Shown here: positions 1 through 64,000 of the stretch, in pieces
Position numbering within the stretch: position 1 is the first letter of the stretch
Layout: the number at the start of each line of letters is the position of its first letter
Assembly: GCA_000990585.1 (NCBI GenBank)
Contig: LBQD01000003.1
Location: 15,504 to 79,503 of the forward strand
Reading direction: 5' to 3'
DNA length: 64,000 nt
From: Candidatus Moranbacteria bacterium GW2011_GWE2_35_2-
Lineage (GTDB): Bacteria; Patescibacteriota; Minisyncoccia; Moranbacterales; UBA9337
Program-made: the position numbers and the translations under genes
Notes under the pieces: generated by a model
Databases searched by the model: none
Seen by the model: the letters and a program-made list of their open reading frames with translations, nothing else
Told to the model about the DNA's origin: nothing

Positions 1-1722
1 GACAGCGACGGCAATTCATCCATTGACGCCATTGCCTTTATTTCCGCCCGAGCAAGCTCAACATCTTTCACTGTCCAAGCCCGCGACGGAGCAAATCCGG
101 TCGCCGTTACCAACGACCAGGACTGGCAAATCTTCCGCGCTTACACCACGCTGGACAACGCCGAAGGCGGAGCGGAAAACACCGCCAACATTGACGACGA
201 TGTGGATGATTTTGACATCTCCGTCAGCCGAAATGACGGAAAAGATATTTACGCCAGCAACGAACAATGGAACATCGCGGCGTATGCGAATGGAACAACG
301 GCGGATACGAACGCGGTGACGATTGATAGTTGGACAACTTATCCGACTAATTATATCAAAATTTATACTCCGGTTTCGAGTTCTGAAGTTGGGACTAGCC
401 AGAGGCATAACGGGGTTTGGGACGATGGGAAGTATAAAATGGAAATTACCGGGAATTCTTCAGCAATAAATGCGGTATCTGGAAATGTTTGGGTTGACGG
501 TCTTCAGATAAAAAGAATGACATCATCATCGTTTGGAACTATTTATGGTATAACTAATTCTGGTGTTTTTAAAGTAAATAATAATATTATTAATCTTATT
601 GATAATTATACTAATACAACCAGGGCTATAAATAATGGCGCAAGCAATTTAAATTCTTATTATTGGAATAATATAATTTATGGAACTAATTTGGACTATG
701 GATATTATCAAGCATCTGCCTATGGATATTTATATAATAATTCCGTTATAGATGCGAATAATGGTTATTACAGTTCATTTTCCAATAAAATGACAGTAAA
801 AAATAATATTGCACAAGGAGGAGCCGACGGATTTTTCGCATCAAGCAGTTTATTTGGAGCAGGATCAGACTATAACGTATCTGATTTTGCCAACGACGCG
901 CCGTCGCCTTCGTATCGCACAAATCTGGCAACCGATGTCTCCTTTGTTGACGAAACTAATGAAGATTTTCATTTATCGTCATCTGATACTTTCGCCTGCG
1001 ATGCCGGGGTGAATTTGTGGGATGATTCTGCTTTGCCGATTCGAGAGGATATTGATGGTGATCCTCGATCGGAGCAAGGCGGATGGGACATCGGGGCGGA
1101 TGAGTTGATTACGTATCAAAGTAATGTTTCGGGACTCGGAACAGCGACAATGCAGATGTCACTCACGGAAAAAATGACAGATGGACTGGTGGGAATGTGG
1201 AGCTTTGACGGTCCCGATATATCGGGAACCACTGCCTACGATCGAAGCCCCGCCGGAGGAAACGACGGAACCATTACCGGAGCCACCCCCGCCATCGGTA
1301 AAAGAGGACAAGCACTTTCATTTAATGGAACGACGGATTTTGTGGATGCGGGAGATGTTGGCGCAGGAATACAAACTATTTCTTTTTGGATGAAAACTGA
1401 TGATGCGACTGACATAAAAATTTTGAATATAGACGGAACGGATCAAATTGAAATTGATGGAACGGGTAATATTTTGGCGACTAGCTTTCCATCTGCCACA
1501 ATTTATGTTGACGGCTCGGTTTCCGCGGCGGTCGACACTTCTTGGCATTTTGTAACCATCACTGATTCAACAGGCGTGAGTGCTTCCACTTTTCAAATCG
1601 GACAAGTTGCATCATCTTTCTTTGATGGAATAATTGATGAAGTTCGCATTTACAATCGAGTATTGAGTGTAGATGAAATTGGTAGATTGTATGATTTGGG
1701 GAATGTGGAATATGTGAGATGA
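1..1722 (+). CDS. Surface protein, 5'-partial: right-handed parallel beta-helix module followed by a LamG-like (concanavalin A-like lectin) jellyroll domain
   Basis: Frame 1 is open from base 1; the track ORF at 202 is an internal Met. The translation DSDGNSSIDAIAFISARASSTSFTVQARDG... duplicates module D of the 2390-7606 protein. It has NN-rich beta-helix rungs (YGYLYNNSVIDANNGYY) and FVDETNEDFHLSSSDT ... WDIGADE. The C-terminal half, LVGMWSFDGPDISGTTAYDRSPAGGNDGTITG...ALSFNGTTDFVDAGD...IDEVRIYNRVLSVDEI, is a classic LamG_3 signature. Confidence 0.8.
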   Translation, partial: DSDGNSSIDAIAFISARASSTSFTVQARDGANPVAVTNDQDWQIFRAYTTLDNAEGGAENTANIDDDVDDFDISVSRNDGKDIYASNEQWNIAAYANGTTADTNAVTIDSWTTYPTNYIKIYTPVSSSEVGTSQRHNGVWDDGKYKMEITGNSSAINAVSGNVWVDGLQIKRMTSSSFGTIYGITNSGVFKVNNNIINLIDNYTNTTRAINNGASNLNSYYWNNIIYGTNLDYGYYQASAYGYLYNNSVIDANNGYYSSFSNKMTVKNNIAQGGADGFFASSSLFGAGSDYNVSDFANDAPSPSYRTNLATDVSFVDETNEDFHLSSSDTFACDAGVNLWDDSALPIREDIDGDPRSEQGGWDIGADELITYQSNVSGLGTATMQMSLTEKMTDGLVGMWSFDGPDISGTTAYDRSPAGGNDGTITGATPAIGKRGQALSFNGTTDFVDAGDVGAGIQTISFWMKTDDATDIKILNIDGTDQIEIDGTGNILATSFPSATIYVDGSVSAAVDTSWHFVTITDSTGVSASTFQIGQVASSFFDGIIDEVRIYNRVLSVDEIGRLYDLGNVEYVR

Positions 1723-1978
1723 ATTTTAAATTGCACAAATTTTAAATTTTCAAACAATTCCGATAGGGTTGTGTGAATACGAGGGATTTAGGAGTTGTGA
1801 TGAGCGGGTGGGGAGAGTAGCTCAAATGACAAATTTCTAATTTCCAATGACAAATCAAAATAACAAAAAAAGATTTTTTATCAATGAGGGAGATGTGGTA
1901 AAATGGAGGAGTGGTGAGGTTTGGAGAGTAATATAAATTTTCAATTTCTAATTTTCAATTTTCAAACAATTTTAAATT

Positions 1979-2353
1979 TTGGAATTTATGAATTATAATC
2001 TGGAAGAAAGAACTAGGATTTTTAGCAAAGAAATAATTAGATTTTTGGTGAAAATAAAAAAGAATAGGATTAATGAAAACATCATTTCTCAATTAATAAG
2101 ATCCGCAACTAGCGTGGGTGCTAATTATTGCGAAGCCAACGGAGCCAGTTCAAAGAAAGATTTTAGCAATAAAATATTTATATGTCGCAAAGAAATACAA
2201 GAAACAAAATACTGGGTTGAACTCTTAGCCGAAGCCAGTCCGGAAGAAAAAGATAATTTGAAAAAACTTTGGAAAGAAGCTCATGAGTTGACATTAATTT
2301 TCAATAAAATTTCTAAAACATTAAAAGAAAAAAATTTGAAATTAAAAAATTAA
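1979..2353 (+). CDS. Four-helix-bundle protein of the 23S rRNA intervening-sequence (IVS) family
   Basis: QLIRSATSVGANYCEANGASSKKDFSNKIFICRKEIQETKYWVELL matches the conserved core of the IVS-encoded four-helix-bundle family (SxGANxAEA ... KDF ... KEakETkYWLeLL). The gene is flanked by inverted AT-rich repeats (1941-1978 and 2366-2393). Confidence 0.75.
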   Translation: MEFMNYNLEERTRIFSKEIIRFLVKIKKNRINENIISQLIRSATSVGANYCEANGASSKKDFSNKIFICRKEIQETKYWVELLAEASPEEKDNLKKLWKEAHELTLIFNKISKTLKEKNLKLKN

Positions 2354-2389
2354 ATCATTGAAAATTGTTTAGAAATTTAAAATTGAAAA

Positions 2390-5300
2390 TTGAAAATTAA
2401 AAACGCAATGCCAAAACTAAAACTTACAATATTATTCCTAGCCTTCATATTTCTTCCGACCATCGCTCATGGGGCGACTGAATTTATCTCCGTCATCGAT
2501 CCTGACAATGGTTCTGGAACAGATTACACTTCTCTTTCTGCTTGGGAAGCGGCGAATCAAGTTGATTTAACTGCGGCGACTACTTTGGTGATTGCCGGAA
2601 GTTTGACGCGTGGAACGATTGCTGATGGGACTCCGATAACCCAGACCACCTCGGGAGCCACGGCGGTTTGCGTCCATCACACTGAAACGCAAATGCTCAT
2701 CTCTACTCTTAGTGGAACTCCCAATGCCACCGACACTTGGTTTCCGACCGTTGATGGAAGCGACGCAACCAATGCTTGGACTCCGACCGATGCCGGCGAC
2801 AGTGCTATTGCGATTGCCAAATGCCGATCTACTTCTGGAACTGCCGACACAACTGCCGTTACCGTTGACGGTTGGACAACTTCCGCCGACAATTACATCA
2901 AAATCTGGACCGACCCAAGCGAGAATTATCGGCATCAGGGGAAGTGGGATGAGGGGAAGTATCGGCTGGAAGTTCCTCAGATATCCGGCGGAGGTAGTGG
3001 AATTAGAATTTTGGAAGAATATGTTTGGATTGATGGTTTACAAATCAAAAGAGTTATAACAACCGAGGCGGGGCAAGCCTGTGTCGCCGTAGGTGGGGCT
3101 TCTGGTGAAATTAAAATTTCTAATAATGTGTGTGAAATCAAAAATAACACTACATATTATGAATATGGTATTTATAAATATACACTATCTTCATCGGCAA
3201 CTTATAAAATTTGGAACAATGTAATATACGGAGTTGTAGATACTGACAATAATTCTGGAAGCGGAATGTATTTGGCAGCTGTAAGTCCTGTAGCAGAGAA
3301 TACTTATGTATATAACAATACAGTGGTTGGCTCATATTATGGAATTGCAAAAAGTGGTGGTACATGTATTTCCAAAAACAATATCGCCTACAACAACACC
3401 ATCGACTATTCCGGTACATTTGATTCATCCTCAACCAACAATCTTTCTAAAGACGCAACCGCTCCGCCATATAATACATATTATACCAACACCAGCGTTA
3501 TTTTCGCCGACGAAACCAATCAAGACTTTCATCTTGATTCCGCCGATACCGCCGCTCGCAATCAAGGCGCGATTCTTTACGACTCCGGCGATGATGCCAA
3601 TTTGAATTTTACAACCGACATCGACAACAATGCCCGCTTGGATAGCGCGGGGACTTGGGATATTGGGGCGGATGAGGGGATTACGAAAGTTTACCGCAGT
3701 GTCGGACCATCTGCCACGGCCGCCATCGCTACCGGTGCGACCTATGGCAATGTGGAAGTGAAGCCGGTGTATGTTTCCGGCTCAACCACTAACATCGCAG
3801 ATTATGTGGCGACTTTTTGGTCTGATTTGCCGATTAATGTCGGAGTAGGCGACGCTTTGCAATATGACGATGACGACGACGGAGATATTGACGCGTCCGA
3901 TTCTATTGTTTTTATCACCAAAAGAATTGATGCCTCGCATTTCAGCGTCCGCACCGCCAGCGGAACCGCGCCCGCCAGCACTCTTGCGCCGGATTCGAAT
4001 TGGTCAATTTTTCGCTCATACACTTCGCTTTTCAATGCCGAAGCCGGAGATGAGAATGATTCCATTGATGACGATTTGGAAGCGTTTGAAAGCTGGAGCG
4101 GAGGAAAAGATCTGCAAACAAGCCAGGAGCAATGGAATATCGCGGCGTATGCCGGACAAGGTGGCGTGGCAGATACGGTGGCGGTGGCTATTGATGGTTG
4201 GACGACGACAGCGGATTCATATATCAAAGTTTATACTCCGACTAGGAGCGATGAGGTTGGGGTGAGCCAGCGGCATAGTGGAGTATGGGATGCGACAAAA
4301 TACAATTTGTCGACGGGGACGGGAGTAGCTTCGGTGGATCTGAGGGAGAATTATACGGTTTTTGACGGTTTACAGATAACAAATTCCGGCACCGCCTCAA
4401 CGGATAATGATATTCTTGTTGCGGGATATATTAGCTTTACGAATGTGAAAAATTCCATCATTAAGGGTGGATATAATGGAATATATCATAGTGTGAGCAA
4501 TATTATTTATGGTGGAAATAAATTTTACGGAAATATTATTTATGAGACATATTATTCCGGGATAAGGATATATTTATCAGGCGCCACCCCATTGTCTTCG
4601 TATGTATATAATAATACCGTGTACAATTGCAATGCCAGTAATACAGCATGGAGAGGCGGAATAGAAACATTGAATGCTGATGTTGTCAAAAACAATATCT
4701 CAATGGAAAATGGAAATTTGGATTTTGTGAATGCCAATGGTCAATCCTACAACATATCCTCCGATGCAACTGCTGTCGGTACCGGAAGCCTTGCTAGTCA
4801 AACTCTTTCTAATATCGCTTTTGTTTCCACCACAAGCGGTATTGGCACCGACCTTTCCAACGACCCATACATACCATTCAATACCGACATTGATTCCGCT
4901 TGCTTGCGAAAAGATAAGCAATCAAGAGTATCCAATGGCGGGGATGATTCTTGCTACACAAGACCCAAAGGAACAAACTGGGATATCGGTGCGCATGAGC
5001 TTATTACGAAAATTTACCGAAGCGTCGCGCCGGATGCGGACGGGACTTTGGAAGCGCTCACCACCGGTGCAAGCAACGCAATGACTATCGCCAGCTCAAC
5101 CGCCACTTTCGCCACTGCTTTGGCGGACAACATCGGCGTGGGCGACGCTATTCAATATGACGCTGACGGCGACGGAGATATTGATGCGTCCGATTCCATC
5201 GTTTTCATTTCCGGCCGAACGGACAGCACCCACTTCACCGTCAAAACCGCCAGCGGAACCGTTCCAACCGCCGTTTCCGCCGACACGGATTGGAGCCTTT

Positions 5301-7606
5301 TTCGCGCCTACACCAGCCTTGCCAACGCCGAAACCGGAACGGAAAATTTGGCAATTGACGCGGATTTGCGGAATTTTGACACTGGCAACCGCGACCTTGC
5401 TTCAAACAGCGAGCAATGGAATATTGCGTGCTATGCTAATGGGACGACGGCGGATACGGTTGAGGTGACGATTAGCGGCTGGACAACTGCGGCGCAGAAT
5501 TATATCAAAATTTATACTCCGTATTTATCGATTGAAGTCGGAACGAGCCAGAGGCATCAAGGGGTTTGGGATGAAGAGAAGTACATCCATTTAAATGAAA
5601 TCAATAGCACGGCTGTTTCTAATACACGGATTGACGGTTTACAGATATATAGATCCGGTGATGACGGGGGTTATTACGTGCGTGGAATAAATTCCGGTCC
5701 GAAAGCGGAGATTAGTAATAATATTATTAAAGCCAACTTAACCGGTTCTCAGGTTCATATCGGTATTTCTGAAGGGTATGCCGGCGTGAATAAAATATTT
5801 AATAATATTATTTATGATTTTAATGGTAATGCTGGAAATGAGTATGGAATTTATATTACCGGTGGAACGAATTATGTATATAATAATACAATATATAACT
5901 GTGAATATGGTATAAGTCAACAATATAGTGGTACGATTTTAGTAGCTAAAAATAATATTATAAAAGGTTCTGGTAATGTCAATGCTTATGTTGGAACTTT
6001 TACTAATTCTGATTACAACGCCACGGATGGAACAGATGTGGGTGATGGAGGAGTGCATAGCAAGATTTCCCAAACATTTTCTTTTGTTGATGAAGCCAAT
6101 GATGATTTCCATCTCTCCCCATCCGACACCGCTGCCCGCAACTCCGGCGCGGATCTTTCTCAGGATTATAATTTGCCGATTATATCCGATATTGACGGAC
6201 ATACACGACCCGCCTCCGCCATAGGCTCTGGCGTGGCGATGGACATCGGCGCCGATGAATCCGCCACTCCGATTTACCGCTCCATCGCTCCCAGTATGTC
6301 AACTTATCTTGACCGCGGAGTGGATGAATCTGGAACCGACCTTTCCATCTCCGGCACGACAATGACTTTGGAAAACGCCGCTCCGGACAACGTGGGCGTG
6401 GGCGACGTTATCCAATATGACAGCGACGGCAATTCATCCATTGATGCCATTGCTTTTATTTCCGCCCGAGCAAGCTCAACATCTTTCACTGTTCAAGCCC
6501 GCGACGGCTCACAACCGGTTGCCGTGACCAACGATCAGGATTGGCAAATCTTCCGCGCCTACACCACGCTGGACAACGCCGAAGGCGGAGCGGAAAACAC
6601 CGCCAACATCGACGACGATGTGGACGATTTTGACATCTCAGTCAGCCGAGCCGACGGCAAAGATATCTACGCCAGCAACGAACAATGGAACATCGCGGCG
6701 TATGCGAATGGAACAACGGCGGATACAGCGGCGGTGACGATTAGCGGTTGGACAACTTATCCGACGAATTATATCAAAATTTATACTCCGGTTTCAGCGA
6801 GTGAAGTCGGGGTGAGTCAGAGGCATGAGGGGAAGTGGGATGATGGGAAGTATAATATGGTAGTAAATAATAATACGGCTTTTACAAATCAAGAAGATTT
6901 CTTCAGAGTTGATGGATTGCAAGTGGAGGTAATAAATCCTTCAGCTAACAGTCAGAATTGTTTGAACTTTACAGGACTAACAACAGGAGGAAAAATATAT
7001 GTCAGCAATAATATTCTGCGAGGTCATTCATCCGAAACTTATAATCAAAGAGGAATTTTTTATTATAGTACTATGCAAAGTGTAGATTTTTATATTTATA
7101 ATAATATCGTATATGATTTCTTGAATAATTCATCAAGTTATGGTTTTTATTTAGGAGGAACTATTAGTAATTGGTATGTATATAATAATACAGTCTATAA
7201 TTGTTATTATGGCCTTCTTGCTTTAGCAGGGGCGGATCCTTACTATTTTAATAATATTGTTCAAAATTGTACGGATGGATTCGGTTCTACGAGAGATGCT
7301 TCTTCTGATTTCAATATTTCCAATACATCTCAAGCAGACGCTGATTCAGTTAATGCCACCTTCAACGGATATAAAACAGTTTCCTTTATTGATGAATTTA
7401 ATGACAATTTCCACCTTGCTTCATATGATACGGCGGCGAAGGGGAATGGGGTGGATTTGTCGGGCGACAGCTACCTACCGTTTTCAACTGACGTCGACGG
7501 AGACACTCGCGTTCGTTGGGACATCGGCGCCGATGAATTCGGAGCGACCCAATCAATAAAATTCCGCGGAGATGTGAAAACGAGAGGGGATGTGAAGATA
7601 CGGTGA
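2390..7606 (+). CDS. Giant secreted surface protein (1738 aa) made of four tandem ~430-aa right-handed beta-helix (pectate-lyase-like/PbH1) modules
   Basis: Signal peptide MKIKNAMPKLKLTILFLAFIFLPTIAHG. There are four repeats of [WNIAAYA..ADT.AVTI.GWTT...NYIKIYTP...SQRH.G.WD..KY — NN-rich beta-helix rungs YVYNNT.YNC — DFHL.S.DTAA.N.G — WDIGA.E — IYRS.AP]. The DFHL...DIGAxE ending is typical of Beta_helix (PF13229-type) domains. Confidence 0.85.
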   Translation: MKIKNAMPKLKLTILFLAFIFLPTIAHGATEFISVIDPDNGSGTDYTSLSAWEAANQVDLTAATTLVIAGSLTRGTIADGTPITQTTSGATAVCVHHTETQMLISTLSGTPNATDTWFPTVDGSDATNAWTPTDAGDSAIAIAKCRSTSGTADTTAVTVDGWTTSADNYIKIWTDPSENYRHQGKWDEGKYRLEVPQISGGGSGIRILEEYVWIDGLQIKRVITTEAGQACVAVGGASGEIKISNNVCEIKNNTTYYEYGIYKYTLSSSATYKIWNNVIYGVVDTDNNSGSGMYLAAVSPVAENTYVYNNTVVGSYYGIAKSGGTCISKNNIAYNNTIDYSGTFDSSSTNNLSKDATAPPYNTYYTNTSVIFADETNQDFHLDSADTAARNQGAILYDSGDDANLNFTTDIDNNARLDSAGTWDIGADEGITKVYRSVGPSATAAIATGATYGNVEVKPVYVSGSTTNIADYVATFWSDLPINVGVGDALQYDDDDDGDIDASDSIVFITKRIDASHFSVRTASGTAPASTLAPDSNWSIFRSYTSLFNAEAGDENDSIDDDLEAFESWSGGKDLQTSQEQWNIAAYAGQGGVADTVAVAIDGWTTTADSYIKVYTPTRSDEVGVSQRHSGVWDATKYNLSTGTGVASVDLRENYTVFDGLQITNSGTASTDNDILVAGYISFTNVKNSIIKGGYNGIYHSVSNIIYGGNKFYGNIIYETYYSGIRIYLSGATPLSSYVYNNTVYNCNASNTAWRGGIETLNADVVKNNISMENGNLDFVNANGQSYNISSDATAVGTGSLASQTLSNIAFVSTTSGIGTDLSNDPYIPFNTDIDSACLRKDKQSRVSNGGDDSCYTRPKGTNWDIGAHELITKIYRSVAPDADGTLEALTTGASNAMTIASSTATFATALADNIGVGDAIQYDADGDGDIDASDSIVFISGRTDSTHFTVKTASGTVPTAVSADTDWSLFRAYTSLANAETGTENLAIDADLRNFDTGNRDLASNSEQWNIACYANGTTADTVEVTISGWTTAAQNYIKIYTPYLSIEVGTSQRHQGVWDEEKYIHLNEINSTAVSNTRIDGLQIYRSGDDGGYYVRGINSGPKAEISNNIIKANLTGSQVHIGISEGYAGVNKIFNNIIYDFNGNAGNEYGIYITGGTNYVYNNTIYNCEYGISQQYSGTILVAKNNIIKGSGNVNAYVGTFTNSDYNATDGTDVGDGGVHSKISQTFSFVDEANDDFHLSPSDTAARNSGADLSQDYNLPIISDIDGHTRPASAIGSGVAMDIGADESATPIYRSIAPSMSTYLDRGVDESGTDLSISGTTMTLENAAPDNVGVGDVIQYDSDGNSSIDAIAFISARASSTSFTVQARDGSQPVAVTNDQDWQIFRAYTTLDNAEGGAENTANIDDDVDDFDISVSRADGKDIYASNEQWNIAAYANGTTADTAAVTISGWTTYPTNYIKIYTPVSASEVGVSQRHEGKWDDGKYNMVVNNNTAFTNQEDFFRVDGLQVEVINPSANSQNCLNFTGLTTGGKIYVSNNILRGHSSETYNQRGIFYYSTMQSVDFYIYNNIVYDFLNNSSSYGFYLGGTISNWYVYNNTVYNCYYGLLALAGADPYYFNNIVQNCTDGFGSTRDASSDFNISNTSQADADSVNATFNGYKTVSFIDEFNDNFHLASYDTAAKGNGVDLSGDSYLPFSTDVDGDTRVRWDIGADEFGATQSIKFRGDVKTRGDVKIR

Positions 7607-7731
7607 TTAGGGTGCAGTGATTATGAGCGGATGGGGAGAGTAGTTCCAATGACAAATCAAATCAAAAATCCAAATGACGAAATATAGCAATCGGCTTGAT
7701 TTTTAGCGTATTTTATGCTAATATATTAGAT

Positions 7732-8034
7732 ATGAATAGCTTGAAGATCAAAGTTAATAAGTTGTTTTGGTTTTTAGGAAAGGGCGGGGATTTTTCCAAA
7801 GATCGACATTTGATTATCCATCAAACGCTGGCTTTGGGATCGATGCAGGACGTACAAAGACTTTTTCGGGAATACGGACAAGAGAGCATAACGCATGAAT
7901 TTCAAAAACCAGTTTCGGGTCTTTACACTCCCGCAGTGTTTCATTTTTTTGAGCATATCTTGGGTGTTGAAATAAAAAATAGCGGGCGATATATTAAAAA
8001 TATACATGGAAAAACTTCATTTAGACATTCTTGA
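7732..8034 (+). CDS. Small protein translationally coupled to the AbiEii-like nucleotidyltransferase; putative cognate antitoxin or partner
   Basis: ~100-aa ORF whose 3' end overlaps the start of the downstream NTase gene by 29 nt, an arrangement typical of toxin–antitoxin pairs. No recognisable motif. The alternative start 7696 is further upstream. Confidence 0.35.
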   Translation: MNSLKIKVNKLFWFLGKGGDFSKDRHLIIHQTLALGSMQDVQRLFREYGQESITHEFQKPVSGLYTPAVFHFFEHILGVEIKNSGRYIKNIHGKTSFRHS

Positions 8035-8653
8035 TCAAGAGAGAAAGAATATTTTCCAAAAACTTTCCGCTTTCCGATCAATCGGATATTTGTCAGGCGG
8101 AACAGCTTTGGCGTTGCAACTGGGACACCGGGTGTCATATGATTTTGATATTTTTTGCGCCAAAGAAATTCCAGCGATGTTCGCTGCTAAAGTTCAAAAA
8201 GAAATAGTTGTCCGTCAAGTGCTGGTGAATAATAGTGATGAATTTACATTTCTTACCGACCACGACATTAAAGTGTCTTTTATTTTCTATCCTTTTGATT
8301 TGAAAAAATACGTGTTTGAATTTCCAGACGTTCCTATGGAATTAATTTCCCCACTGGGTATTGCGATTACAAAGGCTTATGCGCTAAACAGGCGGAATGC
8401 TTGGCGTGATTATGTTGATTTGTATGTAATTTTGAAAAAAGAAATCACGACTCTGGAAAATATTGTCAATGCGGCTCGCATTGCGTATGGGGAATTGTTT
8501 AATGAAAAGCTTTTTTTATCGCAACTATTATACACGCAAGATATTTCAAAGGCGGAAATAGAGAATACGCAAATGCTTGAATCAGCGACGCTTTTTGAAG
8601 TTGTGTCTTTTTTTGAAAAAGAAGTCAAAGCATATTGGGAAAGAAAGCTGTAA
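8006..8653 (+). CDS. AbiEii/DUF1814-type nucleotidyltransferase (type IV TA / abortive-infection toxin family)
   Basis: GYLSGGTALALQLGHRVSYDFDIF matches the GGTAL...R.S.D.D motif of the AbiEii nucleotidyltransferase fold. Size is 215 aa. Confidence 0.6.
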   Translation: MEKLHLDILDQERKNIFQKLSAFRSIGYLSGGTALALQLGHRVSYDFDIFCAKEIPAMFAAKVQKEIVVRQVLVNNSDEFTFLTDHDIKVSFIFYPFDLKKYVFEFPDVPMELISPLGIAITKAYALNRRNAWRDYVDLYVILKKEITTLENIVNAARIAYGELFNEKLFLSQLLYTQDISKAEIENTQMLESATLFEVVSFFEKEVKAYWERKL

Positions 8654-8656
8654 TAA

Positions 8657-8757
8657 TAGCTGGCTCGGAATCGGAAATGAAACTTCCGATGTCAATTCTG
8701 ACGGAGTTGTGAATACGAGGGATTTGGGAATAATGATGAGCGGATGGGGAGAGTAGC
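8657..8757 (+). pseudogene. Orphan 3'-end fragment of a beta-helix/dockerin surface-protein gene
   Basis: ctggctcggaatcggaaatgaaacttccgatgtcaatt(c/t)(c/t)gacggagttgtgaatacgagggatttggg... is near-identical to 18703-18808 (the C-terminus of the 17319-18809 protein, ...LGIGNETSDVNSDGVVNTRDLG.MMSGW). Here it sits directly after the unrelated NTase gene. Confidence 0.8.
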
Positions 8758-8783
8758 TTATTTAAATGACAAATTTCCAATTA

Positions 8784-8925
8784 ACCCCCTCCCCTTTGAA
8801 GGGGAGGGTTGGGGAGGGGTTAGAAACTATGGATAACCAAAAATCCAAACAATTATGAAAAAACCTCAGAAACAAAGAAAGTTTCACACCTCCCCCAACC
8901 CCTCCTCCCGAGGAGGGGAGGAAAG
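8784..8925. repeat. Two GC-rich palindromic / G-quadruplex-type elements in an AT-rich intergenic region
   Basis: 8784-8821 CCCCCTCCCCtttgaaGGGGAGGGttGGGGAGGGG is a perfect hairpin and contains four G-runs (G4 A G3 TT G4 A G4). 8888-8922 cctcccccaacccctcctcccgaggaggggagg is a C-rich mirror of it, giving a G4 motif on the minus strand plus a hairpin. Confidence 0.6.
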
Positions 8926-8993
8926 CTAGTTGGAAACTATTGTGATATAATTTGTTTGTTGGATGTAAATAAAAAAATAATAGTAAAAATATT

Positions 8994-9563
8994 ATGAACA
9001 AAAAAGTGATTATTATTATCGCAGTTGCCGTTTTGATTTTGGGAGCGCTGGGAATTTGGAAGTTTTGGGGAGGGAAAGGCGATTCTTCGGAAGAAAATAC
9101 CAAACAAGTTTATCAAGCGATGGTGGCTGTTCGCGACCAGAAAAATTCCGATCCGGTGGAAGACGCACGCAATTCTCTTAAAGCTGGAGATGTGATTTTG
9201 GTCAAAAGCGGAGAAAACAATCCGTGGTCGGATACGGAAAAAGCGAGCAATTTGATCTTGAAAATGGAATTGAACGAGGAGCAGGCGCAGAAACTTGTCG
9301 AGTCGGTGACGGAAAAATTGGGAAAGGATGAAAAAAAGAGCCAATTGGCGGAATATGAAAAATCAATAAAAGAAAATAGCGGACAACTTGACGAAGAAGA
9401 AATGAAAAGATATGAAGAAGAATTGGACGGCCAGGAAAACGTCGTTGTTCTTCGAAAATACCGCATCGATTTCGACGAAATTGATTTTGTGCCGGAAAAA
9501 TGGAGCGGCACTCAGCTTTTTGATGGAAAAATTTTCAACTGGTCGATTGTGGAGAAAAAATAA
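8994..9563 (+). CDS. Hypothetical membrane-anchored protein with an acidic coiled-coil region
   Basis: N-terminal transmembrane segment IIIIAVAVLILGALGIW. No recognisable domain. Confidence 0.5.
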   Translation: MNKKVIIIIAVAVLILGALGIWKFWGGKGDSSEENTKQVYQAMVAVRDQKNSDPVEDARNSLKAGDVILVKSGENNPWSDTEKASNLILKMELNEEQAQKLVESVTEKLGKDEKKSQLAEYEKSIKENSGQLDEEEMKRYEEELDGQENVVVLRKYRIDFDEIDFVPEKWSGTQLFDGKIFNWSIVEKK

Positions 9564-9665
9564 CCAAGAGACTTTTCAGATAGATTTCAGTCCGGCGTTT
9601 GCGTAAAATCCTCTTTTTTAATATAATAGAGCTATTGAAACATTAAACAAGGAATTAATAAAAAT

Positions 9666-12263
9666 ATGGAAATAAAGGTAAATACGGGCTCCGGAATAAA
9701 AAAAAACGATGAATATTTGGAAAGAACCAGAATTGAAAAATTTGCTCCTTCTGCGGAAAGCAAAACGGAACGGGTTTTTGCTTCAAAAATCGAACCTAAG
9801 CGAAATGCTTTTGTTTCGGAAATAAAAAAGGAAGTTAGCGGAAAAGAAAAGAAAGGCTTCCTTCATTTTTTTGGCAACATATCCGACAAAATTATCGGAC
9901 TGAGTATTTTTATGATTTTTTTCGGAGTGCCATTATTTTTTACCGGAATTACTTTTCAGGGAATATCATTTGAAAAACAAATTTATTTTTATCTTTGGTT
10001 GTTGGTTGGATTGGTGGCATGGTTGGCAAAAAGCATTAAAACCGGTGAGATGAGAATTCGCAAAACTCCATTGGATATTCCTATTTTTTTGTTTTGGGGT
10101 GCCTATCTCGCTTCGCTGGCTTTTTCCGTCGACCACTGGCACAGCTTTTTTGGATTTTTCGGAGATCCGTCAAGAGGATTTTTGAATGTGACGGCTTTTG
10201 TGGTGGCGTATTATTTCTTTTTCTCCCATATTGAAAAAGAAAGAATAAAATTGGCATTGGGGGCGATTGTTGCGAGCGGAACACTGGTGTCGGCTTGGAC
10301 GATTGTTCGCTTGTTGAATCTGCAAATTATCCCACAAGTTGTTTTAGAAAATTCTCCCGCAAGTTTGTTGGGATCTTTTTCGGGACTGAATATTTTTTTG
10401 GGAGTTTTTGTTCTTTTGTCCGTTGGCGCTATTTTGAAAATTGTTTCTTTGGAAAAATTGTCTAGCACAAAGAAAATAGTAACAATAATTTTTCTTTTTA
10501 TAGCTCTTTTTTTCGGTGCGGCAGCTTTTGTTTTAGTGCAAAGTTTTGCTTTTTGGCCGGCAATCTTGATTGGGAGTGGAATTTTTTCTTTATATGCTTT
10601 TTCTCGGGTAATAAAAATGCCTTTTCATTGGATTTGGCTTCCAATGGCGGTTTTCGTTTTTTTTATGGCAATTTTTATGGTGGGAGACAGAAATCTGAAT
10701 TTGTCGCGCGTGAGTTTGCCGGCGGAAGTGAGTCTCTCTTACGGATTATCATGGGATATTATCAAGGAAGGGATGAAAGAGAGTGTTATTTCCGGATCGG
10801 GACCGGCGACATATGGATACGCTTTTTCAAAATTCAAACCGCAAGATTTCAATCTAAATCAATTTTACGACTTGCGTTTCTATCAAGGTTCCGGGTTATT
10901 GTTTGAATCGGTTCCGACGATTGGAATTTTGGGAACAGTCTTTTTGTTTTTGTTGGTTTTTTCCTATCTGAGTGTTTCTGTCTATTTGATTTCACGGGAA
11001 AAGGATAAGGAAAAAACATTATCTTTATCGTTTTTTTCCGCTTCCGTTATTTTGATTTTGGGAATATTTATTTCTAAGGCTTCCGGTCCGATTGTTTTAC
11101 TTGGATTTTTAGTATCGGCAATGGCATTACTTTCAATTATTTTGGAAAGTGAGGCGCAGGCTAATTATTTTGATTTGTCGCTCAAAGCTTCTCCGAAATA
11201 TGCACTTTCTTTGGCTTTTGTTTTTGTAGTGCTCAGCAGTGCAATTGTTTTTTCTTTTGTTTTTTTGGGCAAAGTGTTTGCCAGTGACGCATTGGCAGGG
11301 ATAGCAATTAAGGAAAGCCGTGAGGATAGGGAAAAAGCGGTGGAGAAAATGCAACGAGCAATTGCGCTTAATCCGAAAGAGGGAAGATATTATACTCGTT
11401 TAGGACAGGAATATTTGATTTTAACCAATGAGCAAGCAATCGGAAAAGATGCGAAAAATAATACAGAGAAGATCAAAAAATATTTAAGTAATTCCATTCT
11501 TCTTTTGAACAAAGGAAAGGAATTGATGAATAATGATTTGAACGCAGTCGAAGGTTTGGCGCAGGCGTATGAAAATGCAGGACTCTATGTTTTTGAATCG
11601 AACAAAAAAGCATTGGAAAATTATGAAAGAGCTGCCGAGCTTGATCCGAATAATCCGAATTTACAGGTCAAGATTGGAAAGGTGCGGATGACTCTTTCCG
11701 GCGCTATGGAAGATAATGATGAGAAAAAGGCGTATATGGAAGATACTAAAAAAGTCTTGGAAAAATCCGTAGAACTGAAAAAGAACTTTGCTGACGGATA
11801 TTATAATTTGGCATTGGCTCAGGAGCAGATGGGATCGCTAGATTCTTCGGTTGCAAATATGGAAAAAGCTGCGACGCTCAGTCCTTCTAATGTGAATGTG
11901 TTTTTCAATTTGGGAAGATTATATCAAAAGCGTTCCGGCGAAGAAGATTTGAAAAAAGCGGAAGCTATTTTCAAAAAGATATTGGAAATAAACAAGGATG
12001 ATGTTAATACCAATTTTAGTCTCGGGCTTTTGTTCGAAAAAACCAACCGCAAAAATGAAGCGATTGAGCAATATCGAAAAGTCATTGCCCTAATTGAAAG
12101 CGGACAGCAAAATGAAATTGCGAAGAAAAATATTGAGCAAATAAACGCAATGATTTCAAATATTCAAAAAGGACAAAACAACAATGTTCAGCAAGTAGAG
12201 GAAAATGTTCTAGAAAATCAAGAACAAAAAATTCCAGAAGTTGAGGTTATCGAAGGGGAATAG
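9666..12263 (+). CDS. Polytopic membrane protein with an O-antigen ligase/polymerase-like (Wzy_C) core and a C-terminal TPR repeat domain
   Basis: About 12 transmembrane segments are followed by TPR-like repeats (ALNPKEGRYYTRLGQEYL, AAELDPNNPNLQVKIGKV, ATLSPSNVNVFFNLGRLYQK). This architecture is common in CPR genomes. Confidence 0.6.
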   Translation: MEIKVNTGSGIKKNDEYLERTRIEKFAPSAESKTERVFASKIEPKRNAFVSEIKKEVSGKEKKGFLHFFGNISDKIIGLSIFMIFFGVPLFFTGITFQGISFEKQIYFYLWLLVGLVAWLAKSIKTGEMRIRKTPLDIPIFLFWGAYLASLAFSVDHWHSFFGFFGDPSRGFLNVTAFVVAYYFFFSHIEKERIKLALGAIVASGTLVSAWTIVRLLNLQIIPQVVLENSPASLLGSFSGLNIFLGVFVLLSVGAILKIVSLEKLSSTKKIVTIIFLFIALFFGAAAFVLVQSFAFWPAILIGSGIFSLYAFSRVIKMPFHWIWLPMAVFVFFMAIFMVGDRNLNLSRVSLPAEVSLSYGLSWDIIKEGMKESVISGSGPATYGYAFSKFKPQDFNLNQFYDLRFYQGSGLLFESVPTIGILGTVFLFLLVFSYLSVSVYLISREKDKEKTLSLSFFSASVILILGIFISKASGPIVLLGFLVSAMALLSIILESEAQANYFDLSLKASPKYALSLAFVFVVLSSAIVFSFVFLGKVFASDALAGIAIKESREDREKAVEKMQRAIALNPKEGRYYTRLGQEYLILTNEQAIGKDAKNNTEKIKKYLSNSILLLNKGKELMNNDLNAVEGLAQAYENAGLYVFESNKKALENYERAAELDPNNPNLQVKIGKVRMTLSGAMEDNDEKKAYMEDTKKVLEKSVELKKNFADGYYNLALAQEQMGSLDSSVANMEKAATLSPSNVNVFFNLGRLYQKRSGEEDLKKAEAIFKKILEINKDDVNTNFSLGLLFEKTNRKNEAIEQYRKVIALIESGQQNEIAKKNIEQINAMISNIQKGQNNNVQQVEENVLENQEQKIPEVEVIEGE

Positions 12264-12330
12264 AGCTAGGAATTAAGAATCAGGAATCAGGAATCAGGAA
12301 TTAAGAATTAGGAATTATTGATTAATAATT
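12264..12330. repeat. Seven tandem copies of the heptamer (T/C)A(G/A)GAAT followed by a 10-bp perfect inverted repeat and a T-run
   Basis: ctaggaat taagaat caggaat caggaat caggaat taagaat taggaat, then AGGAATTATTgatTAATAATTCCTaatttttta. This is a terminator-like hairpin between the convergent genes. Confidence 0.7.
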
Positions 12331-12331
12331 C

Positions 12332-14521
12332 CTAATTTTTTATCTTATCCGGACGGTGATTGGGGCAGTTTTTGTCAGAGCATCTTTCAGGGATGGTTTT
12401 TGTTCCTTCCATCATCAGCTTTCCGCAAAGCGGACATTTTTTTCCAGTTGGCTTGGCCTTGATAGCATAGCGGCAAGTTGGATAATTTGAACAAGCATAA
12501 AATATTCCAAAACGCCCTTTTCTTTCCATCATTTCTCCTTTTTGACACTCGGGACATTTGACTCCGGTTTTTCTTTTGGCAGCTTCTTCGGGATCTTCTT
12601 GAATAAATTTACATTTGGGAAAATTTGAGCAAGAAATGAATTTTCCGAATCTTCCTTCGCGAGTAACCAAAGCGCCTCCGCACTGAGGACATGTTTGTCC
12701 GGTTTTTTTCGGTCCTTCCATTTCTTTTCCTTCTTCGGTTCGGGCTCCTGCGCATTCGGGAAATTTCGAGCAACTCATAAATTTTCCATTTTTGCCAAGC
12801 TTCCAAACCATTGGAGCGTCACAAACAGGACATTTGAATTTTTCATCAACCTTTCCAAGGTCGGTGATTTTTTTGGTGTCTTTTTTGGATTTAATTTCCT
12901 TGGTAAAGGGAGTGTAAAAATCTTTGAGAATTTTTTCATATTCCGCTTTGCCTTCAGCAATGGAATCCAAATTATTTTCCATTTCAGCAGTAAAAGAATC
13001 GCTAATGTATTTTTCAAATTCTTTTTCCAAAAACGAACTTACTACATCTCCGGTGTCGGTGGGGTGGAGGGTTTTGTTGATTTTTTCCACATATCCGCGA
13101 TCTTGGATGGTTTTGATAATAGTGGCGTAGGTCGAGGGTCTTCCGATTCCTCTTTTTTCCAATTCTTTGACCAATCCGGCTTCGCTGTAGCGAGATAGCG
13201 GTTGTGTTTCTTTTTCAATACTGTCTATTGAAATAAATTTCAGTAAATCTCCGACGGAAATTTTCGGAAGCTGGACATCTTCGCTTTTGGCGGCGCTGTC
13301 GACAAGGAGCCAGCCGTCAAAAAGCGTGCGTGATCCGTTAATGACAAAATCCGGAATATTCTTGGAAATTATACTGGCTGAAATTCGCGTACGTAAAACT
13401 TTGGCATCAACCATTTGGGAAGAAACTGTTCTTTGCCAAATCAACCGGTAGAGTTTTTTTTGATCAGGGGTATCTCCGGCGTTTTGGTTGGTGCAGTCAG
13501 TCGGGCGAATCGCTTCGTGCGCTTCTTGGGCATTTTTGCTTTTGCGGGAATATTTTCTGAATCGATACAGATCCTTAGAGAAATTTTTCTCAATAGTTTT
13601 GGCGATTTGATTTTGCGCTTGTGAGCTCAATGTTGTGCTGTCGGTTCTCATATAGGTAATAGATCCCGCTTCATAGAGCTGTTGAGCGATGCGCATTGTT
13701 TGTGATGGGGAGAGTCCTAAGCGTGAGCTGGCGGTTTGTTGCAGAGTGGAGGTAATAAAAGGCGCGCGCGGTGAGCGTTTTATTTCAGTTTCTTTGACAT
13801 CAAAAACTTGCCAAGCTTCTTTTTTTCCGGCGGAGATTATACGATCAACTTCTTTTTTGTCACGCGGTTCTTTTGAGCAAGTGAAAGTTAGCTCATTTTC
13901 ATTTTTTGTCTTTAGATTGGCGGAAATAGTCCAAAACTTTTCCGGAGTAAAAGCGCGAATTTCTCGTTCGCGTTCCATAATAATTCGCAAAGCCGGAGAT
14001 TGAACGCGTCCGGCAGATAAGCCGTATCGAACTTTTTTCCAAATGAGTCCCGAAAGGTCATATCCGAAAAGTCGATCCAATACTCGGCGCGCTTCTTGAG
14101 CGCGAACCAATTTCTTGTCTATATCGCGCGGATGTTTTATTGCTTCTTGTACCGCTTCTTTGGTAATTTCATGGAAAATAACTCTCTTTAATTTTGTATT
14201 TTGAGATTTAGATTTTGAATTATTAAGCTGAATGGCTTGAGCTATGTGCCACGCAATCGCTTCTCCTTCACGGTCGGGGTCGGTTGCCAGTAGAATTTCT
14301 TCCGATTTTTCCGCAAGGGTTTTTATTTCCGTTACGATTTTTTCTTTGCCGGGAGAAATTTCATAATGCGGAATAAATCCATTGGGAATATTAATCGCAT
14401 CTTTGTTGCTTTTTGGAAGGTCGCGAACATGTCCTACTGAAGCGCGAACAGTATATTTTCCATCCAAATATTTTGTGATGGTTTTTGCTTTTGAAGGCGA
14501 CTCGACTATTAGTAGTTTCAT
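12332..14521 (-). CDS. topA: DNA topoisomerase I with C-terminal C4 zinc-ribbon repeats
   Basis: MKLLIVESPSKAKTITKYLDGKYTVRASVGHVRDLPKS (Toprim). The C-terminus has four CxxC...CxxC zinc ribbons (CPVCDAPM...CSKFPEC, CPQCGG..., CPECQKG..., CPLCGK...). Confidence 0.95.
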   Translation of the reverse strand: MKLLIVESPSKAKTITKYLDGKYTVRASVGHVRDLPKSNKDAINIPNGFIPHYEISPGKEKIVTEIKTLAEKSEEILLATDPDREGEAIAWHIAQAIQLNNSKSKSQNTKLKRVIFHEITKEAVQEAIKHPRDIDKKLVRAQEARRVLDRLFGYDLSGLIWKKVRYGLSAGRVQSPALRIIMEREREIRAFTPEKFWTISANLKTKNENELTFTCSKEPRDKKEVDRIISAGKKEAWQVFDVKETEIKRSPRAPFITSTLQQTASSRLGLSPSQTMRIAQQLYEAGSITYMRTDSTTLSSQAQNQIAKTIEKNFSKDLYRFRKYSRKSKNAQEAHEAIRPTDCTNQNAGDTPDQKKLYRLIWQRTVSSQMVDAKVLRTRISASIISKNIPDFVINGSRTLFDGWLLVDSAAKSEDVQLPKISVGDLLKFISIDSIEKETQPLSRYSEAGLVKELEKRGIGRPSTYATIIKTIQDRGYVEKINKTLHPTDTGDVVSSFLEKEFEKYISDSFTAEMENNLDSIAEGKAEYEKILKDFYTPFTKEIKSKKDTKKITDLGKVDEKFKCPVCDAPMVWKLGKNGKFMSCSKFPECAGARTEEGKEMEGPKKTGQTCPQCGGALVTREGRFGKFISCSNFPKCKFIQEDPEEAAKRKTGVKCPECQKGEMMERKGRFGIFYACSNYPTCRYAIKAKPTGKKCPLCGKLMMEGTKTIPERCSDKNCPNHRPDKIKN

Positions 14522-14626
14522 TGGAATTTTTAATTTTGCAATTTTTAGTTTTTAAATAAATCTTAATTTTTAATGTTTTAAAATTTTTGCATTAAAAATT
14601 ATTTATAAAATTAAAAAATTAAAAAT

Positions 14627-15706
14627 TTACATTAAGATATAATTTTGTCCTCCGATATTTTTTACCATACCCTTTATTTCCATTATTGACAAGGTGGAGA
14701 TGGCGGAGCCGGTTTTCATTCGGGATAATTTTATTATCTTATCAATGTGTAATGTTTCCTTGGAAAGTATTTCAAGGATTATTTTTTCCTCTGGAGAGGA
14801 TGGAATTATTTTTCTTACTTCTTGTGCGGCGAGACGTTTTTCTAAGTTTAATTCTTCTAAAATATCCCGAGCGGAAGATACTGGTTTGGCACCCGCTTTA
14901 ATCAGATTGTTAGCGCCGGTGGAAGTAGGCGAAAAAATTGGTCCGGGTACGGCAAAAACTTCGCGATTAAATTCCAGCGCCAAGTTGGCGGTAATTAGCG
15001 TCCCACTTTTTTCCGCCGCTTCGATAACAAGCGTTCCAATTGTCATTCCTGCCATAATTCGATTGCGTGCCGGAAAAGTTCCGATGCCGGCGGAAATACC
15101 CAATGGGTAGTCGCTTACTAGGGCACCTTGTTCAAGTATTCGTCGGGAAAGAGTGAAATTGGCAGTTGGTCCAATATTTTTATCATCTAATCCGCTACCT
15201 AAAATGGCAATGGTTTTTTCTCCGGCGGAAAGACAAGCATGGTGGGCGATTGCATCAACTCCCAGTGCCATTCCGCTCACAATCATAATTCCTGCTTGTG
15301 CCAGATCGCGAGCAAGCGACATCGCAACTTGCTGTCCATAAGGGGTTATTTTTCGCGAACCGACAATTGCCAGCATTGGTTTTTCGTTAAAGGAAAATTT
15401 TTTTCCTTTAACATAAAGTAGTTGCGGGGGATTGTGGATTTCTTTGAGAAGCTCAGGATAATCCGGATTGGAAATATCAAGGATGCGGATGTTTTCCTTT
15501 TTCAATTTTTCAAATTCCACATCCGGATCAATTTCTTTTCTTTTTGTCTCAATAATTGCTGATAATTTTTCCCCGATTCCGCTTTGGCTCAAATCGGAAA
15601 AAGAAGCTTTCCAAATATTTTCACCACTGCTAAAACAGTCGAGTAAAATTTTTATTTTCGCTGATCCGACTCCGTCGATTAAATTAAGAGCGTTGAGGTA
15701 TTTCAT
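14627..15706 (-). CDS. dprA: DNA processing protein DprA (Smf)
   Basis: Rossmann-like core IVSGMALGVDAIAHHACL...AILGSGLD and a C-terminal winged helix. Length and order fit the DprA family. Confidence 0.85.
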   Translation of the reverse strand: MKYLNALNLIDGVGSAKIKILLDCFSSGENIWKASFSDLSQSGIGEKLSAIIETKRKEIDPDVEFEKLKKENIRILDISNPDYPELLKEIHNPPQLLYVKGKKFSFNEKPMLAIVGSRKITPYGQQVAMSLARDLAQAGIMIVSGMALGVDAIAHHACLSAGEKTIAILGSGLDDKNIGPTANFTLSRRILEQGALVSDYPLGISAGIGTFPARNRIMAGMTIGTLVIEAAEKSGTLITANLALEFNREVFAVPGPIFSPTSTGANNLIKAGAKPVSSARDILEELNLEKRLAAQEVRKIIPSSPEEKIILEILSKETLHIDKIIKLSRMKTGSAISTLSIMEIKGMVKNIGGQNYILM

Positions 15707-15820
15707 TATTGAATTATAGCATATTCAAAAAATATTAAATTAGTGGTATAATTCGTTCAGGGTCAATATTTGTATGTTAGTAAATAAATTTAGTAATTTT
15801 TTCCAAAGGCGGATTAGCTT

Positions 15821-16903
15821 TTGGCTGAAGTAAAAAAACCTATGCAAATAAAAAATTTCAATGTATATTTTTTCATTTTGGCGCTGATTATTGCTTCGGT
15901 GATGGCTTTCTTTTTGATCAAGCCGTTTTTTACTGCGATTTTGGCAGCAGGGATTCTGGCGGTAGCATTTCATCATCAATATAAATTCTTTCTGAAAAAT
16001 ACCGGACAGAAAAAAAGTTTGAGCGCGATTGCTACTATCTTGTTGGTTCTTGTAATTATTATCGTTCCTTTGATTTCCGTGTTGGGGCTTTTGGCTAATG
16101 AGGCAAGCAACGCTTATCAGAGAATTTTATCCGATCGAGATTTTTATCAACGGCAAGTGGAGGGATCAATTGATTTATTAAGTCAAATTCCATTTTTCAA
16201 TCTTTTGGATCTAGATAGATTATTCGATCAAGATCAGCTTTCACAGTCTTTGAGAGATTTAAGTCAGGGTCTTTTAGGATTGATTCAGTCGGCGTATCAA
16301 AATGTTATTAAGTTTATCTTGCTTACTTTTGTAATGTTTTTCACTATGTATTATTTGCTCACGGAAGGAGAAAAATTGATTGATAAAGTGAAATACATCA
16401 GTCCGATTAGCGACAAATATGAGAATGTTTTGGTGGACAGATTTGTTTCAATGACAAGGGCGACGATTAAGGGAACAATTATTGTCGGATTGGTTCAAGG
16501 AATTTTGAGTGGACTTACTTTTGCTGTTGCTGGAATTTCTTCTCCTTTGATTTGGGGATTGGTACTCACGATTATTTCTATAATTCCGGCAATTGGTCCG
16601 GCGATTATAATGGTGCCGGCGGGAATAATTCTGCTTTTTTCCGGACAAATTTGGCAAGGAGTTTTTGTTTTGATTATGGCACTTGGGATTGTTTCAACAA
16701 TTGATAATATTTTACGACCTAAACTGGTTGGACGCGACACGCAAATGCATCCGCTACTAGTTTTCTTTGCAACTTTAGGAGGGATAATCGTTTTTGGACT
16801 GGTTGGGTTTATTATCGGTCCGATTGTAATGGCAATGTTTCTTGCTCTTTGGGAAATATATGCAAAAGAATTCAAAAAACAATTAAATGCTTTTAATAAG
16901 TAG
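15821..16903 (+). CDS. AI-2E family (PerM/UPF0118) transporter
   Basis: Eight-transmembrane topology with the characteristic AI-2E layout. The ORF track uses a TTG start at 15821; an ATG alternative is at 15842. Confidence 0.75.
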   Translation: MAEVKKPMQIKNFNVYFFILALIIASVMAFFLIKPFFTAILAAGILAVAFHHQYKFFLKNTGQKKSLSAIATILLVLVIIIVPLISVLGLLANEASNAYQRILSDRDFYQRQVEGSIDLLSQIPFFNLLDLDRLFDQDQLSQSLRDLSQGLLGLIQSAYQNVIKFILLTFVMFFTMYYLLTEGEKLIDKVKYISPISDKYENVLVDRFVSMTRATIKGTIIVGLVQGILSGLTFAVAGISSPLIWGLVLTIISIIPAIGPAIIMVPAGIILLFSGQIWQGVFVLIMALGIVSTIDNILRPKLVGRDTQMHPLLVFFATLGGIIVFGLVGFIIGPIVMAMFLALWEIYAKEFKKQLNAFNK

Positions 16904-16905
16904 AA

Positions 16906-18809
16906 ATGAATATAATAATTTTACTAAAACATAAGCTAAGTATATTTTTAGTTAGTTGTATATTTATTTATTTGGGATCGGTAGGTGTGTCGGCTGCCAG
17001 TTTTCCTGTTCTATTATTTTCCGATCTCACCGACGCTCCTGTTTCCGGCTGGGAAGGTTCGCCAACCAAAGGAGCAGCCATATCCATTTGGGGAAGAAAT
17101 CTTGGAACAGAAAGAGGTTCTTCCTATGTAACCATAGGAGGAGTCAATCTTACCAATGACAGTGATTATGCCGAATGGGGAGCGACAACTAACCCAACAA
17201 CTGCCAGCGGACAACAAAGAATAACTTTCTGGCTCAATTCTTCACTTTTTACACAAGAAATACTGGAAATATTTATTTTGTCAGTACGACAGGGAATGAT
17301 TCAAATGACGGGCTTAGTGTGGCGAGTGCTTGGACCACTTTTGGAAAGGCTCGTGAAACTGTTGTTGCAGGAGATGTTGTGTATTTTAAATCTGGAATAT
17401 GGACAGCTTATGATCATGGTTCAACGTGGGCCAATGCTGTGCTCTATTTTAGGACAACTTCCGGTGTTTCTAATCATAACAACGGGACATTAAATAATAG
17501 TATTGCTTTTTCTTCGTATCCCGGAGAGGTTGCGCAAATGTGTAATGGAAATAATGCCGATGGCGGAAATGCAACCAGTGGTTTTTATCGACATGGTGAT
17601 AGCGTGCAAGATCGCCTTGAATACTGGACCTTATCGAAGTTTAAAGTTGTAGCGTGGCATTATGGTTTCAAGTGGTCAAATATAGATTTAACCTATGATA
17701 ATAATCTTCGTATAATCGGTTGGGATGCCACAACAACCATTCCAAGAACGGATATAAATACCCCGGAATCTATTGGCGGACAAATAATGTCGCAAAACGG
17801 AGATCAGGATGATATTTATATTCTCGGAAATTATATGCACCATTCCGGATTGTCTTCAGAAGAAGATGAAGATAATTTTGGTTATAAAGTTCAATCAATA
17901 TATATTAGCGGATTTAACGGACAATATTCAAATATACATATAGGACATAATGATTTTGCTCATAACAGCGGAAATTTGCAGGTTTATGCGCACAATTCTT
18001 CTGATATTATTGATGATATTTATATTTATGATAATTGGTTTCATGATGGCGGAACAACGGGAATGGTTTTAAATGGCGGTGATGGATTAACTGAATATTC
18101 TTTTATTACGACGGCTTATGTTTATAATAATATTTTTTCAAATAATCTTAGTTATGCTGCCAAATTAACTGATGGGTCGACAGGAAGCCATGGGGGCACA
18201 TTTTATTTTTATAATAATACATGCTACAACAATAGTGATGCGGAAATTTTTAGTCCCAATCCTGCGGCATTGTATGTTGTAAATAATATCTTTCAAACAT
18301 CGGCGTTGGTTTATTTTTCTTATTCTCCGGGAGATGATTCTGGAAATTTTGGTTCTCATAATCTTTTTTATGGTTCTGTTGGTGCTATTCCAAGCTGGTC
18401 AACTAATAATATTATTATTAACCCTCTTTTCACCTCTCCTTCCACTAATGATTTCACTCTCCAATCAACTTCCCCCGCTATCAATGCAGGCACAACCCTC
18501 GCTTCGGTTCCCAACGACTTTCTCGGAGTCTCCCGTCCCCAAGGGATATCCTATGACATCGGAGCTTTTGAATATGTTAGCGCAGCCGAAGAAACCTGCA
18601 CCGACAACATCCAAAACCAAGACGAAACTGGAATCGATTGCGGAGGAGTATGTGAGGCTTGCGTCGTTCCGATAACTTATGGATTAAGCAACTTCATCTC
18701 CGCCATCACCAACTGGCTCGGAATCGGAAATGAAACTTCCGATGTCAATTCCGACGGAGTTGTGAATACGAGGGATTTGGGGGTGATGATGAGTGGGTGG
18801 TCAAATTAA
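16906..18809 (+). pseudogene. Secreted right-handed beta-helix protein with a Cys-rich motif and a dockerin-like C-terminal tail, interrupted by a -1 frameshift at a T5 tract
   Basis: A signal peptide ORF (16906-) in frame 1 runs into junk after ~17250. Frame 3 opens at 17193 and continues NTGNIYFVSTTGNDSNDGLSVASAWTTFGKARETVVAGDVVYF (a typical beta-helix N-cap) to ...SRPQGISYDIGAFEY...CTDNIQNQDETGIDCGGVCEAC...DVNSDGVVNTRDLGVMMSGWSN. Inserting one T at 17246-17250 restores a single ORF. Confidence 0.75.
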
Positions 18810-18826
18810 GACGGAAAAGGTAAGGT

Positions 18827-19711
18827 ATGAGTTTTTGGCAATTTTATCAAAATCTACCGCAATATATCGATCCGATTGCTTTTTCAATCGGTTTATTTGA
18901 AGTTCGGTGGTACTCTCTTTTATACATACTAGGAATAGCTGTTACTTATTGGGTTTTATTGATATTGATTAGAAGTATGAAAAATAAAATCTTAAAATTT
19001 CCAATTTCCAACTTTCAATTATCAAATGATCAATTTCAAAATTTGTTTTTGTATATTTTAAGCGGTATCTTGTTGGGAGGAAGATTTGGGTATGTTCTTT
19101 TTTATAATTTTTCATATTATTTTCACAATCCGCTGGAAATATTTTTACCTATTAATATTACTGGTTATGGATTGCGGTTTACCGGATTTTTTGGCATGAG
19201 TTATTTCGGGGCTTTGCTGGGTGCGGTATTGGCGGGCTATATTTTTTCAAAAAAATACAAAATTGATTTTTGGAATTTGGCGGATTTTATTTCTGTGGCA
19301 GTTCCAGTCGGATATTTTTTTGGCAGAGTCGGCAATTTTTTAAACGGCGAATTATATGGAAGAATTACGTCAGTTCCCTGGGGGATGTATTTTCCGGCGG
19401 GCGGAAATGTTTTGCGCCATCCATCGCAATTATATGAAGCGTTTTTTGAAGGCGTGGTTTTGTTTTTTATTATTATTTTGTTGCGAAATATGTTCCGCAA
19501 TCAATTACGGAAATATTATTTTTATGGAATATTATTTTTAATCTATATTTTCAGTTATGCTTTTTTTCGTTTCTTTTTGGAATTTTTTCGCAATCCGGAT
19601 GCACAAATCGGATTATTTTTTAACCGAATAAGCTTGGGACAAATATTGGCTTTTGTAGTAATGATACTTGCGCTTGTCATTTGGCAGAAGAAAAAAAACG
19701 TGGTAAGGTAA
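18827..19711 (+). CDS. lgt: Prolipoprotein diacylglyceryl transferase
   Basis: Lgt signature GRVGNFLNGELYGR plus the conserved membrane topology. Confidence 0.9.
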   Translation: MSFWQFYQNLPQYIDPIAFSIGLFEVRWYSLLYILGIAVTYWVLLILIRSMKNKILKFPISNFQLSNDQFQNLFLYILSGILLGGRFGYVLFYNFSYYFHNPLEIFLPINITGYGLRFTGFFGMSYFGALLGAVLAGYIFSKKYKIDFWNLADFISVAVPVGYFFGRVGNFLNGELYGRITSVPWGMYFPAGGNVLRHPSQLYEAFFEGVVLFFIIILLRNMFRNQLRKYYFYGILFLIYIFSYAFFRFFLEFFRNPDAQIGLFFNRISLGQILAFVVMILALVIWQKKKNVVR

Positions 19712-19739
19712 GCGAGAAGTCTATTGATAAAATAAATTT

Positions 19740-20168
19740 ATGTCTAAGAAAAATATTTTTTTGAGTTTATTGATTATTACTATCTTGTCTATGCTGACTT
19801 TTGTTATTTTTCAAGAAGAAGCGAATGCACCTGAGAGAGAAATAAGGGTAAATACAGAAGAGATTAATAATAACGAGCCGGAAAATATTTCAGCAAGCAA
19901 TGAAATTATTTATTATTACGGAGAGGAATGTCCGCATTGTCAAGACGTTTTAAGATTTTTGGAAGAAAATAAAATTTCTGAGAAAGTGGAATTCCAAAAA
20001 AAAGAGGTTTGGCATAATAAAAATAATTCTGAAGAAATGATGAAAAAGGTTGGAGAATGCGAATTAAACCCAGACACTGTCGGTGTTCCGTTTTTGTATG
20101 CTGAGGGAAAATGCTTGATTGGTACACCGAAAGTAGAAGGATTTTTCAAGTTAAAAGCCGGGATTTAG
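19740..20168 (+). CDS. Membrane-anchored thioredoxin-fold thiol-disulfide oxidoreductase
   Basis: N-terminal transmembrane segment and a CPHC redox motif (YYYGEECPHCQDV). Confidence 0.6.
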   Translation: MSKKNIFLSLLIITILSMLTFVIFQEEANAPEREIRVNTEEINNNEPENISASNEIIYYYGEECPHCQDVLRFLEENKISEKVEFQKKEVWHNKNNSEEMMKKVGECELNPDTVGVPFLYAEGKCLIGTPKVEGFFKLKAGI

Positions 20169-20177
20169 TCTCGGGGC

Positions 20178-20205
20178 TTGACAGGTTTTTGCAAACTGCT
20201 ACAAT
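20178..20205 (+). promoter_or_regulatory. Candidate sigma70-type promoter upstream of the 16S rRNA gene
   Basis: TTGACA (20178-20183), 16-nt spacer, TACAAT (20200-20205). It lies ~380 nt upstream of the mature 16S 5' end. Confidence 0.4.
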
Positions 20206-20582
20206 GGATATTGCTAGTAAATAATTTGTTTGATTATTTAAAAGCCTTCGCAAAATTGAAATTTAAAACTCGGGATTGTCTGAAAAATACATCCCTTGGC
20301 ACAAAATAATCATTGTGCTTATGGATGTGTTTTTTGTTCGTAAATATTCGAGCGAAATTCAAGAACTTTGACAATTGAATCCTAGTTAATAAAACTAGCG
20401 TAAATAATCGCAATTTTTTGCGGTTAGTCCTTTGGCACGCCAAAGCTTCTTTGAAGCGTAGGCGGCCTATATCCGCCGTTGCTCTTATGAGCTATGGCGT
20501 GACGAAGTTAGAGTCTATTCAAAACTAAAGAATTTATTTTCTTTTTTATACGAATGAATAAGTATTTATACTTGTCATTCTT

Positions 20583-22123
<1,541 letters not shown>

Positions 22124-22136
<13 letters not shown>

Positions 22137-22432
22137 TAGGGAGATTTTGATAGAATTCTAGAGCATTACACATAAAGGCATACTAATTTCAAGTTAGTTG
22201 CTGTGGAATGTGGATTTTATCTGCTGGTCGTAACTTATGGATTTATCCGTAAGTAACAGCAACGGCAAAGCCAAGCCAAATAAAAATGGTAGTCGTATGT
22301 TTGTACAAGCATATGCATTGATTCAGTAATGAATCTCTCAAATAGGCTTCTAACCTAGGACTGACCGCAAAAGATTTTGATATTTACGAAAACTTTATTC
22401 TAAAACACCCGCAAGGGTGTTTTTTGTGTGGA
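22124..22432 (+). ncRNA. Structured 16S 3'-trailer element ending in a rho-independent terminator (copy 1 of 2)
   Basis: Conserved core cagcaacggcaaagccaagccaaataaaaatggtagtcgtatgtttgtacaagcatatgca plus GATTCA-GTAA-TGAATC hairpin, ending in the terminator aacacccGCAAgggtgttttttg. A second copy lies at 28937-29236. Confidence 0.55.
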
Positions 22433-22537
22433 AAAATTTGCTTCACTTTATTTCAAGAGAGTTAATGTGAATTGAACTTTATTAGAATTAAGTTTATAAT
22501 ATATTTACCTGATGAAGTTGAATAAATTACTAAAACA

Positions 22538-23824
22538 ATGAACAAAAAAAACATAATATTTAAATTATTAATATGGGCAGGCGGTTTAGTTGTCATTTTC
22601 TGCCTAATATGGACATTTGTATTATGGGGTACTCCCATATTTTCTTTTAGGGAAGCCTATTTGTCTTTGGTTAGCCGTGATTATGTTGGTGATTTACTTA
22701 TTAAGGAAGAAATTGAAAAAGGTAAAAAATATGATAGTAATCCTAATAATGTTTTTCTTCCAAAAATGGAATTAGACATTGGCATAAGTAATGAAAATTT
22801 TCCGAATATATTCAAGCAAAATGAATTTAAAAATCTTTTAGAGAGAAATCAAAAATATTTAGAAAAATTTGTTACCGTTCAATTGAGCGACGAAAACAAA
22901 AATGATTTATTTGTCCTTAACCCAGAAAATGGTTCTGTTTTGCAGATTTGGAATAATAGTAATATCGTCAATATCTATTCAGGAAAAGGAAATGTTCAGA
23001 ATTATGCTCTTGAAATCCCAGAATTTTCCAATAATGCGAAACTTTTTAATAATTCATTATCGTGTGCATGGTATTCGGAAGTAAATGTTTATTGTAAGAT
23101 GAGAGTTTTAGTTGATAAGCCAAAAGAATCTGTAAGGGAAGGATATGCAACAAGGGATGATGTGGTAGTTATGTATGCAATTGATGTTTCTAATGAAAGA
23201 GTTGTCTATCTAGGTAAGACACCATTTGATGTTAGGGGTAGATGGGATAAATTTCTGGCCTTTTACGATGGACATTACTTACCCTTAGTTGAAAATAAAA
23301 ATGAGATAACTATTTACGATACACGTCTTTCCGAAATTCAAACTGTAAAATTTTCTTATTCTGAGACTCCTCAATATTTCGAGTGTTCTTGGGTTGACGA
23401 TGAAAATATTTTCTGTGCCTTGTATTATCCAGAAAAGAAAAAACAAATAACAAAATTTTTTCTTTATGATGTATTAAGCAATAATTATATAAATCTTGGG
23501 GAAGAACAGTTTGACAATTCTGCTTATTCTGCCTCTGGTCTTGGACTCGGAAATTTTAAGGAAGGAAAATTAATTTCTCATCCTACAAAGAATGCACTTG
23601 TTTACGAGAATTGCATACGATGGGGAGCTGATTTAGGAACCACTATGGAAGGAGAGTGTAAAAGAAATAAAATTAGCCTTGTGAAAGATGAAAAAATAAT
23701 TACTTTAATTGAAAGTGAGACATCAAATAAAAGATATGCAATTGATAGCGATGAAGAAGGATTTATTTTATATGAAATTGCAAGTGATAATGAAATTGAA
23801 AGTAAGTATAGGCTTAAACTATGA
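22538..23824 (+). CDS. Hypothetical membrane-anchored protein (428 aa), very AT-rich
   Basis: N-terminal transmembrane segment. No recognisable motif. Confidence 0.5.
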   Translation: MNKKNIIFKLLIWAGGLVVIFCLIWTFVLWGTPIFSFREAYLSLVSRDYVGDLLIKEEIEKGKKYDSNPNNVFLPKMELDIGISNENFPNIFKQNEFKNLLERNQKYLEKFVTVQLSDENKNDLFVLNPENGSVLQIWNNSNIVNIYSGKGNVQNYALEIPEFSNNAKLFNNSLSCAWYSEVNVYCKMRVLVDKPKESVREGYATRDDVVVMYAIDVSNERVVYLGKTPFDVRGRWDKFLAFYDGHYLPLVENKNEITIYDTRLSEIQTVKFSYSETPQYFECSWVDDENIFCALYYPEKKKQITKFFLYDVLSNNYINLGEEQFDNSAYSASGLGLGNFKEGKLISHPTKNALVYENCIRWGADLGTTMEGECKRNKISLVKDEKIITLIESETSNKRYAIDSDEEGFILYEIASDNEIESKYRLKL

Positions 23825-23964
23825 TAAAAATCTGTTTTTTTCAAGACACATTAAGGGTTTAACGGAGTTAAGTAATTATGTGGATGGTAAATAAAATAGC
23901 TCAAGAAATAAAATTTTAACGATATGGCAATAATGGCTGAAATTGGTGGTAAATTATTTTAAAT

Positions 23965-24621
23965 ATGGATAACATAAAAGCAATAATATTTGATATGGAC
24001 GGAGTAATTGTAGCCTCCGAACCTATCCACGAAAAAGCGGAAGCAGAAACTTGCCGTGAGTTCGGTATGGAAGTTCCCAAAAAAGAATGGGACGGTTTTA
24101 GGGGTAAAAAGCTGGAGGATATCTTCTCTTATGTCAGTCAAAAATATGGAACAGGAAACGAACCCATTGAAAAAATGATCCAGCGCAAGATTGAGTTATA
24201 TCTTTCGTATGCTTTGCGAGATATGCAATTAGTGGAGGGCGCGTATGAATTTTTACAGGAATTAAAGAAAAGTCAAAAATATCGCTATGCCCTTACAACT
24301 TCAGGAAGAAAAATTCAGCAAGATAAAATTCTGGCAAAGTTCAATCTGGCTGATTTTTTTGACATTATGATTACGGCAGACGATGTTAATAACGGGAAAC
24401 CACATCCGGAGCCATATATGATTACAGTCAAAAAACTAAACGAGCAATCAAGCGAATGTTTGGTAATAGAAGATTCGGATAATGGTATTCTTTCCGCTAA
24501 ATCGGCTGGTTGTCAGGCGTGTGGCATCACGACAACTTTTACCAAGGAACGCTTGGAATCTGTTGGTGCGGATATGGTGGTTTCTAGTTTCTCTGAATTA
24601 TCAAAAGTTTTGTTTGAATAA
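23965..24621 (+). CDS. HAD-IA family hydrolase (beta-phosphoglucomutase/phosphatase-like)
   Basis: IIFDMDGVIV motif I, the T/S motif II, K and the DD motifs (EDSDNG). Confidence 0.85.
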   Translation: MDNIKAIIFDMDGVIVASEPIHEKAEAETCREFGMEVPKKEWDGFRGKKLEDIFSYVSQKYGTGNEPIEKMIQRKIELYLSYALRDMQLVEGAYEFLQELKKSQKYRYALTTSGRKIQQDKILAKFNLADFFDIMITADDVNNGKPHPEPYMITVKKLNEQSSECLVIEDSDNGILSAKSAGCQACGITTTFTKERLESVGADMVVSSFSELSKVLFE

Positions 24622-24641
24622 TAAAAATTAAACAAATAGTT

Positions 24642-24743
24642 ATGGAAATATCAGACTTATTAAACCAGAGCAGACAAATTTGGGGCAAACACAAAAATTA
24701 ACCCTCTCGCAAATTATCGTCAGAATGGGGAAAGTTTTTGACT
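24642..24743 (+). pseudogene. Truncated duplicate of the 5' end of the MazG-like gene at 27705
   Basis: atggaaatatcagacttattaaaccagagcagacaaatttggggcaaacacaaaaattaaccctctcgcaaattatcgtcagaatggggaaagtttttg is ~90% identical to 27705-27803. A 1-nt indel gives MEISDLLNQSRQIWGKHKN* and a premature stop. Confidence 0.75.
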
Positions 24744-24956
24744 TCGTGTGCCACGAAGGTAATGTGTTGTTGCCTTAAGAATTAAGCGACACAATATGAA
24801 CAAAAAGAAATTCCTCTCTTTTGAAAAAGTTTACAGAAGCGGGCTGACGAACTTGTCTGATGATGAGGTAGGTATATGCCGGACATCAATGAAATCAGAT
24901 TTTTGTAGTATTAAAATATGGATGGGAATTTACCAAAAAAGATAAGGAATAACAAA

Positions 24957-26027
24957 TTATTCAGAGAAATAATTATTTACCGCAAACTCGAATTGTTGGA
25001 GGAATATTTCTTTTATATATGAAATATTATTTTGTTCGTAAAATAATATCATAGCCTTTTTATATTCTACAGAGTCTATATTTCGATATGAAAGCATAGC
25101 CTTGTTGCTGGCATAGAGGATGGCATTGGCGATAATGCGCGAGGTGCGCTTGTTGCCGTCTTCAAATGGTTGTATATAGGCAATCATAACCAAAACAACA
25201 AAAGCCTTTATAAAAGGATTATTTACTTTCAAAAGGGTCTTTTCCAGTTTTTTCATAGCCGTGTCAATTTCATCTCTTTTCGGCAATGGTCTGTAAATCG
25301 TTCCGGTTATTCCAACCGGATGATTTCGAAAGTCTTTTCTGATATCTATGCCTTCGGTCAGCAGTTCGTGGATTTTTTTGATTTTATCAAGGCTAATATT
25401 TTTGAAATAATCTCTATTGTTCAAAATAAAATCAAGCGCTTTTTTGTGATTAAGTATCATTTGCGCTTCTGTTTTATTTTTTCCTTCGGCGAAACGCATT
25501 TCTTTGATAAGCGCTTCAGTTTCCAAAAGAGTGTAGGTATTTCCTTCGATTTCAGATGACTTCCATGATAATTCAATAATCAGGCGCTCCCATTCTTTTT
25601 TCAAAATCGCCGGACTTTCTTTGCTTAATTTATTTTCTGTTTGAGTATATTTTTCATTGGTTGCATCCAGCTTCTCCAATTCTTCTTTCGAAAAAATGTC
25701 ATCGTCCAGAATGGAAAATATATCATCTCTAAATGATGGACTGGCTTTTCTTTCTGAAAAGGGCAGGGAAAAGTATTTTTCCGTGTCAATTTTCTCAAGA
25801 GATAGGTATTTTTTTGTTATTTCATATATTACCGATCTTCCCGCTCCCTTTTTTTTAAGGATTCTATTTTTTTCTAAATATGACAGATCGCGAACAACTG
25901 TTAGCCGTGAAACATTAAAACTTTTTGCGATAACGAAAAAAACATCTTTTGTCTGAAAAGATTTTTTCTCTTTTGCAAAATCAAGAATGAATTGTTGCCG
26001 CTTGTTTAAATCTGGATATATTGGCAT
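24957..26027 (-). CDS. Fic/DOC family protein with an N-terminal winged-HTH and a degenerate Fic motif
   Basis: The C-terminus carries IQPFEDGNKRTSR where the canonical motif is HPFx(D/E)GNGRxxR: the catalytic His is replaced by Gln, and GNGR by GNKR. The N-terminal ~70 aa is a DNA-binding-like wHTH. Confidence 0.75.
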   Translation of the reverse strand: MPIYPDLNKRQQFILDFAKEKKSFQTKDVFFVIAKSFNVSRLTVVRDLSYLEKNRILKKKGAGRSVIYEITKKYLSLEKIDTEKYFSLPFSERKASPSFRDDIFSILDDDIFSKEELEKLDATNEKYTQTENKLSKESPAILKKEWERLIIELSWKSSEIEGNTYTLLETEALIKEMRFAEGKNKTEAQMILNHKKALDFILNNRDYFKNISLDKIKKIHELLTEGIDIRKDFRNHPVGITGTIYRPLPKRDEIDTAMKKLEKTLLKVNNPFIKAFVVLVMIAYIQPFEDGNKRTSRIIANAILYASNKAMLSYRNIDSVEYKKAMILFYEQNNISYIKEIFLQQFEFAVNNYFSE

Positions 26028-26445
26028 AATTGTATCATTTTATTGAATAATTACATCGTAATTGTATCATTTATGATACAAAAGTCAAATTAGTAGGCTT
26101 AATAATGATACAAAAAACGGATTGATAAGGCTTTATTGCGCAGCATTGTTTTTGTTTTGAAGAATGAAAAACACTATTTTTTTTGTTATCTAACGTGTAT
26201 TATAGCACACCTTTATCAAGGCGGAAAATTGGGTTATACTGAAAATATGAAATTGTTGCTAACTTCAACGGGATTAACAAATGAAAACATAAGAAATTTC
26301 TTTATTTCTCAATTTGACAGGTTGATGTTGAGGCTTTCAAAGAAAAAAGAAAAGGCGAGCCAGTAATTGAATTAACCGATGACCAAGCTATCTTTGTGGG
26401 AGGGGATAATTATAAATTTGTAGGGGATTTAGAAGAAATAAAATT

Positions 26446-27027
26446 ATGAACATTTGTATTTTTGGCGACAGTATAACCGAGGGATACTATGATGAGGAAA
26501 AAAATGGTTGGGTCAATCGCCTAAAAGCTATTTTCAGCGATGATGAAATATGCAACCTTGGAATTTCAGGAGATTCAACTGAAGATTTGCTCAAGCGGTT
26601 TGATGCGGATATTAAAGATAAAAATCCAGAGATGATTATCTTTGCGATTGGCACAAACGATTCTGTATATTTACCAGCTGAAAAACGAAATTATGTTGAT
26701 TTTAATAAATTCAATGAAAATCTAAAGACCCTCATAGAGAAATCAAGACAGTTCACGAGCAATATCGTTTTTGTCGGATTAACGCCAGTTGATGAAAGTT
26801 TGACCAAGCCTATTCCTTGGGAAATTGAAATGCATTACACGAATGAAGAGATAGGGAAATATAACAAAGCCATCAGGCAGATTTGCGAAGACGAAAAACT
26901 GAAGTTTATTGATATTTTTGATGATTTGGCGAGTATCAATTATAAAGAAATGCTTTCCGATGGTCTGCACCCCAATGCAGTGGGTCACGAATGGATGGCG
27001 AATAAAATAGCTAAAGAATTAAAATAA
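26446..27027 (+). CDS. SGNH/GDSL-family hydrolase (lipase/acylhydrolase-like)
   Basis: Block I GDSITEG, GTND, and DGLHPN (the catalytic D..H). Confidence 0.85.
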   Translation: MNICIFGDSITEGYYDEEKNGWVNRLKAIFSDDEICNLGISGDSTEDLLKRFDADIKDKNPEMIIFAIGTNDSVYLPAEKRNYVDFNKFNENLKTLIEKSRQFTSNIVFVGLTPVDESLTKPIPWEIEMHYTNEEIGKYNKAIRQICEDEKLKFIDIFDDLASINYKEMLSDGLHPNAVGHEWMANKIAKELK

Positions 27028-27033
27028 TAAATT

Positions 27034-27393
27034 ATGGAATTCAAGCATTTTGAAACAAGTTTAGAAAAAGAGAATGAGTATCCAAAGCTGGTCAGGGATA
27101 AAATCCCTGAAGTTGTTCAAGGGAAAACAGGGAAAGAAGTAAAAACGAGGATTATGGAAGATGAAGAATATCGGAAATACTTATTGAAAAAAGTTGAAGA
27201 GGAGGCACACGAATTGGCAAATGCTGAGGGAATAGAACATATAACTGAAGAGTTGGCTGATGTGATGGAGCTAATAGACACTATTTTGGAAGTTAATGGA
27301 CTGGATTTAGAAACAATACGCAAGGCACAAAAAGCTAAAGCCGAGATAAGAGGAGGCTTCAAGGGTAAGATTTTAATGTTGGAAAAAGTATAA
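27034..27393 (+). CDS. MazG-like / PRA-PH-type nucleoside triphosphate pyrophosphohydrolase
   Basis: YPKLVRDKIPE...EEAHELA...EELADVMELIDTILEVNGLDLE...RGGF is the all-alpha NTP pyrophosphatase signature. Confidence 0.7.
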   Translation: MEFKHFETSLEKENEYPKLVRDKIPEVVQGKTGKEVKTRIMEDEEYRKYLLKKVEEEAHELANAEGIEHITEELADVMELIDTILEVNGLDLETIRKAQKAKAEIRGGFKGKILMLEKV

Positions 27394-27397
27394 TCTT

Positions 27398-27700
27398 ATG
27401 TTTAAAGAATACATCGCATATTTAAAAGACAACCCAAAAGGTTACTGGTTCAAACGAAAACTCTACGGCTGGGGATGGACGCCAACGAAATGGCAGGGAT
27501 GGTGTGTCATATTTCTCTATATCTTACTCATCCTGAGTCTCGTGCTTACCAGAGAAGAGGCTATCCCAGGAAATCCTGATTCAGGAAGTAATTTCTTGAC
27601 ATTCGCACTACCAATCATTGTTTTGACTATCCTTCTCATCGTTGTTGCCTATAAAAAAGGAGAAAAACCACGTTGGCAGTGGGGTAAACCAAAAAAATAA
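27398..27700 (+). CDS. Small hypothetical membrane protein, Trp-rich
   Basis: Two predicted transmembrane segments. No recognisable motif. Confidence 0.4.
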   Translation: MFKEYIAYLKDNPKGYWFKRKLYGWGWTPTKWQGWCVIFLYILLILSLVLTREEAIPGNPDSGSNFLTFALPIIVLTILLIVVAYKKGEKPRWQWGKPKK

Positions 27701-27704
27701 AATT

Positions 27705-27983
27705 ATGGAAATTTCAAACTTATTAAAACAAACTAGACAAATTTGGGGCAAACAAAAATTAACCCTCTCGCAAATTATCGTCAGAATGGGGAAAGTTTTT
27801 GGTGATATTTGTCGTTGGGAGAGGGATGCATCAAAGGACAAGAAAATTCATACAAAGCAGGAATTAAAAAAGGAAATGGGCAATATGATTCTCTCGTCTA
27901 TCCGCTGGTGTGATGACCTTGGATTTAATCCTGAGGATTGCATTAAGGAAGCAATGAGTGCCCAGAAGAAGTTTGAGAAATAA
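27705..27983 (+). CDS. MazG-family small nucleotide pyrophosphohydrolase
   Basis: LSQIIVRMGKVFGDICRWERD...KEMGNMILSSIRWCDDLGFNPEDCIKEA matches the MazG EExxE/D helical core. Start chosen at the ATG at 27705 with an RBS-like aaaataaaatt upstream. Confidence 0.65.
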   Translation: MEISNLLKQTRQIWGKQKLTLSQIIVRMGKVFGDICRWERDASKDKKIHTKQELKKEMGNMILSSIRWCDDLGFNPEDCIKEAMSAQKKFEK

Positions 27984-28394
27984 ATGAAGAAAGCCTTTCA
28001 AAAAACACTTGAAACATTGAAAATATCCCTGCCAATAATCATTGGTATTTTAATGCTGATTAGCATTATCAATCCTCTGTTTGAAAAATACTATCCCAAG
28101 ATATTCACTGGCAACTATTTTATTGACCCTTTGATTGGGGCTGTGGCTGGTAGCATTTCTTTTGGTATTCCAATTGCCAGTTATGTGACTGGTGGGGAAT
28201 TGTTGAAAGAAGGAGTGAGTCTTTTGGCGGTCACTGCGTTTATCTTGGCTTGGAGCACAGTTGGGGTTATGTTTATGCCTTTGGAAATTTCCAATTTGGG
28301 CAAAAAGTTTGCTATTTGGAGAAACTCACTGAATTTCATCAGTTCAATCATCATTGCTATCCTAACCATCATTACCTTGAAAATTATCCTATGA
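27984..28394 (+). CDS. Permease subunit 1 of a split DUF318/COG0701-type membrane permease
   Basis: Four transmembrane segments. Its stop overlaps the start of the next gene in an ATGA arrangement. It lies next to arsR-arsM. Confidence 0.5.
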   Translation: MKKAFQKTLETLKISLPIIIGILMLISIINPLFEKYYPKIFTGNYFIDPLIGAVAGSISFGIPIASYVTGGELLKEGVSLLAVTAFILAWSTVGVMFMPLEISNLGKKFAIWRNSLNFISSIIIAILTIITLKIIL

Positions 28395-28915
28395 TAGATA
28401 AAATAAAAAAACTACCAGGTGGAGTCAAATTTATGCTAAGTATGGCAGTGGTGTATTTGATTGCGATTTTTGTAGATAAATCCTTTGTATTAAGTTCATT
28501 CAATAAATTTGTCCAAACTTTGATTGAATTGTTGCCAATCCTTGTGTTGGTTTTTGGGGTCATCTTTATCGTAAATATATTTCTGAACCCAGAAACAATC
28601 AAAAAGCACTTGGGACACGATTCAGGATTGAAAGGCTGGTTTTATGCCAGTTTAGGTTCAGTGTTAATAGTCAGCCCTCCATACGTAATTTTTCCGTTAC
28701 TCGGTCAATTGAAAAAACACGGAATGAAATACTCCCTGATGGCAGTTTTTCTTGGCAACAGGAATGTCCAACCAGCCTTTTTGCCAGTGATGGTGTATTA
28801 TTTCGGTTTGCCATTTACGGTGGTGATTTCTGTCTATATTTTAATCTTTTCAGTTTTAAGCGGTATTGTTATGGGGAGGGTAATGGAAGAGAATGATTTG
28901 GTTAAAATGGCTTAA
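28391..28915 (+). CDS. Permease subunit 2 of the split DUF318/COG0701-type permease
   Basis: MIDKIKKLPGG... with 4–5 transmembrane segments. ATGA overlap with the upstream subunit. Confidence 0.5.
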   Translation: MIDKIKKLPGGVKFMLSMAVVYLIAIFVDKSFVLSSFNKFVQTLIELLPILVLVFGVIFIVNIFLNPETIKKHLGHDSGLKGWFYASLGSVLIVSPPYVIFPLLGQLKKHGMKYSLMAVFLGNRNVQPAFLPVMVYYFGLPFTVVISVYILIFSVLSGIVMGRVMEENDLVKMA

Positions 28916-28936
28916 CTTCTCTGATTCCTCCCACGA

Positions 28937-29236
28937 ATCACCTCCTTTCTAGGGAGATTTTGATACTAACTGAGAGTATCACACACAAAAGTCGCTTTGA
29001 TTCAAATTAAAGCGATGTGGGGTATAGTTAGTATCCGCTGGTCGTAATGTGGAATTTATTCTGCATAACAGCAACGGCAAAGCCAAGCCAAATAAAAATG
29101 GTAGTCGTATGTTTGTACAAGCATATGCAGTTGATTCAGCAATGAATCGCTCGGATAGACTCTTATAGGACTAATCGCAATAGGTTGTGATAACATATAC
29201 TTTTTGCAAAGAACACCTTAAATGGTGTTTTTTGCG
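28937..29236 (+). ncRNA. Second copy of the 16S 3'-trailer structured element, without a 16S gene
   Basis: atcacctcctttctagggagattttgata, then a variable ~60 nt, then the near-identical core cagcaacggcaaagccaagccaaataaaaatggtagtcgtatgtttgtacaagcatatgcagttgattcaGCAAtgaatc. It ends in the terminator aacaccTTAAATggtgttttttg. Confidence 0.55.
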
Positions 29237-29463
29237 TTGGGAAAAATCGGATTATACTCCGCTCCACTTTTAAAATTATGGCTTATTTTAACTAGGTATT
29301 TTAATCTAGAAATCGTTTCCAAACTATTAGGCTATTACGTGCAAAAAAATCAAGGCAGGGGAGACCCTGTTTTTTGAGTGGAAAGATTTAACTATCTTTC
29401 GCTTTGCTTGACCATAATATCTATCAGGCGTAGTATTCTAATATAAATTAGAATAGTTTTGTT

Positions 29464-29772
29464 ATGGAATTCAGATGTTGTGCTAAAAATTCTAAGGAAC
29501 AAAAAGATGTCAGTCAGACATATGCTTTTTTGCGAGCCATTGCCGACCCCAATAGATTAAAGATTCTTTGTTTCCTTCAGAAAGGTTCAAAATGTGTCTG
29601 TGAAATCGTGCCAGCAATAGGGATATCAGATAAGTTGGCTTCGCATCATCTCAAGCAACTCAAGAAAGCGGAACTCATAAAAGACCAGCGCCAAGGCAAT
29701 TTCATCTATTATTCTCTGAATCGAAAAGCCATTAAAAATTATAAATCGTTATTTAATCAAATAATCAAATAA
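29464..29772 (+). CDS. arsR: ArsR/SmtB-family metalloregulator
   Basis: LRAIADPNRLKILCFLQKGSKCVCEI...LASHHLKQLKKAELI: an HTH with the CVC metal-binding site. Confidence 0.85.
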   Translation: MEFRCCAKNSKEQKDVSQTYAFLRAIADPNRLKILCFLQKGSKCVCEIVPAIGISDKLASHHLKQLKKAELIKDQRQGNFIYYSLNRKAIKNYKSLFNQIIK

Positions 29773-29774
29773 AT

Positions 29775-30527
29775 ATGCAAGACGAAAAAATCAAAGAAGT
29801 GGTCAAAAAATCATACGCTAAAATTGCATCTCAAAATAGCGGATGCGGTTGTAGTTGTAACTGTGGAACGTATGCGGATAATGAACAAATTGCCAAGAGC
29901 ATCGGTTATTCAGATGAAGAAATAAATACAGTTTCCGAGGCTAATTTGGGGCTGGGTTGCGGTAATCCTATTGCGATGGGTGAAATAAAAGAGGGGGATA
30001 TCATTTTGGATTTAGGTTCCGGGGCTGGATTTGATTGTTTTTTAGCTTCTAAAAAAGTGGGTGAAACTGGCAGAGTGATTGGTGTGGATATGACCGAAGA
30101 GATGATTGCCAAAGCTGAGGAGAACGCTGAAAAATATGGTTATAAAAATGTAGAATTCAAGCTAGGGGAAATTGAAAATCTGCCAATTGAGGACAATTCA
30201 ATTGATGTGGCAATCAGTAATTGCGTAATTAATCTTGTTCCCGACAAGGAAAAAGCGTTTAGAGAAATTTACCGAGTTTTGAAAAAAGATGGAAAAATTT
30301 ATCTCTCAGACATTGTTCTTTTGGATAATATTGCCGATGAGCTAAAAAGCGATGAAGAACTATTGGCTGGTTGCGTTGGAGGGGCATTGCTCCGAGATGA
30401 ATATATGGAAATTATTAAAAAGGCTGGATTTGAAGTGAAAATTTTGTCAGAGGATAAGGACATCAGCAAAAGACAATATCAGGGAATACCGCTGGAAAGT
30501 TTGAAAATAGAAGCGATAAAGAAGTGA
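29775..30527 (+). CDS. arsM: Arsenite S-adenosylmethionine methyltransferase
   Basis: Conserved Cys cluster (CGCSCNCG ... LGLGCGNP) and the SAM motif ILDLGSGAGFD. Confidence 0.8.
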   Translation: MQDEKIKEVVKKSYAKIASQNSGCGCSCNCGTYADNEQIAKSIGYSDEEINTVSEANLGLGCGNPIAMGEIKEGDIILDLGSGAGFDCFLASKKVGETGRVIGVDMTEEMIAKAEENAEKYGYKNVEFKLGEIENLPIEDNSIDVAISNCVINLVPDKEKAFREIYRVLKKDGKIYLSDIVLLDNIADELKSDEELLAGCVGGALLRDEYMEIIKKAGFEVKILSEDKDISKRQYQGIPLESLKIEAIKK

Positions 30528-30537
30528 ATTAAAGTAT

Positions 30538-31644
30538 ATGAGTATGAGAATTATAAAAAATGAAGACTTGGGATGGGATGATTTTTTTGAATCCAAAAGA
30601 GCCGAAATGGGATTGGGCGATTTTTCTGTTGCCAGAGTTATTGCTGAATATAAGGGTGCGTATAAGGTCAAAAATGAAAACGGTGAATTTTTGGCAAAAA
30701 TTACTGGTAAGCAAATGCTTGAGGCAGAATCCAGGGAAGATTATCCTGCCGTTGGCGATTGGGTTGCTATGTCTGAGCTTGATAATGAACAGGCGGTAAT
30801 CCAGGCGGTTTTACCAAGAAAATCAACAATCAAAAGGAGATTTGGCGACAAAAATAAAAGTGGCGAAAAAAATGATGTCCAAATTATCGCCACGAATGTT
30901 GGCATTGCTTTTATTGTGGAGTCTGTCGGCAGGGATTATAATGTAAACCGTCTTGAAAGATATTTGGTTATTGCCAAAGATGCAAGCATAAAACCTGTCA
31001 TAGTGATCAATAAAACGGACTTGATTTTGGATGAAGAGTCGGATTCCAAATTAGCGGAAATAAAAAACAGACTGGAAGACGTTGATGTGATTTTTACCAG
31101 CGCCGTAAATAATGAAGGCTTGGATAAATTGAAAGCTTATATCCAAAAGGGTGAAACCTGCTGTTTTCTCGGTTCCTCCGGTGTGGGAAAATCATCACTT
31201 ATCAATAAACTGCTAGGAAAAGATGATATCAAGACCGGGGATGTCAGTTCGTATTCAGACAGAGGGAAACACATTACTACAAACAGGGAGATGTATTTTT
31301 TGGAGAGTGGCGGAATCGTGATAGACAATCCGGGAATCAGAGAGGTTGGCATAGCGGATGCTAATGCAGGAATAAATAGCATATTTGATGAAATAGAAAT
31401 TTTCGCCAAAAAATGCAGATATGTCGATTGCACGCATATTCATGAACCGGATTGTGAAGTTTTGAAAGCATTAAAAGGCGGGGCATTGGATGAAGATAAA
31501 TATTCCAATTACATAAATTTAAAAAAAGAAACCGAGTATTTTGAAATGAGCCGGTCAGAAAAAAGAAAAAAAAATCGGGATTTCGGAAAATTTCTCAAGA
31601 GAGCGAAAAAAGATTTTAGTAAATTCGGACATAAAGATTTTTAA
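30538..31644 (+). CDS. rsgA: Ribosome small-subunit-dependent GTPase A (circularly permuted GTPase with a zinc finger)
   Basis: The permuted order G4 (NKTD), G1 (GSSGVGKSS), G3 (DNPG), then [14 protein letters not shown]. Confidence 0.9.
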
Positions 31645-31976
31645 TTGGCAATGCGTCGCTTTGCTTTTGGGAATAATCACTCCGTTTTGTACTTGCTCGG
31701 CTATTCCGCTATTTCTTGGGTTTCTGGAAGTGGGTGTGCCGCTCGGAATAAATTTTTCATTCTTGGTTGCTTCACCACCGAATCGGAGTGTGGTTTGCGG
31801 TTATGCGGGCAGACTTTTTGGCGGAGTACGCTTCGTTTGATAAATGGTACGTTGTGCCTTTGGCGGTTCTAATTGGAATAATACTATGTTCAATTTGATT
31901 TTATGATATATTTTTCTGTACAAAGGTATTTCTTTTGTGATATAATAAAAATAATATTAAAATTAATTCTAAAAAA

Positions 31977-32669
31977 ATGAAAAAAACAATAATTATCGCA
32001 TTACTTATGATGTTTGGAATTGTTTCTCAGATAAAAGCAGTCGGTGTTAATTCTATGCAAGATGAAAATGGACAAGGACAGGTTAGTTTGCCTGTTGAGG
32101 TGGATGAAAATGGAAATGCTGTTATGACTCAGGAGCAGAATCAAGTGAAAAATGAAAGAGAAAATACTCAAATTCAAACGCAGGAGGAAAATACTATCCA
32201 AACTCGATATGACTCCGTTGATAAAGCACGTATGAATGAATTTAATTCTAAACTATCGGAACAAAGGCGAAGCAAAGTAGCTAATACTGTTCAATCTATG
32301 CTTCAAATAGCCGACCAAGATGGCGGAGTTGGACAGCAGTTGAAGGCTATTGCTCAAAATCAGAATCAAAATCAATTGAAGTTAGAACAAAATGTTGAAA
32401 AGATTCAGATTCGGGGAGGTTTCACTAAGTTTTTTGTAGGACCTGATTATGGTAAAATTAAAGATACTCAAAAAATATTAGAACAAAATAAAGAGCAAAT
32501 TCGCCAGCTAAATCAAATTCGTACCCAACTTTCCAACCAAGGCGACCAGCAGCAATTAACTGAGCAAATCAATATTTTGGAGCAAGTTAATCAGGAAATT
32601 GAGATATTATTGGCGGATGCTCAAGAGGGGTTTAGCTTGTTCGGATGGTTTAATAAGTTGATTTCATAA
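31977..32669 (+). CDS. Secreted Q/N-rich coiled-coil protein
   Basis: Signal peptide MKKTIIIALLMMFGIVSQIKA, then Q/E/N-rich heptads. A rho-independent terminator follows at 32683-32712 (aaaaccgccaaagcaggcggttttttt). Confidence 0.6.
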   Translation: MKKTIIIALLMMFGIVSQIKAVGVNSMQDENGQGQVSLPVEVDENGNAVMTQEQNQVKNERENTQIQTQEENTIQTRYDSVDKARMNEFNSKLSEQRRSKVANTVQSMLQIADQDGGVGQQLKAIAQNQNQNQLKLEQNVEKIQIRGGFTKFFVGPDYGKIKDTQKILEQNKEQIRQLNQIRTQLSNQGDQQQLTEQINILEQVNQEIEILLADAQEGFSLFGWFNKLIS

Positions 32670-32778
32670 AATTTTCATATACTAAAAACCGCCAAAGCAG
32701 GCGGTTTTTTTGTTAACATTAAAGATAAATGAATTGTAATAATTAGTATTATGTTTAAGAATAAGCTATATTTTAAAT

Positions 32779-33954
32779 ATGATAAAAAATAATGAAAAAT
32801 CATCAATCAATGTGATTAAGGAAATTTTTACTATAATAATTATTATTGTAGTTGTATTATTTGCGATTTTTCTTAATTTTTATTTGTATTATAAATATTT
32901 TAACAATGAAAAAGACGGCGAAATAGTGAAAGATGAAATTGAGGTTGAGATTATGGATAAAAAAGATGGTTCTGTTAGAGAAATTTCAGATAGTGAAATA
33001 GAAGAGGATATAATAGAAAATGATGCTGAGCAAGTTGAAATAACTGAAGAAGATATATATTTAGAAGAGCCGGAGGAAGTTGTTGAGGAGTCGCCTATAA
33101 TTCCGATAGATCTTCCCTTGCCTGTTTTCAAAAAGAATAATTCTGATGAGTTAAGAATAGGATTTATTACTGATTTACATGTCGGAAGTAGTGTTGATGG
33201 AATTGGAAATAGATTTTTGAAGTCAGATTTTGTTAATAGGATAAATTATTTCATTGAGAAAATGAATAATAGCTTTGTGCCTAATTTTATTATCACCGGT
33301 GGTGATATTATAGAAGGCACAAAGGTTAGTTCAGATAAGGGAATAGCAGAACTTTCGTTAGTGAAAAAAATTTTTGATAGAACAATATTAAAAAAATATT
33401 GGGTAGTCGGCAACCATGATTTGCGTTCGGTAACCAAAAAACAGTTTATGCAATCGCTGGATATTGATTATGCGAGCAAGACTTTTGAAATAGGAAATTA
33501 CAAAATAATAATTCTGGACAGTAATTTTTCAAAAGACAACGAGGATGTTATTCCCGGGAGTGGTTATACTAGAGGACATATATCAGAAAAACAAATTAAA
33601 TTTCTTGAAAAAGAATTGAAAAATACTGACAAAAGAACGATAATTTTTATGCATCATCCTCCGCTTTGGAGTATTGATGGAAAATCTAATTTTGGGTTTC
33701 CAGATAACGCCAAGGAGTTGCAGGAGATTTTTTCTAAGAACAAAGTATTTGCGGTTTTTGCGGGACATATCGAAGATTTGTTTTTGCAGGAAATTGACGG
33801 AGTCAAATATTTTATTTCCCCTGGAATTTTGAAAAATGAGAAATATCCAGGAGCGTTTTCCGAGATAACAATCAAAAAAGGGAAAATGATTATAGATATG
33901 AGCTATTTGAAAAGCGATGGTAATTATCGCACAATTCGCATAAAAGAAGAATAA
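32779..33954 (+). CDS. Membrane-anchored calcineurin-like metallophosphoesterase
   Basis: N-terminal transmembrane segment, then GFITDLHVG, GGDIIEG, VVGNHD, MHHPP and GH motifs. Confidence 0.8.
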   Translation: MIKNNEKSSINVIKEIFTIIIIIVVVLFAIFLNFYLYYKYFNNEKDGEIVKDEIEVEIMDKKDGSVREISDSEIEEDIIENDAEQVEITEEDIYLEEPEEVVEESPIIPIDLPLPVFKKNNSDELRIGFITDLHVGSSVDGIGNRFLKSDFVNRINYFIEKMNNSFVPNFIITGGDIIEGTKVSSDKGIAELSLVKKIFDRTILKKYWVVGNHDLRSVTKKQFMQSLDIDYASKTFEIGNYKIIILDSNFSKDNEDVIPGSGYTRGHISEKQIKFLEKELKNTDKRTIIFMHHPPLWSIDGKSNFGFPDNAKELQEIFSKNKVFAVFAGHIEDLFLQEIDGVKYFISPGILKNEKYPGAFSEITIKKGKMIIDMSYLKSDGNYRTIRIKEE

Positions 33955-34164
33955 AATTTTCAGATTAAAATATATAGTCAGACAAATTTAATTGTGAATT
34001 TGTATATTAAAGCAGTTATTTCTTAGACTTCATTACGAGTTTATTTTTTGAAAATAAGCATATTTTATTGCTAAATTTGACTAAATGGGATAAATTATAA
34101 AGTAGAATATTAATTAATTACGATAGCTAAAAAGCTAAAAAGCTGAAAGCTACAAGCTAAAAAA

Positions 34165-35616
34165 ATGCGAGAAGATATTTTGCAGACAAAATTGGAAAAA
34201 CTGAATAATTTGAAACAAGCTGGAATAGATGTTTTTCCGGAAAAATCCGAGCGTTCGATGAATAATTTCGAGGCTTTGGATGATTTTGATAAAATCAAAA
34301 AAACGATAATTTTGGTTGGGCGAGTGCGGTCAATGCGCGTGATGGGCGGATCGACGTTTGTTCATATTGAAGATGAGTCGGAAAAAATTCAATTATTTTT
34401 GAATAAGAAAAATATTCCCGAAGGCAAATACAGGTTATTCGTAAAAAATATTGAATTGGGAGATTTTGTCCAAGTAAGCGGAAAACTTTTCAAAACAAAA
34501 AAGGAAGAGAAGAGTTTGGAGGTGCATGATTGGAAAGTTCTGAGCAAAAATATCCGACCGATTCCGACCGAACATTTTGGCATCAAAGATACGGAAGAAC
34601 TTTTGCGAAGGAGATATTTGGATTTGCTTTCTAACGCGGAAACGCGGAAAATTTTTCGCAAGAAGAATATTTTTTGGCAAACTATTCGTAATTTTTTGGT
34701 TAGTGAAGGATTTTTAGAAGTGCAGACTCCGGTCTTGGAACATATTCCCGGGGGAGCGGAGGCTGATCCTTTTGTCACGCATTACAACGCTTTGGATGAG
34801 GATTTATATTTGCGTATTTCTTTGGAACTCCCACTCAAAAGGCTTTTGGTGGGAGGATATGAAAAAGTTTTTGAAATTGGCAGGGTTTTTCGCAATGAAG
34901 GAATGGATCGGGAGCATCTTCAGGAATTTGATCATATGGAATTTTACTGGGCTTATTCGGATTTATCCAAGGGAATGGAATTTTCCGAGAGGCTTTTTAA
35001 GACTATTATTATTAATGTTGTTGGGGGATATGAAACTGAATTTGAAGGTAATAAAATAGATTGGAACAAACCTTTTCCAAGAGTGGACTACTTTGAAGCT
35101 TTCAAAAAAGAGACAGGGTTGGATTTAAATGAAGCGGACTTGTCCGCCGAAGCTTTAAAAGCGAAGGCGGATGAACTGGGAATCAAATATGAGAAAGAAT
35201 ATGGAAAGGGAAGGATGATCGATACGATTTACAAAAAAACTGTTCGCCAAAAAATGATTCAGCCGTGTTTTTTGGTCGGGCATCCGATTGAGGTTTCTCC
35301 TTTGGCAAAAAGCGATCCAAATAATCCGAAAAAGGTTTTGCGGATGCAATTGGTGGCGGGAAAAAGTGAACTTTGCAATGCTTTTTCCGAACTTAATGAT
35401 CCAATTGAACAAAGAAAAAGATTTGAGGATCAGGTAAAACTTCGCGAGGCGGGAGACAAGGAGGCGCAAATGCTGGATGAGGATTTTATTGAGGCGATGG
35501 AATATGGAATGCCCCCGGCCTTCGGTTTCGGTTTCTCCGAACGTCTTTTCGCCTTCCTGATGAACAAATCCGTTCGAGAAACAGTAATCTTTCCACCAGT
35601 GAGGAGTAAGGAATAA
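34165..35616 (+). CDS. lysS: Lysyl-tRNA synthetase, class II
   Basis: N-terminal OB fold, then LYLRISLELPLKRLLVGGYEKVFEIGRVFRNEG (motif 2) and GFGFSERL (motif 3). Confidence 0.9.
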   Translation: MREDILQTKLEKLNNLKQAGIDVFPEKSERSMNNFEALDDFDKIKKTIILVGRVRSMRVMGGSTFVHIEDESEKIQLFLNKKNIPEGKYRLFVKNIELGDFVQVSGKLFKTKKEEKSLEVHDWKVLSKNIRPIPTEHFGIKDTEELLRRRYLDLLSNAETRKIFRKKNIFWQTIRNFLVSEGFLEVQTPVLEHIPGGAEADPFVTHYNALDEDLYLRISLELPLKRLLVGGYEKVFEIGRVFRNEGMDREHLQEFDHMEFYWAYSDLSKGMEFSERLFKTIIINVVGGYETEFEGNKIDWNKPFPRVDYFEAFKKETGLDLNEADLSAEALKAKADELGIKYEKEYGKGRMIDTIYKKTVRQKMIQPCFLVGHPIEVSPLAKSDPNNPKKVLRMQLVAGKSELCNAFSELNDPIEQRKRFEDQVKLREAGDKEAQMLDEDFIEAMEYGMPPAFGFGFSERLFAFLMNKSVRETVIFPPVRSKE

Positions 35617-35622
35617 ATTATT

Positions 35623-36492
35623 ATGAAAAACAAGAATATTGGAGTTTTGATTTATACCTACAATAGAGTGGATGATGCCAGGATAAACATGGAAATTATC
35701 AGAAATGTTTGGCAAAAGGATGTTTTTTTTGATAACGTAAAAATTATCCATTCTTTTAACGGAAAAAAAGAGTGGTATCCCGAAAGATATCTAGAAGATT
35801 ATCTAATAACAACAAAAAATACTTGGCATTTTCAAGGCGCATCAGATTTGATTGATGTTGGTATAAAAAAATTTAAAAATGATGTTGATTATGTAATTAT
35901 CTTAGCTGCTGATACATGGCTTATTAATCCAAATTATTTAAAGGATATTATAAATAAAATGGATAAGGAAGGGCTTCTTTTGACTACTTGCGCTTGGGGA
36001 GTGGCTGAAAAAAATGATATAAAAGATGTTGGTATGGCAGTTGATTTTTTTATTGTTAATTTAAAATGGGCGAGAAAATATAAAATGTTTCCTGTTAATT
36101 ATGGAGAGTTTTATAAAAAATACGGAGAATTGTTTTTGTATAAAAATGGTGGAAATGTAATGCTGGAGAAATTAACGTTGATGCGTTTTATGACAGCGAT
36201 TGCAAGGGAGCAAAAATTTGGCGGTTCAGCTAGAAAAAGAGCTTTTGAGAGAATATTTATTTTAAAAGACAGAGAACCTGTACATTCTCATATTAATGGA
36301 GATGGGAATTGGGAGAGAAAAATGTATTGGCCAGAAATGGGTCTTTTGACACACCATGAAGTGGCACCTAAAAAAGAGATTTTTAAAGAAAATAAAATAA
36401 ATGAGGGCTATAATATTGAAAAATTATTAGAAAGTGATGATTTAGAATATTTTAATAATGGATTCACTAAAGGAAAATATAGTGCTAATTAA
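35623..36492 (+). CDS. Hypothetical protein (289 aa)
   Basis: ORF directly coupled to lysS. No recognisable motif. A nucleotide-sugar transferase-like fold is only a guess. Confidence 0.4.
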   Translation: MKNKNIGVLIYTYNRVDDARINMEIIRNVWQKDVFFDNVKIIHSFNGKKEWYPERYLEDYLITTKNTWHFQGASDLIDVGIKKFKNDVDYVIILAADTWLINPNYLKDIINKMDKEGLLLTTCAWGVAEKNDIKDVGMAVDFFIVNLKWARKYKMFPVNYGEFYKKYGELFLYKNGGNVMLEKLTLMRFMTAIAREQKFGGSARKRAFERIFILKDREPVHSHINGDGNWERKMYWPEMGLLTHHEVAPKKEIFKENKINEGYNIEKLLESDDLEYFNNGFTKGKYSAN

Positions 36493-36638
36493 TTTAAAAT
36501 AATATGGGAATTGTCGTTGAGTTTAATCCGGATTTGGCGCTGAGATACATTACTTGACTTAATGGTGTTTTCGTGTATAATGAGCTGTTGAAGCAGTAGT
36601 TATTTAAAAAATATTGTTAATACATAATAGGTGAACGC

Positions 36639-37004
36639 ATGGATAATGAAAGAAAAGATTTTTCTTTGTTTGGTATGCTTGTATTGGCGTTGGTTATTTT
36701 TTTAGTGATTATCTCTGAAATGTGGGATTTTTTAAGGAGTTTAATGCTCATAAAAATAACTGAATTTGAAAAAACTGAGAAAAAAATCATTTTTAGAAAG
36801 AAGAAAAAGGAATTGTTTGTTCTCGAGAAGTATGACAAGTATGCTGTAGGTTTTGGAAAGAATACGATAACGTTCGAATATTTCGGATGTGCTCTGCAAG
36901 GGGATTGTCATAATTTCAGAATTTCTCAAGAAAATAGAGAAAGACTAAAAAAGATACTTACGCCTTCACATCTTTTGTATGAAGGAGATGCGTATCGTTT
37001 CTAA
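36639..37004 (+). CDS. Hypothetical small membrane-anchored protein
   Basis: Transmembrane segment near the N-terminus. No motif. Confidence 0.35.
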   Translation: MDNERKDFSLFGMLVLALVIFLVIISEMWDFLRSLMLIKITEFEKTEKKIIFRKKKKELFVLEKYDKYAVGFGKNTITFEYFGCALQGDCHNFRISQENRERLKKILTPSHLLYEGDAYRF

Positions 37005-37019
37005 AAAAAGGAGATAAAA

Positions 37020-37241
37020 ATGAAAAAATGTGTGATAGGTTTTCTGTCTTCAGGAATAGCAGCATGCATTTTTATCGTGGTAGCACTTATTTTTGCTATT
37101 TTCAATATGGATAGTGGTGTTGCTACTTGCCTGTGTGGTACTGCGTTTTCGTTTGTAATATGTGTGATGTTTTTCATCAAATTTTATTTGTGTGGACATT
37201 CAATGACAGACATAAAGGAGCTATTATGTGATTGTGAATAA
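37020..37241 (+). CDS. Hypothetical small membrane protein (73 aa), Cys-rich
   Basis: Two transmembrane segments. Confidence 0.3.
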   Translation: MKKCVIGFLSSGIAACIFIVVALIFAIFNMDSGVATCLCGTAFSFVICVMFFIKFYLCGHSMTDIKELLCDCE

Positions 37242-37776
37242 TATTGTGAAAATGTGCGAGGATAAAGCTTGCCAATCAGTTGATTGTCGCGAGCTTTTTT
37301 ATTTGTCAAAATGGGTTATTTGCAGTATTGTTTAAATGTAATATTTTTCTATAAATTATGGGAATTGTCGTTGAATTTAATCCGGATTTAGCGTTGATGG
37401 ATATTTCGGAGCATAAATCCGGAAAAAGGAAAATCCAAGAATGTGTACCGGAGAACCTCAAGGCGGGAGAGGTTTTTGAATTTCTCAAAAAAGGTCAAAG
37501 ATTGTATTGACTCAGTGATAGCGAGTTTTGGAGTGGCGGTCAAATTCCGCTTTGTAAAACCGGAGGCGATGAAAAATTGTCCCGTCCGATTGCCAGCATA
37601 AAAATCCTGGAATCGACCCATTTTTTGGAAAACGGAGAAATTTGGACAAAAGGAAAATATAAAGTCATCGATGTTTTCGATGAAAACGACCCGAAAATAA
37701 ATTTCGAAAGCTTGAAAAGAGTGATATAGTGAAAGCACAAAACATAAAAAACTTAACAAATGAACCTGAAATTTAT

Positions 37777-37807
37777 ATATTACCATATTTCGTAATATGG
37801 TAATAAG
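37777..37807. promoter_or_regulatory. 31-nt palindromic site (ATATTACCATAT-ttcgta-ATATGGTAATAAG), copy 1, upstream of the yerC-like gene
   Basis: 9-bp inverted-repeat arms TTACCATAT/ATATGGTAA with a 6-bp spacer. Identical to 38300-38330. Lies 59 nt upstream of the regulator's ATG. Confidence 0.55.
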
Positions 37808-37865
37808 ATAAATATAGGTGTGAAATATAGGTAAAAATAAAATTATTCTAAATATAAATAAAAAA

Positions 37866-38276
37866 ATGTCCAAGGTTAATCCGTATCAAATTGACAGTAA
37901 AGAAAAATATATCGTTATAAATGATATGTTTGAAGTTATTTCCGGATTAAAAACAAAAAAAGAAATCGTGGACTTTTTTTTGGGTTTATTTACTCCTAGT
38001 GAATCCCTGATGATTGCCAGAAGGATACAAATTGCCAAGATGCTGTTGGATGAAGAAAATTATGAATCAATAAGAAAGAAGCTGGGAGTTGGAAATAATA
38101 ATATCCAGCAAGTTGATCGATGGATTCACAGGGAAGGAAGTGATTATGAAAAAATGATTAAAAATAAGATAGGAAAATTAAAAAATAAAGAAGGGAGTAA
38201 AAAATATTATAACCCTGAAAAAAGCCTATTGGATAAATATCCATATCACAGATTCATTAAAAATTTATTTAATTAG
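37866..38276 (+). CDS. TrpR-like / YerC-YecD family DNA-binding protein
   Basis: FFLGLFTPSESLMIARRIQIAKMLLDEENYESIRKKLGVGNNNIQQVDRW matches the TrpR_YerC/YecD helix-turn-helix core. Confidence 0.7.
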   Translation: MSKVNPYQIDSKEKYIVINDMFEVISGLKTKKEIVDFFLGLFTPSESLMIARRIQIAKMLLDEENYESIRKKLGVGNNNIQQVDRWIHREGSDYEKMIKNKIGKLKNKEGSKKYYNPEKSLLDKYPYHRFIKNLFN

Positions 38277-38299
38277 TCAGATAAATTTTTTCAATATAC

Positions 38300-38330
38300 A
38301 TATTACCATATTTCGTAATATGGTAATAAG
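38300..38330. promoter_or_regulatory. 31-nt palindromic site, copy 2, between the yerC-like gene and the CYTH gene
   Basis: Identical to 37777-37807. Lies 33 nt upstream of the CYTH start codon. Confidence 0.55.
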
Positions 38331-38362
38331 GAAAATTTAGTTATGACGAAACCTTTTAAAAT

Positions 38363-38950
38363 ATGCAAATAGAATATGAGGCGACATTTGCGGATGTTGA
38401 TAAAAATGAAGTTCGGGAAAGATTGGAAAAATCCGGAGCCATTTTGAAGCGGCCGGAATTTTTGCAAAAGCGAATAACTTTTAATTTGCCAAAAGGACAT
38501 GAAATTGAAGGTGGATGGCTACGGGTTCGCGATGAAGGAGATAAGATTACTATGACTCTTAAAGTTGTTGATGGCAATAAAATTCATAATCAAAAAGAGA
38601 CAATCTTAGTAGTTGATAGTTTCGATGAAGCTGTTAATTTTTTGGAAGGTATTGGTTGCAAGAAAAAATCATATCAAGAAACCAAAAGAGAACTTTGGCT
38701 TTTGGATGATGTGGAAATTACGATTGATGAATGGCCGTTTCTCGAACCCTGCGTTGAAGTTGAGGGAAAATCGGAAAAGGCGGTGAAAAATGTTTCTGAA
38801 AAAATCGGATTTGATTATGGGCAAGCTTTGTTTTGTTGTGTGACGACCTTGTATAATATGAAATATGGTACGCCGGAAGAAGTTATCAATAATCAGATTG
38901 CGGAAATAACTTTTGAAGGCGATAATCCGTTTGAAAAATTAAAAATATGA
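38363..38950 (+). CDS. CYTH-domain protein (triphosphate tunnel metalloenzyme)
   Basis: N-terminal EYEATF (the ExExK-like start), WLRVRDEGDKITMTLK, EIEVEV-like acidic strands. Size ~190 aa. Confidence 0.65.
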   Translation: MQIEYEATFADVDKNEVRERLEKSGAILKRPEFLQKRITFNLPKGHEIEGGWLRVRDEGDKITMTLKVVDGNKIHNQKETILVVDSFDEAVNFLEGIGCKKKSYQETKRELWLLDDVEITIDEWPFLEPCVEVEGKSEKAVKNVSEKIGFDYGQALFCCVTTLYNMKYGTPEEVINNQIAEITFEGDNPFEKLKI

Positions 38951-39534
38951 AAAAGGTTATTTTGGCTACAACTTCGCCGTATCGGCAGGAACTTTTCCGT
39001 CTGATCGGAATTGAGTTTGAAGCTATCGGCAGCGATGTTGATGAGAAATTTGACGGGAGGCCGAATGGTCCGGATGAGCTAGTGGAAGAGCTTGCGCGGC
39101 AAAAAGCGCAGGCGGTGGCAGAAAAAGTCAACAAGGGGATTGTTGTCGGTTTTGATTCCGTCGGGTGGTTCGGCGGAAAGATATTGGAAAAACCAAAATC
39201 AAAAGAAGAAGCGATGGAAAGATTAAAGAATCTTTCCGGAAGTTCATTTCAATTTTACACCGGAATTTTTTTAGTTGATGCTGAAAACGGGAGGACTATG
39301 AAATCCGTTGTGAAAACCGATGTAAATATGCGAGATATCGATGAAAAAGAAATTGAAAAATATCTGAGTCAAGACGATAAATTCAGCACTTATGCGCTTG
39401 GGTTTGATCCGCTCGTGCATTACAGCGCGACTTTTGTGAAAAATATTTCCGGCAGTTATAATAATCTGACCCGGGGAATTCCAATTGAATGCGTTGTGGA
39501 GATGCTTAAGAAAATGGGAGTGATAATTGATTGA
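38947..39534 (+). CDS. maf: Maf-like nucleoside triphosphate pyrophosphatase
   Basis: KVILATTSPYRQELFRLIGIEFEAIGSDVDE...GFDSV...KP. Its start overlaps the CYTH stop (ATGA). Confidence 0.85.
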   Translation: MKKVILATTSPYRQELFRLIGIEFEAIGSDVDEKFDGRPNGPDELVEELARQKAQAVAEKVNKGIVVGFDSVGWFGGKILEKPKSKEEAMERLKNLSGSSFQFYTGIFLVDAENGRTMKSVVKTDVNMRDIDEKEIEKYLSQDDKFSTYALGFDPLVHYSATFVKNISGSYNNLTRGIPIECVVEMLKKMGVIID

Positions 39535-39555
39535 TAATAATAAAAAAATAATTTT

Positions 39556-39930
39556 ATGAAAATAGAAATTATCGGGAGTTCCGTTTTTGCAAAACAAATG
39601 GTCAAATATCGCGATAAACTTATTGCGCTTGGACATGAAAATAATCTGCATGAGCATTATGTCGCGCAAGCAAAAGGAGAAATGAAAGATGTGATTGAAA
39701 GAATGAATGTCGAACACGCACAGGTTAAAATTGAAAATGATTATATTAAATACCACTACAATAAAATTGTGGAAAGCGATGCTGTTCTGGTTTTGAATTT
39801 TGATAAAAATGGAGTGAAAAATTATGTAGGCGGAAATACACTTATGGAGTTGGGATTTGCCTATGTGCATAATAAGAAAATTTTTCTGCTTAATCCGATT
39901 CCGGAGATGGCGTACAAGGATGAAATTTAG
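39556..39930 (+). CDS. Hypothetical protein (124 aa)
   Basis: MKIEIIGSS...; no confident motif. A Rossmann-like nucleoside 2-deoxyribosyltransferase-like fold is possible. Confidence 0.4.
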   Translation: MKIEIIGSSVFAKQMVKYRDKLIALGHENNLHEHYVAQAKGEMKDVIERMNVEHAQVKIENDYIKYHYNKIVESDAVLVLNFDKNGVKNYVGGNTLMELGFAYVHNKKIFLLNPIPEMAYKDEI

Positions 39931-40013
39931 GCAGTGCAACCGATTGTTATTGAGGGTGATTTGAATAAAATAAAATGAAGTATTTTTTTAATTCGTTTAA
40001 TGTTTGAAAAAAT

Positions 40014-40610
40014 ATGGATAAAAATAAGATTGAGAAGTTGGAAAAAAAAATAAAAAAGATGCATTTGAATCCGGCGCAGGGGGATTTGAAGGGATTTGAT
40101 TGGGAAATGCGCAAAGAATACCTTTCTGGATTTTGGGAATATCATGTTCAAAAAGTCGTGGAGTACGCGGATAAGCTTGCAAAAAAGTATAATGCTGACG
40201 GAGATATCGCGCATCTCGGCGCGCTTCTTCATGACATCTCACTGGTGGATGATGAAAAAATGCATGATGAGTTGGGCGCGATAAAAGCGAAAAAAATCCT
40301 GCTTGAAGAGGGATTTGACGAAGAAACGGCACAGAAAGTTTCCGATATCGCACTTAAACATAGATGCCAGAAGTTTGTTCCTGAAACTTTGGAAGAAAAA
40401 ATCGTGGCGACGGCGGACACGATGTCACATTTTTTGCCGTCATATTATCTTGGAATCGCTGTGATTGCCAGAGAAGATTATGCAAACGTTGTTGCCAAAA
40501 AAAACATCGAAAAACTAGAACAAAGTTATCGAGAAAAGATATTTTTTGAAGATGAAAGAAAAGAGTTTCAAGGAAAAATCAAAGAATTTCGAAAATGGTT
40601 CGGGAATTAA
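40014..40610 (+). CDS. HD-domain phosphohydrolase
   Basis: H...HD motif (HLGALLHDISLVDD) and a downstream D. Confidence 0.75.
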   Translation: MDKNKIEKLEKKIKKMHLNPAQGDLKGFDWEMRKEYLSGFWEYHVQKVVEYADKLAKKYNADGDIAHLGALLHDISLVDDEKMHDELGAIKAKKILLEEGFDEETAQKVSDIALKHRCQKFVPETLEEKIVATADTMSHFLPSYYLGIAVIAREDYANVVAKKNIEKLEQSYREKIFFEDERKEFQGKIKEFRKWFGN

Positions 40611-40623
40611 TTTTAAATCAGAG

Positions 40624-41217
40624 ATGAAGATTCTAATTGCAACGACAAATGAAAACAAGCTTGACCAGTTTCGAGAAATTTTCAAAATCCATGGGGCTGA
40701 TTTTGAATTATTGTCGCTCCAAGACGTTGAAATTTTCGATGATGTCGAGGAAAATGCTGAAACGCTAATGGAAAATGCGAAAAAGAAAGCGGAGTATTTC
40801 GGAAAAAAGTCCAGTTTGATTTCTTTGTCTGATGACACCGGTCTTTTTGTTGATGCGCTTTCCGGCGCTCCGGGACTTCATTCGAAAAGATGGCACAAAG
40901 GAAGCGATTTTGATCGATGTTTGAAATTGCAGGAAAAATTGAAACATATTCCGGAAAAGGAAAGGACTTGCCGATATATCGGCGCTTTGGCGATTTATAA
41001 TCCTGAAAATGATGAATTTTTTGAATTTGAAAACAAGGCGGAAGGATATATTACGGATGATTTTCGCGGTGAAGCGGATTTTGGATATGACAAAATTTTT
41101 CATTCTTTGCATTTTGGAAAAAATTATGCCCAACTTTCGGAAAAAGAAAAAGCGCAAATCAGCCATCGGGGATTGGGAATAAAAAAATATTTGGACAGTT
41201 TGAAAAAAAATGAATAA
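40624..41217 (+). CDS. rdgB: Non-canonical purine NTP pyrophosphatase (RdgB/Ham1/ITPase family)
   Basis: KILIATTNENKL...SLSDDTGL.VDAL.G.PG..S.R..., FGYD, SHRG. Start chosen at the ATG at 40624; the track ORF starts upstream at 40546. Confidence 0.8.
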   Translation: MKILIATTNENKLDQFREIFKIHGADFELLSLQDVEIFDDVEENAETLMENAKKKAEYFGKKSSLISLSDDTGLFVDALSGAPGLHSKRWHKGSDFDRCLKLQEKLKHIPEKERTCRYIGALAIYNPENDEFFEFENKAEGYITDDFRGEADFGYDKIFHSLHFGKNYAQLSEKEKAQISHRGLGIKKYLDSLKKNE

Positions 41218-41629
41218 AATAAAAAAAAAGAAAGTGATGGTTTTTGGGACTTTTGATATTTTTCATCCGGGACATCGGAGTTTTTTGAATCAGGCGAAAA
41301 AATATGGAAATTATTTGATTGTGGTTGTAGCAAGAGATAAAACAGTCAAAGTTTTCAAAAAACAAGATACGAAAAATAAGGAGAAAGTACGAACGAAGAT
41401 GATTCAAGAAAGTGCTTTGGCGGATGAGGTGATTTTGGGGAGTTTGGGAGATAAATATGCAATCATAAAAAAGCGCAAACCGAATGTGATTTGTTTGGGA
41501 TACGACCAGGAATTTTTTATTGAAAATTTAAAAAGTAAATTAAAAGAATTTGGATTAATCAAAACGGAAATTATTCGATTGAAATCATATAAACCGGAAA
41601 TATATAAATCTTCAAAATTAAGGAAATAG
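41210..41629 (+). CDS. Cytidylyltransferase-like small nucleotidyltransferase (RibL/TagD-like)
   Basis: VMVFGTFDIFHPGHRSFL matches the (H/T)xGH cytidylyltransferase signature. Confidence 0.65.
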   Translation: MNKIKKKKVMVFGTFDIFHPGHRSFLNQAKKYGNYLIVVVARDKTVKVFKKQDTKNKEKVRTKMIQESALADEVILGSLGDKYAIIKKRKPNVICLGYDQEFFIENLKSKLKEFGLIKTEIIRLKSYKPEIYKSSKLRK

Positions 41630-41700
41630 AACATTTTTTCTTGTTGCAAAAAAATCTTCAAAATGTTAATATATCTTTATATTAAAGGAGAAAAAACTTT

Positions 41701-43017
41701 ATGCTGGATATTAAATTTATTAGAGAAAACAGTGCGGAATTGAAAAAGGCCATTGAAAACAAGAATATTGATCTTGATTTGGAGCGTCTTTTGAATTTGG
41801 ATAAGGAGAGAGTGAAGATGATGCAGGAAATCGAAGAGCTTCAGGCTCAGAAAAATAAAATAAACGAAGAAATACAGAAATCTAAAGATAAAAAATCAGT
41901 TATTGAAAAGGGAAAAGAAATAAAAGAGAAACTTTCCAGATTAGAGCCACTTGGCGAGAAATTACAAAAAGAATTTGAAGATTTGATGATAAAAGTTCCA
42001 ACTATTCCTTCAGAAGATACGCCGATTGGGAAGGATAGCAGTGAAAATGTGGAAATCGAAAAATGGGGAGAGATTGTGCAATTTACTTTCGCGCCAAAAA
42101 CACATATTCAAATTGCTAAAGATTTGGACATTATTGATTTTGATCGTGGAGCAAAAGTTGCCGGATACCGCGGATATTATATGAAAAATGAGGGAGCGCT
42201 TTTGCAAATGGCTTTGATGATGTTTGCGTTGGAAAAATTAATTCAAAAAGGCTTTGTTCCGATTATTCCTCCGACATTAGTCAAAGAATTTGTGCTTTGC
42301 GGGACGGGATATTTTTCCGGAAGAAATTTCAATCCAGAAATTGATGAAATTTACAAAATTGAAAATATCGATAAAACGGAAGACGGAAGGGCAAATAAAG
42401 AAAACAAATTTTTGGTTGGAACCGCTGAGCCATCCTTATTGGCTTATTATGCCAATGAAATTTTGGACGCGTCAAAACTTCCTGTGAAATTTTGCGGTTT
42501 TTCCCAATGCTATCGCAGTGAAATCGGAAGTTATGGAAAAGATACAAAAGGATTATATCGCGTGCATGAGTTTATGAAAGTGGAGCAAATTTGTATGACA
42601 GAAAACAATATTGAACAATCGAATAAAATGCATTTGGAAATGGTGGAAATTTCCAAAGAACTTCATCGGGAATTAGGATTGCCATATCGCGTACTGAGTA
42701 TTTGTACCGGAGATATGAGTGCGGGAAAATACAAGATGTTTGACTTGGAGGCGTGGATGCCGGGAATGAATCGTTGGGGGGAAACCGGATCGGCTTCTAA
42801 TTTTTTGGATTGGCAGGCGCGTCGGTTGAATGTGAAATACAAAGATACGGACGGAAAAAACAAATTTGTGCATATGATAAACAATACTGCTATACCGTCG
42901 CCGAGAATGATAATTTCAATTCTGGAAAATTACCAGCAGGCTGATGGAAGTGTTGTGATTCCGGAAGTGCTCAGAAAGTGGATGCCGGGAGGCGTGGAAA
43001 AAATCGAAGCAAAATAA
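41701..43017 (+). CDS. serS: Seryl-tRNA synthetase
   Basis: N-terminal coiled-coil arm, class II motifs (FRSEIGS..G.DT.GL.R.HEF.KVE) and GSAS... Confidence 0.9.
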   Translation: MLDIKFIRENSAELKKAIENKNIDLDLERLLNLDKERVKMMQEIEELQAQKNKINEEIQKSKDKKSVIEKGKEIKEKLSRLEPLGEKLQKEFEDLMIKVPTIPSEDTPIGKDSSENVEIEKWGEIVQFTFAPKTHIQIAKDLDIIDFDRGAKVAGYRGYYMKNEGALLQMALMMFALEKLIQKGFVPIIPPTLVKEFVLCGTGYFSGRNFNPEIDEIYKIENIDKTEDGRANKENKFLVGTAEPSLLAYYANEILDASKLPVKFCGFSQCYRSEIGSYGKDTKGLYRVHEFMKVEQICMTENNIEQSNKMHLEMVEISKELHRELGLPYRVLSICTGDMSAGKYKMFDLEAWMPGMNRWGETGSASNFLDWQARRLNVKYKDTDGKNKFVHMINNTAIPSPRMIISILENYQQADGSVVIPEVLRKWMPGGVEKIEAK

Positions 43018-43035
43018 TAATAATAAAATTTTTTA

Positions 43036-43370
43036 TGGGAAAGTTTATTTCATGGAGCGAATTCAAAGAATTTTTGGGAGAGTATAAGATTTTGAGCGTG
43101 GGAATTGCGTTTATAATGAGTCAGGCGATAAATGATTTTGTGAAATCTTTCGTCGATTATATTTTTATGCCTTTTTTAGATCCGCTTACGCCGGATGAAA
43201 CTTGGGAAGCAGCGGTTTTTCACATAGGAAAGATAGAAATTTCATGGGGAATATTTCTAAGCAAATTTATCTATCTTGCTTTAGTTTCGATCATAGTTTT
43301 TGTTTTTATAAGAAAGATTTTAAAGGCGGATGTCAATAGCAATGCTAAAAAAGATTTGGTGAAAAAGTAA
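43036..43370 (+). CDS. mscL: Large-conductance mechanosensitive channel
   Basis: FKEFLGEYKILSVGIAFIMSQAINDFVKSFVDYIFMPFL matches the MscL TM1/periplasmic-loop consensus. Start chosen at the internal ATG at 43036. Confidence 0.7.
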
Positions 43371-43415
43371 AAAATACAACTTATATCAAATTTATAAAAA
43401 TAAAAAATATATAAA

Positions 43416-44048
43416 ATGAAAAAACAAACAAAAATATTATTATGGATATTGCCGGTGTTTATTTCTTCTGTTCTCTTGCATAACATTATATATGCTTTTT
43501 TTAAAATTGAAGAATCTTTATTTTTTATTTTATCCTTGGTGTCAGTGGCATTTTTTGTTTTATTATTTGTTTCAATCATGATCCATCTTTTATTGGATAT
43601 TGTCTTTAAAAAAGAAAAAAATAAGAATGTTGTATGTGTGACGAAAAATGCCAAAAATACGAATGAAAAAAATTCGCGCAAAAAGGATTCTATCGGGGGT
43701 CGGGCGGCGGATAAAATAACGGGAATAATCGGAAGTTGGAAATTTTTAATTATTCAAACAACATTTCTTTCGATTTGGATTATTGTTAATATTGTTGCGT
43801 GGTTTTGGCACTGGGATCAGTATCCTTTTATTTTACTTAATTTGGTTCTTAGTTTTCAGGCAGCTTATGCGGCGCCGATAATTATGATGAGTCAAAATCG
43901 CGCAGCAGAACTTGATCGAAAAAAATGGGAGATAGATTTGGCGACTGATCGAAAGGCGGAGCGAGAAATTTGTGCTATTCAAAGAAAATTAGAACAGTTG
44001 GATAGGGAAAAAATTGATAGGATTCTGGAAATTTTGAAGAAAAAATAG
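43416..44048 (+). CDS. DUF1003-family membrane protein
   Basis: WKFLIIQTTFLSIWIIVNIVAWFWHWDQYPFILLNLVLSFQAAYAAPIIMMSQNRAAELDRKKWEIDL is the DUF1003 signature. Confidence 0.65.
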   Translation: MKKQTKILLWILPVFISSVLLHNIIYAFFKIEESLFFILSLVSVAFFVLLFVSIMIHLLLDIVFKKEKNKNVVCVTKNAKNTNEKNSRKKDSIGGRAADKITGIIGSWKFLIIQTTFLSIWIIVNIVAWFWHWDQYPFILLNLVLSFQAAYAAPIIMMSQNRAAELDRKKWEIDLATDRKAEREICAIQRKLEQLDREKIDRILEILKKK

Positions 44049-44062
44049 AAATTAAAAACCAT

Positions 44063-44692
44063 ATGCTGTATTTTTTGGATTTATTGGGAACGTTTGCATT
44101 TGCGGTGACGGGGGCGTACAAGGCTAAGGGTGCGCGATTGCATATTTTCGGCGTGATTTTTTTGGGAATTATTACGGCAGTTGGCGGGGGAACTTTTCGC
44201 GACGTGGCGATTGGCAGGACTCCGCTTTTTTATTTTCAAGATGCTAACTATTTACTTCTTGCGATTCTGGCGGGAGTGGTGATTTATTTTGCGCCGACGT
44301 TTTTCGCCAAGCAATATTCACTTTTTCGTTTTATTGATTCGGTTGGCTTGGCAGCTTTCGTGATTATTGGAGTTTCGGTTGCTAATTTATCTTTGTTTGG
44401 TGGTGATCATTTTTCTTTTATTTCGCTTTTGGTTTCGGTTTTTCTGGGAATGCTTACTGGGTTTGGTGGGGGAATTATTCGCGACGCGATTATGGGAGGC
44501 GTTCCGCTTTCGCTCACACATGGATCGAATTATGTTTTTTCGGCATTTTGGGGCGCGCTGTCTTTTTATCTTTTGAAAAACATCAATATGGGTCTGGCGA
44601 TTGCAGTTTCTTTTGCGATAACTTTGATTTTGCGGGAAGTGGTTTCAAAATACGGAATATATAATCGACTGATAAAAAGTAAAAATGAATAA
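44063..44692 (+). CDS. UPF0126 (TRIC/YadS/YicG-type) trimeric cation-channel family membrane protein
   Basis: Two repeated UPF0126 domains (FAVTGAYKA... and the GGG.RD motif present twice). Confidence 0.7.
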   Translation: MLYFLDLLGTFAFAVTGAYKAKGARLHIFGVIFLGIITAVGGGTFRDVAIGRTPLFYFQDANYLLLAILAGVVIYFAPTFFAKQYSLFRFIDSVGLAAFVIIGVSVANLSLFGGDHFSFISLLVSVFLGMLTGFGGGIIRDAIMGGVPLSLTHGSNYVFSAFWGALSFYLLKNINMGLAIAVSFAITLILREVVSKYGIYNRLIKSKNE

Positions 44693-45947
44693 AAAAATGT
44701 ACGCCCAAAGCGAAAATAAAAAACTGAAATTTCCAAAAGGTTTTTTGTGGGGGACGGCGATTTCGGCGTATCAAGTTGAGGGAAACAATACGCATGCTGA
44801 TTGGTGGAAATGGGAGCAAAAGGGAAAAATAAAGATAAAATCCGGAAATGCTTGTGATTATTATCGCCGATTTAAATCTGATCACGATTTTTTGCAAGAG
44901 TTGGGGTGTAATACTTTTCGTCTTTCAGTCGAATGGGCGAGGGTTGAACCTGAGGAGGGAAAATTTTCTAAAAAAGAATTGGCGCATTATCGCGAAGTGC
45001 TTTTGGATTTGAAAAAAAGAGATATTAAAATTCAATTGACATTATGGTGGTGGACCAGCCCGATTTGGTTTTCGGAGAAATATGGATTTCACAAGAAAAA
45101 ATCAGTAGAAGTTTTTGCCAGATATGCACAAAAAGTTGTTGATGAGTTGGGCGATTTGATAGATATATATCAAACTTTTAATGAGCCAATGGTTCCCTTG
45201 GGGCAGGGATATTTGTCCGGACAATTTCCTCCCGGAATTAGAAATCCATGGAAACTTTTAAAAGCGGCGAATAATATCGCTAAGGCGCATAAGAGAGTAT
45301 ATGAAATTATAAAAAATAAATATCCAGAGGTTGAGGTCGGCATTAGTTATTTGTATAATTGGTATGAGTCGGAAAATTTGGGATTTTTAATTGCAATAGT
45401 CAACAGGGTTTCGAAGTGGTTTCGGGTTGATTTGATTGATGGTAAAATTGGAGAAAATTTGGATTTTATTGGAGTTCAATATTATCGTTTGGGAAAAATA
45501 AAATATGATTGGGGAAATATGGGTAAATTAGACGCGAAAAATCAAATATATTATGGATTTACGATTGAAGAAGATAAAAATAATTTGATGAAATGGATTT
45601 CTTATCCAGAGGGAATCTATCGAGTTCTAACGGAGATAAAAAAAAATCGCAATACTCCGATATATATTACTGAAAATGGAGTGCCAACTGATGTTGGACT
45701 TAATGATCAGGAAAGAATTGTATTTATTAAAGAGCATCTAAAATATATGCATAAGGCGATTTCCGAAGGAGTGGATGTGCGAGGGTATAATCATTGGTCG
45801 CTTCTGGATAATTTCGAATGGCTTTATGGCTACACTCCAAGATTTGGATTAGTCGAAATTGATTTTAGTACAATGGAGCGAAAGCCGAGAAAAAGTTTCT
45901 ATGAATACGCCAAGATTTGCAAAAATAACGAATTGGATTTGAATTAA
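44685..45947 (+). CDS. Glycoside hydrolase family 1 (beta-glucosidase/beta-galactosidase)
   Basis: FLWGTAISAYQVEG, NEP (the acid/base) and ITENG (the nucleophile). Confidence 0.9.
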   Translation: MNKKMYAQSENKKLKFPKGFLWGTAISAYQVEGNNTHADWWKWEQKGKIKIKSGNACDYYRRFKSDHDFLQELGCNTFRLSVEWARVEPEEGKFSKKELAHYREVLLDLKKRDIKIQLTLWWWTSPIWFSEKYGFHKKKSVEVFARYAQKVVDELGDLIDIYQTFNEPMVPLGQGYLSGQFPPGIRNPWKLLKAANNIAKAHKRVYEIIKNKYPEVEVGISYLYNWYESENLGFLIAIVNRVSKWFRVDLIDGKIGENLDFIGVQYYRLGKIKYDWGNMGKLDAKNQIYYGFTIEEDKNNLMKWISYPEGIYRVLTEIKKNRNTPIYITENGVPTDVGLNDQERIVFIKEHLKYMHKAISEGVDVRGYNHWSLLDNFEWLYGYTPRFGLVEIDFSTMERKPRKSFYEYAKICKNNELDLN

Positions 45948-45970
45948 TTTTTTTTATACGAAATATCATT

Positions 45971-46612
45971 ATGAGAAATATATATTCAAAATTTGTACAG
46001 ATAAACAGAGTGATTCGCTTTTTGATTATATCAGACTTGTTTATCATTGGAGGGTTTGCCTTAATTGCTCCAATTTTTGCTATTTATATAACCGGATCCA
46101 TTGAAGGAGCGGATTTGAGGGTTTTAGGAATAGCCGAGGCGATATATCTTTTCACTAGGAGTTTTTTTCAGATTCCGGCAGCTTCATTGATTGATAGGAT
46201 ACAAGGAGATAAGGATAATTTTTGGGCGATTATTATTGGTGTTTCACTTTATGCCGTGGTTTCTCTTTCATATTTAATAGTGACTAGTCCTTTACAGTTA
46301 TATTTAGTCCAGTTTTTATATGGGTTGGGAGCGGCGATAGCTGTTCCGGCTTGGATGTCGGTTTTTATGAAAAATGTCGACAGTCAGCACGAAGGATTGG
46401 AGTGGGGGGTATATGATACTTCTGTGGGATTAGGAAGTGCCGCCGCCGCTTTTTTTGGCGGGGTGATTTCTGATAAATTTGGTTTTGCTCCTGTTTTTAT
46501 TTCTATTGCAGTTTTGTCCGTTTTGGGGATAATAATGTTGTTTTTTGTTAAAGATCAGATTTGTTTTAAAGACGTATGCCTAAATAAAGAGAGTAAAGAT
46601 GATGGGTTGTAA
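45971..46612 (+). CDS. Half-size MFS-like transporter (6 transmembrane segments)
   Basis: Six hydrophobic helices with an MFS-like loop motif. Possibly a truncated or half transporter. Confidence 0.5.
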   Translation: MRNIYSKFVQINRVIRFLIISDLFIIGGFALIAPIFAIYITGSIEGADLRVLGIAEAIYLFTRSFFQIPAASLIDRIQGDKDNFWAIIIGVSLYAVVSLSYLIVTSPLQLYLVQFLYGLGAAIAVPAWMSVFMKNVDSQHEGLEWGVYDTSVGLGSAAAAFFGGVISDKFGFAPVFISIAVLSVLGIIMLFFVKDQICFKDVCLNKESKDDGL

Positions 46613-46645
46613 TAGTTTTTATTCGTGGCTATAATATCTTAAAAT

Positions 46646-47086
46646 ATGAAGATTGTATTATTAAAGGATGTAAAAAAGTTGGGACGCGCTGGGGAAATTA
46701 AAGAAGTGGCTGAAGGATATGCGCGTAATTTTTTGTTTGCGCGAAAGTTGGCAGAGGCGGCAACCGAAAGTGTGATACAAAACATTAATCAGGTTAAATT
46801 GAAACAAGAAGAAAAGAAAAAATTAGAACAGAAAAAGATTCAAGAAATTGCCAATAAACTGAAAAATAAGCGAATTATTATTCGGTCCAAGGGCAGTGGA
46901 AAGAAACTTTTTGGTTCTGTGAGTGGCAAAGAGGTTGTTTTGGCATTAAAAAATGAAGGATTTGAAATTGATCAAAAAGGTGTTATACTGGACAAAGTGA
47001 TAAAAGAAGTTGGAGAGCATAAGGTGAAAATTAATCTGGGCGGAGGGGTATATCGTGAGATTTTAGTGGAGATTGTAAGCGTTTGA
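46646..47086 (+). CDS. rplI: Ribosomal protein L9
   Basis: [30 protein letters not shown] is the L9 N-domain. Confidence 0.9.
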
Positions 47087-47164
47087 AAGTAAAGAATAAT
47101 CCTTTTAATTTTTGTGGAATTTTAATAATTTTTTTAAGTCGCAGGGGGTGCGGCTCTTTGTTTT

Positions 47165-48799
47165 ATGAAAAACAGAAAATACATTTTTGTGATCGGGGGA
47201 GTAATGAGCGGGGTTGGAAAAGGAATTACAACATCTTCAATCGGAACAATATTGAAAGCGCGCGGATATAAAATAACCGCAATGAAAATTGATCCCTATT
47301 TGAATGTGGATGCCGGAACAATGAATCCGACCGAGCATGGAGAAACTTTCGTTCTTGATAGTGGATTGGAATGTGATCAGGATATGGGAAATTACGAAAG
47401 GTTTTTGGACGTGGAAGCACTTCCTTCGGAAAACTATATGACTTCTGGAATGGTCTATCAATCCGTAATCAATAAAGAGCGCAATTTGGAATATGGTGGA
47501 AAATGCGTAGAAGCTGTTCCGCATATTCCGCAAGAAATAATCGAGAGAATTGAAAAAGCTTCCCGACAGGCAGATTCGGAAATAACCTTGATTGAGATTG
47601 GAGGAACAGTTGGAGAATATCAAAATATTCTTTTTATTGAAGCGGCAAGAATGATGAAGCTTAGAAATCCCGAAAACGTTATGTTTGTTTTAGTGAGCTA
47701 TTTGCCAATTCCATCCAAAGTAGGAGAAATGAAAACCAAACCGACGCAATATGCAGTGCGAACATTAAATTCATACGGAGTTCAACCAGATGTTATTGTT
47801 GCCAGAAGCGAAACTTTTTTAGACAAAAAGAGAAAAGAAAAAATTGCTATTTCTTGTAATGTTCCTGAGCGGTATGTTATTTCTGCTCCGGATATCGAGT
47901 CAATTTATGAAGTGCCGATTAATTTCGAGCGTGATGATTTAAGTCGATTGATTTTGAAAAAATTAGGTCTTAAATCGCGAAAAAGTGATTTGAAACAGTG
48001 GTATGATTTGGTGGAGAATATTAAAAAATCTAAAAAACCGGTGAAAATTGGGATGGTGGGAAAATATTTTGGAACTGGTGATTTTGTATTGAGTGATGCG
48101 TATATTAGCGTCATTGAAGCGGTAAAGCATGCGTGTTATGCAAATAACGTGAAGCCTAAATTGAGTTGGATTAACAGTGAGCAATTTGAAAAAGAGCCGG
48201 AAAAAATTAAAAATTTGAAAGAATACGACGGAGTGATTGTTCCGGGTGGATTCGGTAGTCGGGGAATTGAAGGAAAGATAAAGGCGATTGAGTTTTGTCG
48301 AGAAAATAAAATTCCGTTTCTCGGGCTTTGTTATGGAATGCAATTGGCGGTAATTGAATTTTCCCGTCACAAGTTAGGATTAAAGGACGCTCATACTACC
48401 GAGGTTGATCGTGATACAAAAAATCCAGTAATTGATATTATGCCGGAGCAGAAGAAAAATTTGGAAGACAAAAATTACGGTGCTACGATGAGACTCGGCG
48501 GTTATGTTGCAAATCTGAAAAAGGGAACTATCGCACAAAAAGCTTATGGAAAAACTAAAATTTCCGAACGGCACAGACATCGTTGGGAAGTTAATCCTGC
48601 ATATATCGAGAAAATTGAAAAAGGCGGAATGATATTTTCCGGAAAATCTCCGGATGGAAAATTGATGGAAATTATCGAGCTTCCCGAGTCCGAACATCCG
48701 TTCTTTTTGGCAACACAATTTCATCCGGAATTGAAGTCTTCACCCCTTAAATCTCATTCTTTATTTTTGAAATTTATCAGAGTGGCAATAGGCAAATGA
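47165..48799 (+). CDS. pyrG: CTP synthase
   Basis: KYIFVIGGVMSGVGKGI..., and the glutamine amidotransferase domain with GLCYGMQ. Confidence 0.95.
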   Translation: MKNRKYIFVIGGVMSGVGKGITTSSIGTILKARGYKITAMKIDPYLNVDAGTMNPTEHGETFVLDSGLECDQDMGNYERFLDVEALPSENYMTSGMVYQSVINKERNLEYGGKCVEAVPHIPQEIIERIEKASRQADSEITLIEIGGTVGEYQNILFIEAARMMKLRNPENVMFVLVSYLPIPSKVGEMKTKPTQYAVRTLNSYGVQPDVIVARSETFLDKKRKEKIAISCNVPERYVISAPDIESIYEVPINFERDDLSRLILKKLGLKSRKSDLKQWYDLVENIKKSKKPVKIGMVGKYFGTGDFVLSDAYISVIEAVKHACYANNVKPKLSWINSEQFEKEPEKIKNLKEYDGVIVPGGFGSRGIEGKIKAIEFCRENKIPFLGLCYGMQLAVIEFSRHKLGLKDAHTTEVDRDTKNPVIDIMPEQKKNLEDKNYGATMRLGGYVANLKKGTIAQKAYGKTKISERHRHRWEVNPAYIEKIEKGGMIFSGKSPDGKLMEIIELPESEHPFFLATQFHPELKSSPLKSHSLFLKFIRVAIGK

Positions 48800-48875
48800 T
48801 AATGATTGTTATTAGTAACTGTTGACTTATAATGGCTTTATGATAGGCTTTTTATGATATTGCCCCAAGAGCCTT

Positions 48876-49895
48876 ATGAAGAAAAAAAACGTAAATTTTT
48901 GGAAAAGAGCAACTAATGTTTTTCATGGTGTCTTTTTTTGTAAAAAAAACATTAAAAGAGATATTATCATAATTGTTGTTGCAATTTTTTTTATTATTAT
49001 CATAATTATTGGTATCAACTATTCTCTTGGAATAAGTTTTGAAAAGAGATTTTCTAAAAAAATTACTGATAGCTATATTTCAGGAAAAGGTATGGCTCTT
49101 GAAGAAGATATTTATCATAGTGTTCAAGAAATTCAACGAAATATTGATATAGGTGAGTGGAAAAATTATCAAAGTCGGTGGTATGGTTTTGAGGTAAAAT
49201 ATCCAGATAGCGGATGGGAAATTCCTAGGAGTTTTTCTGGTATCGCTTCTTCGAAATGGGAATATCGTTTTCAGTTTCGCAAAAACGCGGAAAATATAGA
49301 TGAGCAGAATCCATATGTTGGATTTGATGTGGTTGTGTATAACTTAACCAAAGCAAGGGAACTTTCTGATACAGAAGAGTTTCCGCAATTAAAAAACGTT
49401 GATTTGAAGGAAGATGATGAATGTGAAACTATTAACGGGCATATTATAGAAACCGGGGACTATCCAGCGGAAGAAATATACATTCCTCCGGCTGATAACT
49501 GTTATAACTCTACATTGTTTTTTAGTTTTACCAAAGGTGATTATTCATATAATCTTGTCCCTGCAGTGCGGGATGGATTTTCTTTATTAGGCGATCCGAT
49601 GATTGAAATTGCAGATAAATTCCCAGAGTTTTTTTCCGTGGTGTCTACTTTAGACTCAATTGATATTGTAAGGCCAAAGCCTAAGCCTCCAGTTCCGAAG
49701 ATTACTGCTAGACATCCTGTTTCATATAAAAATATAAACGGAAAATTGGTTTGCGCCAAGAAAAATGACAAACCTTCCAAGAGTGCCAAAGATAAAAAGA
49801 AACATTTGGATTTGGAATGCTGTCTTGATCCTGACGAATATCCTAATCCATGGTGCTATTATGATCCTGAAAAATATGGAAAATATTTAAAATAA
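48876..49895 (+). CDS. Hypothetical membrane-anchored extracytoplasmic protein
   Basis: Transmembrane segment IIIIVVAIFFIIIIIIGI. No motif. Confidence 0.45.
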   Translation: MKKKNVNFWKRATNVFHGVFFCKKNIKRDIIIIVVAIFFIIIIIIGINYSLGISFEKRFSKKITDSYISGKGMALEEDIYHSVQEIQRNIDIGEWKNYQSRWYGFEVKYPDSGWEIPRSFSGIASSKWEYRFQFRKNAENIDEQNPYVGFDVVVYNLTKARELSDTEEFPQLKNVDLKEDDECETINGHIIETGDYPAEEIYIPPADNCYNSTLFFSFTKGDYSYNLVPAVRDGFSLLGDPMIEIADKFPEFFSVVSTLDSIDIVRPKPKPPVPKITARHPVSYKNINGKLVCAKKNDKPSKSAKDKKKHLDLECCLDPDEYPNPWCYYDPEKYGKYLK

Positions 49896-49929
49896 AAAAA
49901 TTAATATTAATTATTCTTTAAATAAAAAA

Positions 49930-51708
49930 ATGAAAGAGTGGATTGGAAAAAATTACAAATGGGTTATAATCTTTGCAGTCGTTGCTTTCGGTATTTTTTT
50001 GCGAAGTTATGAGTTCTCTGATTGGCTTCACTTTGAGCTGGATCAGTCTAGGGACATTAAGGTTATTAATTTGGCAATAGAGGAAGGTCCAGGGTATTTG
50101 CCTTTGTTAGGTCCTCGTGCGGGAGGAACTTTTTTAAGACTTGGTCCGACATTTTATTATTTGGAATATTTGTCGGCGCTAGTTTTTGGAGATACGCCCG
50201 CTGGAGTTGCCGTGGTAGTGCTTATTTTTGCTATCGCCTCAATTCCTTTGTTTTATTATTTTTGTCGGCAGTATTTTAATCAAAAAGTAGCTTTGTTTTT
50301 GATGGCAGTTTTTACATTATCTTTTTATTTAATTGCATATTCAAGGTTTGCATGGAATCCGAATCCTATTCCGTTTTTTACGATTTTAATATTTTTATCT
50401 TTAATAAAAATAACTGATTCTAACGAAAGAAGAAAAAATATTTGGGCGTATATTCTTTCGGTTTCCATGGCGGTAGCTTTTCATTTGCATTTTCTATTTA
50501 TGATAGCCGTGGCTGTTTCTGTTGCAGTCTATCTTGTAATAAATAGACCAAAATTAAAAGCGAAAACATGGGCTATTTCTGTTGTAATATTTCTTCTTAT
50601 AAATTCCCCGATGATAATTAACGATATTAAGACTGGCGGGAAAAATTTCCAGGAATTTTTTAGTGCTATAGTAAACAAATCTTCAAAAAAAGAGAATTAT
50701 TTGATAAAAAAGATTTATCGCGATTTCAATGAACACTCGACAAAATATTCTCTTATTTTATTAGGAAATGAGCAATTTAATCTTACCAATATTAAATTTA
50801 AAAAGAATAATTGGTATCAGCCTAGATTTGTTTGTGAGGATGAGTGCAGAAAAAATTTGCCAATGGAAGTTTTCGGAATGATTATTTTTTCTGGTGGATT
50901 GTGGTTGCTTATTTATCGTTTTAGAAAGGAGAAAGATGAAAAAAGAAGAAGATTTTTGATGATAAATCTTATTTATTCAGGGGTTGTTTTTATTGTTTTT
51001 ATTCCTTTAGCGCTCTATTTGTCGCCGAGATTTTTTATTATTTCGGCGATAATGCCTTTTATTTTTCTTGGACTGCTTTTGGAGCTTATTGACAGTAAAA
51101 AATGGATATTTAAAAATTGGATTATTTTCAGTATTGTTTTGGTGATAATTTTGCTTAATATGCATTCTGTGGAAAAATATTTTACGCTTCTTAAAAATGC
51201 TCCGATTAAGCCTATGAAAGTAAATACAGATTTGTTTGTGGATGAAAGTGCTATTATAACTTTGGAACAACAAAAAATAATCGATAGATATATTGAAAGT
51301 TTTTATAATAAAAACGGCCATCCTGTTTATATAAGTAGTAATCCGAGATATGAGCGCTCATTATTATATCATCTTGACAGGATGGGTATAAAACAAAAGA
51401 GTTTTAATGATGGCAGTAAGGTGTATAGAAATGGTAATTATTTTTTGGTGTATATAACTCTTTCCAATATGAAAACAGATACGGTTAAATTTTTGCATAA
51501 ATTTAACATTAAAGAAGTTAAGGAGTTTGGTTCGCTTACGGTTTTTCATATTATTCCGAAAGAAAATGCGATAGATGCGCAAGAGCAGGTGATCAAAAAA
51601 ATTATAAGTAGTAGCGATGTGGGAAATTCTCAGCGTCCCAGAAGATATAGATGGAACGAAATATTTAAGGCAAAAGATTTCTATATTGAAGAGGAAATCG
51701 ATAACTGA
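49930..51708 (+). CDS. GT39/ArnT-like polytopic glycosyltransferase (dolichyl-phosphate-mannose protein mannosyltransferase-like)
   Basis: About 11 transmembrane segments with a DxD-like loop and a C-terminal soluble domain. Confidence 0.55.
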   Translation: MKEWIGKNYKWVIIFAVVAFGIFLRSYEFSDWLHFELDQSRDIKVINLAIEEGPGYLPLLGPRAGGTFLRLGPTFYYLEYLSALVFGDTPAGVAVVVLIFAIASIPLFYYFCRQYFNQKVALFLMAVFTLSFYLIAYSRFAWNPNPIPFFTILIFLSLIKITDSNERRKNIWAYILSVSMAVAFHLHFLFMIAVAVSVAVYLVINRPKLKAKTWAISVVIFLLINSPMIINDIKTGGKNFQEFFSAIVNKSSKKENYLIKKIYRDFNEHSTKYSLILLGNEQFNLTNIKFKKNNWYQPRFVCEDECRKNLPMEVFGMIIFSGGLWLLIYRFRKEKDEKRRRFLMINLIYSGVVFIVFIPLALYLSPRFFIISAIMPFIFLGLLLELIDSKKWIFKNWIIFSIVLVIILLNMHSVEKYFTLLKNAPIKPMKVNTDLFVDESAIITLEQQKIIDRYIESFYNKNGHPVYISSNPRYERSLLYHLDRMGIKQKSFNDGSKVYRNGNYFLVYITLSNMKTDTVKFLHKFNIKEVKEFGSLTVFHIIPKENAIDAQEQVIKKIISSSDVGNSQRPRRYRWNEIFKAKDFYIEEEIDN

Positions 51709-51821
51709 TAAGCATAAATTTTCTTGATATTATTCTGGCCTCCTTATCTGGCGGAGGTTTTTTAGTTTCATTGATTTATAAAAGTATGGTATAATTAAAA
51801 AATAATCTCATTTGGATTAAA

Positions 51822-53423
51822 ATGGGACTTCAAAGGATAATATCAACAAAGAAAGGTATCATATTTGTTTTCGTGGGATTTTTAGTTTTTAGTTGGATTT
51901 TTTCAGGTTGTTTACAAATCGGAAAGTTTCCTCCTGAAATAAAAAAAGCATTAGCTGATTCGACCGCGGAATATCCATCGGCAAATAATGGAGGTTGGGA
52001 TGCTGATGAAAGTAATGCTTATACAGATGATACTTCATACGCTTCCACGACTCCTAATACAAATTCGACTGAATCTGTTGAATATGGAAGTTTTGGATTT
52101 GATTCTTTGATTCCCACAGGCTCAACTATAAATTCCGTAACAATAGAATTAGTGTGGTATATGAGTACTTCGGCTTCCAATGCTACATTACGGGTGGATG
52201 CACTTGTAAATAATGGAGTTGTGGGAACGCAAGAATCCGATACGACAGAACCGACATCTGATAAAACTACATCTTATGAGAATGACTATGGATCATGGAG
52301 CAGGGATGATCTTTTGGATGGAGTTTTCGAGGTACGGGTGGGGGCGCAGAGAGGCGGCGGTAGTACCGGATATACTATGTATCTGGATTACGTAAAAGTC
52401 ACGGTGGATTATTCAGCATTAACCACCCCAACTGTTTCCACTCAGGCCGCATCAAGCGTGGAAATTTCTACAGCAACGGGAAATGGAAATATCATCAGTA
52501 CTGGTGGAGAAAATGCTGACAAACGAGGATTTGTTTATGACACTTCAACAAAAAGTTTACCTGGTAATGTTGCTCCAACCTCATCTGGTTATGCATATTA
52601 TGCCGAAGATTCGGGAAGCTATGGAACGGGCGCATTCACTAAGGGTTTGAGCAGTTTGAGTGCTAATGTTACTTACTATATTCGCGCTTATGCACATAAT
52701 TCAGCGGGTTATAGTTATGGAGGAGAGGTTAATTTTCTTACTAAGCCTGATTCACCATCAACTATTAACTTTACTAATATTTGTTTGGATTCTTTGAGAA
52801 TTAATTGGATAGCTCCAGCAGGTGGAGCCAGTAGTTATAAAATAGAACGTTGCGAAGGAACTGGTTGCAGTGATTTCTTGCAAATTACTTCCGGAGAGAC
52901 AAATGTTTATTACGATGATTCCGGACTTAGCGCTGGAACTACATATAGATATCGAGTGCGGGCAACTAATGCTACGGGCGATAGTGATTACTGTGCTCCG
53001 GATGAAACAACAACAGAAGCTGCCTCTATTTCGATAGTAGTAGAGGATGGAAGTGGGACTGTTTCGTATGGCATAGTGAATACTTCTCAAAACACAACCA
53101 GCTCCGGCGTTGATCAAACGCAAACAGTCAGGAATAATGGAAATGTTGCTGAAGATTTTGATATTAAAGGTCAGGATTCAGAGGATTGGATTTTGGCGGG
53201 GGTTGCCGGCGATGCCTCATATAAACACGAATGGTGCACTAGTAGTTGCGATTCCAGTCCGATTTGGAATGTCATGACAACGACTTATGATAGTGATTAT
53301 TTATCTACTAATATTCCGGTTGATGGTACGGTTAGTTTTGATTTAAAAATTACAATTCCAACCGCTAATCCGGGAACAAATCAGCAGACTGTGGATGTTT
53401 TTGTTCGTGCCACGCAACATTGA
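51822..53423 (+). CDS. Surface protein with an Fn3 domain and a C-terminal beta-sandwich domain paralogous to 53563-54060
   Basis: N-terminal transmembrane/signal segment. Fn3: PDSPSTINFTNICLDSLRINWIAP...YRYRVRATNATGDS. The C-terminal domain is VSYGIVNTSQNTTSSGV...EDFDIKG...WILAG...TIPTANPGT. Confidence 0.6.
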   Translation: MGLQRIISTKKGIIFVFVGFLVFSWIFSGCLQIGKFPPEIKKALADSTAEYPSANNGGWDADESNAYTDDTSYASTTPNTNSTESVEYGSFGFDSLIPTGSTINSVTIELVWYMSTSASNATLRVDALVNNGVVGTQESDTTEPTSDKTTSYENDYGSWSRDDLLDGVFEVRVGAQRGGGSTGYTMYLDYVKVTVDYSALTTPTVSTQAASSVEISTATGNGNIISTGGENADKRGFVYDTSTKSLPGNVAPTSSGYAYYAEDSGSYGTGAFTKGLSSLSANVTYYIRAYAHNSAGYSYGGEVNFLTKPDSPSTINFTNICLDSLRINWIAPAGGASSYKIERCEGTGCSDFLQITSGETNVYYDDSGLSAGTTYRYRVRATNATGDSDYCAPDETTTEAASISIVVEDGSGTVSYGIVNTSQNTTSSGVDQTQTVRNNGNVAEDFDIKGQDSEDWILAGVAGDASYKHEWCTSSCDSSPIWNVMTTTYDSDYLSTNIPVDGTVSFDLKITIPTANPGTNQQTVDVFVRATQH

Positions 53424-53562
53424 TGGGATTTATTATTTTTAGAGATAGATTATCCTGTGGATAAGTTATTGCTTGACATTCAAAAATATGGTATAATAAA
53501 ATATATTTAATCTTAATTATTGCTTGTAATTTTAAAAGCAATAAAAAGGTAAAACAAAAAAT

Positions 53563-54060
53563 ATGAAAGTATTAATTTGTCATATTGCTGTCGTTGTATT
53601 GATGGCAATATTTGTCGGCACAGCAGTTCTTGGTGCCGATAGCGGTCAGGTTGCTGCAACAGTTACTGCGTCGGTAATTGCAGTTACCGTTAGTGATGGG
53701 GGTGTGGCGTACGGAACTGTCGCCACTTCAGAAGATACAACATCTTCTGGCGTTAATGATACTCAAACAATAACAAATACCGGAACGGTCAATGAAGATT
53801 TTGAAATTAAGGGGGTTGATACTACCCACTGGACATTAGCCGGAGCCGCCGGTGATGCTACATATGCTCATAAAACTTGTATTGCTGATTGCGATACTAC
53901 ACCAAGTTGGACAGCAATGACAACGAGTTATACTGATTTGGATACAGGGAAAACACCTTCAGCAACTACAGCACTTGATCTTCAGATAACAGTTCCGACT
54001 GCTAATGCGGGAACGGCTCAGGAAACGGCGAATGTTGACATTTTAGCGACAGCTAGCTAG
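53563..54060 (+). CDS. Small secreted protein, paralog of the C-terminal domain of the upstream Fn3 protein (possible WxL/fimbrial-like surface subunit)
   Basis: Signal peptide, then VAYGTVATSEDTTSSGVNDTQTITNTGTVNEDFEIKGVDTTHWTLAGAAGDATYAHK...ITVPTANAGTAQETANVDILA. About 45% identical to 51822-53423 residues ~405-533. Confidence 0.5.
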   Translation: MKVLICHIAVVVLMAIFVGTAVLGADSGQVAATVTASVIAVTVSDGGVAYGTVATSEDTTSSGVNDTQTITNTGTVNEDFEIKGVDTTHWTLAGAAGDATYAHKTCIADCDTTPSWTAMTTSYTDLDTGKTPSATTALDLQITVPTANAGTAQETANVDILATAS

Positions 54061-54117
54061 TATTTCTGGTATATTCTTGAAAATAGATAGTTTGGTAAAT
54101 TTGATTAAGATATTATA

Positions 54118-54744
54118 ATGCAAAAAAACTGTTTTCTTGTTTTGATATTAGCAGGAGTAGTTTTTATTCCCGGTATAATCTTGGCGTCGCTTGGAGTTGG
54201 AGTAGGGACGGGAAAAATTGAGTTTGATCAACCATTAAAAATGGGAGGAATTTATATTTCTCCTCCTTTAAATGTAATCAATACCGGTGACGAAGCGGCG
54301 GATTATGGGGTTTCTATTGAATATAAACAAGATCAACCTAGAATATCTCCACCTAAAGATTGGTTTTCTTTTGAGCCCGAGTTTTTTCATTTAGATCCTG
54401 GGCAATCGCAGGTTGTGCAGGTGAAAATAAGTATTCCTGTTAAATCTCATCCCGGAGAATATTTCGCTTATCTCGAGGGGCATCCTGTGCGAAAAATAGA
54501 TACATCCGGAGGTGCTTCCATTGGAATTGGAGCGGCGGCAAAATTGTATTTTGAAATTTCTCCTGCTAATATATTCCAAGGATTTTATTATCGTGCCGTT
54601 TCAGTTATAAAAAATAATGCCCCATGGTCATATATTATTTTGTTAGTACTGGTTGCAAGTATTTTAATAAATATTTTCAAAAAATATTTTTCTTTTAATA
54701 TTGGAATTACTCGAAAAAAAGTAGAAAAAATAGAAACTGAATAA
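54118..54744 (+). CDS. Secreted beta-sandwich protein with a C-terminal transmembrane anchor (DUF916-like topology)
   Basis: Signal peptide, a central domain, and a C-terminal transmembrane segment WSYIILLVLVASILINIF followed by a KK tail. Confidence 0.45.
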   Translation: MQKNCFLVLILAGVVFIPGIILASLGVGVGTGKIEFDQPLKMGGIYISPPLNVINTGDEAADYGVSIEYKQDQPRISPPKDWFSFEPEFFHLDPGQSQVVQVKISIPVKSHPGEYFAYLEGHPVRKIDTSGGASIGIGAAAKLYFEISPANIFQGFYYRAVSVIKNNAPWSYIILLVLVASILINIFKKYFSFNIGITRKKVEKIETE

Positions 54745-54768
54745 AAATGAAAAATAAAAATTATTTCA

Positions 54769-55788
54769 ATGAATTTATACAAAAGAATTTATTTTTTTTT
54801 GCTAAGTTTGACGGTTTCAGTATTTTTTGCTAACTTCTTGCTGTTTTTTTCAGTAGCAAAAGCAAATATTTCAGGAGTAATTACGACTACGGTGGCAGTG
54901 GGAGTATGTGGCAATAATATTGTTGAACTCGGAGAGAATTGCGACAGGTCATCTCTTGATGGTCAGACTTGTCAAAGTTTGGGATATGATGAGGGGGTTT
55001 TGAGTTGTACTGTCGGATGTGATTTTAATGTTTCCGAATGTATTAATTCGGAACCGGATAAGGGCAGTGTTATTTTTTCAGGAAAATCTTATCCATTAAG
55101 TGTCGTTAAGATTTTGAAAGATGGTCAAATTGCTGCCACTACGGCAGCTGACATCAATGGAAACTTTCAATCAACACTTTCCAATTTAATTATCGGATCA
55201 TATTCTTTTGCCATTTATGCTTACGATACTAATAACAATAAATCCAAAGCTGTTACATATAGGAAAAAAATAACAAAAGATGAAATTGAAAATATTTCAG
55301 ATATTCTGATACCTCCCACTATAGACATCGATGATGATGATGTTGACATTGGAGATAAAATTATGTTTTTCGGACAAAGTATTCCTAGATCAACATTGAC
55401 AATTCGCATAATTTCTGATGATGATTATTGGTCTTACCATGTGGTTGCTGGTAATAATGGATATTATTCTTATAAATTGGATACTGAAGATTTCGATGAA
55501 GATGATTACTCGGCTTATGCTTGGGCAACAATAAATGAAATGGTAAGTGATAATAGCACCGATGTATTATTTGAAATTGACCAAGCTTTATCCGATTCGA
55601 GAGATGAGTCGTCCAATGACTTGGCAACAGTTGATTTTAATGAAGATTCCAGGGTGAATATAATTGATTTTTCAATGCTCTTACATTGGTTTAATCGCAC
55701 AAATTTTCCATCCAAAATTGACATAAACAATGATAACAAAGTGAATATATTGGATTTTAGTATTATGATGTATCATTGGACGGGTTAA
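54769..55788 (+). CDS. Secreted protein with an N-terminal myxo-type Cys-rich repeat and a C-terminal tandem dockerin-like F-hand pair
   Basis: CGNNIVELGENCDRSSLDGQTCQ...C...C, then a C-terminal DFNEDSRVNIIDFSMLLHWF + DINNDNKVNILDFSIMMYHW: two ~22-aa Ca-binding-loop repeats of dockerin type. Confidence 0.65.
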   Translation: MNLYKRIYFFLLSLTVSVFFANFLLFFSVAKANISGVITTTVAVGVCGNNIVELGENCDRSSLDGQTCQSLGYDEGVLSCTVGCDFNVSECINSEPDKGSVIFSGKSYPLSVVKILKDGQIAATTAADINGNFQSTLSNLIIGSYSFAIYAYDTNNNKSKAVTYRKKITKDEIENISDILIPPTIDIDDDDVDIGDKIMFFGQSIPRSTLTIRIISDDDYWSYHVVAGNNGYYSYKLDTEDFDEDDYSAYAWATINEMVSDNSTDVLFEIDQALSDSRDESSNDLATVDFNEDSRVNIIDFSMLLHWFNRTNFPSKIDINNDNKVNILDFSIMMYHWTG

Positions 55789-55798
55789 TTTTTTAAGT

Positions 55799-56737
55799 AT
55801 GAAAAAAAATAAAGTTATCAAATTGTATATTTTTTTTCTGATAATTTTCGGAATTTTTTCTGATAGCTACGCTCAGGCTTCCGAAGTTTTCATAGAATCG
55901 GAGGGATATTTTGAAAAAGAAGAAAAAATGTATGAAATAGCAGTTTTTATTGACAATGAGGGAAAAAATATCAATGCTTTAGAGGGCGAAATGTTTTTCA
56001 TGAATGATGATTTTGATTTTCAAAAAATAATAGATGGAGGATCTATTATAAATTTTTGGATAGAAAATCCACGAAAGGTATCCGATGGAAAGATTATTTT
56101 TTCAGGAGGAATTCCGGGAGGATATAATGGAAATAAAGGTTTCTTGTTTTCTGTTGTTTTTAGTGCCTCTAAGAATGTGATAATGAATGACACAGCAGAA
56201 ATATCACTTCAGAATTTAAGAGTGTATTTGAATGATGGTAAAGGAACTATGGAAAACCTGAATGATTTTAAAGTCGTCATAAAATTAAATGAAATAAATT
56301 TGAAAGAAAAAGTGATTGACGAAAAACCCCCGGAGATTTTTGCTCCATATATAACACGAGATCCGAATTTATCCGACGAACAATGGATTGTAATTATGAG
56401 TGCTCAGGATAAAGGTGACGGTGTCGATTATTATGAAGTTTATGAATCTGAGAAAAAGCATGATATGGAGGAGATTATCAATGATAATTCTATACCATGG
56501 AAAACGGTTGAAGATAAAAATATTTATATTTTGCAGGATCAAAAACTTGGAAGTTATATTTATGTAAAAGCAGTGGATAAGGCGGGAAATGCAAGAGTGG
56601 TTTTTGCAACACCGGCTATTAGTGAAAAAAAACAACTCTTTAATTATAAGGTTATTTTAGGTATAATAATGGTAGTTATTATCGGAATTGCGCTACTGTT
56701 TGAATTTTTTGTTTTTCGGGAAAGAAAAATAAAATAG
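55799..56737 (+). CDS. Cohesin-like domain surface protein with a C-terminal transmembrane anchor
   Basis: Signal peptide. Cohesin-like beta-sandwich (YEIAVFIDNEGKNINALEGEMFFMNDDFDFQKIIDGGSIINFW...GFLFSVVFSA). Ig-like domain (YYEVYE...VKAVDKAGN). Transmembrane segment ILGIIMVVIIGIALLF plus a basic tail. Confidence 0.6.
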   Translation: MKKNKVIKLYIFFLIIFGIFSDSYAQASEVFIESEGYFEKEEKMYEIAVFIDNEGKNINALEGEMFFMNDDFDFQKIIDGGSIINFWIENPRKVSDGKIIFSGGIPGGYNGNKGFLFSVVFSASKNVIMNDTAEISLQNLRVYLNDGKGTMENLNDFKVVIKLNEINLKEKVIDEKPPEIFAPYITRDPNLSDEQWIVIMSAQDKGDGVDYYEVYESEKKHDMEEIINDNSIPWKTVEDKNIYILQDQKLGSYIYVKAVDKAGNARVVFATPAISEKKQLFNYKVILGIIMVVIIGIALLFEFFVFRERKIK

Positions 56738-56751
56738 AAATAAATAAAATT

Positions 56752-58803
56752 ATGTTTGTATTGACGAAAATAAAAATTATTGTGTTTATCGGATTTTTAT
56801 TTTTTTTATTTGCGACAGAGAGAGAAAAAACTTTAGCTGCTACATTATCATTAACTCCAAGCAGTGGATCATTTGAAATTGGAAGTACTTTTGATGTTTC
56901 TATTATTCTTAATACAGAAGGAAAAAATATTAATGCGGTTAAAGCGTCGCTACTTTTTCCGCCTAATGATTTGCAGGTAGTTTCACCATCCGTCGGACGT
57001 TCGATAGCAAGTGTTTGGGCTGTTTCTCCGACATATGATAATAATGCGGGAACAATAAATTTGGAATGCGGATTTCCTAATGGAATAAATGCAACAAGTG
57101 GGCTTATTACTACAATTACTTTTCGAGTTAAGGGGAATGGATCTGTTATTTTAAGATTCAAAGATGATTCAAAAGTTCTTTTAGATAATGGCAAAGGAAC
57201 TGATGATTTGAATCAGATTAATAATGGTGTATATACTTTGATTCTACCTTCTCCAAATGGTCCAGAAGTTATTTCTGAAACACACACTGATCAGTCGCGC
57301 TGGTATAAGGAATCCTCGGTTATTTTAAAATGGGTCGATCCGGACCCGGAATTAACTGAAAATTATAGTTATATTATAAATGATATTCCGGATGATATTC
57401 CGGATGATATTGCCGAGGGCGATAAAAATAATATATCATATAAAAGTCTTCCTGATGGACGTAATTATTTTCATATTAAGGCTTTAAATAAGGATAAAGT
57501 TTGGGGAGGAACTACTCATTATGCTATTAATATAGATACTATTCCACCAGCTGAATTTCCTGTTGATATCTTTCCTTCAAATAAGACTTCAAGAAGAAAT
57601 CCTATCATTCAGTTTATTACTACTGATAATTTTTCTGGCATTGATCATTATGAGGTAAAAGTTGTTCCTTTGAGTAATGTTAATGATTATAGTCAAGAAA
57701 ATCAAGATAAGCAGATAATGTTTATTGAAGCAAAAAGTCCTTATTCAATTCAAAATTTGGAAATCGGGAGTTATGATGTTATTGTACGTTCTTATGATAC
57801 GGCGGGAAATTATCATGATTCCATTCAAAAATTAAAAATTACTAATACTGCTTTTCAGTTTATCGGTGATGATGGATTGACAATAGGGGAGCGGGAAATT
57901 ATTTCTTGGCGTTGGGTTTTATTAGTATTTTTGGCTATTATATTTTTTTTGGCATATACTGTTTGGCGTCTTAAACATCATCATAAAAAAATCGAAAAAG
58001 ATATAATTGATAAAAAATTGCCGCCGGAGATTAGAAAAAAGATAGAGGAATTAAAGCGGTTGAAAGAAAAATATAAAGGAATAGTAATTATATCTTTTAT
58101 AATTGTTGGTAGTTTATTTTCGAATTTTTCAGTTAAAGCTGAAGATAATTTTTTAGAAATAAATCCTCCGCTGATAACTACGATTTCAAAAAATATTTCC
58201 AATAATGAAATTTTTTATGCTGGAGGAAGAGTGGAAACAGCCGAAACTAAGATAATTCTTTATATCAAAAATAGTAAAACAGGCGAAACCTTTAATAAAG
58301 AATTTTCAACGGACAATAAGGGGGAGTGGTTTTATCGCAATGACGGATTTCTTTCGGACGGGGAGTATATTCTATGGGCACAAAGTAAGGTAGGACAACA
58401 ATTAAGTCCTCCAAGTCCTCAAGTCAAAATGTTTGTAAATAAAACAGCTATTCAAATAGGCGCTTCCAGAATAAGCTATGAGTTATTGCTTTTCTTGATT
58501 ATAAGTGTATTAATTTGCATTATCTTAGTATTAATTTTTTATATATCGGTATCTATTAAAAAGATAAAAAAAAGATCTCTATTATTTAGAAAAGAGATTG
58601 ATGAGGTTGAAAGTGTTGTACATAAGGGATTTATGATGTTGCATCGTGAGATTAGTAATGAATTGAAAATTATTGGAAGAAATAAGCGTAAATCTTTTTG
58701 TGAAAAAGAAGATGCTCATAAGGAGCATTTGATGAATGATTTGATAAAAATAGAGCGTCATATTGAAAAGGAGCTTAATGATGTCGAGAGGTTGCTAGGG
58801 TAG
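56752..58803 (+). CDS. Large cohesin-like scaffold protein with four predicted transmembrane segments
   Basis: Cohesin-like: LSLTPSSGSFEIGSTFDVSIILNTEGKNINAVKASLLFPPNDLQVVSPSVG...GLITTITFRVKGNGSVILRF. Ig-like domains follow. Transmembrane segments at ~aa 10-30, 388-408, 445-462 and 600-622, with a coiled-coil C-terminal tail. Confidence 0.6.
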   Translation: MFVLTKIKIIVFIGFLFFLFATEREKTLAATLSLTPSSGSFEIGSTFDVSIILNTEGKNINAVKASLLFPPNDLQVVSPSVGRSIASVWAVSPTYDNNAGTINLECGFPNGINATSGLITTITFRVKGNGSVILRFKDDSKVLLDNGKGTDDLNQINNGVYTLILPSPNGPEVISETHTDQSRWYKESSVILKWVDPDPELTENYSYIINDIPDDIPDDIAEGDKNNISYKSLPDGRNYFHIKALNKDKVWGGTTHYAINIDTIPPAEFPVDIFPSNKTSRRNPIIQFITTDNFSGIDHYEVKVVPLSNVNDYSQENQDKQIMFIEAKSPYSIQNLEIGSYDVIVRSYDTAGNYHDSIQKLKITNTAFQFIGDDGLTIGEREIISWRWVLLVFLAIIFFLAYTVWRLKHHHKKIEKDIIDKKLPPEIRKKIEELKRLKEKYKGIVIISFIIVGSLFSNFSVKAEDNFLEINPPLITTISKNISNNEIFYAGGRVETAETKIILYIKNSKTGETFNKEFSTDNKGEWFYRNDGFLSDGEYILWAQSKVGQQLSPPSPQVKMFVNKTAIQIGASRISYELLLFLIISVLICIILVLIFYISVSIKKIKKRSLLFRKEIDEVESVVHKGFMMLHREISNELKIIGRNKRKSFCEKEDAHKEHLMNDLIKIERHIEKELNDVERLLG

Positions 58804-58827
58804 ATATCTTGTAAATATTACTGAATT

Positions 58828-59412
58828 ATGGAATCTTTGCTAATGCATTTTTTGGATAATTATCGCATATTGGTTTATTTTGTGATATTTTTGGCGATGA
58901 TTATTGAAGGGGATGTTATTTTGTTTGTATCTTTTTTTCTGGTGCATTATGGTAGACTTGATTTGGCGACAGTTATTACAGTTTCGGTGTCGGGAGTAAT
59001 GGTCGGCAATGTTTTGTGGTATCGTTTTGGAAGGTATTTGGAAAAAATAGATTTTATTGAAAGGCGAGCGCAAAAATTTACTTTTTTAATTGATCGACAA
59101 TTAGGAAAAAATTCTTTTCGAATGATTTTACTTTCAAAGTTTACTTACGGACTTCATCATCTTACCATAATGCGTGCCGGAGCGGTAAAGGGTATCAATT
59201 TTTTTCAATATTTCAAAAGAGATTTCGTTGCGACATTGATTTGGATTTCGGTGATTGGTGGGTTGGGATATGCGTTTGCCGCTTCGATTTTATTGATTAA
59301 ACATTATTTTCGTTTTGCTCAAATTGTGATTCTAATTCTGTTTTTGTTGATTATTTTTTCTTTTAGAATTTTTTCTATGATTGGAAAAAAAGCAATTGTT
59401 ATTAAAAAATAA
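58828..59412 (+). CDS. DedA/TVP38-family membrane protein
   Basis: Five to six transmembrane segments and the DedA-like G...G / F.R motifs. Confidence 0.5.
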   Translation: MESLLMHFLDNYRILVYFVIFLAMIIEGDVILFVSFFLVHYGRLDLATVITVSVSGVMVGNVLWYRFGRYLEKIDFIERRAQKFTFLIDRQLGKNSFRMILLSKFTYGLHHLTIMRAGAVKGINFFQYFKRDFVATLIWISVIGGLGYAFAASILLIKHYFRFAQIVILILFLLIIFSFRIFSMIGKKAIVIKK

Positions 59413-59426
59413 ATTTATGAAATTTT

Positions 59427-60053
59427 ATGAATAAAAGAGAAAAAGTACAATATGTAATTATTGTGATTTTAAAAAGTTTAATTGGAGCTTTGATTGTTCT
59501 TAGCGCTGTTCAAATGAATTTATTTCTTTCAATTATGTCGGCCTTTGTCTTGTTTCTAACTTTTTTGCCGGCGATAATCAGTCGAAGTTTTCGTATAAAT
59601 CTTCCAATTGAAATAGATTTGATTCTTGCATTAATGTTGTATTTGCACTATGCATTAGGAGAATATAATGGATTTTATGTAAAACTTTCATGGTGGGATA
59701 TTCTTCTTCATGGCGGAAATAGTATTATTATTGGAATGATCGGATTAGCTTTTGGATATTCGCTTTTGATGACCAGCCGTATAAAAGCCAAGCCGATTTT
59801 TGTTTCTTCTTTTTCGGTTTTTTTAGCGGTTTTTGTTGGTGTTTTGTGGGAGATTTTTGAATTCGGAATGGATCAAATTTTTGGATTCAATATGCAAAAA
59901 AGCGGATTGGTGGATACAATGACTGATTTGATGGTTGATGTTTCCGGGGCGATGGTTGTGGGAATCGGAGGTTTTCTTTATCTCAAAAGATCAGGACCAT
60001 CTCTCTTGCACAAGTTTATCCTTCGGATAATTCGAGAATTCAAGCAAAAATAA
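59427..60053 (+). CDS. Hypothetical polytopic membrane protein
   Basis: Six predicted transmembrane segments. No motif. Confidence 0.45.
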   Translation: MNKREKVQYVIIVILKSLIGALIVLSAVQMNLFLSIMSAFVLFLTFLPAIISRSFRINLPIEIDLILALMLYLHYALGEYNGFYVKLSWWDILLHGGNSIIIGMIGLAFGYSLLMTSRIKAKPIFVSSFSVFLAVFVGVLWEIFEFGMDQIFGFNMQKSGLVDTMTDLMVDVSGAMVVGIGGFLYLKRSGPSLLHKFILRIIREFKQK

Positions 60054-60091
60054 AAACAACCTCTTTTGTGAGATTGTTTTTATTTTATGTG

Positions 60092-60165
60092 TGGGCGATC
60101 CAGGACTCGAACCTGGGACCTCAGCATTATCAGTGCTGCGCTCTAACCACCTGAGCTAATCGCCC
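60092..60165 (-). tRNA. tRNA-Ile (anticodon GAU)
   Basis: Reverse complement: GGGCGATTAGCTCAGGTGGTTAGAGCGCAGCACTGATAATGCTGAGGTCCCAGGTTCGAGTCCTGGATCGCCCA. Cloverleaf with the anticodon loop cuGAUaa. Confidence 0.95.
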
Positions 60166-60213
60166 TTAAAAACGAAAATGCTGCGCCGCGTGATGAGCGT
60201 AGCGAATTTTACG

Positions 60214-60289
60214 TGGTGGACCGGACAGGACTTGAACCCGCTACCTCCTCGGTGCAAGCGAGGCGCTCTACCAGGTGAGCTACCGGCCC
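60214..60289 (-). tRNA. tRNA-Ala (anticodon UGC), CCA encoded
   Basis: Reverse complement: GGGCCGGTAGCTCACCTGGTAGAGCGCCTCGCTTGCACCGAGGAGGTAGCGGGTTCAAGTCCTGTCCGGTCCACCA. G3:U70 Ala identity pair. Confidence 0.95.
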
Positions 60290-60377
60290 TAAAATAAAGA
60301 TAATAAAAAAACAGCGTTGCATTTCCTTATGTATTATACATTTAAAAAATAATTTGTCCAGTCTTGATGCCTGTTGA

Positions 60378-60445
60378 ATTTGACAAAATTTGAATAATGC
60401 GATACATTTAAATTATTAAAAAAGCCCTGAGGGGCTTTTAAAAAA
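60378..60445 (+). promoter_or_regulatory. Candidate promoter (TTGACA-17-TACATT) plus a leader hairpin with a T-run just upstream of secE
   Basis: ttgacaaaatttgaataatgcgatacattt, then aaaaGCCCTgaggGGCtttt (60418-60440) immediately before the secE RBS gggaaaaatATG. Confidence 0.3.
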
Positions 60446-60454
60446 GGGAAAAAT

Positions 60455-60637
60455 ATGAATAAAGTCATAGATTTTATCAGAGAGGCAAAAGCGGAATTGA
60501 TGAAGGTTAATTGGCCGACAAAAAAACAAACCATAAATTATACAATGGTTGTTGTTGTTTTAAGTCTAGTCGTAGCTGTTTTTTTAGGAGGGTTGGATTA
60601 TTTATTCAGCAGTATTTTGAAAGCATTTATTATCTAA
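60455..60637 (+). CDS. secE: Preprotein translocase subunit SecE
   Basis: 60 aa with a single transmembrane segment; the KVNWPTKKQ motif; conserved position before nusG. Confidence 0.85.
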   Translation: MNKVIDFIREAKAELMKVNWPTKKQTINYTMVVVVLSLVVAVFLGGLDYLFSSILKAFII

Positions 60638-60700
60638 AAATAATAATTTTTAATTTTCAATCCGCCGGTTGGCGGATTAGAAATTAGAAATTGATATAAT

Positions 60701-61246
60701 ATGGCAAAGCAAACACAACATCACGGGAGGGCTTGGTATGTCCTGCATACTTATTCCGGATATGAAGATAATGTGTGTCGGAATCTTAAGCAAAGAATTG
60801 AATCGATGGATATGCAGGATTTGATTTTTGACGTTATGGTTCCCACTGAAAAAAGAATCAAAATTAAGGGAGGAAAAAGGGTGGTAGTGGAGGAAAGAAT
60901 TTATCCCGGATATGTTTTAGTAGATATGATTGTAACGGACGCATCTTGGTATGTAGTTCGAAATACTCCGAATGTTACTGGTTTTATTGGATTGGGAACA
61001 ACTCCGACTCCGATTGATCCTGCGGAAATTCAGATACTTAAAAAGAGGATGGGAGTGGCGGAACCGAAATTCAAGATTGATGTCAGAGCTGGAGATTCTG
61101 TTAAGATTACTGAGGGACCGTTTAAAGATTTTGATGGAAAAATTCAAGAAATCGATGAAGAAAAAGGAAAGGTCAAAGTATTAGTTTCAATTTTCGGAAG
61201 AGAAACGCCAGTTGAATTGGACTTTTTGCAAATTAAAAAAATATAA
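60701..61246 (+). CDS. nusG: Transcription termination/antitermination factor NusG
   Basis: NGN domain (WYVLHTYSGYE) and a C-terminal KOW (GDSVKITEGPFKDFDGKIQEID). Confidence 0.9.
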   Translation: MAKQTQHHGRAWYVLHTYSGYEDNVCRNLKQRIESMDMQDLIFDVMVPTEKRIKIKGGKRVVVEERIYPGYVLVDMIVTDASWYVVRNTPNVTGFIGLGTTPTPIDPAEIQILKKRMGVAEPKFKIDVRAGDSVKITEGPFKDFDGKIQEIDEEKGKVKVLVSIFGRETPVELDFLQIKKI

Positions 61247-61268
61247 TATTTTTTAAAATTATTGTAAT

Positions 61269-61691
61269 ATGGCAAAGGAAATAATGACAGTTGTAAAATT
61301 GCAAGTTCAGGCAGGCAAGGCAAATCCTGCACCTCCGATCGGTCCGGCATTGGGACAGCACGGACTTAATATTGCCGATTTTTGCAGTCGCTTTAATGAG
61401 GCGACAAAAGATAGAATGGGGGATGTTATTCCGGTGGAAATTACCGTATATAGTGATCGTTCGTTTACGTTTATTATGAAAACTTCTCCGGCGGCGGATT
61501 TGCTAAAAAAAGCGGCAAAAGTTGAAAAAGGAGCCGGAAATCCTTTGAAAGATAAGGTTGGAAAAGTGACTAAAGAGCAAATTCGTGAAATTGCCGAAGC
61601 AAAAATGGAGGATTTGAATGCGGATGATGTTGAGGGTGCGATAAAAATAATCGAAGGAACAGCAAGAAGTATGGGAATCAAGGTTGAATAA
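61269..61691 (+). CDS. rplK: Ribosomal protein L11
   Basis: [27 protein letters not shown]. Confidence 0.95.
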
Positions 61692-61749
61692 TAATTTTTT
61701 AATTTGTGGGAGATTTTCTTAAAAATCATTATTACCACGAAATAATCGT

Positions 61750-62424
61750 ATGAAAAGAGGAAAAAAATATTTGGCGGGAGTTGGGAAGATTGAGAAAAAT
61801 AAAATTTATTCCGTGAGTGAAGCAGTTAGATTGGTTAAAGAAAATAAAATTGCCAGATTTGATGAATCTGTTGAGATTCATATTCGAATGGACATTGATC
61901 CGAAAAAAGGAGATCAGCAAGTTCGCGGAGCAACAGTATTGCCTCACGGAACCGGAAAAATAAAGAAAATTGCCGTAGCGACAACAATTAGAATTGATGA
62001 GGCGAAAAAGTCCGGAGCGGATATAGTTGGAGCAGAAGACTTGATTGAAAAAATAAAAGGCGGAAAAATTGAATTTGATATTTTAGTGGCAACACCGGAA
62101 ATGATGCCGAAATTAGCTCCGATTGCCAAAATATTAGGACCGAAAGGCTTGATGCCAAGTCCGAAAGCGGAAACGGTAACTGATAAAATTGCCGAAACAG
62201 TCGAGATGCTCAAAAAAGGAAAGGTGAATTTCAAGAATGATAATACTGGAAATTTGCACCAAGTAATTGGGAAAGTTTCTTTTGATGAAAAGAAGTTGGA
62301 GGAAAATTTGATTTCTTTTGTGAATGCTTTACAAAAATCCAAACCGATCGGAGTGAAAGGCAAATTTATTATTGGAATTTCTGTTTGTTCAACGATGGGA
62401 CCGGCAGTTAAAATTAGCTTGTAG
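61750..62424 (+). CDS. rplA: Ribosomal protein L1
   Basis: KRGKKYLAGVGKIEKNKIYSVSEAVRLVKE...FDESVEIHIRMDIDPKKGDQQVRG. Confidence 0.95.
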   Translation: MKRGKKYLAGVGKIEKNKIYSVSEAVRLVKENKIARFDESVEIHIRMDIDPKKGDQQVRGATVLPHGTGKIKKIAVATTIRIDEAKKSGADIVGAEDLIEKIKGGKIEFDILVATPEMMPKLAPIAKILGPKGLMPSPKAETVTDKIAETVEMLKKGKVNFKNDNTGNLHQVIGKVSFDEKKLEENLISFVNALQKSKPIGVKGKFIIGISVCSTMGPAVKISL

Positions 62425-62435
62425 TTTATAGATTT

Positions 62436-62476
62436 TTAGTGTAGTAGAATATGAGAACCTTGCTTTGTCAAGGTTC
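62436..62476 (+). terminator. Rho-independent terminator after rplA
   Basis: GAGAACCTTGctttgtCAAGGTTCTtttgtttttat. Confidence 0.7.
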
Positions 62477-62600
62477 TTTTGTTTTTATATTTTGTAATTT
62501 TGGTTGACATAAAACAGCTTATTGCCTAAAATAATATACGTGTCCGAGAATATCTTGTAAAGATATTCAAAAGGCGCTAATTATTTTTTCATTTGAAACA

Positions 62601-63161
62601 ATGACAAAAAAAAGAATTGTAATTGGGCTGGTCGGAGCAACTGGAAGCGGGAAAGATACGGTTGCCAAATATTTGAAAGAAAAATACAATGTTCAGTTAA
62701 TGAGATTTGCAGATCCCCTCAAAGAAACTCTTTCGATTTATTTCGATGAATTTTCCAAGGAAGACCAGCAGTGGCTGGCGGAAGAATTTATCAATCGTTT
62801 CGGACCGGATATTTTGCCTCGCGCTCTTCGCAAGAGAATCGATAATGGAGAGGGTGTGATTGTTGTTAATGGAGTGAGGCTCTGGGAGGATTTTCATTTT
62901 ATTAAATCATATACCAACAGTTTTATTATTTACGTAAAGCTGGATCAAAAAATTCGTTTTGAAAGAATTAAGGGTCGAGGAGAAAAGACTGATGACAATA
63001 CCCTGACTTTTGAGCAATTCCAAAAATCGGAAAATGTTACCACCGAGAAAGACGTTCCGGAAATCGGAGAAAAGGCCGATTTCATAATTGATAATAGTAA
63101 GGATCTTGAATATCTTCTTTCTGAATCGGACAAGGTGATGGAAAAAATAATGAGCGCGTAA
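62601..63161 (+). CDS. P-loop nucleotide kinase-like protein (paralog 1)
   Basis: Walker A IGLVGATGSGKDT; ~185 aa; mononucleotide-kinase-like length and lid region. Confidence 0.45.
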   Translation: MTKKRIVIGLVGATGSGKDTVAKYLKEKYNVQLMRFADPLKETLSIYFDEFSKEDQQWLAEEFINRFGPDILPRALRKRIDNGEGVIVVNGVRLWEDFHFIKSYTNSFIIYVKLDQKIRFERIKGRGEKTDDNTLTFEQFQKSENVTTEKDVPEIGEKADFIIDNSKDLEYLLSESDKVMEKIMSA

Positions 63162-63166
63162 TAAAA

Positions 63167-63709
63167 ATGCAAAAAATAATCTTTGGTCTTGCCGGAGAAG
63201 TGGCAAGTGGAAAAGGAACAGTTTCAAAATATTTACAGGAAAAGCATGGAGCAAAAGTTCGTCGTTTTTCTGATTTTTTGCGTATTACTTTGGATGCTTG
63301 GCATCTGGAGATAAAGCGAGAAAATCTCGCTAAGCTTTCTTTGATAATGCGCCAAGGTTTCGGGGAAGATGTTTTTTCTAAGGCGATAGTTCAGGGTGTT
63401 CTTGGCGACAAAGAAAATATTGTAATTGTTGATGGAATTAGAAGAATTGAGGATATTGAAGATTTGAAAAAGCTGGAAGGATTTAAGTTTGTCTATGTGG
63501 AAACGAGCTTGGAAAAAAGATACGAAAGAATAATCAAACGGGGAGAAAATTCTGATGACAAGACAAAAACTTTCGAGCAGTTCAAAAAAGACCATGAATT
63601 GGAAACTGAAGTAGGCATCAAGGAGCTCAAAACCCACGCTGATGTTATTATCGAAAATAACGGAACTCTTGAAGATCTGCAAAAACAAATTGACGAATTA
63701 GTGAAATAA
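63167..63709 (+). CDS. P-loop nucleotide kinase-like protein (paralog 2)
   Basis: Walker A FGLAGEVASGKGT. Collinear similarity to the upstream paralog (…VDGIRRIEDIEDLKKLEGFKFVYVETSLEKRYERIIKRGE… vs …VNGVRLWEDFHFIKSYTNSFIIYVKLDQKIRFERIKGRGE…). A terminator follows at 63720-63746. Confidence 0.45.
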   Translation: MQKIIFGLAGEVASGKGTVSKYLQEKHGAKVRRFSDFLRITLDAWHLEIKRENLAKLSLIMRQGFGEDVFSKAIVQGVLGDKENIVIVDGIRRIEDIEDLKKLEGFKFVYVETSLEKRYERIIKRGENSDDKTKTFEQFKKDHELETEVGIKELKTHADVIIENNGTLEDLQKQIDELVK

Positions 63710-63786
63710 TGCGAAAATAAGCCAACCAAAAACGGTTGGTTTTTAGTTACTTTAACAATAATAAATAAAAAAGAGGAGCTAGGAAA

Positions 63787-64000
63787 TGAATGGATATAAA
63801 ATAAGAACTGAATATATTCCTGCTTGTTACGAGCTTAGAGTTACCAGGACTGGCGTATGCCTTGATATGCATGAAGAAATGGTAGATTTTCTAGGGGATA
63901 CTTTGAAAGATGATTCTCCAGTGCTGAAAAGTATTAAGGAGGATAAAGGATGGAATTTTCTGTCTATTACGAGGGGTGATAATTTTGGATTTGATGGTGT
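63787..64000 (+). CDS. Hypothetical protein, 3'-partial
   Basis: ATG at 63787 preceded by aggagctagg (RBS-like). The ORF runs off the end of the window. Confidence 0.4.

What the first reader, a model, noticed from the sequence alone, without database searches (positions are those of the whole stretch)
1..7606. Giant surface proteins built from whole beta-helix domains in tandem, with near-identical nucleotide tracts between genes
The 1738-aa protein (2390-7606) is four complete right-handed beta-helix domains in a row. Each spans IYRSxAP … WNIAAYA … NYIKIYTP … NN-rich rungs … DFHL … WDIGAxE. The upstream partial gene repeats the same module and then adds a LamG lectin domain. Window bases 1-310 are about 95% identical to 6419-6730, and the similarity continues at lower identity to roughly 440 versus 6860. 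The conserved GC-rich module ends (IYRS…QYD.DGDGDIDASDSIVFIS…, …EQWNIAAYANGTTADT…) contrast with AT-rich divergent beta-helix cores. This pattern suggests ongoing gene conversion or cassette shuffling, and therefore possibly antigenic or adhesin variation, rather than ancient duplication. The window starts inside a module, so the array extends upstream.
Basis: seen in the sequence. Interest (0 to 1): 0.7.

Follow-up and report, generated by a model that had tools for sequence, protein, structure and literature searches.

The report
Cassette-swapping multi-beta-helix secreted proteins
Two neighbouring genes of an ultra-small groundwater bacterium (Candidatus Moranbacteria) encode secreted proteins made of four beta-helix modules, each with a conserved frame around an exchangeable middle, and comparison with relatives shows these middles have been swapped between genes, module positions and genomes, much as phages swap receptor-binding domains.

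Summary

The tract is not a special module-to-module event. It is one of four conserved blocks in a collinear paralogy between the big gene and the upstream gene. The full upstream gene has 1907 aa, four modules and a LamG domain in a near-identical assembly.

- Conserved blocks: 82-99% nt identity, dS about 0.04-0.8, GC3 0.47-0.58.
- Central-rung cores: 40-60% nt identity, dS saturated, GC3 0.27-0.36.

Across four genomes the cores assort independently. One core is 97% identical (dS 0.10) between genes whose flanks have dS 0.85-1.1. The upstream gene's module-4 core matches a module-1 core in another genome. Cores of the same type are under purifying selection (dN/dS 0.11-0.19).

Cassette shuffling over evolutionary time is therefore supported. 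Ongoing within-population variation is not shown. The only differences among assemblies lie at the edge of an exact inter-paralogue repeat and look like assembly artefacts. A role in host-glycan recognition is inferred, not shown.

The parts
1..1722 (+). 3' end (codons 1335-1907) of the upstream paralogue, which in the near-identical assembly is the 1907-aa four-module + LamG gene. Sub-parts: module-4 conserved head and first rungs 1-441; variable core 442-942; C-terminal cap 943-1104; LamG tail 1105-1719.
   Evidence: Window 1-11708 equals L001 14003-25724 apart from two indels. The module HMM hits residues 1-368. LamG is PF13385.
1755..1842 (+). Frame-disrupted remnant of DNA that elsewhere encodes a dockerin-like C-terminal tail (..DVNSDGVVNTRDLGVMMSGW..).
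   Evidence: blastn to 8693-8782 and 18746-18800; alignment and translation.
1988..2353 (+). Small four-helix-bundle gene (23S_rRNA_IVP family) between the two beta-helix genes, bracketed by an inverted repeat 1936-1994 / 2340-2398.
   Evidence: Pfam PF05635, E 5e-16; inverted repeat; same gene order in L001.
2408..7606 (+). Four-module beta-helix protein gene. Signal peptide 2408-2473.
2474..2940 (+). Conserved block C1: module-1 head and first rungs. 89% nt identical to the paralogue; GC3 0.47.
2945..3470 (+). Variable core V1: central beta-helix rungs of module 1. 46% nt identical to the paralogue; GC3 0.30.
3500..4300 (+). Conserved block C2: C-cap of module 1 plus head domain and first rungs of module 2. 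84% nt identical; GC3 0.52.
4307..4727 (+). Variable core V2. 62% nt identical to the paralogue, aa identity 50-78%, dS saturated.
4758..4840 (+). Site of the only differences among assemblies. The 28 bp at 4758-4785 are absent from L001. A 42-bp segment encoding SEDLHISPTSVAKN is absent from the window after 4839 but present in L001, L051, L052 and the paralogue. The contigs of L051 and L052 start at 4786.
4727..5520 (+). Conserved block C3: C-cap of module 2 plus head and first rungs of module 3. 88% nt identical; GC3 0.55.
5525..6090 (+). Variable core V3. 44% nt identical to the paralogue; 64-77% aa identical to P0009 from another genome.
6095..6800 (+). Conserved block C4: C-cap of module 3 plus head and first rungs of module 4. 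89% nt identical; GC3 0.58.
6815..7560 (+). Variable core V4 plus the last C-cap and short tail. 46% nt identical to the paralogue; GC3 0.30.
7623..7657 (+). Second remnant of the dockerin-like tail sequence (..MSGWGE*), just after the stop codon.

Best explanation
The region holds two tandem paralogous genes of a very large, essentially unannotated family of secreted multi-module proteins. The family is found in Patescibacteria (CPR) and other ultra-small lineages.

Each ~420-aa module has four parts:
- a small N-terminal beta domain (~130 aa);
- two to three conserved first rungs of a right-handed beta-helix, ending at the motif QRHxGxWDxxKY;
- a ~160-aa stretch of central rungs that is effectively a different sequence type in almost every module;
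- a conserved C-terminal cap (FVDExNxDFHL...TDIDGxxR...WDIGADE).

Shown: These blocks stay 80-95% identical at nucleotide level among paralogues and among genomes. They act as homology arms, and recombination within them has moved ~0.5-0.7-kb core cassettes between paralogues, between module positions and between genomes. Each core type is itself old and evolves under purifying selection, so diversity comes from re-assortment of a deep pool of types and not from fast point mutation.

Inferred: each core presents a different glycan-binding, and possibly glycan-cleaving, surface. The protein would then be a multivalent recogniser of host or prey cell-surface polysaccharides, and cassette exchange would retune specificity in the way phages exchange tailspike or depolymerase domains. 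The elevated GC3 of the conserved blocks may be a footprint of GC-biased gene conversion. That too is inferred.

The confidence of 0.72 is for the whole statement. For the architecture and the evolutionary cassette exchange alone I would put it near 0.85. For the glycan-recognition function alone, about 0.4.
For: Architecture.
- Four modules, from alignment and HMM, and a signal peptide.
- AF2 model of module 3: pLDDT 89.7, pTM 0.91.

Mosaic between the paralogues.
- Conserved blocks have aa identity 88-100% and dS 0.04-0.8. Cores have aa identity 20-60% and saturated dS. This includes core 2, which aligns without gaps.

Incongruent histories.
- The P0001 and P0002 module-1 cores are 96.8% nt identical with dS 0.105, while the flanks have dS 1.11 and 0.85. 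The tract runs roughly L001 10418-11077.
- Window 1-441 matches the P0004 module-4 head (87%), 298-972 matches the P0004 module-1 core (77%), and 943-1352 matches the P0004 module-4 tail (80%).
- In all-against-all comparison of 209 modules, 66 pairs have >=80% identity in the conserved part but <40% in the core.
- Conserved block C2 of the big gene is closer to P0004 than to its own paralogue.

Other support.
- Purifying selection within core types: dN/dS 0.11-0.19.
- Exact runs of 62-79 nt between the paralogues, against 0.18 expected at >=60 nt.
- GC3, and GC at four-fold sites, is higher in conserved blocks in 5 genes of 4 genomes, and in 25 of 26 further modules.
- Family size and spread: 3461 50%-identity cluster representatives at E<=1e-30, with up to 17 modules per protein. 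Taxa are mainly Moranbacteria, Parcubacteria and other CPR, plus DPANN, Omnitrophota and Elusimicrobia.
Against: - No functional data exist. No catalytic residues were identified.
- Sequence-profile matches to solved lyases are not significant (E 0.04-0.9).
- The window protein has no Pfam hit, and only 3 of 38 modules reach PF13229.
- Surface attachment is not shown. There is no recognisable anchor at the C-terminus.
- dS estimates in the most diverged cores rest on uncertain alignments.
- The direction, timing and mechanism of the exchanges (RecA-dependent recombination or transformation) were not determined.
- The conserved blocks of the two paralogues in this genome are only marginally closer to each other than to genes from other genomes, so within-genome homogenisation is weak.
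- The GC3 contrast has other possible causes.
Confidence: 0.72

Rival explanations
1. Plain ancient tandem duplication without recombination. The module ends are conserved because they are structurally constrained, and the cores have diverged under relaxed or diversifying selection.
For: Conserved blocks have very low dN (0.00-0.1). Cores retain only the Asn-ladder positions. The two genes are collinear over all four modules.
Against: Synonymous divergence differs several-fold between adjacent segments of the same gene pair. Cores are shared at dS 0.1 between genes whose flanks have dS ~1. A module-4 core matches a module-1 core elsewhere. Same-type cores are under purifying selection, not diversifying selection.
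Confidence: 0.07
2. A programmed, high-frequency antigenic-variation system of the pilE/pilS, vlsE or msp2 kind. Cassettes would be copied into expression sites during the life of a population.
For: Conserved flanks surround hypervariable cassettes, and several family genes are clustered. The only differences among assemblies of this population fall inside the gene. Exact identity patches of 62-79 nt occur between the paralogues. A DGR lies ~10 kb upstream, so the neighbourhood is devoted to surface variation.
Against: No promoter-less silent cassette array was found; every core seen lies in a long ORF with a signal peptide. No invertase or recombinase is nearby. Independent assemblies are 100% identical over 7.5-12.4 kb. 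The differing site coincides exactly with the edge of a ~100-bp exact repeat, where contigs also break, which is typical of an assembly artefact. The paralogue conserved blocks still differ by ~12%.
Confidence: 0.1
3. The mosaic is an artefact of short-read metagenome assembly, with chimeric joins between paralogues or strains at the conserved blocks.
For: Contigs break, and indels appear, at a repeat edge in this very gene. Exact inter-paralogue runs reach about 100 nt.
Against: The same alternating pattern appears in independent assemblies from NCBI, JGI and ENA projects with intact ORFs. It also appears in 200 non-redundant modules. L051 and L052 match the window exactly from 4840 onward, through cores 3 and 4. 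Cores of ~500 nt exceed read and k-mer length, so each core-flank junction is spanned by unique sequence.
Confidence: 0.03

Closest known systems
Phage tailspike / capsule-depolymerase receptor-binding proteins (P22/Sf6/HK620-type tailspikes; the multi-depolymerase Klebsiella phage K64-1; CBA120 TSP1-4)
   Different: The genes here are chromosomal and lie next to topA, dprA and lgt. The four beta-helices sit in one polypeptide instead of separate trimeric proteins. The exchange boundaries lie inside the beta-helix, after its first rungs and before its C-cap, and not at a domain linker. Trimerisation and enzymatic activity were not tested. Foldseek matches to viral models are weak.
Polysaccharide lyase and related carbohydrate-active beta-helix enzymes (PL6 alginate lyase 7dmk, PL9 Pel9A 1ru4, PL1 PelC 1air, chondroitinase B, AlgG)
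   Different: Sequence identity is 9-17%. No catalytic or Ca2+-binding residues were identified. The invariant residues of this family lie in the caps and first rungs, not in the central groove where those enzymes act.
Mosaic, cassette-type bacterial surface proteins (Neisseria pilE/pilS, Borrelia vlsE, Anaplasma msp2, Mycoplasma genitalium MgPa repeats)
   Same: Conserved flanks act as homology arms around hypervariable cassettes. Diversity comes from re-assortment.
   Different: No silent cassette arrays or dedicated expression site were seen. No within-population switching is shown. The cassettes are whole blocks of beta-helix rungs, four per protein, exchanged also between genomes.
NCBIfam NF041518 choice-of-anchor Q domain / 'right-handed parallel beta-helix repeat-containing protein' annotations
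   Same: The C-cap motif (DFHL...DIGAxE) resembles this domain. Some homologues carry these names in NCBI.
   Different: The window protein scores 20 bits against a cut-off of 25, in one module only. The annotation says nothing about the modular or cassette organisation.

Membership tests
Right-handed parallel beta-helix (pectin-lyase-like) fold | Three-stranded rungs coiled into a right-handed helix | tested here: met
Right-handed parallel beta-helix (pectin-lyase-like) fold | Sequence match to Pfam PF13229 Beta_helix at the curated threshold | tested here: not met
   The 1738-aa protein has no Pfam family at E<=0.01. Only 3 of 38 family modules hit PF13229. Some full-length homologues carry precomputed PF13229 or PF05048 hits.
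Choice-of-anchor Q domain (NCBIfam NF041518) | Score at or above the curated cut-off of 25 bits | tested here: not met
   20 bits, E 5.8e-4, residues 381-422 only.
LamG / concanavalin A-like lectin domain (PF13385) in the upstream gene | Score at or above the gathering threshold | tested here: met
   33.9 bits against 27.6, residues 499-560 of the partial protein.
Polysaccharide lyase / glycoside hydrolase enzymes with a beta-helix fold | Conserved catalytic and metal-binding residues in the central groove; significant sequence relationship to a CAZy family | tested here: inconclusive
   There is fold similarity only. Profile search against PDB sequences gives E 0.04-0.9. Catalytic residues were not examined.
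Programmed antigenic-variation cassette systems (pilE/pilS, vlsE, msp2) | Arrays of silent, promoter-less partial cassettes that donate to one expression site | tested here: not met
   The module HMM finds only the two long genes in the 64-kb window. The family genes in L001, L002 and L005 are long ORFs.
Programmed antigenic-variation cassette systems (pilE/pilS, vlsE, msp2) | Sequence heterogeneity of the expressed copy within one population | tested here: inconclusive
   The window and the three other assemblies differ only at 4758-4840, at the edge of an exact inter-paralogue repeat where two contigs also end. Reads are not available here.
Programmed antigenic-variation cassette systems (pilE/pilS, vlsE, msp2) | Conserved flanks around the variable cassette | tested here: met
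Diversity-generating retroelement (DGR) target | The variable region differs from a template repeat only at template adenines, with no indels | tested here: not met
   Cores differ at 40-60% of all positions and contain indels. The DGR found upstream in L001 targets the Lcl_C gene, where all 17 of 17 mismatches fall at TR adenines.
Phage tailspike / depolymerase | Virion-associated and encoded in a phage genome; homotrimeric | not testable with these tools
   The context is chromosomal, with topA, dprA, lgt and tRNAs. The oligomeric state was not modelled.

The most novel reading that the evidence does not exclude
These proteins are the host-range determinants of episymbiotic or predatory ultra-small prokaryotes (CPR, DPANN, Omnitrophota). 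Each would be a chromosomal, multivalent counterpart of phage tailspike or depolymerase sets, in which interchangeable blocks of beta-helix rungs each recognise, and perhaps cut, a different host surface glycan. The frame sequences would be kept similar at the nucleotide level, including at GC-enriched synonymous sites, because they serve as recombination arms through which cassettes circulate among paralogues and across lineages by natural transformation.
Probability: 0.22. Interest if true: 0.82.

Novelty: new variant of a known kind. Interest (0 to 1): 0.6.

Why it matters
How CPR and DPANN cells recognise and attach to their hosts is largely unknown. This family is very large: 3461 clusters at E<=1e-30, with up to 17 modules per protein. 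It is almost unannotated, it is secreted, and it has the fold of glycan-active proteins. Its evolutionary signature, old cassette types under purifying selection that are re-assorted between conserved arms, is the one seen in phage receptor-binding proteins and serotype loci.

That makes it a concrete candidate for host-specificity determinants, and the idea can be tested by glycan binding, by localisation and by correlation with host range. The exchange of central rungs within a single beta-helix, four times per polypeptide, together with the family-wide GC3 excess of the conserved arms, would also interest people who study protein modularity and GC-biased gene conversion in bacteria.

Tried and rejected
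- The first AF2 run, with 18 close modules, gave pLDDT 53.8 and was discarded. A 38-sequence alignment fixed this.
- Pfam and NCBIfam scans of the window protein gave nothing above threshold.
- A profile search of PDB sequences gave only non-significant hits.
- Foldseek against viral models gave weak, generic beta-helix matches.
- The afdb50 library was unavailable.
- The search for related loci with the 38-sequence alignment failed for lack of a conserved stretch. The 18-sequence alignment worked.
- The exact window protein is not on record in the contig index.
- tblastx of the related loci against the rest of the window gave mostly noise. Its one useful result was the dockerin-like tail element.
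- Four literature searches found no description of this family or of its mosaic structure. The Omnitrophota 'giant genes' preprint concerns different proteins with an antiparallel beta-helix.
- A two-rate change-point fit over-extended the P0001/P0002 tract, so I set its boundaries from the 30-nt mismatch counts.
- DGR mutagenesis as the source of core diversity was considered and rejected. So was amino-acid composition as the sole cause of the GC contrast, because the four-fold sites show the same contrast.

Full report
**What is at the coordinates**

The window comes from a low-GC (36.5%) bacterial chromosome. The genes after the region are a DUF6922/AbiEii pair, a TPR protein, topoisomerase I, DprA, an AI-2E transporter and Lgt.

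Homology searches place the window in Candidatus Moranbacteria (CPR/Patescibacteria). Window 1-11708 is identical to GCA_000989265.1 contig LBTC01000001.1 (locus L001, 14003-25724) except for two indels.

The ORF 2390-7606 is real. The ATG at 2408 followed by MPKLKLTILFLAFIFLPTIAHG|A is a plausible Sec signal peptide (read from the sequence).

The protein consists of four ~420-aa modules, each ending in [WM]DIGAxE. The partial ORF 1-1722 carries one more module plus a LamG domain (PF13385).

L001 shows that this upstream gene is a 1907-aa protein (P0001) with a signal peptide, four modules and LamG. More family genes and a 23S_rRNA_IVP gene lie around it.

**The nucleotide tract**

- blastn gives 1-442 vs 6419-6860 at 89.4%.
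- The ungapped identity of 1-310 is 92.9%, with dS 0.30.

The tract is real and far beyond chance, but it is not near-identical and not unique. The two genes are collinear paralogues over their whole length. Three further blocks are 79-88% identical.

**Fold**

Pfam finds nothing in the 1738-aa protein. NCBIfam's choice-of-anchor Q domain is sub-threshold. Only 3 of 38 family modules reach PF13229.

The first ~130 residues form a separate small beta domain. The beta-helix claim is confirmed, but the family is remote from curated models.

**Mosaic anatomy**

A codon alignment of the two paralogues shows strict alternation.

| Segment type | Window coordinates | aa identity | nt identity | NG86 dS |
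|---|---|---|---|---|
| Conserved blocks | 2465-2940, 3500-4300, 4727-5520, 6095-6800 | 88-100% | 82-99% | 0.04-0.8 |
| Cores | 2945-3470, 4307-4727, 5525-6090, 6815-7560 | 20-60% | 40-60% | saturated |

Core 2 aligns without gaps at 50-78% aa identity and still has saturated dS. The contrast is therefore not just bad alignment.

The variable core is the central ~160 aa of rungs between the motifs QRHxGxWDxxKY and FVDExNxDFHL.

**Evidence for cassette exchange**

I aligned the big gene with P0001 and with relatives from three other genomes: P0002, P0004 and P0007, plus the partial P0009. The conserved blocks are 80-100% aa identical among all of them, while the cores are 15-45% identical. There are specific exceptions.

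- The module-1 cores of P0001 and P0002 are 96.8% nt identical with dS 0.105. The flanking head and next conserved block have dS 1.11 and 0.85. The tract runs roughly L001 10418-11077, about 0.66 kb.
- The module in the window's upstream gene is a three-way mosaic relative to P0004:
  - 1-441 matches P0004's module-4 head (87%);
  - 298-972 matches P0004's module-1 core (77% nt, 83% aa);
  - 943-1352 matches P0004's module-4 tail (80%).
- Core 3 and part of core 1 of the big gene are shared with P0009.
- Among 209 modules, 66 pairs are >=80% identical in the conserved part but <40% in the core.
- Same-type cores have dN/dS of 0.11-0.19. The cores are therefore functional, ancient types that are re-assorted, not fast-mutating sequence.
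- Between the two paralogues there are exact runs of 62-79 nt, against 0.18 expected at >=60 nt. In the L001 version one run reaches ~100 nt. This is compatible with occasional short conversion tracts.
- The paralogues' conserved blocks are only slightly closer to each other than to genes of other genomes, and block C2 is closer to P0004.

**Composition**

The GC oscillation persists at third positions. GC3 is 0.47-0.58 in conserved blocks, 0.27-0.36 in cores and 0.32 in other window genes.

It also persists at four-fold degenerate sites: 0.55-0.67 in blocks C2-C4 (0.37-0.57 in C1) against 0.19-0.55 in cores, in five genes of four genomes. In 26 further modules from other genomes, conserved-part GC3 exceeds core GC3 in 25, by +0.15 on average.

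Amino-acid composition alone does not explain this. GC-biased gene conversion in the recombining arms is one reading, and it is untested.

**Is it ongoing?**

The window differs from L001 only by two indels: 28 bp at 4758-4785, absent from L001, and 42 bp after 4839, absent from the window. Both fall inside module 2. In L001 the gene is split into 783 + 932 aa.

Two further assemblies, L051 and L052, are 100% identical to the window from 4840 on, and their contigs start exactly at 4786. They, L001 and the paralogue all contain the 42 bp. At 4786 the two paralogues become exactly identical for ~100 bp.

This is what short-read assemblers do at a repeat edge. I therefore read these differences as probable artefacts, including the window's in-frame loss of the DFHL-motif codons. 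Reads would be needed to be sure.

No silent cassettes or recombinases were found nearby.

**Family and context**

- The profile finds 19,713 representatives at E<=1e-3, 8,689 at E<=1e-10 and 3,461 at E<=1e-30 among 1.84 billion clusters. Some proteins have 15-17 modules in 6257-7731 aa.
- Of the top 120 hits, most carry 2-4 full modules, with a maximum of 7. 200 of 204 modules are non-redundant at 80% identity.
- Genomes carrying the family are mostly Moranbacteria, Parcubacteria and other CPR. There are also DPANN archaea, Omnitrophota, Elusimicrobia and a few bins labelled as proteobacteria or Bdellovibrionales.
- I found no paper describing the family or its mosaic organisation.

**Verdict**

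'Ongoing' variation and the adhesin or antigenic role remain unproven.

The best functional analogy is a chromosomal, multivalent version of phage tailspike or depolymerase modularity. Membership in any enzyme family is not established.

Noticed in passing
L001 3162-5644 (same genome, about 10 kb upstream of window position 1): A complete-looking diversity-generating retroelement: an Lcl_C-domain target gene, bAvd and a reverse transcriptase. The VR (3676-3802) and TR (4418-4544) differ at 17 positions, all at TR adenines. The cassette-mosaic beta-helix genes therefore sit next to a second, mechanistically different surface-diversification system.
   Followed up: partly
window 1755-1842, 7623-7657, 8670-8782 and 18591-18809: DNA encoding a dockerin-like C-terminal tail (IGNETSDVNSDGVVNTRDLGVMMSGW..) ends the unrelated beta-helix ORF 17319-18809. 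It recurs as remnants just after the stop codons of both family genes and, in intact frame, after the DUF6922/AbiEii pair. That pair (7696-8653) is thus bracketed by two copies of ..ATGAGCGGATGGGGAGAGTAG..AATGACAAAT, as if the toxin-antitoxin pair had been inserted into the 3' end of a gene.
   Followed up: partly
window 4758-4840: The window's module 2 lacks 14 codons (SEDLHISPTSVAKN, the DFHL motif of the conserved C-cap) that three other assemblies and the paralogue all have. L001 lacks 28 bp that the window has, which splits its gene. Two other contigs end here. This is probably an assembly artefact at the edge of an exact ~100-bp inter-paralogue repeat.
   Followed up: yes
window 1936-2398: A 23S_rRNA_IVP-family four-helix-bundle gene (1988-2353) lies between the two beta-helix genes and is flanked by an ~80% inverted repeat (1936-1994 / 2340-2398). 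A similar AT-rich sequence recurs at 21618-21744. One homologue (P0015) and the 884-aa neighbour in L001 have PF05635 hits fused to or next to family genes.
   Followed up: no
window 2408-7603 and loci L001-L046: Synonymous-site GC is 15-30 points higher in the conserved frame than in the variable cores. This holds in the window, in 4 related genes and in 25 of 26 more distant modules. The cause is unexplained; GC-biased gene conversion is a candidate.
   Followed up: partly
window 16906-18809: A TIG-domain ORF (16906-17493) overlaps a 496-aa beta-helix-like ORF (17319-18809) in another frame. This may be one gene with a frameshift. It does not match the module HMM, so it belongs to a different beta-helix family.
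   Followed up: no
L001 15083-15724; alignment columns 1950-2050: The C-terminal LamG region of the P0001/P0002/P0004 group also contains a hypervariable stretch (17-33% aa identity) between conserved flanks. The conserved-arm / variable-insert design may therefore extend to the lectin domain.
   Followed up: no

Follow-up and report, generated by a model that had tools for sequence, protein, structure and literature searches.

The locus studied here raises the question of why one sequence of about 100 bases recurs at four places at or behind gene ends when only one of its copies is translated. We call this sequence the tail T, the short motif that follows some of its copies M, and the whole 64 kb stretch of Moranbacteria DNA that was analysed the window. 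The sequence-only reading of this DNA regarded the element as conserved beyond its coding function, and proposed that it was a recombination target, a conserved 3'-UTR or terminator element, or a sign of frameshifting between dockerin-plus and dockerin-minus gene forms. We found no description of T or M in the literature. Our analysis shows that T is the end of a surface-protein domain and suggests that its untranslated copies are probably gene-end leftovers in a repeatedly rearranged locus, with no new functional element involved.

T forms the 3' coding end of a dockerin-like domain with which surface proteins of Moranbacteria (CPR, groundwater) terminate. The domain spans about 40 aa and has the form NFISAITNWL..DVNSDGVVNTRDLGxMMSxW, followed by 1-4 aa and a stop. 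A DNA scan with degenerate codons over species-representative genomes gave 46 T matches, spread over 34 stretches of about 17 Patescibacteria genome assemblies; nearly all of the matches terminate long open reading frames with the W, 1-4 further residues and the stop. The profile built from 21 tails matches dockerin structures (6kg9_A, E = 2e-7; 1daq, E = 1e-5), with whose loops the tails align, and 18 of the 21 tails match PF00404 at E <= 1 (best 3.9e-5), which bears out the earlier description of these codons as dockerin-like. The calcium-binding loop DxNxDGxxNxxD and the helix behind it are found in the tail as DVNSDGVVNTRD and LGVMMSGW, respectively, and the residues N26, D28, N32, D35 and L36 are invariant across the 21 tails.

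The type I dockerins (PF00404) of cellulosomal proteins likewise place this loop and helix at the extreme C-terminus of secreted proteins. In contrast to their tandem pair of loop-helix segments, each about 22 residues long, the tail has a single segment that takes up about 20 of its ~40 aa, and the host belongs to a Patescibacteria lineage. The tail profile matches either segment of real dockerins, and the Pfam alignment of the tails is limited to profile positions 19-52 of 57. Both gene C (16.6 bits) and its isolated tail (21.3 bits) score below the Pfam gathering cut-off of 22.9 bits. Just upstream of its tail, at residues 375-419, gene C matches the choice-of-anchor Q family (NF041518) with 51.3 bits, against an NCBIfam cut-off of 25 bits that gene B (20 bits) and the L041 protein (19.4 bits) do not reach; genes A and B match this model weakly or not at all. 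The choice-of-anchor family is named for the different C-terminal anchor signals of different proteins, and the exchange of one tail between N-terminal parts that are otherwise unrelated would agree with this naming. The anchor here is a half-dockerin and differs from known sorting signals such as PEP-CTERM, LPXTG and the T9SS signal.

Table 1. Features of the tail-bearing locus (coordinates in the window)
Feature	Position	Strand	Description
Gene A, 3' part	1..1722	+	Open frame from base 1; TGA at 1720-1722; extends past the left end of the window
Tail copy A (relic)	1756..1820	+	NSDRVV, insertion of 2 nt, then NTRDLGVVMSGWGE and stop; untranslated
M, double motif	1824..1855	+	AAATGACAAATTTCTAATTTCCAATGACAAAT; two AATGACAAAT copies 21 nt apart
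Relic of a second gene-end type	1895..1931	+	gtaaaatggaggagtggtgaggtttggagagtaa; homologous to gene ends in ...VKMEYTGGAVRFGE and stop
Four-helix-bundle cassette	1933..2400	+	Left arm U 1933-1987, AT-rich; gene 1988-2353 (Pfam 23S_rRNA_IVP); right arm D 2354-2400, reverse complement of U
Gene B	2408..7606	+	Secreted, 1732 aa, four modules of ~425 aa each; ends within copy B
Tail copy B	7560..7643	+	Degenerate 5' part 7560-7622; internal duplication
Second half of M and a further repeat	7644..7683	+	TTCCAATGACAAAT, then CCAAATGACGAAAT repeat; follows copy B
Toxin-antitoxin module	7732..8653	+	DUF6922 antitoxin 7732-8034; AbiEii toxin 8006-8653
Orphan tail copy	8660..8756	+	Frame WLGIGNETSDVNSDGVVNTRDLGIMMSGWGE and stop intact; no gene upstream
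First half of M	8764..8782	+	AAATGACAAATTTCCAATT; cut off by inserted element
DUF559 (Vsr-like endonuclease) element derivative	8783..8929	+	Internally deleted; GC-rich hairpin ends
Tail copy C	18690..18809	+	C-terminus of gene C, in frame: ...NFISAITNWLGIGNETSDVNSDGVVNTRDLGVMMSGWSN and stop

All four tail copies lie where the sequence-only reading had placed them, and the frames and stops agree with its account of a translated copy C, a gene B that stops in a degenerate tail and an untranslated copy A (Table 1). The 21-mer ATGAGCGGRTGGGGAGAGTAG, which forms the end of T, has three matches in the window (at 1800, 7623 and 8736) and none in shuffled sequence. Copy C is the only translated copy in the window; its in-frame translation ends in ...DVNSDGVVNTRDLGVMMSGWSN and a stop, and the lgt gene begins behind it at 18827. 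Since copy C has neither a GWGE end nor AATGACAAAT or M, the combination of tail and downstream motif is common to three loci and not to four. Copy A, placed past the TGA of gene A, is damaged by the 2-nt insertion (gtgTGaat) and by in-frame stops, and the bases before it (1740-1755) resemble the left arm U of the four-helix-bundle cassette. Gene B terminates in GDVKTRGDVKIR and a stop within the degenerate, internally duplicated part of copy B; the MSGWGE end of this copy is in another frame, behind three stops, and the orphan has exactly the 3' 21-mer of copy B (7623-7643). The orphan tail begins 7 nt past the AbiEii toxin stop.

The surroundings of these copies combine surface-protein genes with small inserted genes. 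Gene A, which ends in a LamG domain (Laminin_G_3 match), and gene B are recent surface-protein paralogs: over 300 nt, positions 1-300 match 6419-6718 with 93% identity. Two different gene-end relics are stacked behind gene A, the second of which has homologs in the end of gene A' of strain L001 and the end of an 874-aa LamG gene in L046. The four-helix-bundle gene matches PF05635 and TIGR02436. Homologous genes in other genomes are flanked by the same U and D arms without M, and four-helix-bundle genes occur by the thousand, scattered beside housekeeping genes. The toxin-antitoxin module separates copy B from the orphan, and both its left junction with 7644-7683 and its junction with the orphan tail are common to the window and L065. 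Homologs of this module with 77-82% identity follow EF-G, GlmS, PurD and PfkB genes with neither T nor M, which excludes it as a cassette dependent on them. The DUF559 element derivative forms a long hairpin (z = -3.55).

The tail sequences are stable across samples. Bar one base and an N gap in L010, 10 independent assemblies agree throughout copy B and the orphan, and copy A is identical in L002, L003, L049 and L054; the sequences are thus not assembly artefacts. Copy A is missing from strain L001, where a DUF559 element stands in place of copy A, M and the four-helix-bundle gene. Differences between strains are segment replacements and not changes of frame.

Within the window the T copies are mosaic, with a common breakpoint near ATGATG/AGCGG. 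Copy B has about 54% identity to the other copies in its 5' part versus 21/21 in its 3' part (Fisher test, p = 3e-5), while the orphan and copy C are 91% identical in the 5' part and at only 14/21 positions in the 3' part. In other genomes, T copies of the same genome are identical or nearly so (LSNR, 3 x 100%; JAGGSH, 2 x 100%; DAOWDU, 97%). A comparison of the window with L065 gives a difference of 4% for the antitoxin gene (8% at its third codon positions) and of 2% for the toxin 3' end, as against 19% for the first 73 nt and 54% for the last 24 nt of the orphan tail that abuts the toxin. Altogether, the mosaic copies, the within-genome identity and a divergence faster than that of adjacent genes point to gene conversion or homologous recombination among paralogs as the process at work.

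These comparisons also bear on the proposed conservation beyond coding function, to which they lend little. T and M are 90% identical between the window and JALNYX01, the nearest other species, and the adjacent four-helix-bundle gene and start of gene B are 89% identical, so T and M are conserved no better than the DNA beside them; the orphan tail, as described above, even outpaces its neighbours in divergence. A different picture comes from the orphan tail with M: in four lineages (the window, L046, L061 and L065), the pair precedes the same gene of 189 aa. Here the window and L046 share 84.5% identity, as compared to only 54% at third codon positions of the neighbouring gene, and pure neutral decay since their divergence would predict less identity in the orphan tail and M. 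We explain this excess by conversion from intact paralogs, although constraint on the DNA itself could also produce it.

M is a separate intergenic repeat of a narrow clade and is independent of T. Exact AATGACAAAT occurs four times in 64 kb (at 1825, 1846, 7648 and 8765), each time no more than 30 nt past a ATGAGCGGRTGGGGAGAGTAG site; with one mismatch allowed there are 27 matches versus 19 expected, which is no enrichment. M has a fixed position, 4-9 nt past the stop codon. The same double motif was seen in L012, L041, L046, L061 and L065, whereas most T-bearing genes of other genomes are not followed by M. Public scans found the exact motif only in the window population, JALNYX01, L061 and L065, and M had no matches in viral contigs. 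Absence of the downstream motif from other genomes, which would have spoken against the sequence-only reading, is thus not what the scans show, but the motif recurs in a narrow clade only. The metagenome scan gave four genuine loci; the Rifle contigs bearing copy B and the orphan lie outside it, and it therefore gives no copy numbers. The more distant CAZRJL01 genome retains a single CAATGACA in the orthologous spacer.

Several arrangements separate M from a complete tail. It occurs apart from T after AbiEii in L041 and after a gene ending in GGAVRFGE in L001. In L041, L046 and L065, the last 21 nt of T together with M form a fusion with the first 25 nt of the four-helix-bundle gene, and in L012 they follow an ATPase gene; such recurrence as a unit in odd places could reflect active spread of the unit. 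Inverted M is present in L001, L046 and L061 and absent from the window, L012 and L065. In the three former, M and inverted M bracket 80-550 nt, and L061 has a perfect 18-nt inverted repeat. Two contexts show M broken by the DUF559 element at one and the same base, with the derivative in the window and the full-length element in strain L001. Other assignments of M were rejected. A small ORF starting from GGAGAG and ATG ACA AAT (MTN...) is not conserved in length (MTNF in copy A, 12 aa in copy B, 30 aa in the orphan), and the metagenome pattern mostly matched ribosome-binding-site and start contexts of this kind in unrelated genomes. M is not a part of the four-helix-bundle cassette, as the U/D-arm cassettes of other genomes lack it, nor the promoter of that gene, as the promoter scan was empty at M.

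The bracketing of short segments by M and inverted M suggests a more active alternative, in which the last 21 nt of T and M form a recombination module, either a MITE-like or homing-associated terminal inverted repeat or a cassette-exchange site. Such a module would insert just past the stop of surface-protein genes ending in (F/W)GE and bring a replacement gene end and cargo. It would also account for the several regularly spaced AATGAC sub-repeats in M, the interruption by the DUF559 element at one base, the presence of M behind two unrelated gene ends that both close with GE, and the cargo found between copies of M or of the 21-mer with M, which is a toxin-antitoxin module in the window and L041 and a DUF4143 ATPase in L012. 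However, the junctions read showed no target-site duplication, the 10 neighbouring window genes scanned include no transposase or recombinase, and the exact motif is confined to a few close relatives with none in viral contigs. The toxin-antitoxin homologs and four-helix-bundle cassettes that occur elsewhere without M, and the lack of inverted M in the window itself, weigh in the same direction, and we judge both the module and its mode of insertion unlikely. Its most specific form is a unit of about 60 nt (ATGAGCGGRTGGGGAGAGTAG, 4-9 nt and AAATGACAAATTTCCAATTTCCAATGACAAAT) that forms the end of a small, as yet undescribed Moranbacteria element, mobile or homing-associated, and swaps gene 3'-end cassettes; we consider such an element quite unlikely, as we do its insertion past the stop of (F/W)GE genes with a substitute gene end and flanked toxin-antitoxin, DUF4143 ATPase and DUF559 cargo. 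An att/attC-type site agrees poorly with the absence of an integrase or recombinase among the neighbours and with repeat boundaries that differ between left and right copies. Thus the recombination target of the sequence-only reading is supported in part, as a passive process: the mosaics, the common breakpoint, the concerted evolution and the stacked relics are circumstantial signs of recombination, but no recombinase, defined site or other dedicated machinery was found, and the toxin-antitoxin module does without tail or motif elsewhere. To our knowledge, the exchange of accessory genes by CPR genomes is barely understood, which would give the mobile-element reading additional interest.

The other alternatives have less in their favour. 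If the T end and M served surface-protein genes as a 3'-UTR element, such as a terminator, an RNA stability element or a regulatory binding site, this would agree with the fixed distance of M from the stop codon, with the 21-nt spacing of AATGACAAAT copies (about two helical turns) and with the CAATGACA that persists in CAZRJL01. Yet T and M contain no terminator-like site (hairpin and T-run), fold no better than shuffled sequence (z = -0.34) and match no Rfam family; three window copies follow no intact gene, and M is missing behind most T-bearing genes elsewhere, so that the 3'-UTR or terminator proposal fails these comparisons and is markedly improbable. Switching of the dockerin-like tail by programmed frameshifting, readthrough or phase variation has only a very slight chance of being correct. 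Copy A does lie in the frame of gene A beyond its TGA, but to express it would take readthrough of the TGA and a frameshift and would then meet still more stops, and the tail frame of copy B contains three stops besides the duplication. There is no slippery or homopolymer tract, and the identity of the sequences in up to 10 assemblies from different samples, together with strain differences by segment replacement, leads us to reject this toggling. We attach next to no probability to a diversity-generating retroelement with the orphan as template repeat, the gene C tail as variable repeat and the four-helix-bundle protein as Avd-like accessory factor. This idea draws on the Avd-like gene nearby, the location of the repeat at the C-terminus of surface proteins and the ~88 nt common to the orphan and gene C, where 4 of 6 differences are A in the orphan versus G in gene C. 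All six differences are transitions, and with two C/T changes among them they are not restricted to adenines; the scan of the 10 neighbouring genes revealed no reverse transcriptase, and the scatter of four-helix-bundle genes beside housekeeping genes does not suit an accessory factor.

We therefore return to the reading of the untranslated copies as gene-end leftovers. In this model, the T domain belongs to a family of secreted surface proteins found in Moranbacteria and related Patescibacteria, and the window represents a hypervariable array of T-bearing surface-protein genes, interleaved with small selfish genes (23S_rRNA_IVP cassettes, the DUF6922/AbiEii module and the DUF559 element). Gene ends in the array may have been repeatedly displaced, truncated or overwritten through duplication, deletion, insertion and gene conversion among paralogs, and copies A and B and the orphan would be the non-functional remains of these events. 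The similarity of the relics would then stem from their recency and from conversion by intact paralogs, with no function of their own. M would originally have been located just past the stop of the subfamily ending in GWGE and have been copied together with the last 21 nt of T.

Comparable arrangements are known from other systems. Like surface-protein loci in which silent or partial gene cassettes take part in gene conversion, for example pilE/pilS of Neisseria, the window has promoterless partial copies of surface genes near expressed paralogs, with mosaic structure and signs of conversion. In contrast to such loci, a conserved domain takes the place of the variable epitope, the damage to two of the three copies is too great for them to act as donors, and strains show no switching. 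M resembles REP/BIME sequences and MITEs in being short and intergenic, in its location just past stops, in its direct and inverted orientations and in the long stem that these allow. It differs from them in its apparently very low copy number, its narrow clade and the lack of any target-site duplication or associated transposase in the sequences seen.

If the leftover reading is correct, secreted proteins of Moranbacteria and related CPR bacteria would commonly end in a strongly conserved half-dockerin tail. CPR bacteria are thought to live attached to hosts, and their surface proteins matter for this reason. The loci of T-bearing genes would be reshuffled by recombination and invaded by small selfish genes, and the stacked gene-end relics that result can mislead annotation. 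It would also follow that similarity among untranslated copies need not imply function where intact paralogs overwrite them.

The tail of about 100 nt, read and aligned at each site, is present at all four positions in the window, namely past the end of gene A (1-1722, cut by the window edge), at the ends of genes B (2408-7606) and C, and as an orphan behind a toxin gene. Its 21-mer ATGAGCGGRTGGGGAGAGTAG occurs at 1800, 7623 and 8736 and has no match in shuffled sequence, and a repeat search of the window gave the same families (D7, D8, D12). The recurrence described in the sequence-only reading was thus confirmed, and its account of frames and stops agrees with our three-frame translation, which in copy B places MSGWGE and its stop in another frame, beyond three stops. 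The exact motif AATGACAAAT is found only four times in the 64-kb window (1825, 1846, 7648 and 8765), each time after a ATGAGCGGRTGGGGAGAGTAG 21-mer. Since copy C ends in two other codons and lacks a downstream AATGACAAAT, the tail alone is common to four loci, and the tail plus downstream motif to three rather than the four proposed. Genes A and B both consist of modules of ~1.27-1.3 kb and are recent paralogs (positions 1-300 and 6419-6718 are 93% identical).

Features of the tail loci in the window and in compared loci
Feature	Position	Description
Interval after gene A		In order: left-cassette-arm-like fragment; tail relic A and downstream motif; relic of another gene end; four-helix-bundle cassette; gene B
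Copy A	1756-1820	3' of the gene A TGA; 2-nt insertion (gtgTGaat) and in-frame stops (three-frame translation)
Relic of another gene end	1895-1931	Homologous to ...VKMEYTGGAVRFGE-stop of L001 and L046
Copy B	7560-7643	Gene B stop at 7606 lies within a degenerate, internally duplicated tail (GDVKTRGDVKIR-stop; three-frame translation)
Orphan	8660-8756	Frame intact-looking; begins 7 nt past the AbiEii toxin gene stop
DUF559 element	8783-8929	Same element as the full-length one of strain L001, gene interior deleted; MITE-like
Copy C	18690-18809	Translated, ...NFISAITNWLGIGNETSDVNSDGVVNTRDLGVMMSGWSN-stop (three-frame translation)
DUF6922/AbiEii module, window		Between copies of the downstream motif or of tail end plus motif
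Different AbiE module, L041		Between copies of the downstream motif or of tail end plus motif
DUF4143 ATPase, L012		Between copies of the downstream motif or of tail end plus motif

Public contigs that encode the TPR protein of the window (9666-12263) number 23 and come from Rifle-type groundwater metagenomes and the NCBI assemblies GCA_000989265.1 and GCA_000992055.1. Copy B and the orphan were the same as in the window in 10 of 10 loci fetched, except for one base and an N gap in one of them (L010), and copy A was the same in four loci (L002, L003, L049 and L054). These identities indicate that the tail copies are real sequences; the heterogeneity at stop codons suggested earlier as a check was absent among the assemblies compared. 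The differing strain L001 departs from the window by whole segments. Within gene C, one site (window 17244; ~17560-17640 in L001, L002 and L003) varies among four assemblies through indels of 62, 13 and 27 nt, which reflect either strain heterogeneity or an assembly join. The gene is continuous in L002 and L003 (654 or 645 aa), but in L001 and the window it is split or frameshifted. At 4839/4840 in gene B, ~42 nt that the window lacks are present in each of L001, L002 and L003.

A degenerate-codon pattern for NTRDLGxxMSxW, searched in one genome per species, yielded 46 hits, which fall in 34 stretches belonging to ~17 genome assemblies of Moraniibacteriota, Parcubacteria and relatives. Nearly all lie at the extreme end of long ORFs, with 1-4 residues between the W and the stop, and the tail consensus is xTYxLSNFISxxxNWLxxGxxxSDVNxDGxVNTRDLGIMMSxW. 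A profile from 21 tails hits dockerin modules of known structure (6kg9_A, E = 2e-7; 1daq_A, E = 1e-5), and 18 of the 21 tails match Pfam Dockerin_1, mostly under its cut-off. Dockerins have two Ca-binding segments, with either of which the tail profile aligns, so that the tail resembles one half. From the ORF-end placement, the consensus and the dockerin matches, we conclude that the tail is a genuine conserved C-terminal domain, like half a dockerin, in CPR surface proteins. Immediately 5' of it, gene C encodes a choice-of-anchor Q domain. Tail-bearing MAGs labeled ‘Bdellovibrionales’ (loci L013, L019, L023, L033 and L045; CAZSCV01, CAZRJL01) share 81% nucleotide identity and synteny with the window (tail, then lgt), and the tail on a ‘Berkelbacteria’ contig (L011, VMGN01) is 100% identical to a CAZSCV01 copy; these taxonomic labels look wrong.

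The downstream motif is a double repeat, AAATGACAAATTTC(C/T)AATTTCCAATGACAAAT, which among the tail-bearing genes found follows only genes ending in ...SGWGE-stop of one related species, JALNYX01, whose orthologous genes are 75-89% identical to those of the window. Two copies there are in frame (L029, L041), and hence an intact ancestral form exists, consisting of gene, tail, GWGE-stop and motif. A metagenome search for GGGGAGARTAG, N1-10 and AATGACAAAT returned 19 loci, most of them in unrelated genomes where a ribosome-binding site happens to precede an ATG start; the four genuine ones comprise L061, L065 and two instances of the window population's copy A. The motif also stands after an AbiEii stop, with no tail, in L041, and after another gene end (...GGAVRFGE-stop) in strain L001. 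It is independent of the tail, a separate intergenic repeat of a narrow clade. Membership in the four-helix-bundle cassette was rejected, as homologous cassettes elsewhere share the AT-rich inverted arms without the motif. Searches turned up neither a terminator-like site nor a significant fold, and neither an Rfam family nor a match in viral contigs, leaving the proposed 3'-UTR or terminator role unsupported.

The locus has a mosaic layout. Strain L001 has, in the interval after gene A, the GGAVRFGE-stop gene end, half the motif, a full-length DUF559 (Vsr-like endonuclease) element with GC-rich hairpin or inverted-repeat ends (2158-2600), an inverted motif and gene B'. At several loci in JALNYX01 and in L065, a composite joins four pieces: the left cassette arm, the opening 25 nt of the four-helix-bundle gene, ~27 nt from the 3' end of the tail, and the motif. 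In L012, another compared locus, the four-helix-bundle gene is deleted and only the start of a gene-B-like gene remains, fused to a tail piece. L065 also carries, at 1141-1290, an AbiEii toxin gene with a large internal deletion beside an intact DUF6922 antitoxin, and its toxin-antitoxin module is therefore decaying.

The four-helix-bundle (23S_rRNA_IVP) gene of the cassette at 1933-2400 has over 4000 close homologs across Patescibacteria, the best 120 at 70-98% protein identity and many on ~1 kb contigs or amid housekeeping genes. Each such gene compared (the window copy and L066-L076) lies between two arms, the downstream one being the reverse complement of the upstream one, in the manner of a terminal inverted repeat or long RNA stem. 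An AT-rich insertion of ~130 nt (21615-21750) in the 16S rRNA gene (20580-22135) consists of these inverted arms (aattttcaatt... / ...gaaattagaaatt) with no gene within, and resembles an empty intervening-sequence hairpin. Just past this rRNA gene lies the first copy of an exact 64-nt direct repeat (22254-22317 and 29066-29129, 6.8 kb apart).

Copy B and the orphan are 54% identical over the first ~63 nt and agree throughout the last 21 nt (21/21; Fisher p = 3e-5), whereas the orphan and copy C are 91% identical in the 5' part and match at 14/21 in the 3' part; both contrasts point to a breakpoint near ATGATG|AGCGG. Paralogous tails within other genomes are also nearly uniform (LSNR, three at 100%; JAGGSH, two at 100%; DAOWDU, 97%), which is concerted evolution. 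The recombination idea of the sequence-only reading holds in part, as a passive process, with mosaic copies and a shared breakpoint. It is unlikely that the toxin-antitoxin module has a dedicated insertion site: homologs of the module at 77-82% identity follow EF-G, GlmS, PurD or PfkB genes without tail or motif. Between the window and L065, which share the toxin|tail junction, divergence is 4% in the antitoxin gene (third positions 8%) and 2% at the toxin 3' end, as against 19% over the first 73 nt and 54% over the last 24 nt of the adjoining orphan tail, which thus appears to have been overwritten rather than preserved. Against JALNYX01, identity is 90% for tail plus motif and 89% for the adjoining four-helix-bundle gene and the start of gene B, so the extra conservation earlier ascribed to the element is not seen. 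In the window and in L046, L061 and L065 alike, an orphan tail and motif precede the same 189-aa gene, and between the window and L046 they are 84.5% identical, compared with 54% for third codon positions of that gene. This excess runs counter to the other comparisons; conversion from intact paralogs accounts for it, though constraint on the DNA may play a part.

Frameshift toggling between tail-plus and tail-minus forms is ruled out, because the lesions are too many and the assemblies show no variation. A retroelement reading was likewise rejected: the ~88 nt shared by the orphan and copy C show 6 differences, all transitions, two of them C/T, and no reverse transcriptase is encoded among the neighbouring genes. 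The downstream motif is possibly a mobile element, given its inverted copies 80-550 nt downstream in three loci (L061, L046 and L001; a stem of ~19 bp could form) and the DUF559 elements of the window and L001, which interrupt AATGACAAAT at the same base; against this, neither a target duplication nor a transposase was seen, and copies are very few. The untranslated tails are probably gene-end relics in a recombination-prone locus rich in selfish genes, and their recent origin and gene conversion would account for their similarity. Dockerin-like anchor, gene-end relics and extragenic repeat are each of an already known kind.

What the first reader, a model, noticed from the sequence alone, without database searches (positions are those of the whole stretch)
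1930..2400. rRNA-IVS-type four-helix-bundle gene, flanked by inverted repeats, sitting between protein-coding genes instead of inside an rRNA
The 124-aa protein matches the family normally encoded inside 23S rRNA intervening sequences. Here it lies between two surface-protein genes. It is bracketed by AT-rich inverted repeats: 1941-1978 …aattttcaattttcaaacaattttaaatttt, and 2366-2393 aaatttaaaattgaaaattgaaaatt, which is the reverse complement of aattttcaattttcaattttaaattt. These would form the long stem that RNase III excises in genuine IVSs. The same aattttcaatt / agaaattagaaatt repeat family makes up the ORF-less IVS in this organism's 16S (21614-21766). It also appears as a miniature hairpin element upstream of nusG (60641-60690, aattttcaat-CCGCCggttGGCGG-attagaaattagaaatt). 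This suggests a small mobile or 'processed-insert' element family, of which the four-helix-bundle gene is the cargo-bearing version.
Basis: partly seen in the sequence, partly recalled or inferred. Interest (0 to 1): 0.7.

Follow-up and report, generated by a model that had tools for sequence, protein, structure and literature searches.

The report
Hairpin-bracketed four-helix-bundle gene cassette
A small gene of the kind known from inserts in ribosomal RNA genes sits here between two ordinary genes, enclosed by mirror-image runs of 7-base repeats; the same package recurs in hundreds of related bacteria and, with different 7-base units, in distant phyla, which may explain long-puzzling 7-base repeats in bacterial genomes.

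Summary
The finding is confirmed and reaches much further than the window. Positions 1988-2353 encode a 121-aa four-helix-bundle (4HB) protein: TIGR02436 79 bits, PF05635 59 bits, and an AlphaFold2 model that matches 2RLD, Xcc0516 and Avd. The gene is bracketed by inverted arrays of four AATTTNN heptads plus a core (AAACAAT / ATTGTTT) at 1936-1987 and 2354-2398. The two arms alone fold with z = -3.7.

- **CPR genomes.** 71 of 79 4HB loci from about 75 Candidate Phyla Radiation (CPR) genomes have this bracket. None lies in an rRNA gene. In 55 of 58 loci both neighbours share the 4HB strand, and never the opposite one. The cassette fills the whole spacer.
- **Unit of duplication.** Two copies in one genome are 95% identical exactly from first to last heptad.
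- **ORF-less versions.** One sits in the 16S gene (21631-21744), at a site shared with 10 further distinct CPR 16S sequences. Another sits between secE and nusG (60645-60692).
- **Other phyla.** In 12 of 14 plasmid loci from Cyanobacteria, Bacteroidota, Chloroflexota and Spirochaetota, distant 4HB genes carry inverted heptad arrays built from other heptamers.
- **Classical IVS.** The Coxiella 23S intervening sequence (IVS) has heptamer repeats where RNase III cuts.

Best reading: a selfish IVS-type hairpin cassette, co-transcribed with its host and excised by RNase III. How it spreads and what the protein does remain unknown.

The parts
1936..1987 (+). Left arm: four tandem heptads (AATTTTC 1936-1942, AATTTCT 1943-1949, AATTTTC 1950-1956, AATTTTC 1957-1963), the conserved core AAACAAT (1964-1970), and an inner segment that runs up to the ATG.
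   Evidence: Inverted repeat I1; TRF period 7, 4.3 copies; the anchored alignment of 19 loci shows in-register heptads plus an invariant core.
1988..2353 (+). Four-helix-bundle protein gene: 121 aa, pI 9.6, motif RxxxSxxxNxxE at residues 38-49. An alternative TTG start lies at 1979.
   Evidence: TIGR02436 79 bits and PF05635 59 bits; 2RLD E = 7e-13; AlphaFold2 pLDDT 92.4 with four helices, top fold matches 2RLD, 2GSC and 4DWL; dN/dS of 0.03-0.09 between homologues; motif and pI.
2354..2398 (+). Right arm: an inner segment, the core ATTGTTT (2364-2370), then four heptads (AGAAATT 2371-2377, TAAAATT 2378-2384, GAAAATT 2385-2391, GAAAATT 2392-2398). It ends 9 nt before the ATG (2408) of the next gene.
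1723..1761 (+). Orphan left-arm remnant (AATTTTAAATTTTCAAACAATT) directly after the stop codon of the upstream gene. It is 95% identical to 1950-1971 and 91% complementary to 2363-2384.
   Evidence: Repeats D7 and I4.
1762..1935 (+). Mosaic spacer. It holds a remnant of the 3' end of a paralogous surface-protein gene (translates to ...VVKWRSGEVWRVI*, compare L002 3380-3422) whose stop abuts the left arm. It also holds an extended -10-like TGGTAAAAT (1896-1904) that is conserved in related strains.
   Evidence: That this is a promoter is an inference.
21631..21744 (+). ORF-less member inside the 16S rRNA gene, in the region aligned to E. coli 1126-1174. It consists of left heptads, the core ATTGTTT and (AGAAATT)x4, and forms the tip of an extended hairpin spanning 21605-21775.
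   Evidence: The same site and architecture occur in 12 metagenomic CPR 16S loci (10 further distinct sequences), none with an ORF.
60645..60692 (+). Miniature member between secE and nusG: two heptads on each side of a GC-rich mini-palindrome CCGCCggttGGCGG.

Best explanation
The feature is one copy of a compact (about 463 bp) IVS-type cassette. It consists of a four-helix-bundle (TIGR02436/PF05635, Avd-like) gene wrapped tightly between two inverted arrays of tandem heptanucleotide repeats.

**What is shown.**
- The cassette is a discrete unit that has been duplicated or transposed as a whole.
- It is widespread in CPR/Patescibacteria.
- It inserts co-directionally into the spacer between two genes of a transcription unit, next to unrelated housekeeping genes.
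- The ORF and the arms are both under strong purifying selection.
- It has ORF-less derivatives, including one inside this organism's 16S rRNA gene.

**What is inferred.**
- The cassette is transcribed as part of the host RNA.
- The arms pair into a duplex of about 40-55 bp that is AU-rich and interrupted every 7 bp.
- RNase III cuts this duplex, as shown experimentally for the Coxiella 23S IVS. That removes the insert from rRNA, or splits a polycistronic mRNA at the spacer, and releases the 4HB mRNA, whose start codon otherwise lies at the top of the stem.
- The element therefore behaves as a largely harmless hitch-hiker.

How it spreads and what the protein does are not known.
For: **Family membership.**

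**Stem.**

**Conserved bracket in CPR genomes.**
- The flank inverted-repeat score averages 22.6, against 9.3 for shuffles, 8.7 for control ORFs and 16.6 for mismatched partners. 71 of 79 loci exceed the control 95th percentile.
- Period-7 arrays lie within 100 nt upstream in 76 of 79 loci, downstream in 69 of 79 and on both sides in 66 of 79. Enrichment over the rest of the loci is 22-fold.
- The variable dinucleotides of the heptads covary between arms: covariation score 0.115 against 0.077, with 0 of 500 shuffles reaching it.

**Orientation and fit.**
- Both neighbours are on the 4HB strand in 55 of 58 loci, and on the opposite strand in none.
- The median gap is 4 nt from the upstream stop codon and 14 nt to the next ATG.
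- Arms have a median length of 40.5 nt. They end a median 13 nt before the ATG and begin a median 7.5 nt after the stop.

**Discrete unit.** L065 and L080, two loci of one genome, are 95% identical from first to last heptad and share nothing outside.

**Constraint.**
- dN/dS is 0.03-0.09.
- By my count from the alignments, the arms differ at 0 of about 106 positions in a pair with dS 0.47 and at 3 of about 95 in a pair with dS 0.28 (dS).

**Neighbours are unrelated housekeeping genes.** Examples are YchF, ParB, GlpX, GAPDH, aldolase, DnaJ and AhcY.

**ORF-less forms.**
- In 16S genes.
- In spacers: 17 solo hairpins in 615 kb.
- 16S hairpins show the G-U signature expected of RNA: the sense strand is more stable in 11 of 12.

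**Link to classical IVS.** The Coxiella IVS is 428 nt, carries the S23p ORF, has 2-3 tandem heptamers before the ATG, and has its RNase III 5' site at the first repeat (PMC4990558). IVP ORFs are also reported inside CPR 16S and 23S inserts (PMC11270868).
Against: - No transcript data exist for this organism, so RNase III cleavage is untested.
- No RNase III signature was found in the window or in the 615 kb of related loci. That sample is too small to be informative.
- The cassette arms show no sense-strand bias: 124 G-U against 106 A-C mismatches, p = 0.26. Sense and antisense folds are equally stable, -27.8 against -28.6 kcal/mol. Complementarity could therefore be maintained at the DNA level.
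- About one third of cells at the variable heptad positions are unpaired, which makes an unusual RNase III substrate.
- In other phyla some cassettes lie antisense to their neighbours (L129, L136).
- Identical proteins were always found in the same genomic context, so recent mobility is rare.
Confidence: 0.6

Rival explanations
1. DNA-level mobile element. The heptad arrays are terminal inverted repeats of a non-autonomous, MITE-like transposon, or a recombination cassette, moved by an enzyme encoded elsewhere. Any RNA stem is a by-product.
For: - Sharp element boundaries at the outermost heptads in an intragenomic pair.
- Termini are AATTT...AAATT in most loci.
- ORF-less miniature copies are dispersed in spacers.
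- Arm complementarity is symmetric on both strands.
- The arms are nearly invariant while synonymous sites diverge.
- L036 has two cassettes of different subfamilies behind identical 115-nt host sequence, which suggests cassette exchange.
Against: - No transposase or recombinase lies in or next to the cassettes.
- No target-site duplication is visible, although AATT termini could hide one.
- The number of heptads per end varies.
- Strict co-orientation with host genes (55:0) is not expected for a transposon with its own promoter.
- No close relatives were found in viral contigs.
Confidence: 0.2
2. The heptad arrays are the specific nucleic-acid ligand of the 4HB protein, which is pentameric in solved relatives. 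Each arm would offer about five 7-nt units, one per subunit. Binding would autoregulate, protect or package the cassette RNA or DNA. This is compatible with either of the two explanations above.
For: - 7-nt periodicity is conserved across phyla while the heptamer sequence is specific to the lineage or cassette.
- Arrays have a median of 4.3-4.4 copies plus a 7-nt core in CPR genomes, and many arrays of about 4.6-4.9 copies occur in cyanobacteria.
- Within heptads a 5-nt block is invariant and 2 nt vary.
- The protein is basic, pI 9.6.
- The closest structures, 2RLD and 2GSC, each have five chains A-E. Xcc0516 is described as five four-helix bundles. Avd is part of a DGR ribonucleoprotein (8UB7).
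Against: - There is no binding data.
- Copy number ranges from 2 to 41.
- ORF-less copies exist far from any 4HB gene.
- Slippage alone can generate 7-nt arrays (a view cited in PMC4692102).
Confidence: 0.25
3. The gene is the Avd accessory protein of a diversity-generating retroelement (DGR) that diversifies the neighbouring surface proteins.
For: - PF05635 resembles Avd.
- The fold search finds 4DWL and 8UB7.
- The neighbours are large repetitive surface-type proteins, and CPR genomes are rich in DGRs (the latter from memory).
Against: - No reverse transcriptase lies within about 10 kb on either side (Pfam calls on the genes of L001/L002).
- The neighbours of the 80 homologous cassettes are unrelated housekeeping genes.
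- The match to Avd is far weaker (E = 0.47) than to the S23/IVS proteins.
Confidence: 0.02
4. Chance complementarity of AT-rich, low-complexity spacer DNA around an ordinary small gene.
For: - The genome is AT-rich.
- The whole-region fold z-score is only -1.06.
Against: - The stem-only z-score is -3.66.
- 71 of 79 homologous loci exceed the control 95th percentile.
- There is cross-phylum recurrence with GC-containing heptamers.
Confidence: 0.01

Closest known systems
Coxiella burnetii 23S rRNA intervening sequence with the S23p ORF (Warrier et al. 2016, PMC4990558); Leptospira IVSs are similar (from memory)
   Same: - The size class matches (428 nt against about 463 nt).
- The protein family is the same.
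- The ORF is enclosed by complementary ends.
- Tandem heptamer repeats lie directly before the ATG, and their copy number varies between strains.
- RNase III cuts at the first repeat.
   Different: - The Coxiella element sits in helix 45 of 23S rRNA, whereas this one sits between protein-coding genes.
- The Coxiella ORF is decaying and apparently not expressed, whereas the CPR ORFs are under strong purifying selection (dN/dS 0.03-0.09).
- The heptamer differs: GACAGAT against AATTTNN.
Free-standing 'four helix bundle protein' genes (TIGR02436) of Cyanobacteria, Bacteroidota and other phyla, including those noted inside cas operons (Zhang & Ye 2013, PMC3936711)
   Same: - They are small genes, usually co-oriented, wedged between unrelated operon genes.
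- They share the RxxxSxxxNxxE motif.
- In the 14 plasmid loci examined they are flanked by inverted heptad arrays.
   Different: - Protein identity is only 30-44%.
- The heptamers differ: AATTCGT, AATCCCC, AAGTCGG, GAAAGTG, CCAGTTA and others.
- In the library searched, the repeat bracket has not been described for them.
Unexplained intergenic heptanucleotide repeats: STRR/CCCCAAT in cyanobacteria (from memory), GGGAATC in Xanthomonas and GGGGAYT in Nostoc (PMC4692102), TAACTGA in Beggiatoaceae (PMC4679880), and arrays of 4-5 heptamers in inverted pairs in Geobacter (PMC2700814)
   Same: - They are tandem 7-nt units, typically 2-8 copies, located in spacers next to start or stop codons and sometimes in inverted pairs.
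- AATCCCC (Planktothrix) and CCAGTTA (the reverse complement of TAACTGG; Euhalothece) arms of 4HB cassettes match these published units.
   Different: - Most published arrays lie next to no 4HB gene.
- Those papers propose G-quadruplex, regulator-binding or slippage explanations and do not mention 4HB proteins.
Correia/nemis elements of Neisseria and similar MITEs whose transcribed hairpins are RNase III substrates (from memory, not checked here)
   Same: - They are short dispersed hairpin-forming inverted-repeat elements in spacers.
- They are co-transcribed with neighbours and processed by RNase III.
- They resemble the ORF-less 100-125-nt copies.
   Different: - Correia elements have defined TA duplications and no heptad substructure.
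- They have no ORF-bearing master copy of the 4HB type.
Avd of diversity-generating retroelements (PDB 4DWL, 8UB7)
   Same: It has the same fold superfamily, forms a basic pentameric four-helix-bundle protein, and acts within an RNA-protein complex.
   Different: There is no reverse transcriptase and no template/variable repeat pair here. The sequence and fold match is much weaker than to the S23/IVS proteins.

Membership tests
TIGR02436 / PF05635 four-helix-bundle (23S rRNA IVS protein, 'S23') family | Profile score above the curated cutoff | tested here: met
   TIGR02436 79.1 bits against a cutoff of 24; PF05635 59.2 bits against 33.8.
TIGR02436 / PF05635 four-helix-bundle (23S rRNA IVS protein, 'S23') family | Four-helix-bundle fold like 2RLD and Xcc0516 | tested here: met
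   The AlphaFold2 model has pLDDT 92.4 and four helices. Foldseek top hits are 2RLD (TM 0.76-0.85) and 2GSC (TM 0.78-0.83). phmmer against 2RLD gives E = 7e-13.
TIGR02436 / PF05635 four-helix-bundle (23S rRNA IVS protein, 'S23') family | Conserved motif (G)xxRxxxSxxxNxxE | tested here: met
   RSATSVGANYCE at residues 38-49. The motif is as given in PMC3936711.
TIGR02436 / PF05635 four-helix-bundle (23S rRNA IVS protein, 'S23') family | Homopentameric assembly | not testable with these tools
   Only inferred from relatives: both crystal structures have chains A-E, and the Xcc0516 paper title is cited.
rRNA intervening sequence (IVS) element | Located inside an rRNA gene helix | tested here: not met
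   The cassette lies 18 kb from the 16S gene, between protein-coding genes. 0 of 80 homologous CPR loci lie within 23S or 16S. The ORF-less copy at 21631-21744 does meet this feature.
rRNA intervening sequence (IVS) element | Complementary ends that form a long stem enclosing the insert | tested here: met
   family-wide.
rRNA intervening sequence (IVS) element | Excision by RNase III without religation | not testable with these tools
   Shown only for Coxiella. No transcript data are available here.
rRNA intervening sequence (IVS) element | Tandem heptamer repeats adjoining the ORF (as in the Coxiella IVS) | tested here: met
   Period 7, 4.3 and 4.4 copies; compare.
DGR accessory variability determinant (Avd) | Adjacent reverse transcriptase gene | tested here: not met
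   No RVT domain was found among genes within about 10 kb.
DGR accessory variability determinant (Avd) | Template/variable repeat pair with adenine-specific differences | not tested
   Not searched for, because no RT is present.
MITE / terminal-inverted-repeat transposon | Terminal inverted repeats and multiple dispersed copies | tested here: met
MITE / terminal-inverted-repeat transposon | Target-site duplication | tested here: inconclusive
   No direct repeat is seen outside the arms in 62 loci or in the L065/L080 pair. A palindromic AATT duplication would be hidden in the termini, and no empty site was found.
MITE / terminal-inverted-repeat transposon | A cognate transposase in the genome | not tested
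   Only 64 kb plus flanks of the source genome were available.

The most novel reading that the evidence does not exclude
Inverted arrays of about five tandem heptanucleotides are the cognate nucleic-acid partner of pentameric four-helix-bundle (S23/IVS/Avd-like) proteins. Protein plus arrays would form a self-contained, ancient, cross-phylum element that lives in rRNA genes and operon spacers. Many of the long-unexplained intergenic heptanucleotide repeats would then be its ORF-less footprints: STRR in cyanobacteria, GGGAATC in Xanthomonas, TAACTGA in Beggiatoaceae and the Geobacter 'H4' sites.
Probability: 0.25. Interest if true: 0.9.

Novelty: new variant of a known kind. Interest (0 to 1): 0.72.

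Why it matters
The 4HB/IVS protein family is very large. This single query found 4182 related proteins (E <= 0.001; the listed best 120 are 70-98% identical). Its function has been unknown since the early 1990s.

Heptanucleotide tandem repeats are the most over-represented class of long simple repeats in many bacteria, and no accepted explanation exists for them.

The gene is almost always wrapped in inverted heptad arrays, from CPR bacteria to cyanobacteria, spirochaetes and the classical Coxiella IVS. That ties the two puzzles together and makes both directly testable, through RNase III cleavage assays, protein-heptad binding assays and genome-wide co-occurrence counts.

It also gives a concrete origin for the short ORF-less inserts in CPR 16S rRNA genes. 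Finally, these cassettes break operons, including CRISPR-Cas, BREX/DISARM and glycolytic operons, at defined points, which bears on operon annotation and RNA processing.

Tried and rejected
1. **The stem bridges a Shine-Dalgarno (SD) sequence to the downstream ATG.** Dropped. Most genes in the window lack an SD. The purine-rich stretches before left arms are the 3' ends of upstream genes, with stop codons abutting the arm.
2. **Strand-asymmetry tests (G-U against A-C; sense against antisense folding).** These were meant to prove RNA-level selection on the cassette arms. They were inconclusive. The same test is positive for the 16S hairpins over the whole hairpin (11 of 12) and only suggestive for the AT-rich part (8 of 12, p = 0.06).
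3. **Recent mobility.** Identical or near-identical proteins (the window protein, P0001, P0014, P0072) sit next to the same downstream gene in every contig. Only the upstream rearrangements differ.
4. **Phage carriage.** No relative was found in IMG/VR.
5. **Rfam.** No family covers the region. The promoter and terminator scan was uninformative in this AT-rich DNA.
6. **RNase III gene.** The signature was not found in the window or in 615 kb of related loci. The sample is too small to conclude anything.
7. **4HB ORF inside the 16S insert of other CPR genomes.** None was found in the 12 real hits. The other 5 of the 17 pattern hits were chance matches in a protein-coding gene.
8. **Weak IVP hit in the 884-aa upstream protein (L002).** This is a different, GC-richer partial 4HB domain without heptad arms.
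9. **TIGR-Tas arrays.** They surfaced in literature searches but are unrelated.
10. **Empty-site search.** Not achieved with the available look-ups.
Full report
**Source and setting.** The window comes from contig LBTC01000001.1 of a Candidatus Moranbacteria genome (GCA_000989265.1, Rifle groundwater). Nearly all genes are on the + strand and most lack Shine-Dalgarno sequences. The window holds:
- a stand-alone 16S rRNA gene at 20580-22135;
- tRNA-Ala and tRNA-Ile on the opposite strand near 60.1 kb;
- no 23S gene.

It matches PDB 2RLD by sequence (E = 7e-13).
- *The fold.* It is predicted with pLDDT 92 as a four-helix bundle. The best structural neighbours are the S23-family proteins 2RLD and Xcc0516, with the DGR protein Avd more distant.
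- *Protein properties.* It is basic (pI 9.6) and carries the family motif RxxxSxxxNxxE.
- *The flanks.* They are inverted repeats: 1936-1994 against 2340-2398, 59 nt, 80% complementary. The two arms alone fold at -27 kcal/mol, z = -3.66. The whole region's z of -1.06 shows that only the long-range stem is special.
- *Arm anatomy.* The left arm is four heptads AATTTNN (1936-1963) plus a core AAACAAT (1964-1970). The right arm is the core ATTGTTT (2364-2370) plus four heptads NNAAATT (2371-2398).

**It is a conserved cassette, not a local oddity.** A protein search found 4182 relatives; the listed best 120 are 70-98% identical and those named by a source are from CPR bacteria. I fetched 80 loci from GTDB species representatives.
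- *Not in rRNA.* None lies in or next to a 23S gene, and only one has a 16S gene, 3.5 kb away.
- *Flank complementarity.* Aligning the 140 nt upstream against the reverse complement of the 140 nt downstream scores 22.6 on average. Comparison values are 9.3 for dinucleotide shuffles, 8.7 for 211 control ORFs in the same loci and 16.6 for arms paired with another locus's partner. 71 of 79 loci exceed the control 95th percentile.
- *Heptad arrays.* TRF finds a period-7 array within 100 nt upstream in 76 of 79 loci, downstream in 69 of 79 and on both sides in 66 of 79. The median is 4.3-4.4 copies and enrichment over the rest of the loci is 22-fold.
- *Covariation.* In an alignment anchored on the core, the AATTT/AAATT blocks and the core are invariant and only the two remaining positions of each heptad vary. 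These covary between the arms more than in shuffles (0 of 500), although about a third of those cells are unpaired.

**Position and orientation.**
- In 55 of 58 evaluable loci both neighbours are on the same strand as the 4HB gene, and in none are both on the other strand.
- The left arm starts a median 4 nt after the upstream stop codon. The right arm ends a median 14 nt before the next ATG.
- Arm-to-arm length has a median of 470 bp, range 438-547.
- The arms have a median length of 40 nt and close to within about 13 nt of the ATG and about 8 nt of the stop. The cassette is essentially ORF plus stem.
- The neighbours are unrelated housekeeping genes: YchF, ParB, GlpX, GAPDH, class I aldolase, DnaJ, AhcY, RpiB and T2SS-F. 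This argues for a hitch-hiker rather than a functional partner.

**Unit character and selection.**
- *Duplication as a unit.* Two loci of one genome (L065, L080) share 95% nucleotide identity that begins at the first heptad of the left arm and ends at the last heptad of the right arm. There is no similarity outside and no visible target duplication. This is the most direct evidence that the cassette has been copied as a unit.
- *Vertical inheritance.* Orthologous sites (L076/L083; L015/L019 between glpX and fba) show inheritance over considerable divergence.
- *Selection.* The ORF evolves under dN/dS of 0.03-0.09. The arms are even more conserved than synonymous sites. By my count from the alignments, they differ at 0 of about 106 positions where dS is 0.47 and at 3 of about 95 where dS is 0.28.
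- *This lineage.* The spacer is a mosaic: an orphan left arm follows the upstream stop codon (1723-1761), then comes a remnant of a paralogous gene's 3' end whose stop abuts the intact left arm. A related strain carries a truncated second cassette (L092).

**ORF-less relatives.**
- *In the 16S gene.* The 16S gene has about 140 extra nt between E. coli positions 1126 and 1174. They are built from the same heptads, core and inner segments and fold into one long hairpin (z = -7.2). A metagenome scan found the same insert at the same site in 12 further CPR 16S loci (10 further distinct sequences, 78-93% 16S identity), none with an ORF. There the sense strand folds better than the antisense in 11 of 12 sequences, the G-U signature of selection on RNA.
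- *In spacers.* A 48-nt version with a GC-rich tip sits between secE and nusG. Seventeen solo hairpins were found in 615 kb of related loci, mostly 85-130 nt (range 30-128).
- *Published context.* Surveys report 23S_rRNA_IVP ORFs inside some CPR 16S and 23S inserts and many short uncharacterised inserts.

**An unexpected generalisation.**
- *Survey.* tblastn against plasmids found 30 records with distant homologues (30-44% identity) in Cyanobacteria, Bacteroidota, Chloroflexota, Spirochaetota and others. I examined 14 of them.
- *Context.* They are again small inserts between unrelated genes: drmD|4HB|pglX, csx2|4HB|cas1, DUF1156|4HB|Swt1-HEPN in two phyla, and an RND adaptor|4HB|permease. Most are co-oriented; two are antisense.
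- *Heptad arrays.* 12 of the 14 have period-7 arrays on both sides. In 9 of these the upstream heptamer is the reverse complement of the downstream one within one mismatch. The remaining two have arrays with periods that are multiples of seven. Enrichment is 15-fold.
- *Heptamers differ.* Examples are AATTCGT, AAGTCGG and GCAATTC (Nostoc), AATCCCC/AATCGTA (Planktothrix), CCAGTTA (Euhalothece), ATGAATT (Chlorohelix) and GAAAGNG/CTCTCCG (Treponema).
- *Coxiella.* The experimentally studied Coxiella 23S IVS has two to three GACAGAT repeats before the S23p ATG, and RNase III cuts at the first repeat.

Seven-nucleotide periodicity, not sequence, is therefore the conserved property of 4HB cassettes.

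**Literature.** Unexplained intergenic heptamer arrays have been described several times without reference to 4HB genes:
- Xanthomonas and Nostoc;
- Beggiatoaceae;
- Geobacter.

Nine full-text searches found no paper that makes this connection. Subscription-only papers were not searchable.

**Mechanism.**
- *Best-supported reading (confidence about 0.6).* This is an IVS-type selfish cassette transcribed as part of its host RNA. Its arms pair and are cut by RNase III.
- *Support.* Shown: the architecture, conservation, co-orientation, unit duplication and rRNA-borne relatives. Inferred: co-transcription, cleavage and release of the 4HB mRNA.
- *Evidence against a purely RNA-level function.* There is no sense-strand G-U excess in the cassette arms.
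- *Alternatives that remain open.* A DNA-level role for the arms as terminal repeats (0.2) and specific binding of the heptads by the protein, which is probably pentameric (0.25). Neither excludes the best reading.
- *Alternatives effectively excluded.* An Avd/DGR role (no RT) and chance complementarity.

**Verdict.** The element is a new variant of a known kind: IVS elements and 4HB genes are known, but the heptad-array bracket outside rRNA and its cross-phylum generality appear undescribed. Interest is 0.72.

Noticed in passing
L002 3432-3992 (about 6.5 kb upstream of window position 1); remnants at window 1826-1855 and 8766-8782: A DUF559 (Vsr-like endonuclease) ORF is bracketed by a perfect 15-nt inverted repeat, AATGACAAATTTCCA / TGGAAATTTGTCATT, plus GC-rich inner palindromes. 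It occupies the neighbouring spacer between surface-protein genes. This looks like a second kind of hairpin-bracketed small-ORF cassette in the same gene array.
   Followed up: partly
window 12267-12317: A heptad array (AGGAATY) x7.3 lies directly after the stop of the TPR gene 9666-12263 and has no inverted partner nearby. The same array lies just upstream of the cassette's left arm in the related strain L092.
   Followed up: no
window 34125-34162: (AGCTAAA) x5 ends 2 nt before the ATG of a class II aminoacyl-tRNA synthetase gene. This resembles the published 'TAACTGA upstream of start codons' pattern.
   Followed up: no
window 60662-60675; L042, L075, L038; 16S inserts of L096 and L108: Small GC-rich palindromes (CCGCCggttGGCGG; cctgcctg...caggcagg) are nested inside heptad arms. 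This suggests that the arrays are themselves targets for a second, tiny insertion element.
   Followed up: no
L036 2536-2907 and 4001-4375: Two cassettes of different 4HB subfamilies (about 60% nt identity) each follow an identical 115-nt stretch of host sequence and precede the same 'agttATGg' start. This hints at cassette replacement at a fixed site, or at gene conversion of the host flanks.
   Followed up: partly
L123-L136 (plasmid loci of other phyla): Distant 4HB cassettes are often lodged inside defence operons: DISARM/BREX drmD|pglX, csx2|cas1, cas2|cas1, DUF1156|Swt1-HEPN in both a cyanobacterium and a Chloroflexota member, and helicase|methyltransferase.
   Followed up: partly
L002 768-3422: The N-terminus (residues 18-86) of an 884-aa LamG protein gives a sub-threshold PF05635 hit (29.5 bits). 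This is either a divergent, GC-richer 4HB domain fused to a surface protein or a gene-calling artefact.
   Followed up: partly
window 20580-22135 and 60091-60289: The rRNA operon is dispersed. The 16S gene stands alone, tRNA-Ala and tRNA-Ile lie 38 kb away on the opposite strand, and there is no 23S gene in the 64 kb.
   Followed up: no
window 7696-8653: A DUF6922 / AbiEii (type IV toxin-antitoxin) pair lies directly downstream of the large surface-protein gene. In a related strain, AbiEii is instead the gene immediately upstream of the cassette (L092), which shows rearrangement around the cassette.
   Followed up: partly
whole window: Most genes have A/T-rich leaders without a Shine-Dalgarno sequence.
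   Followed up: no
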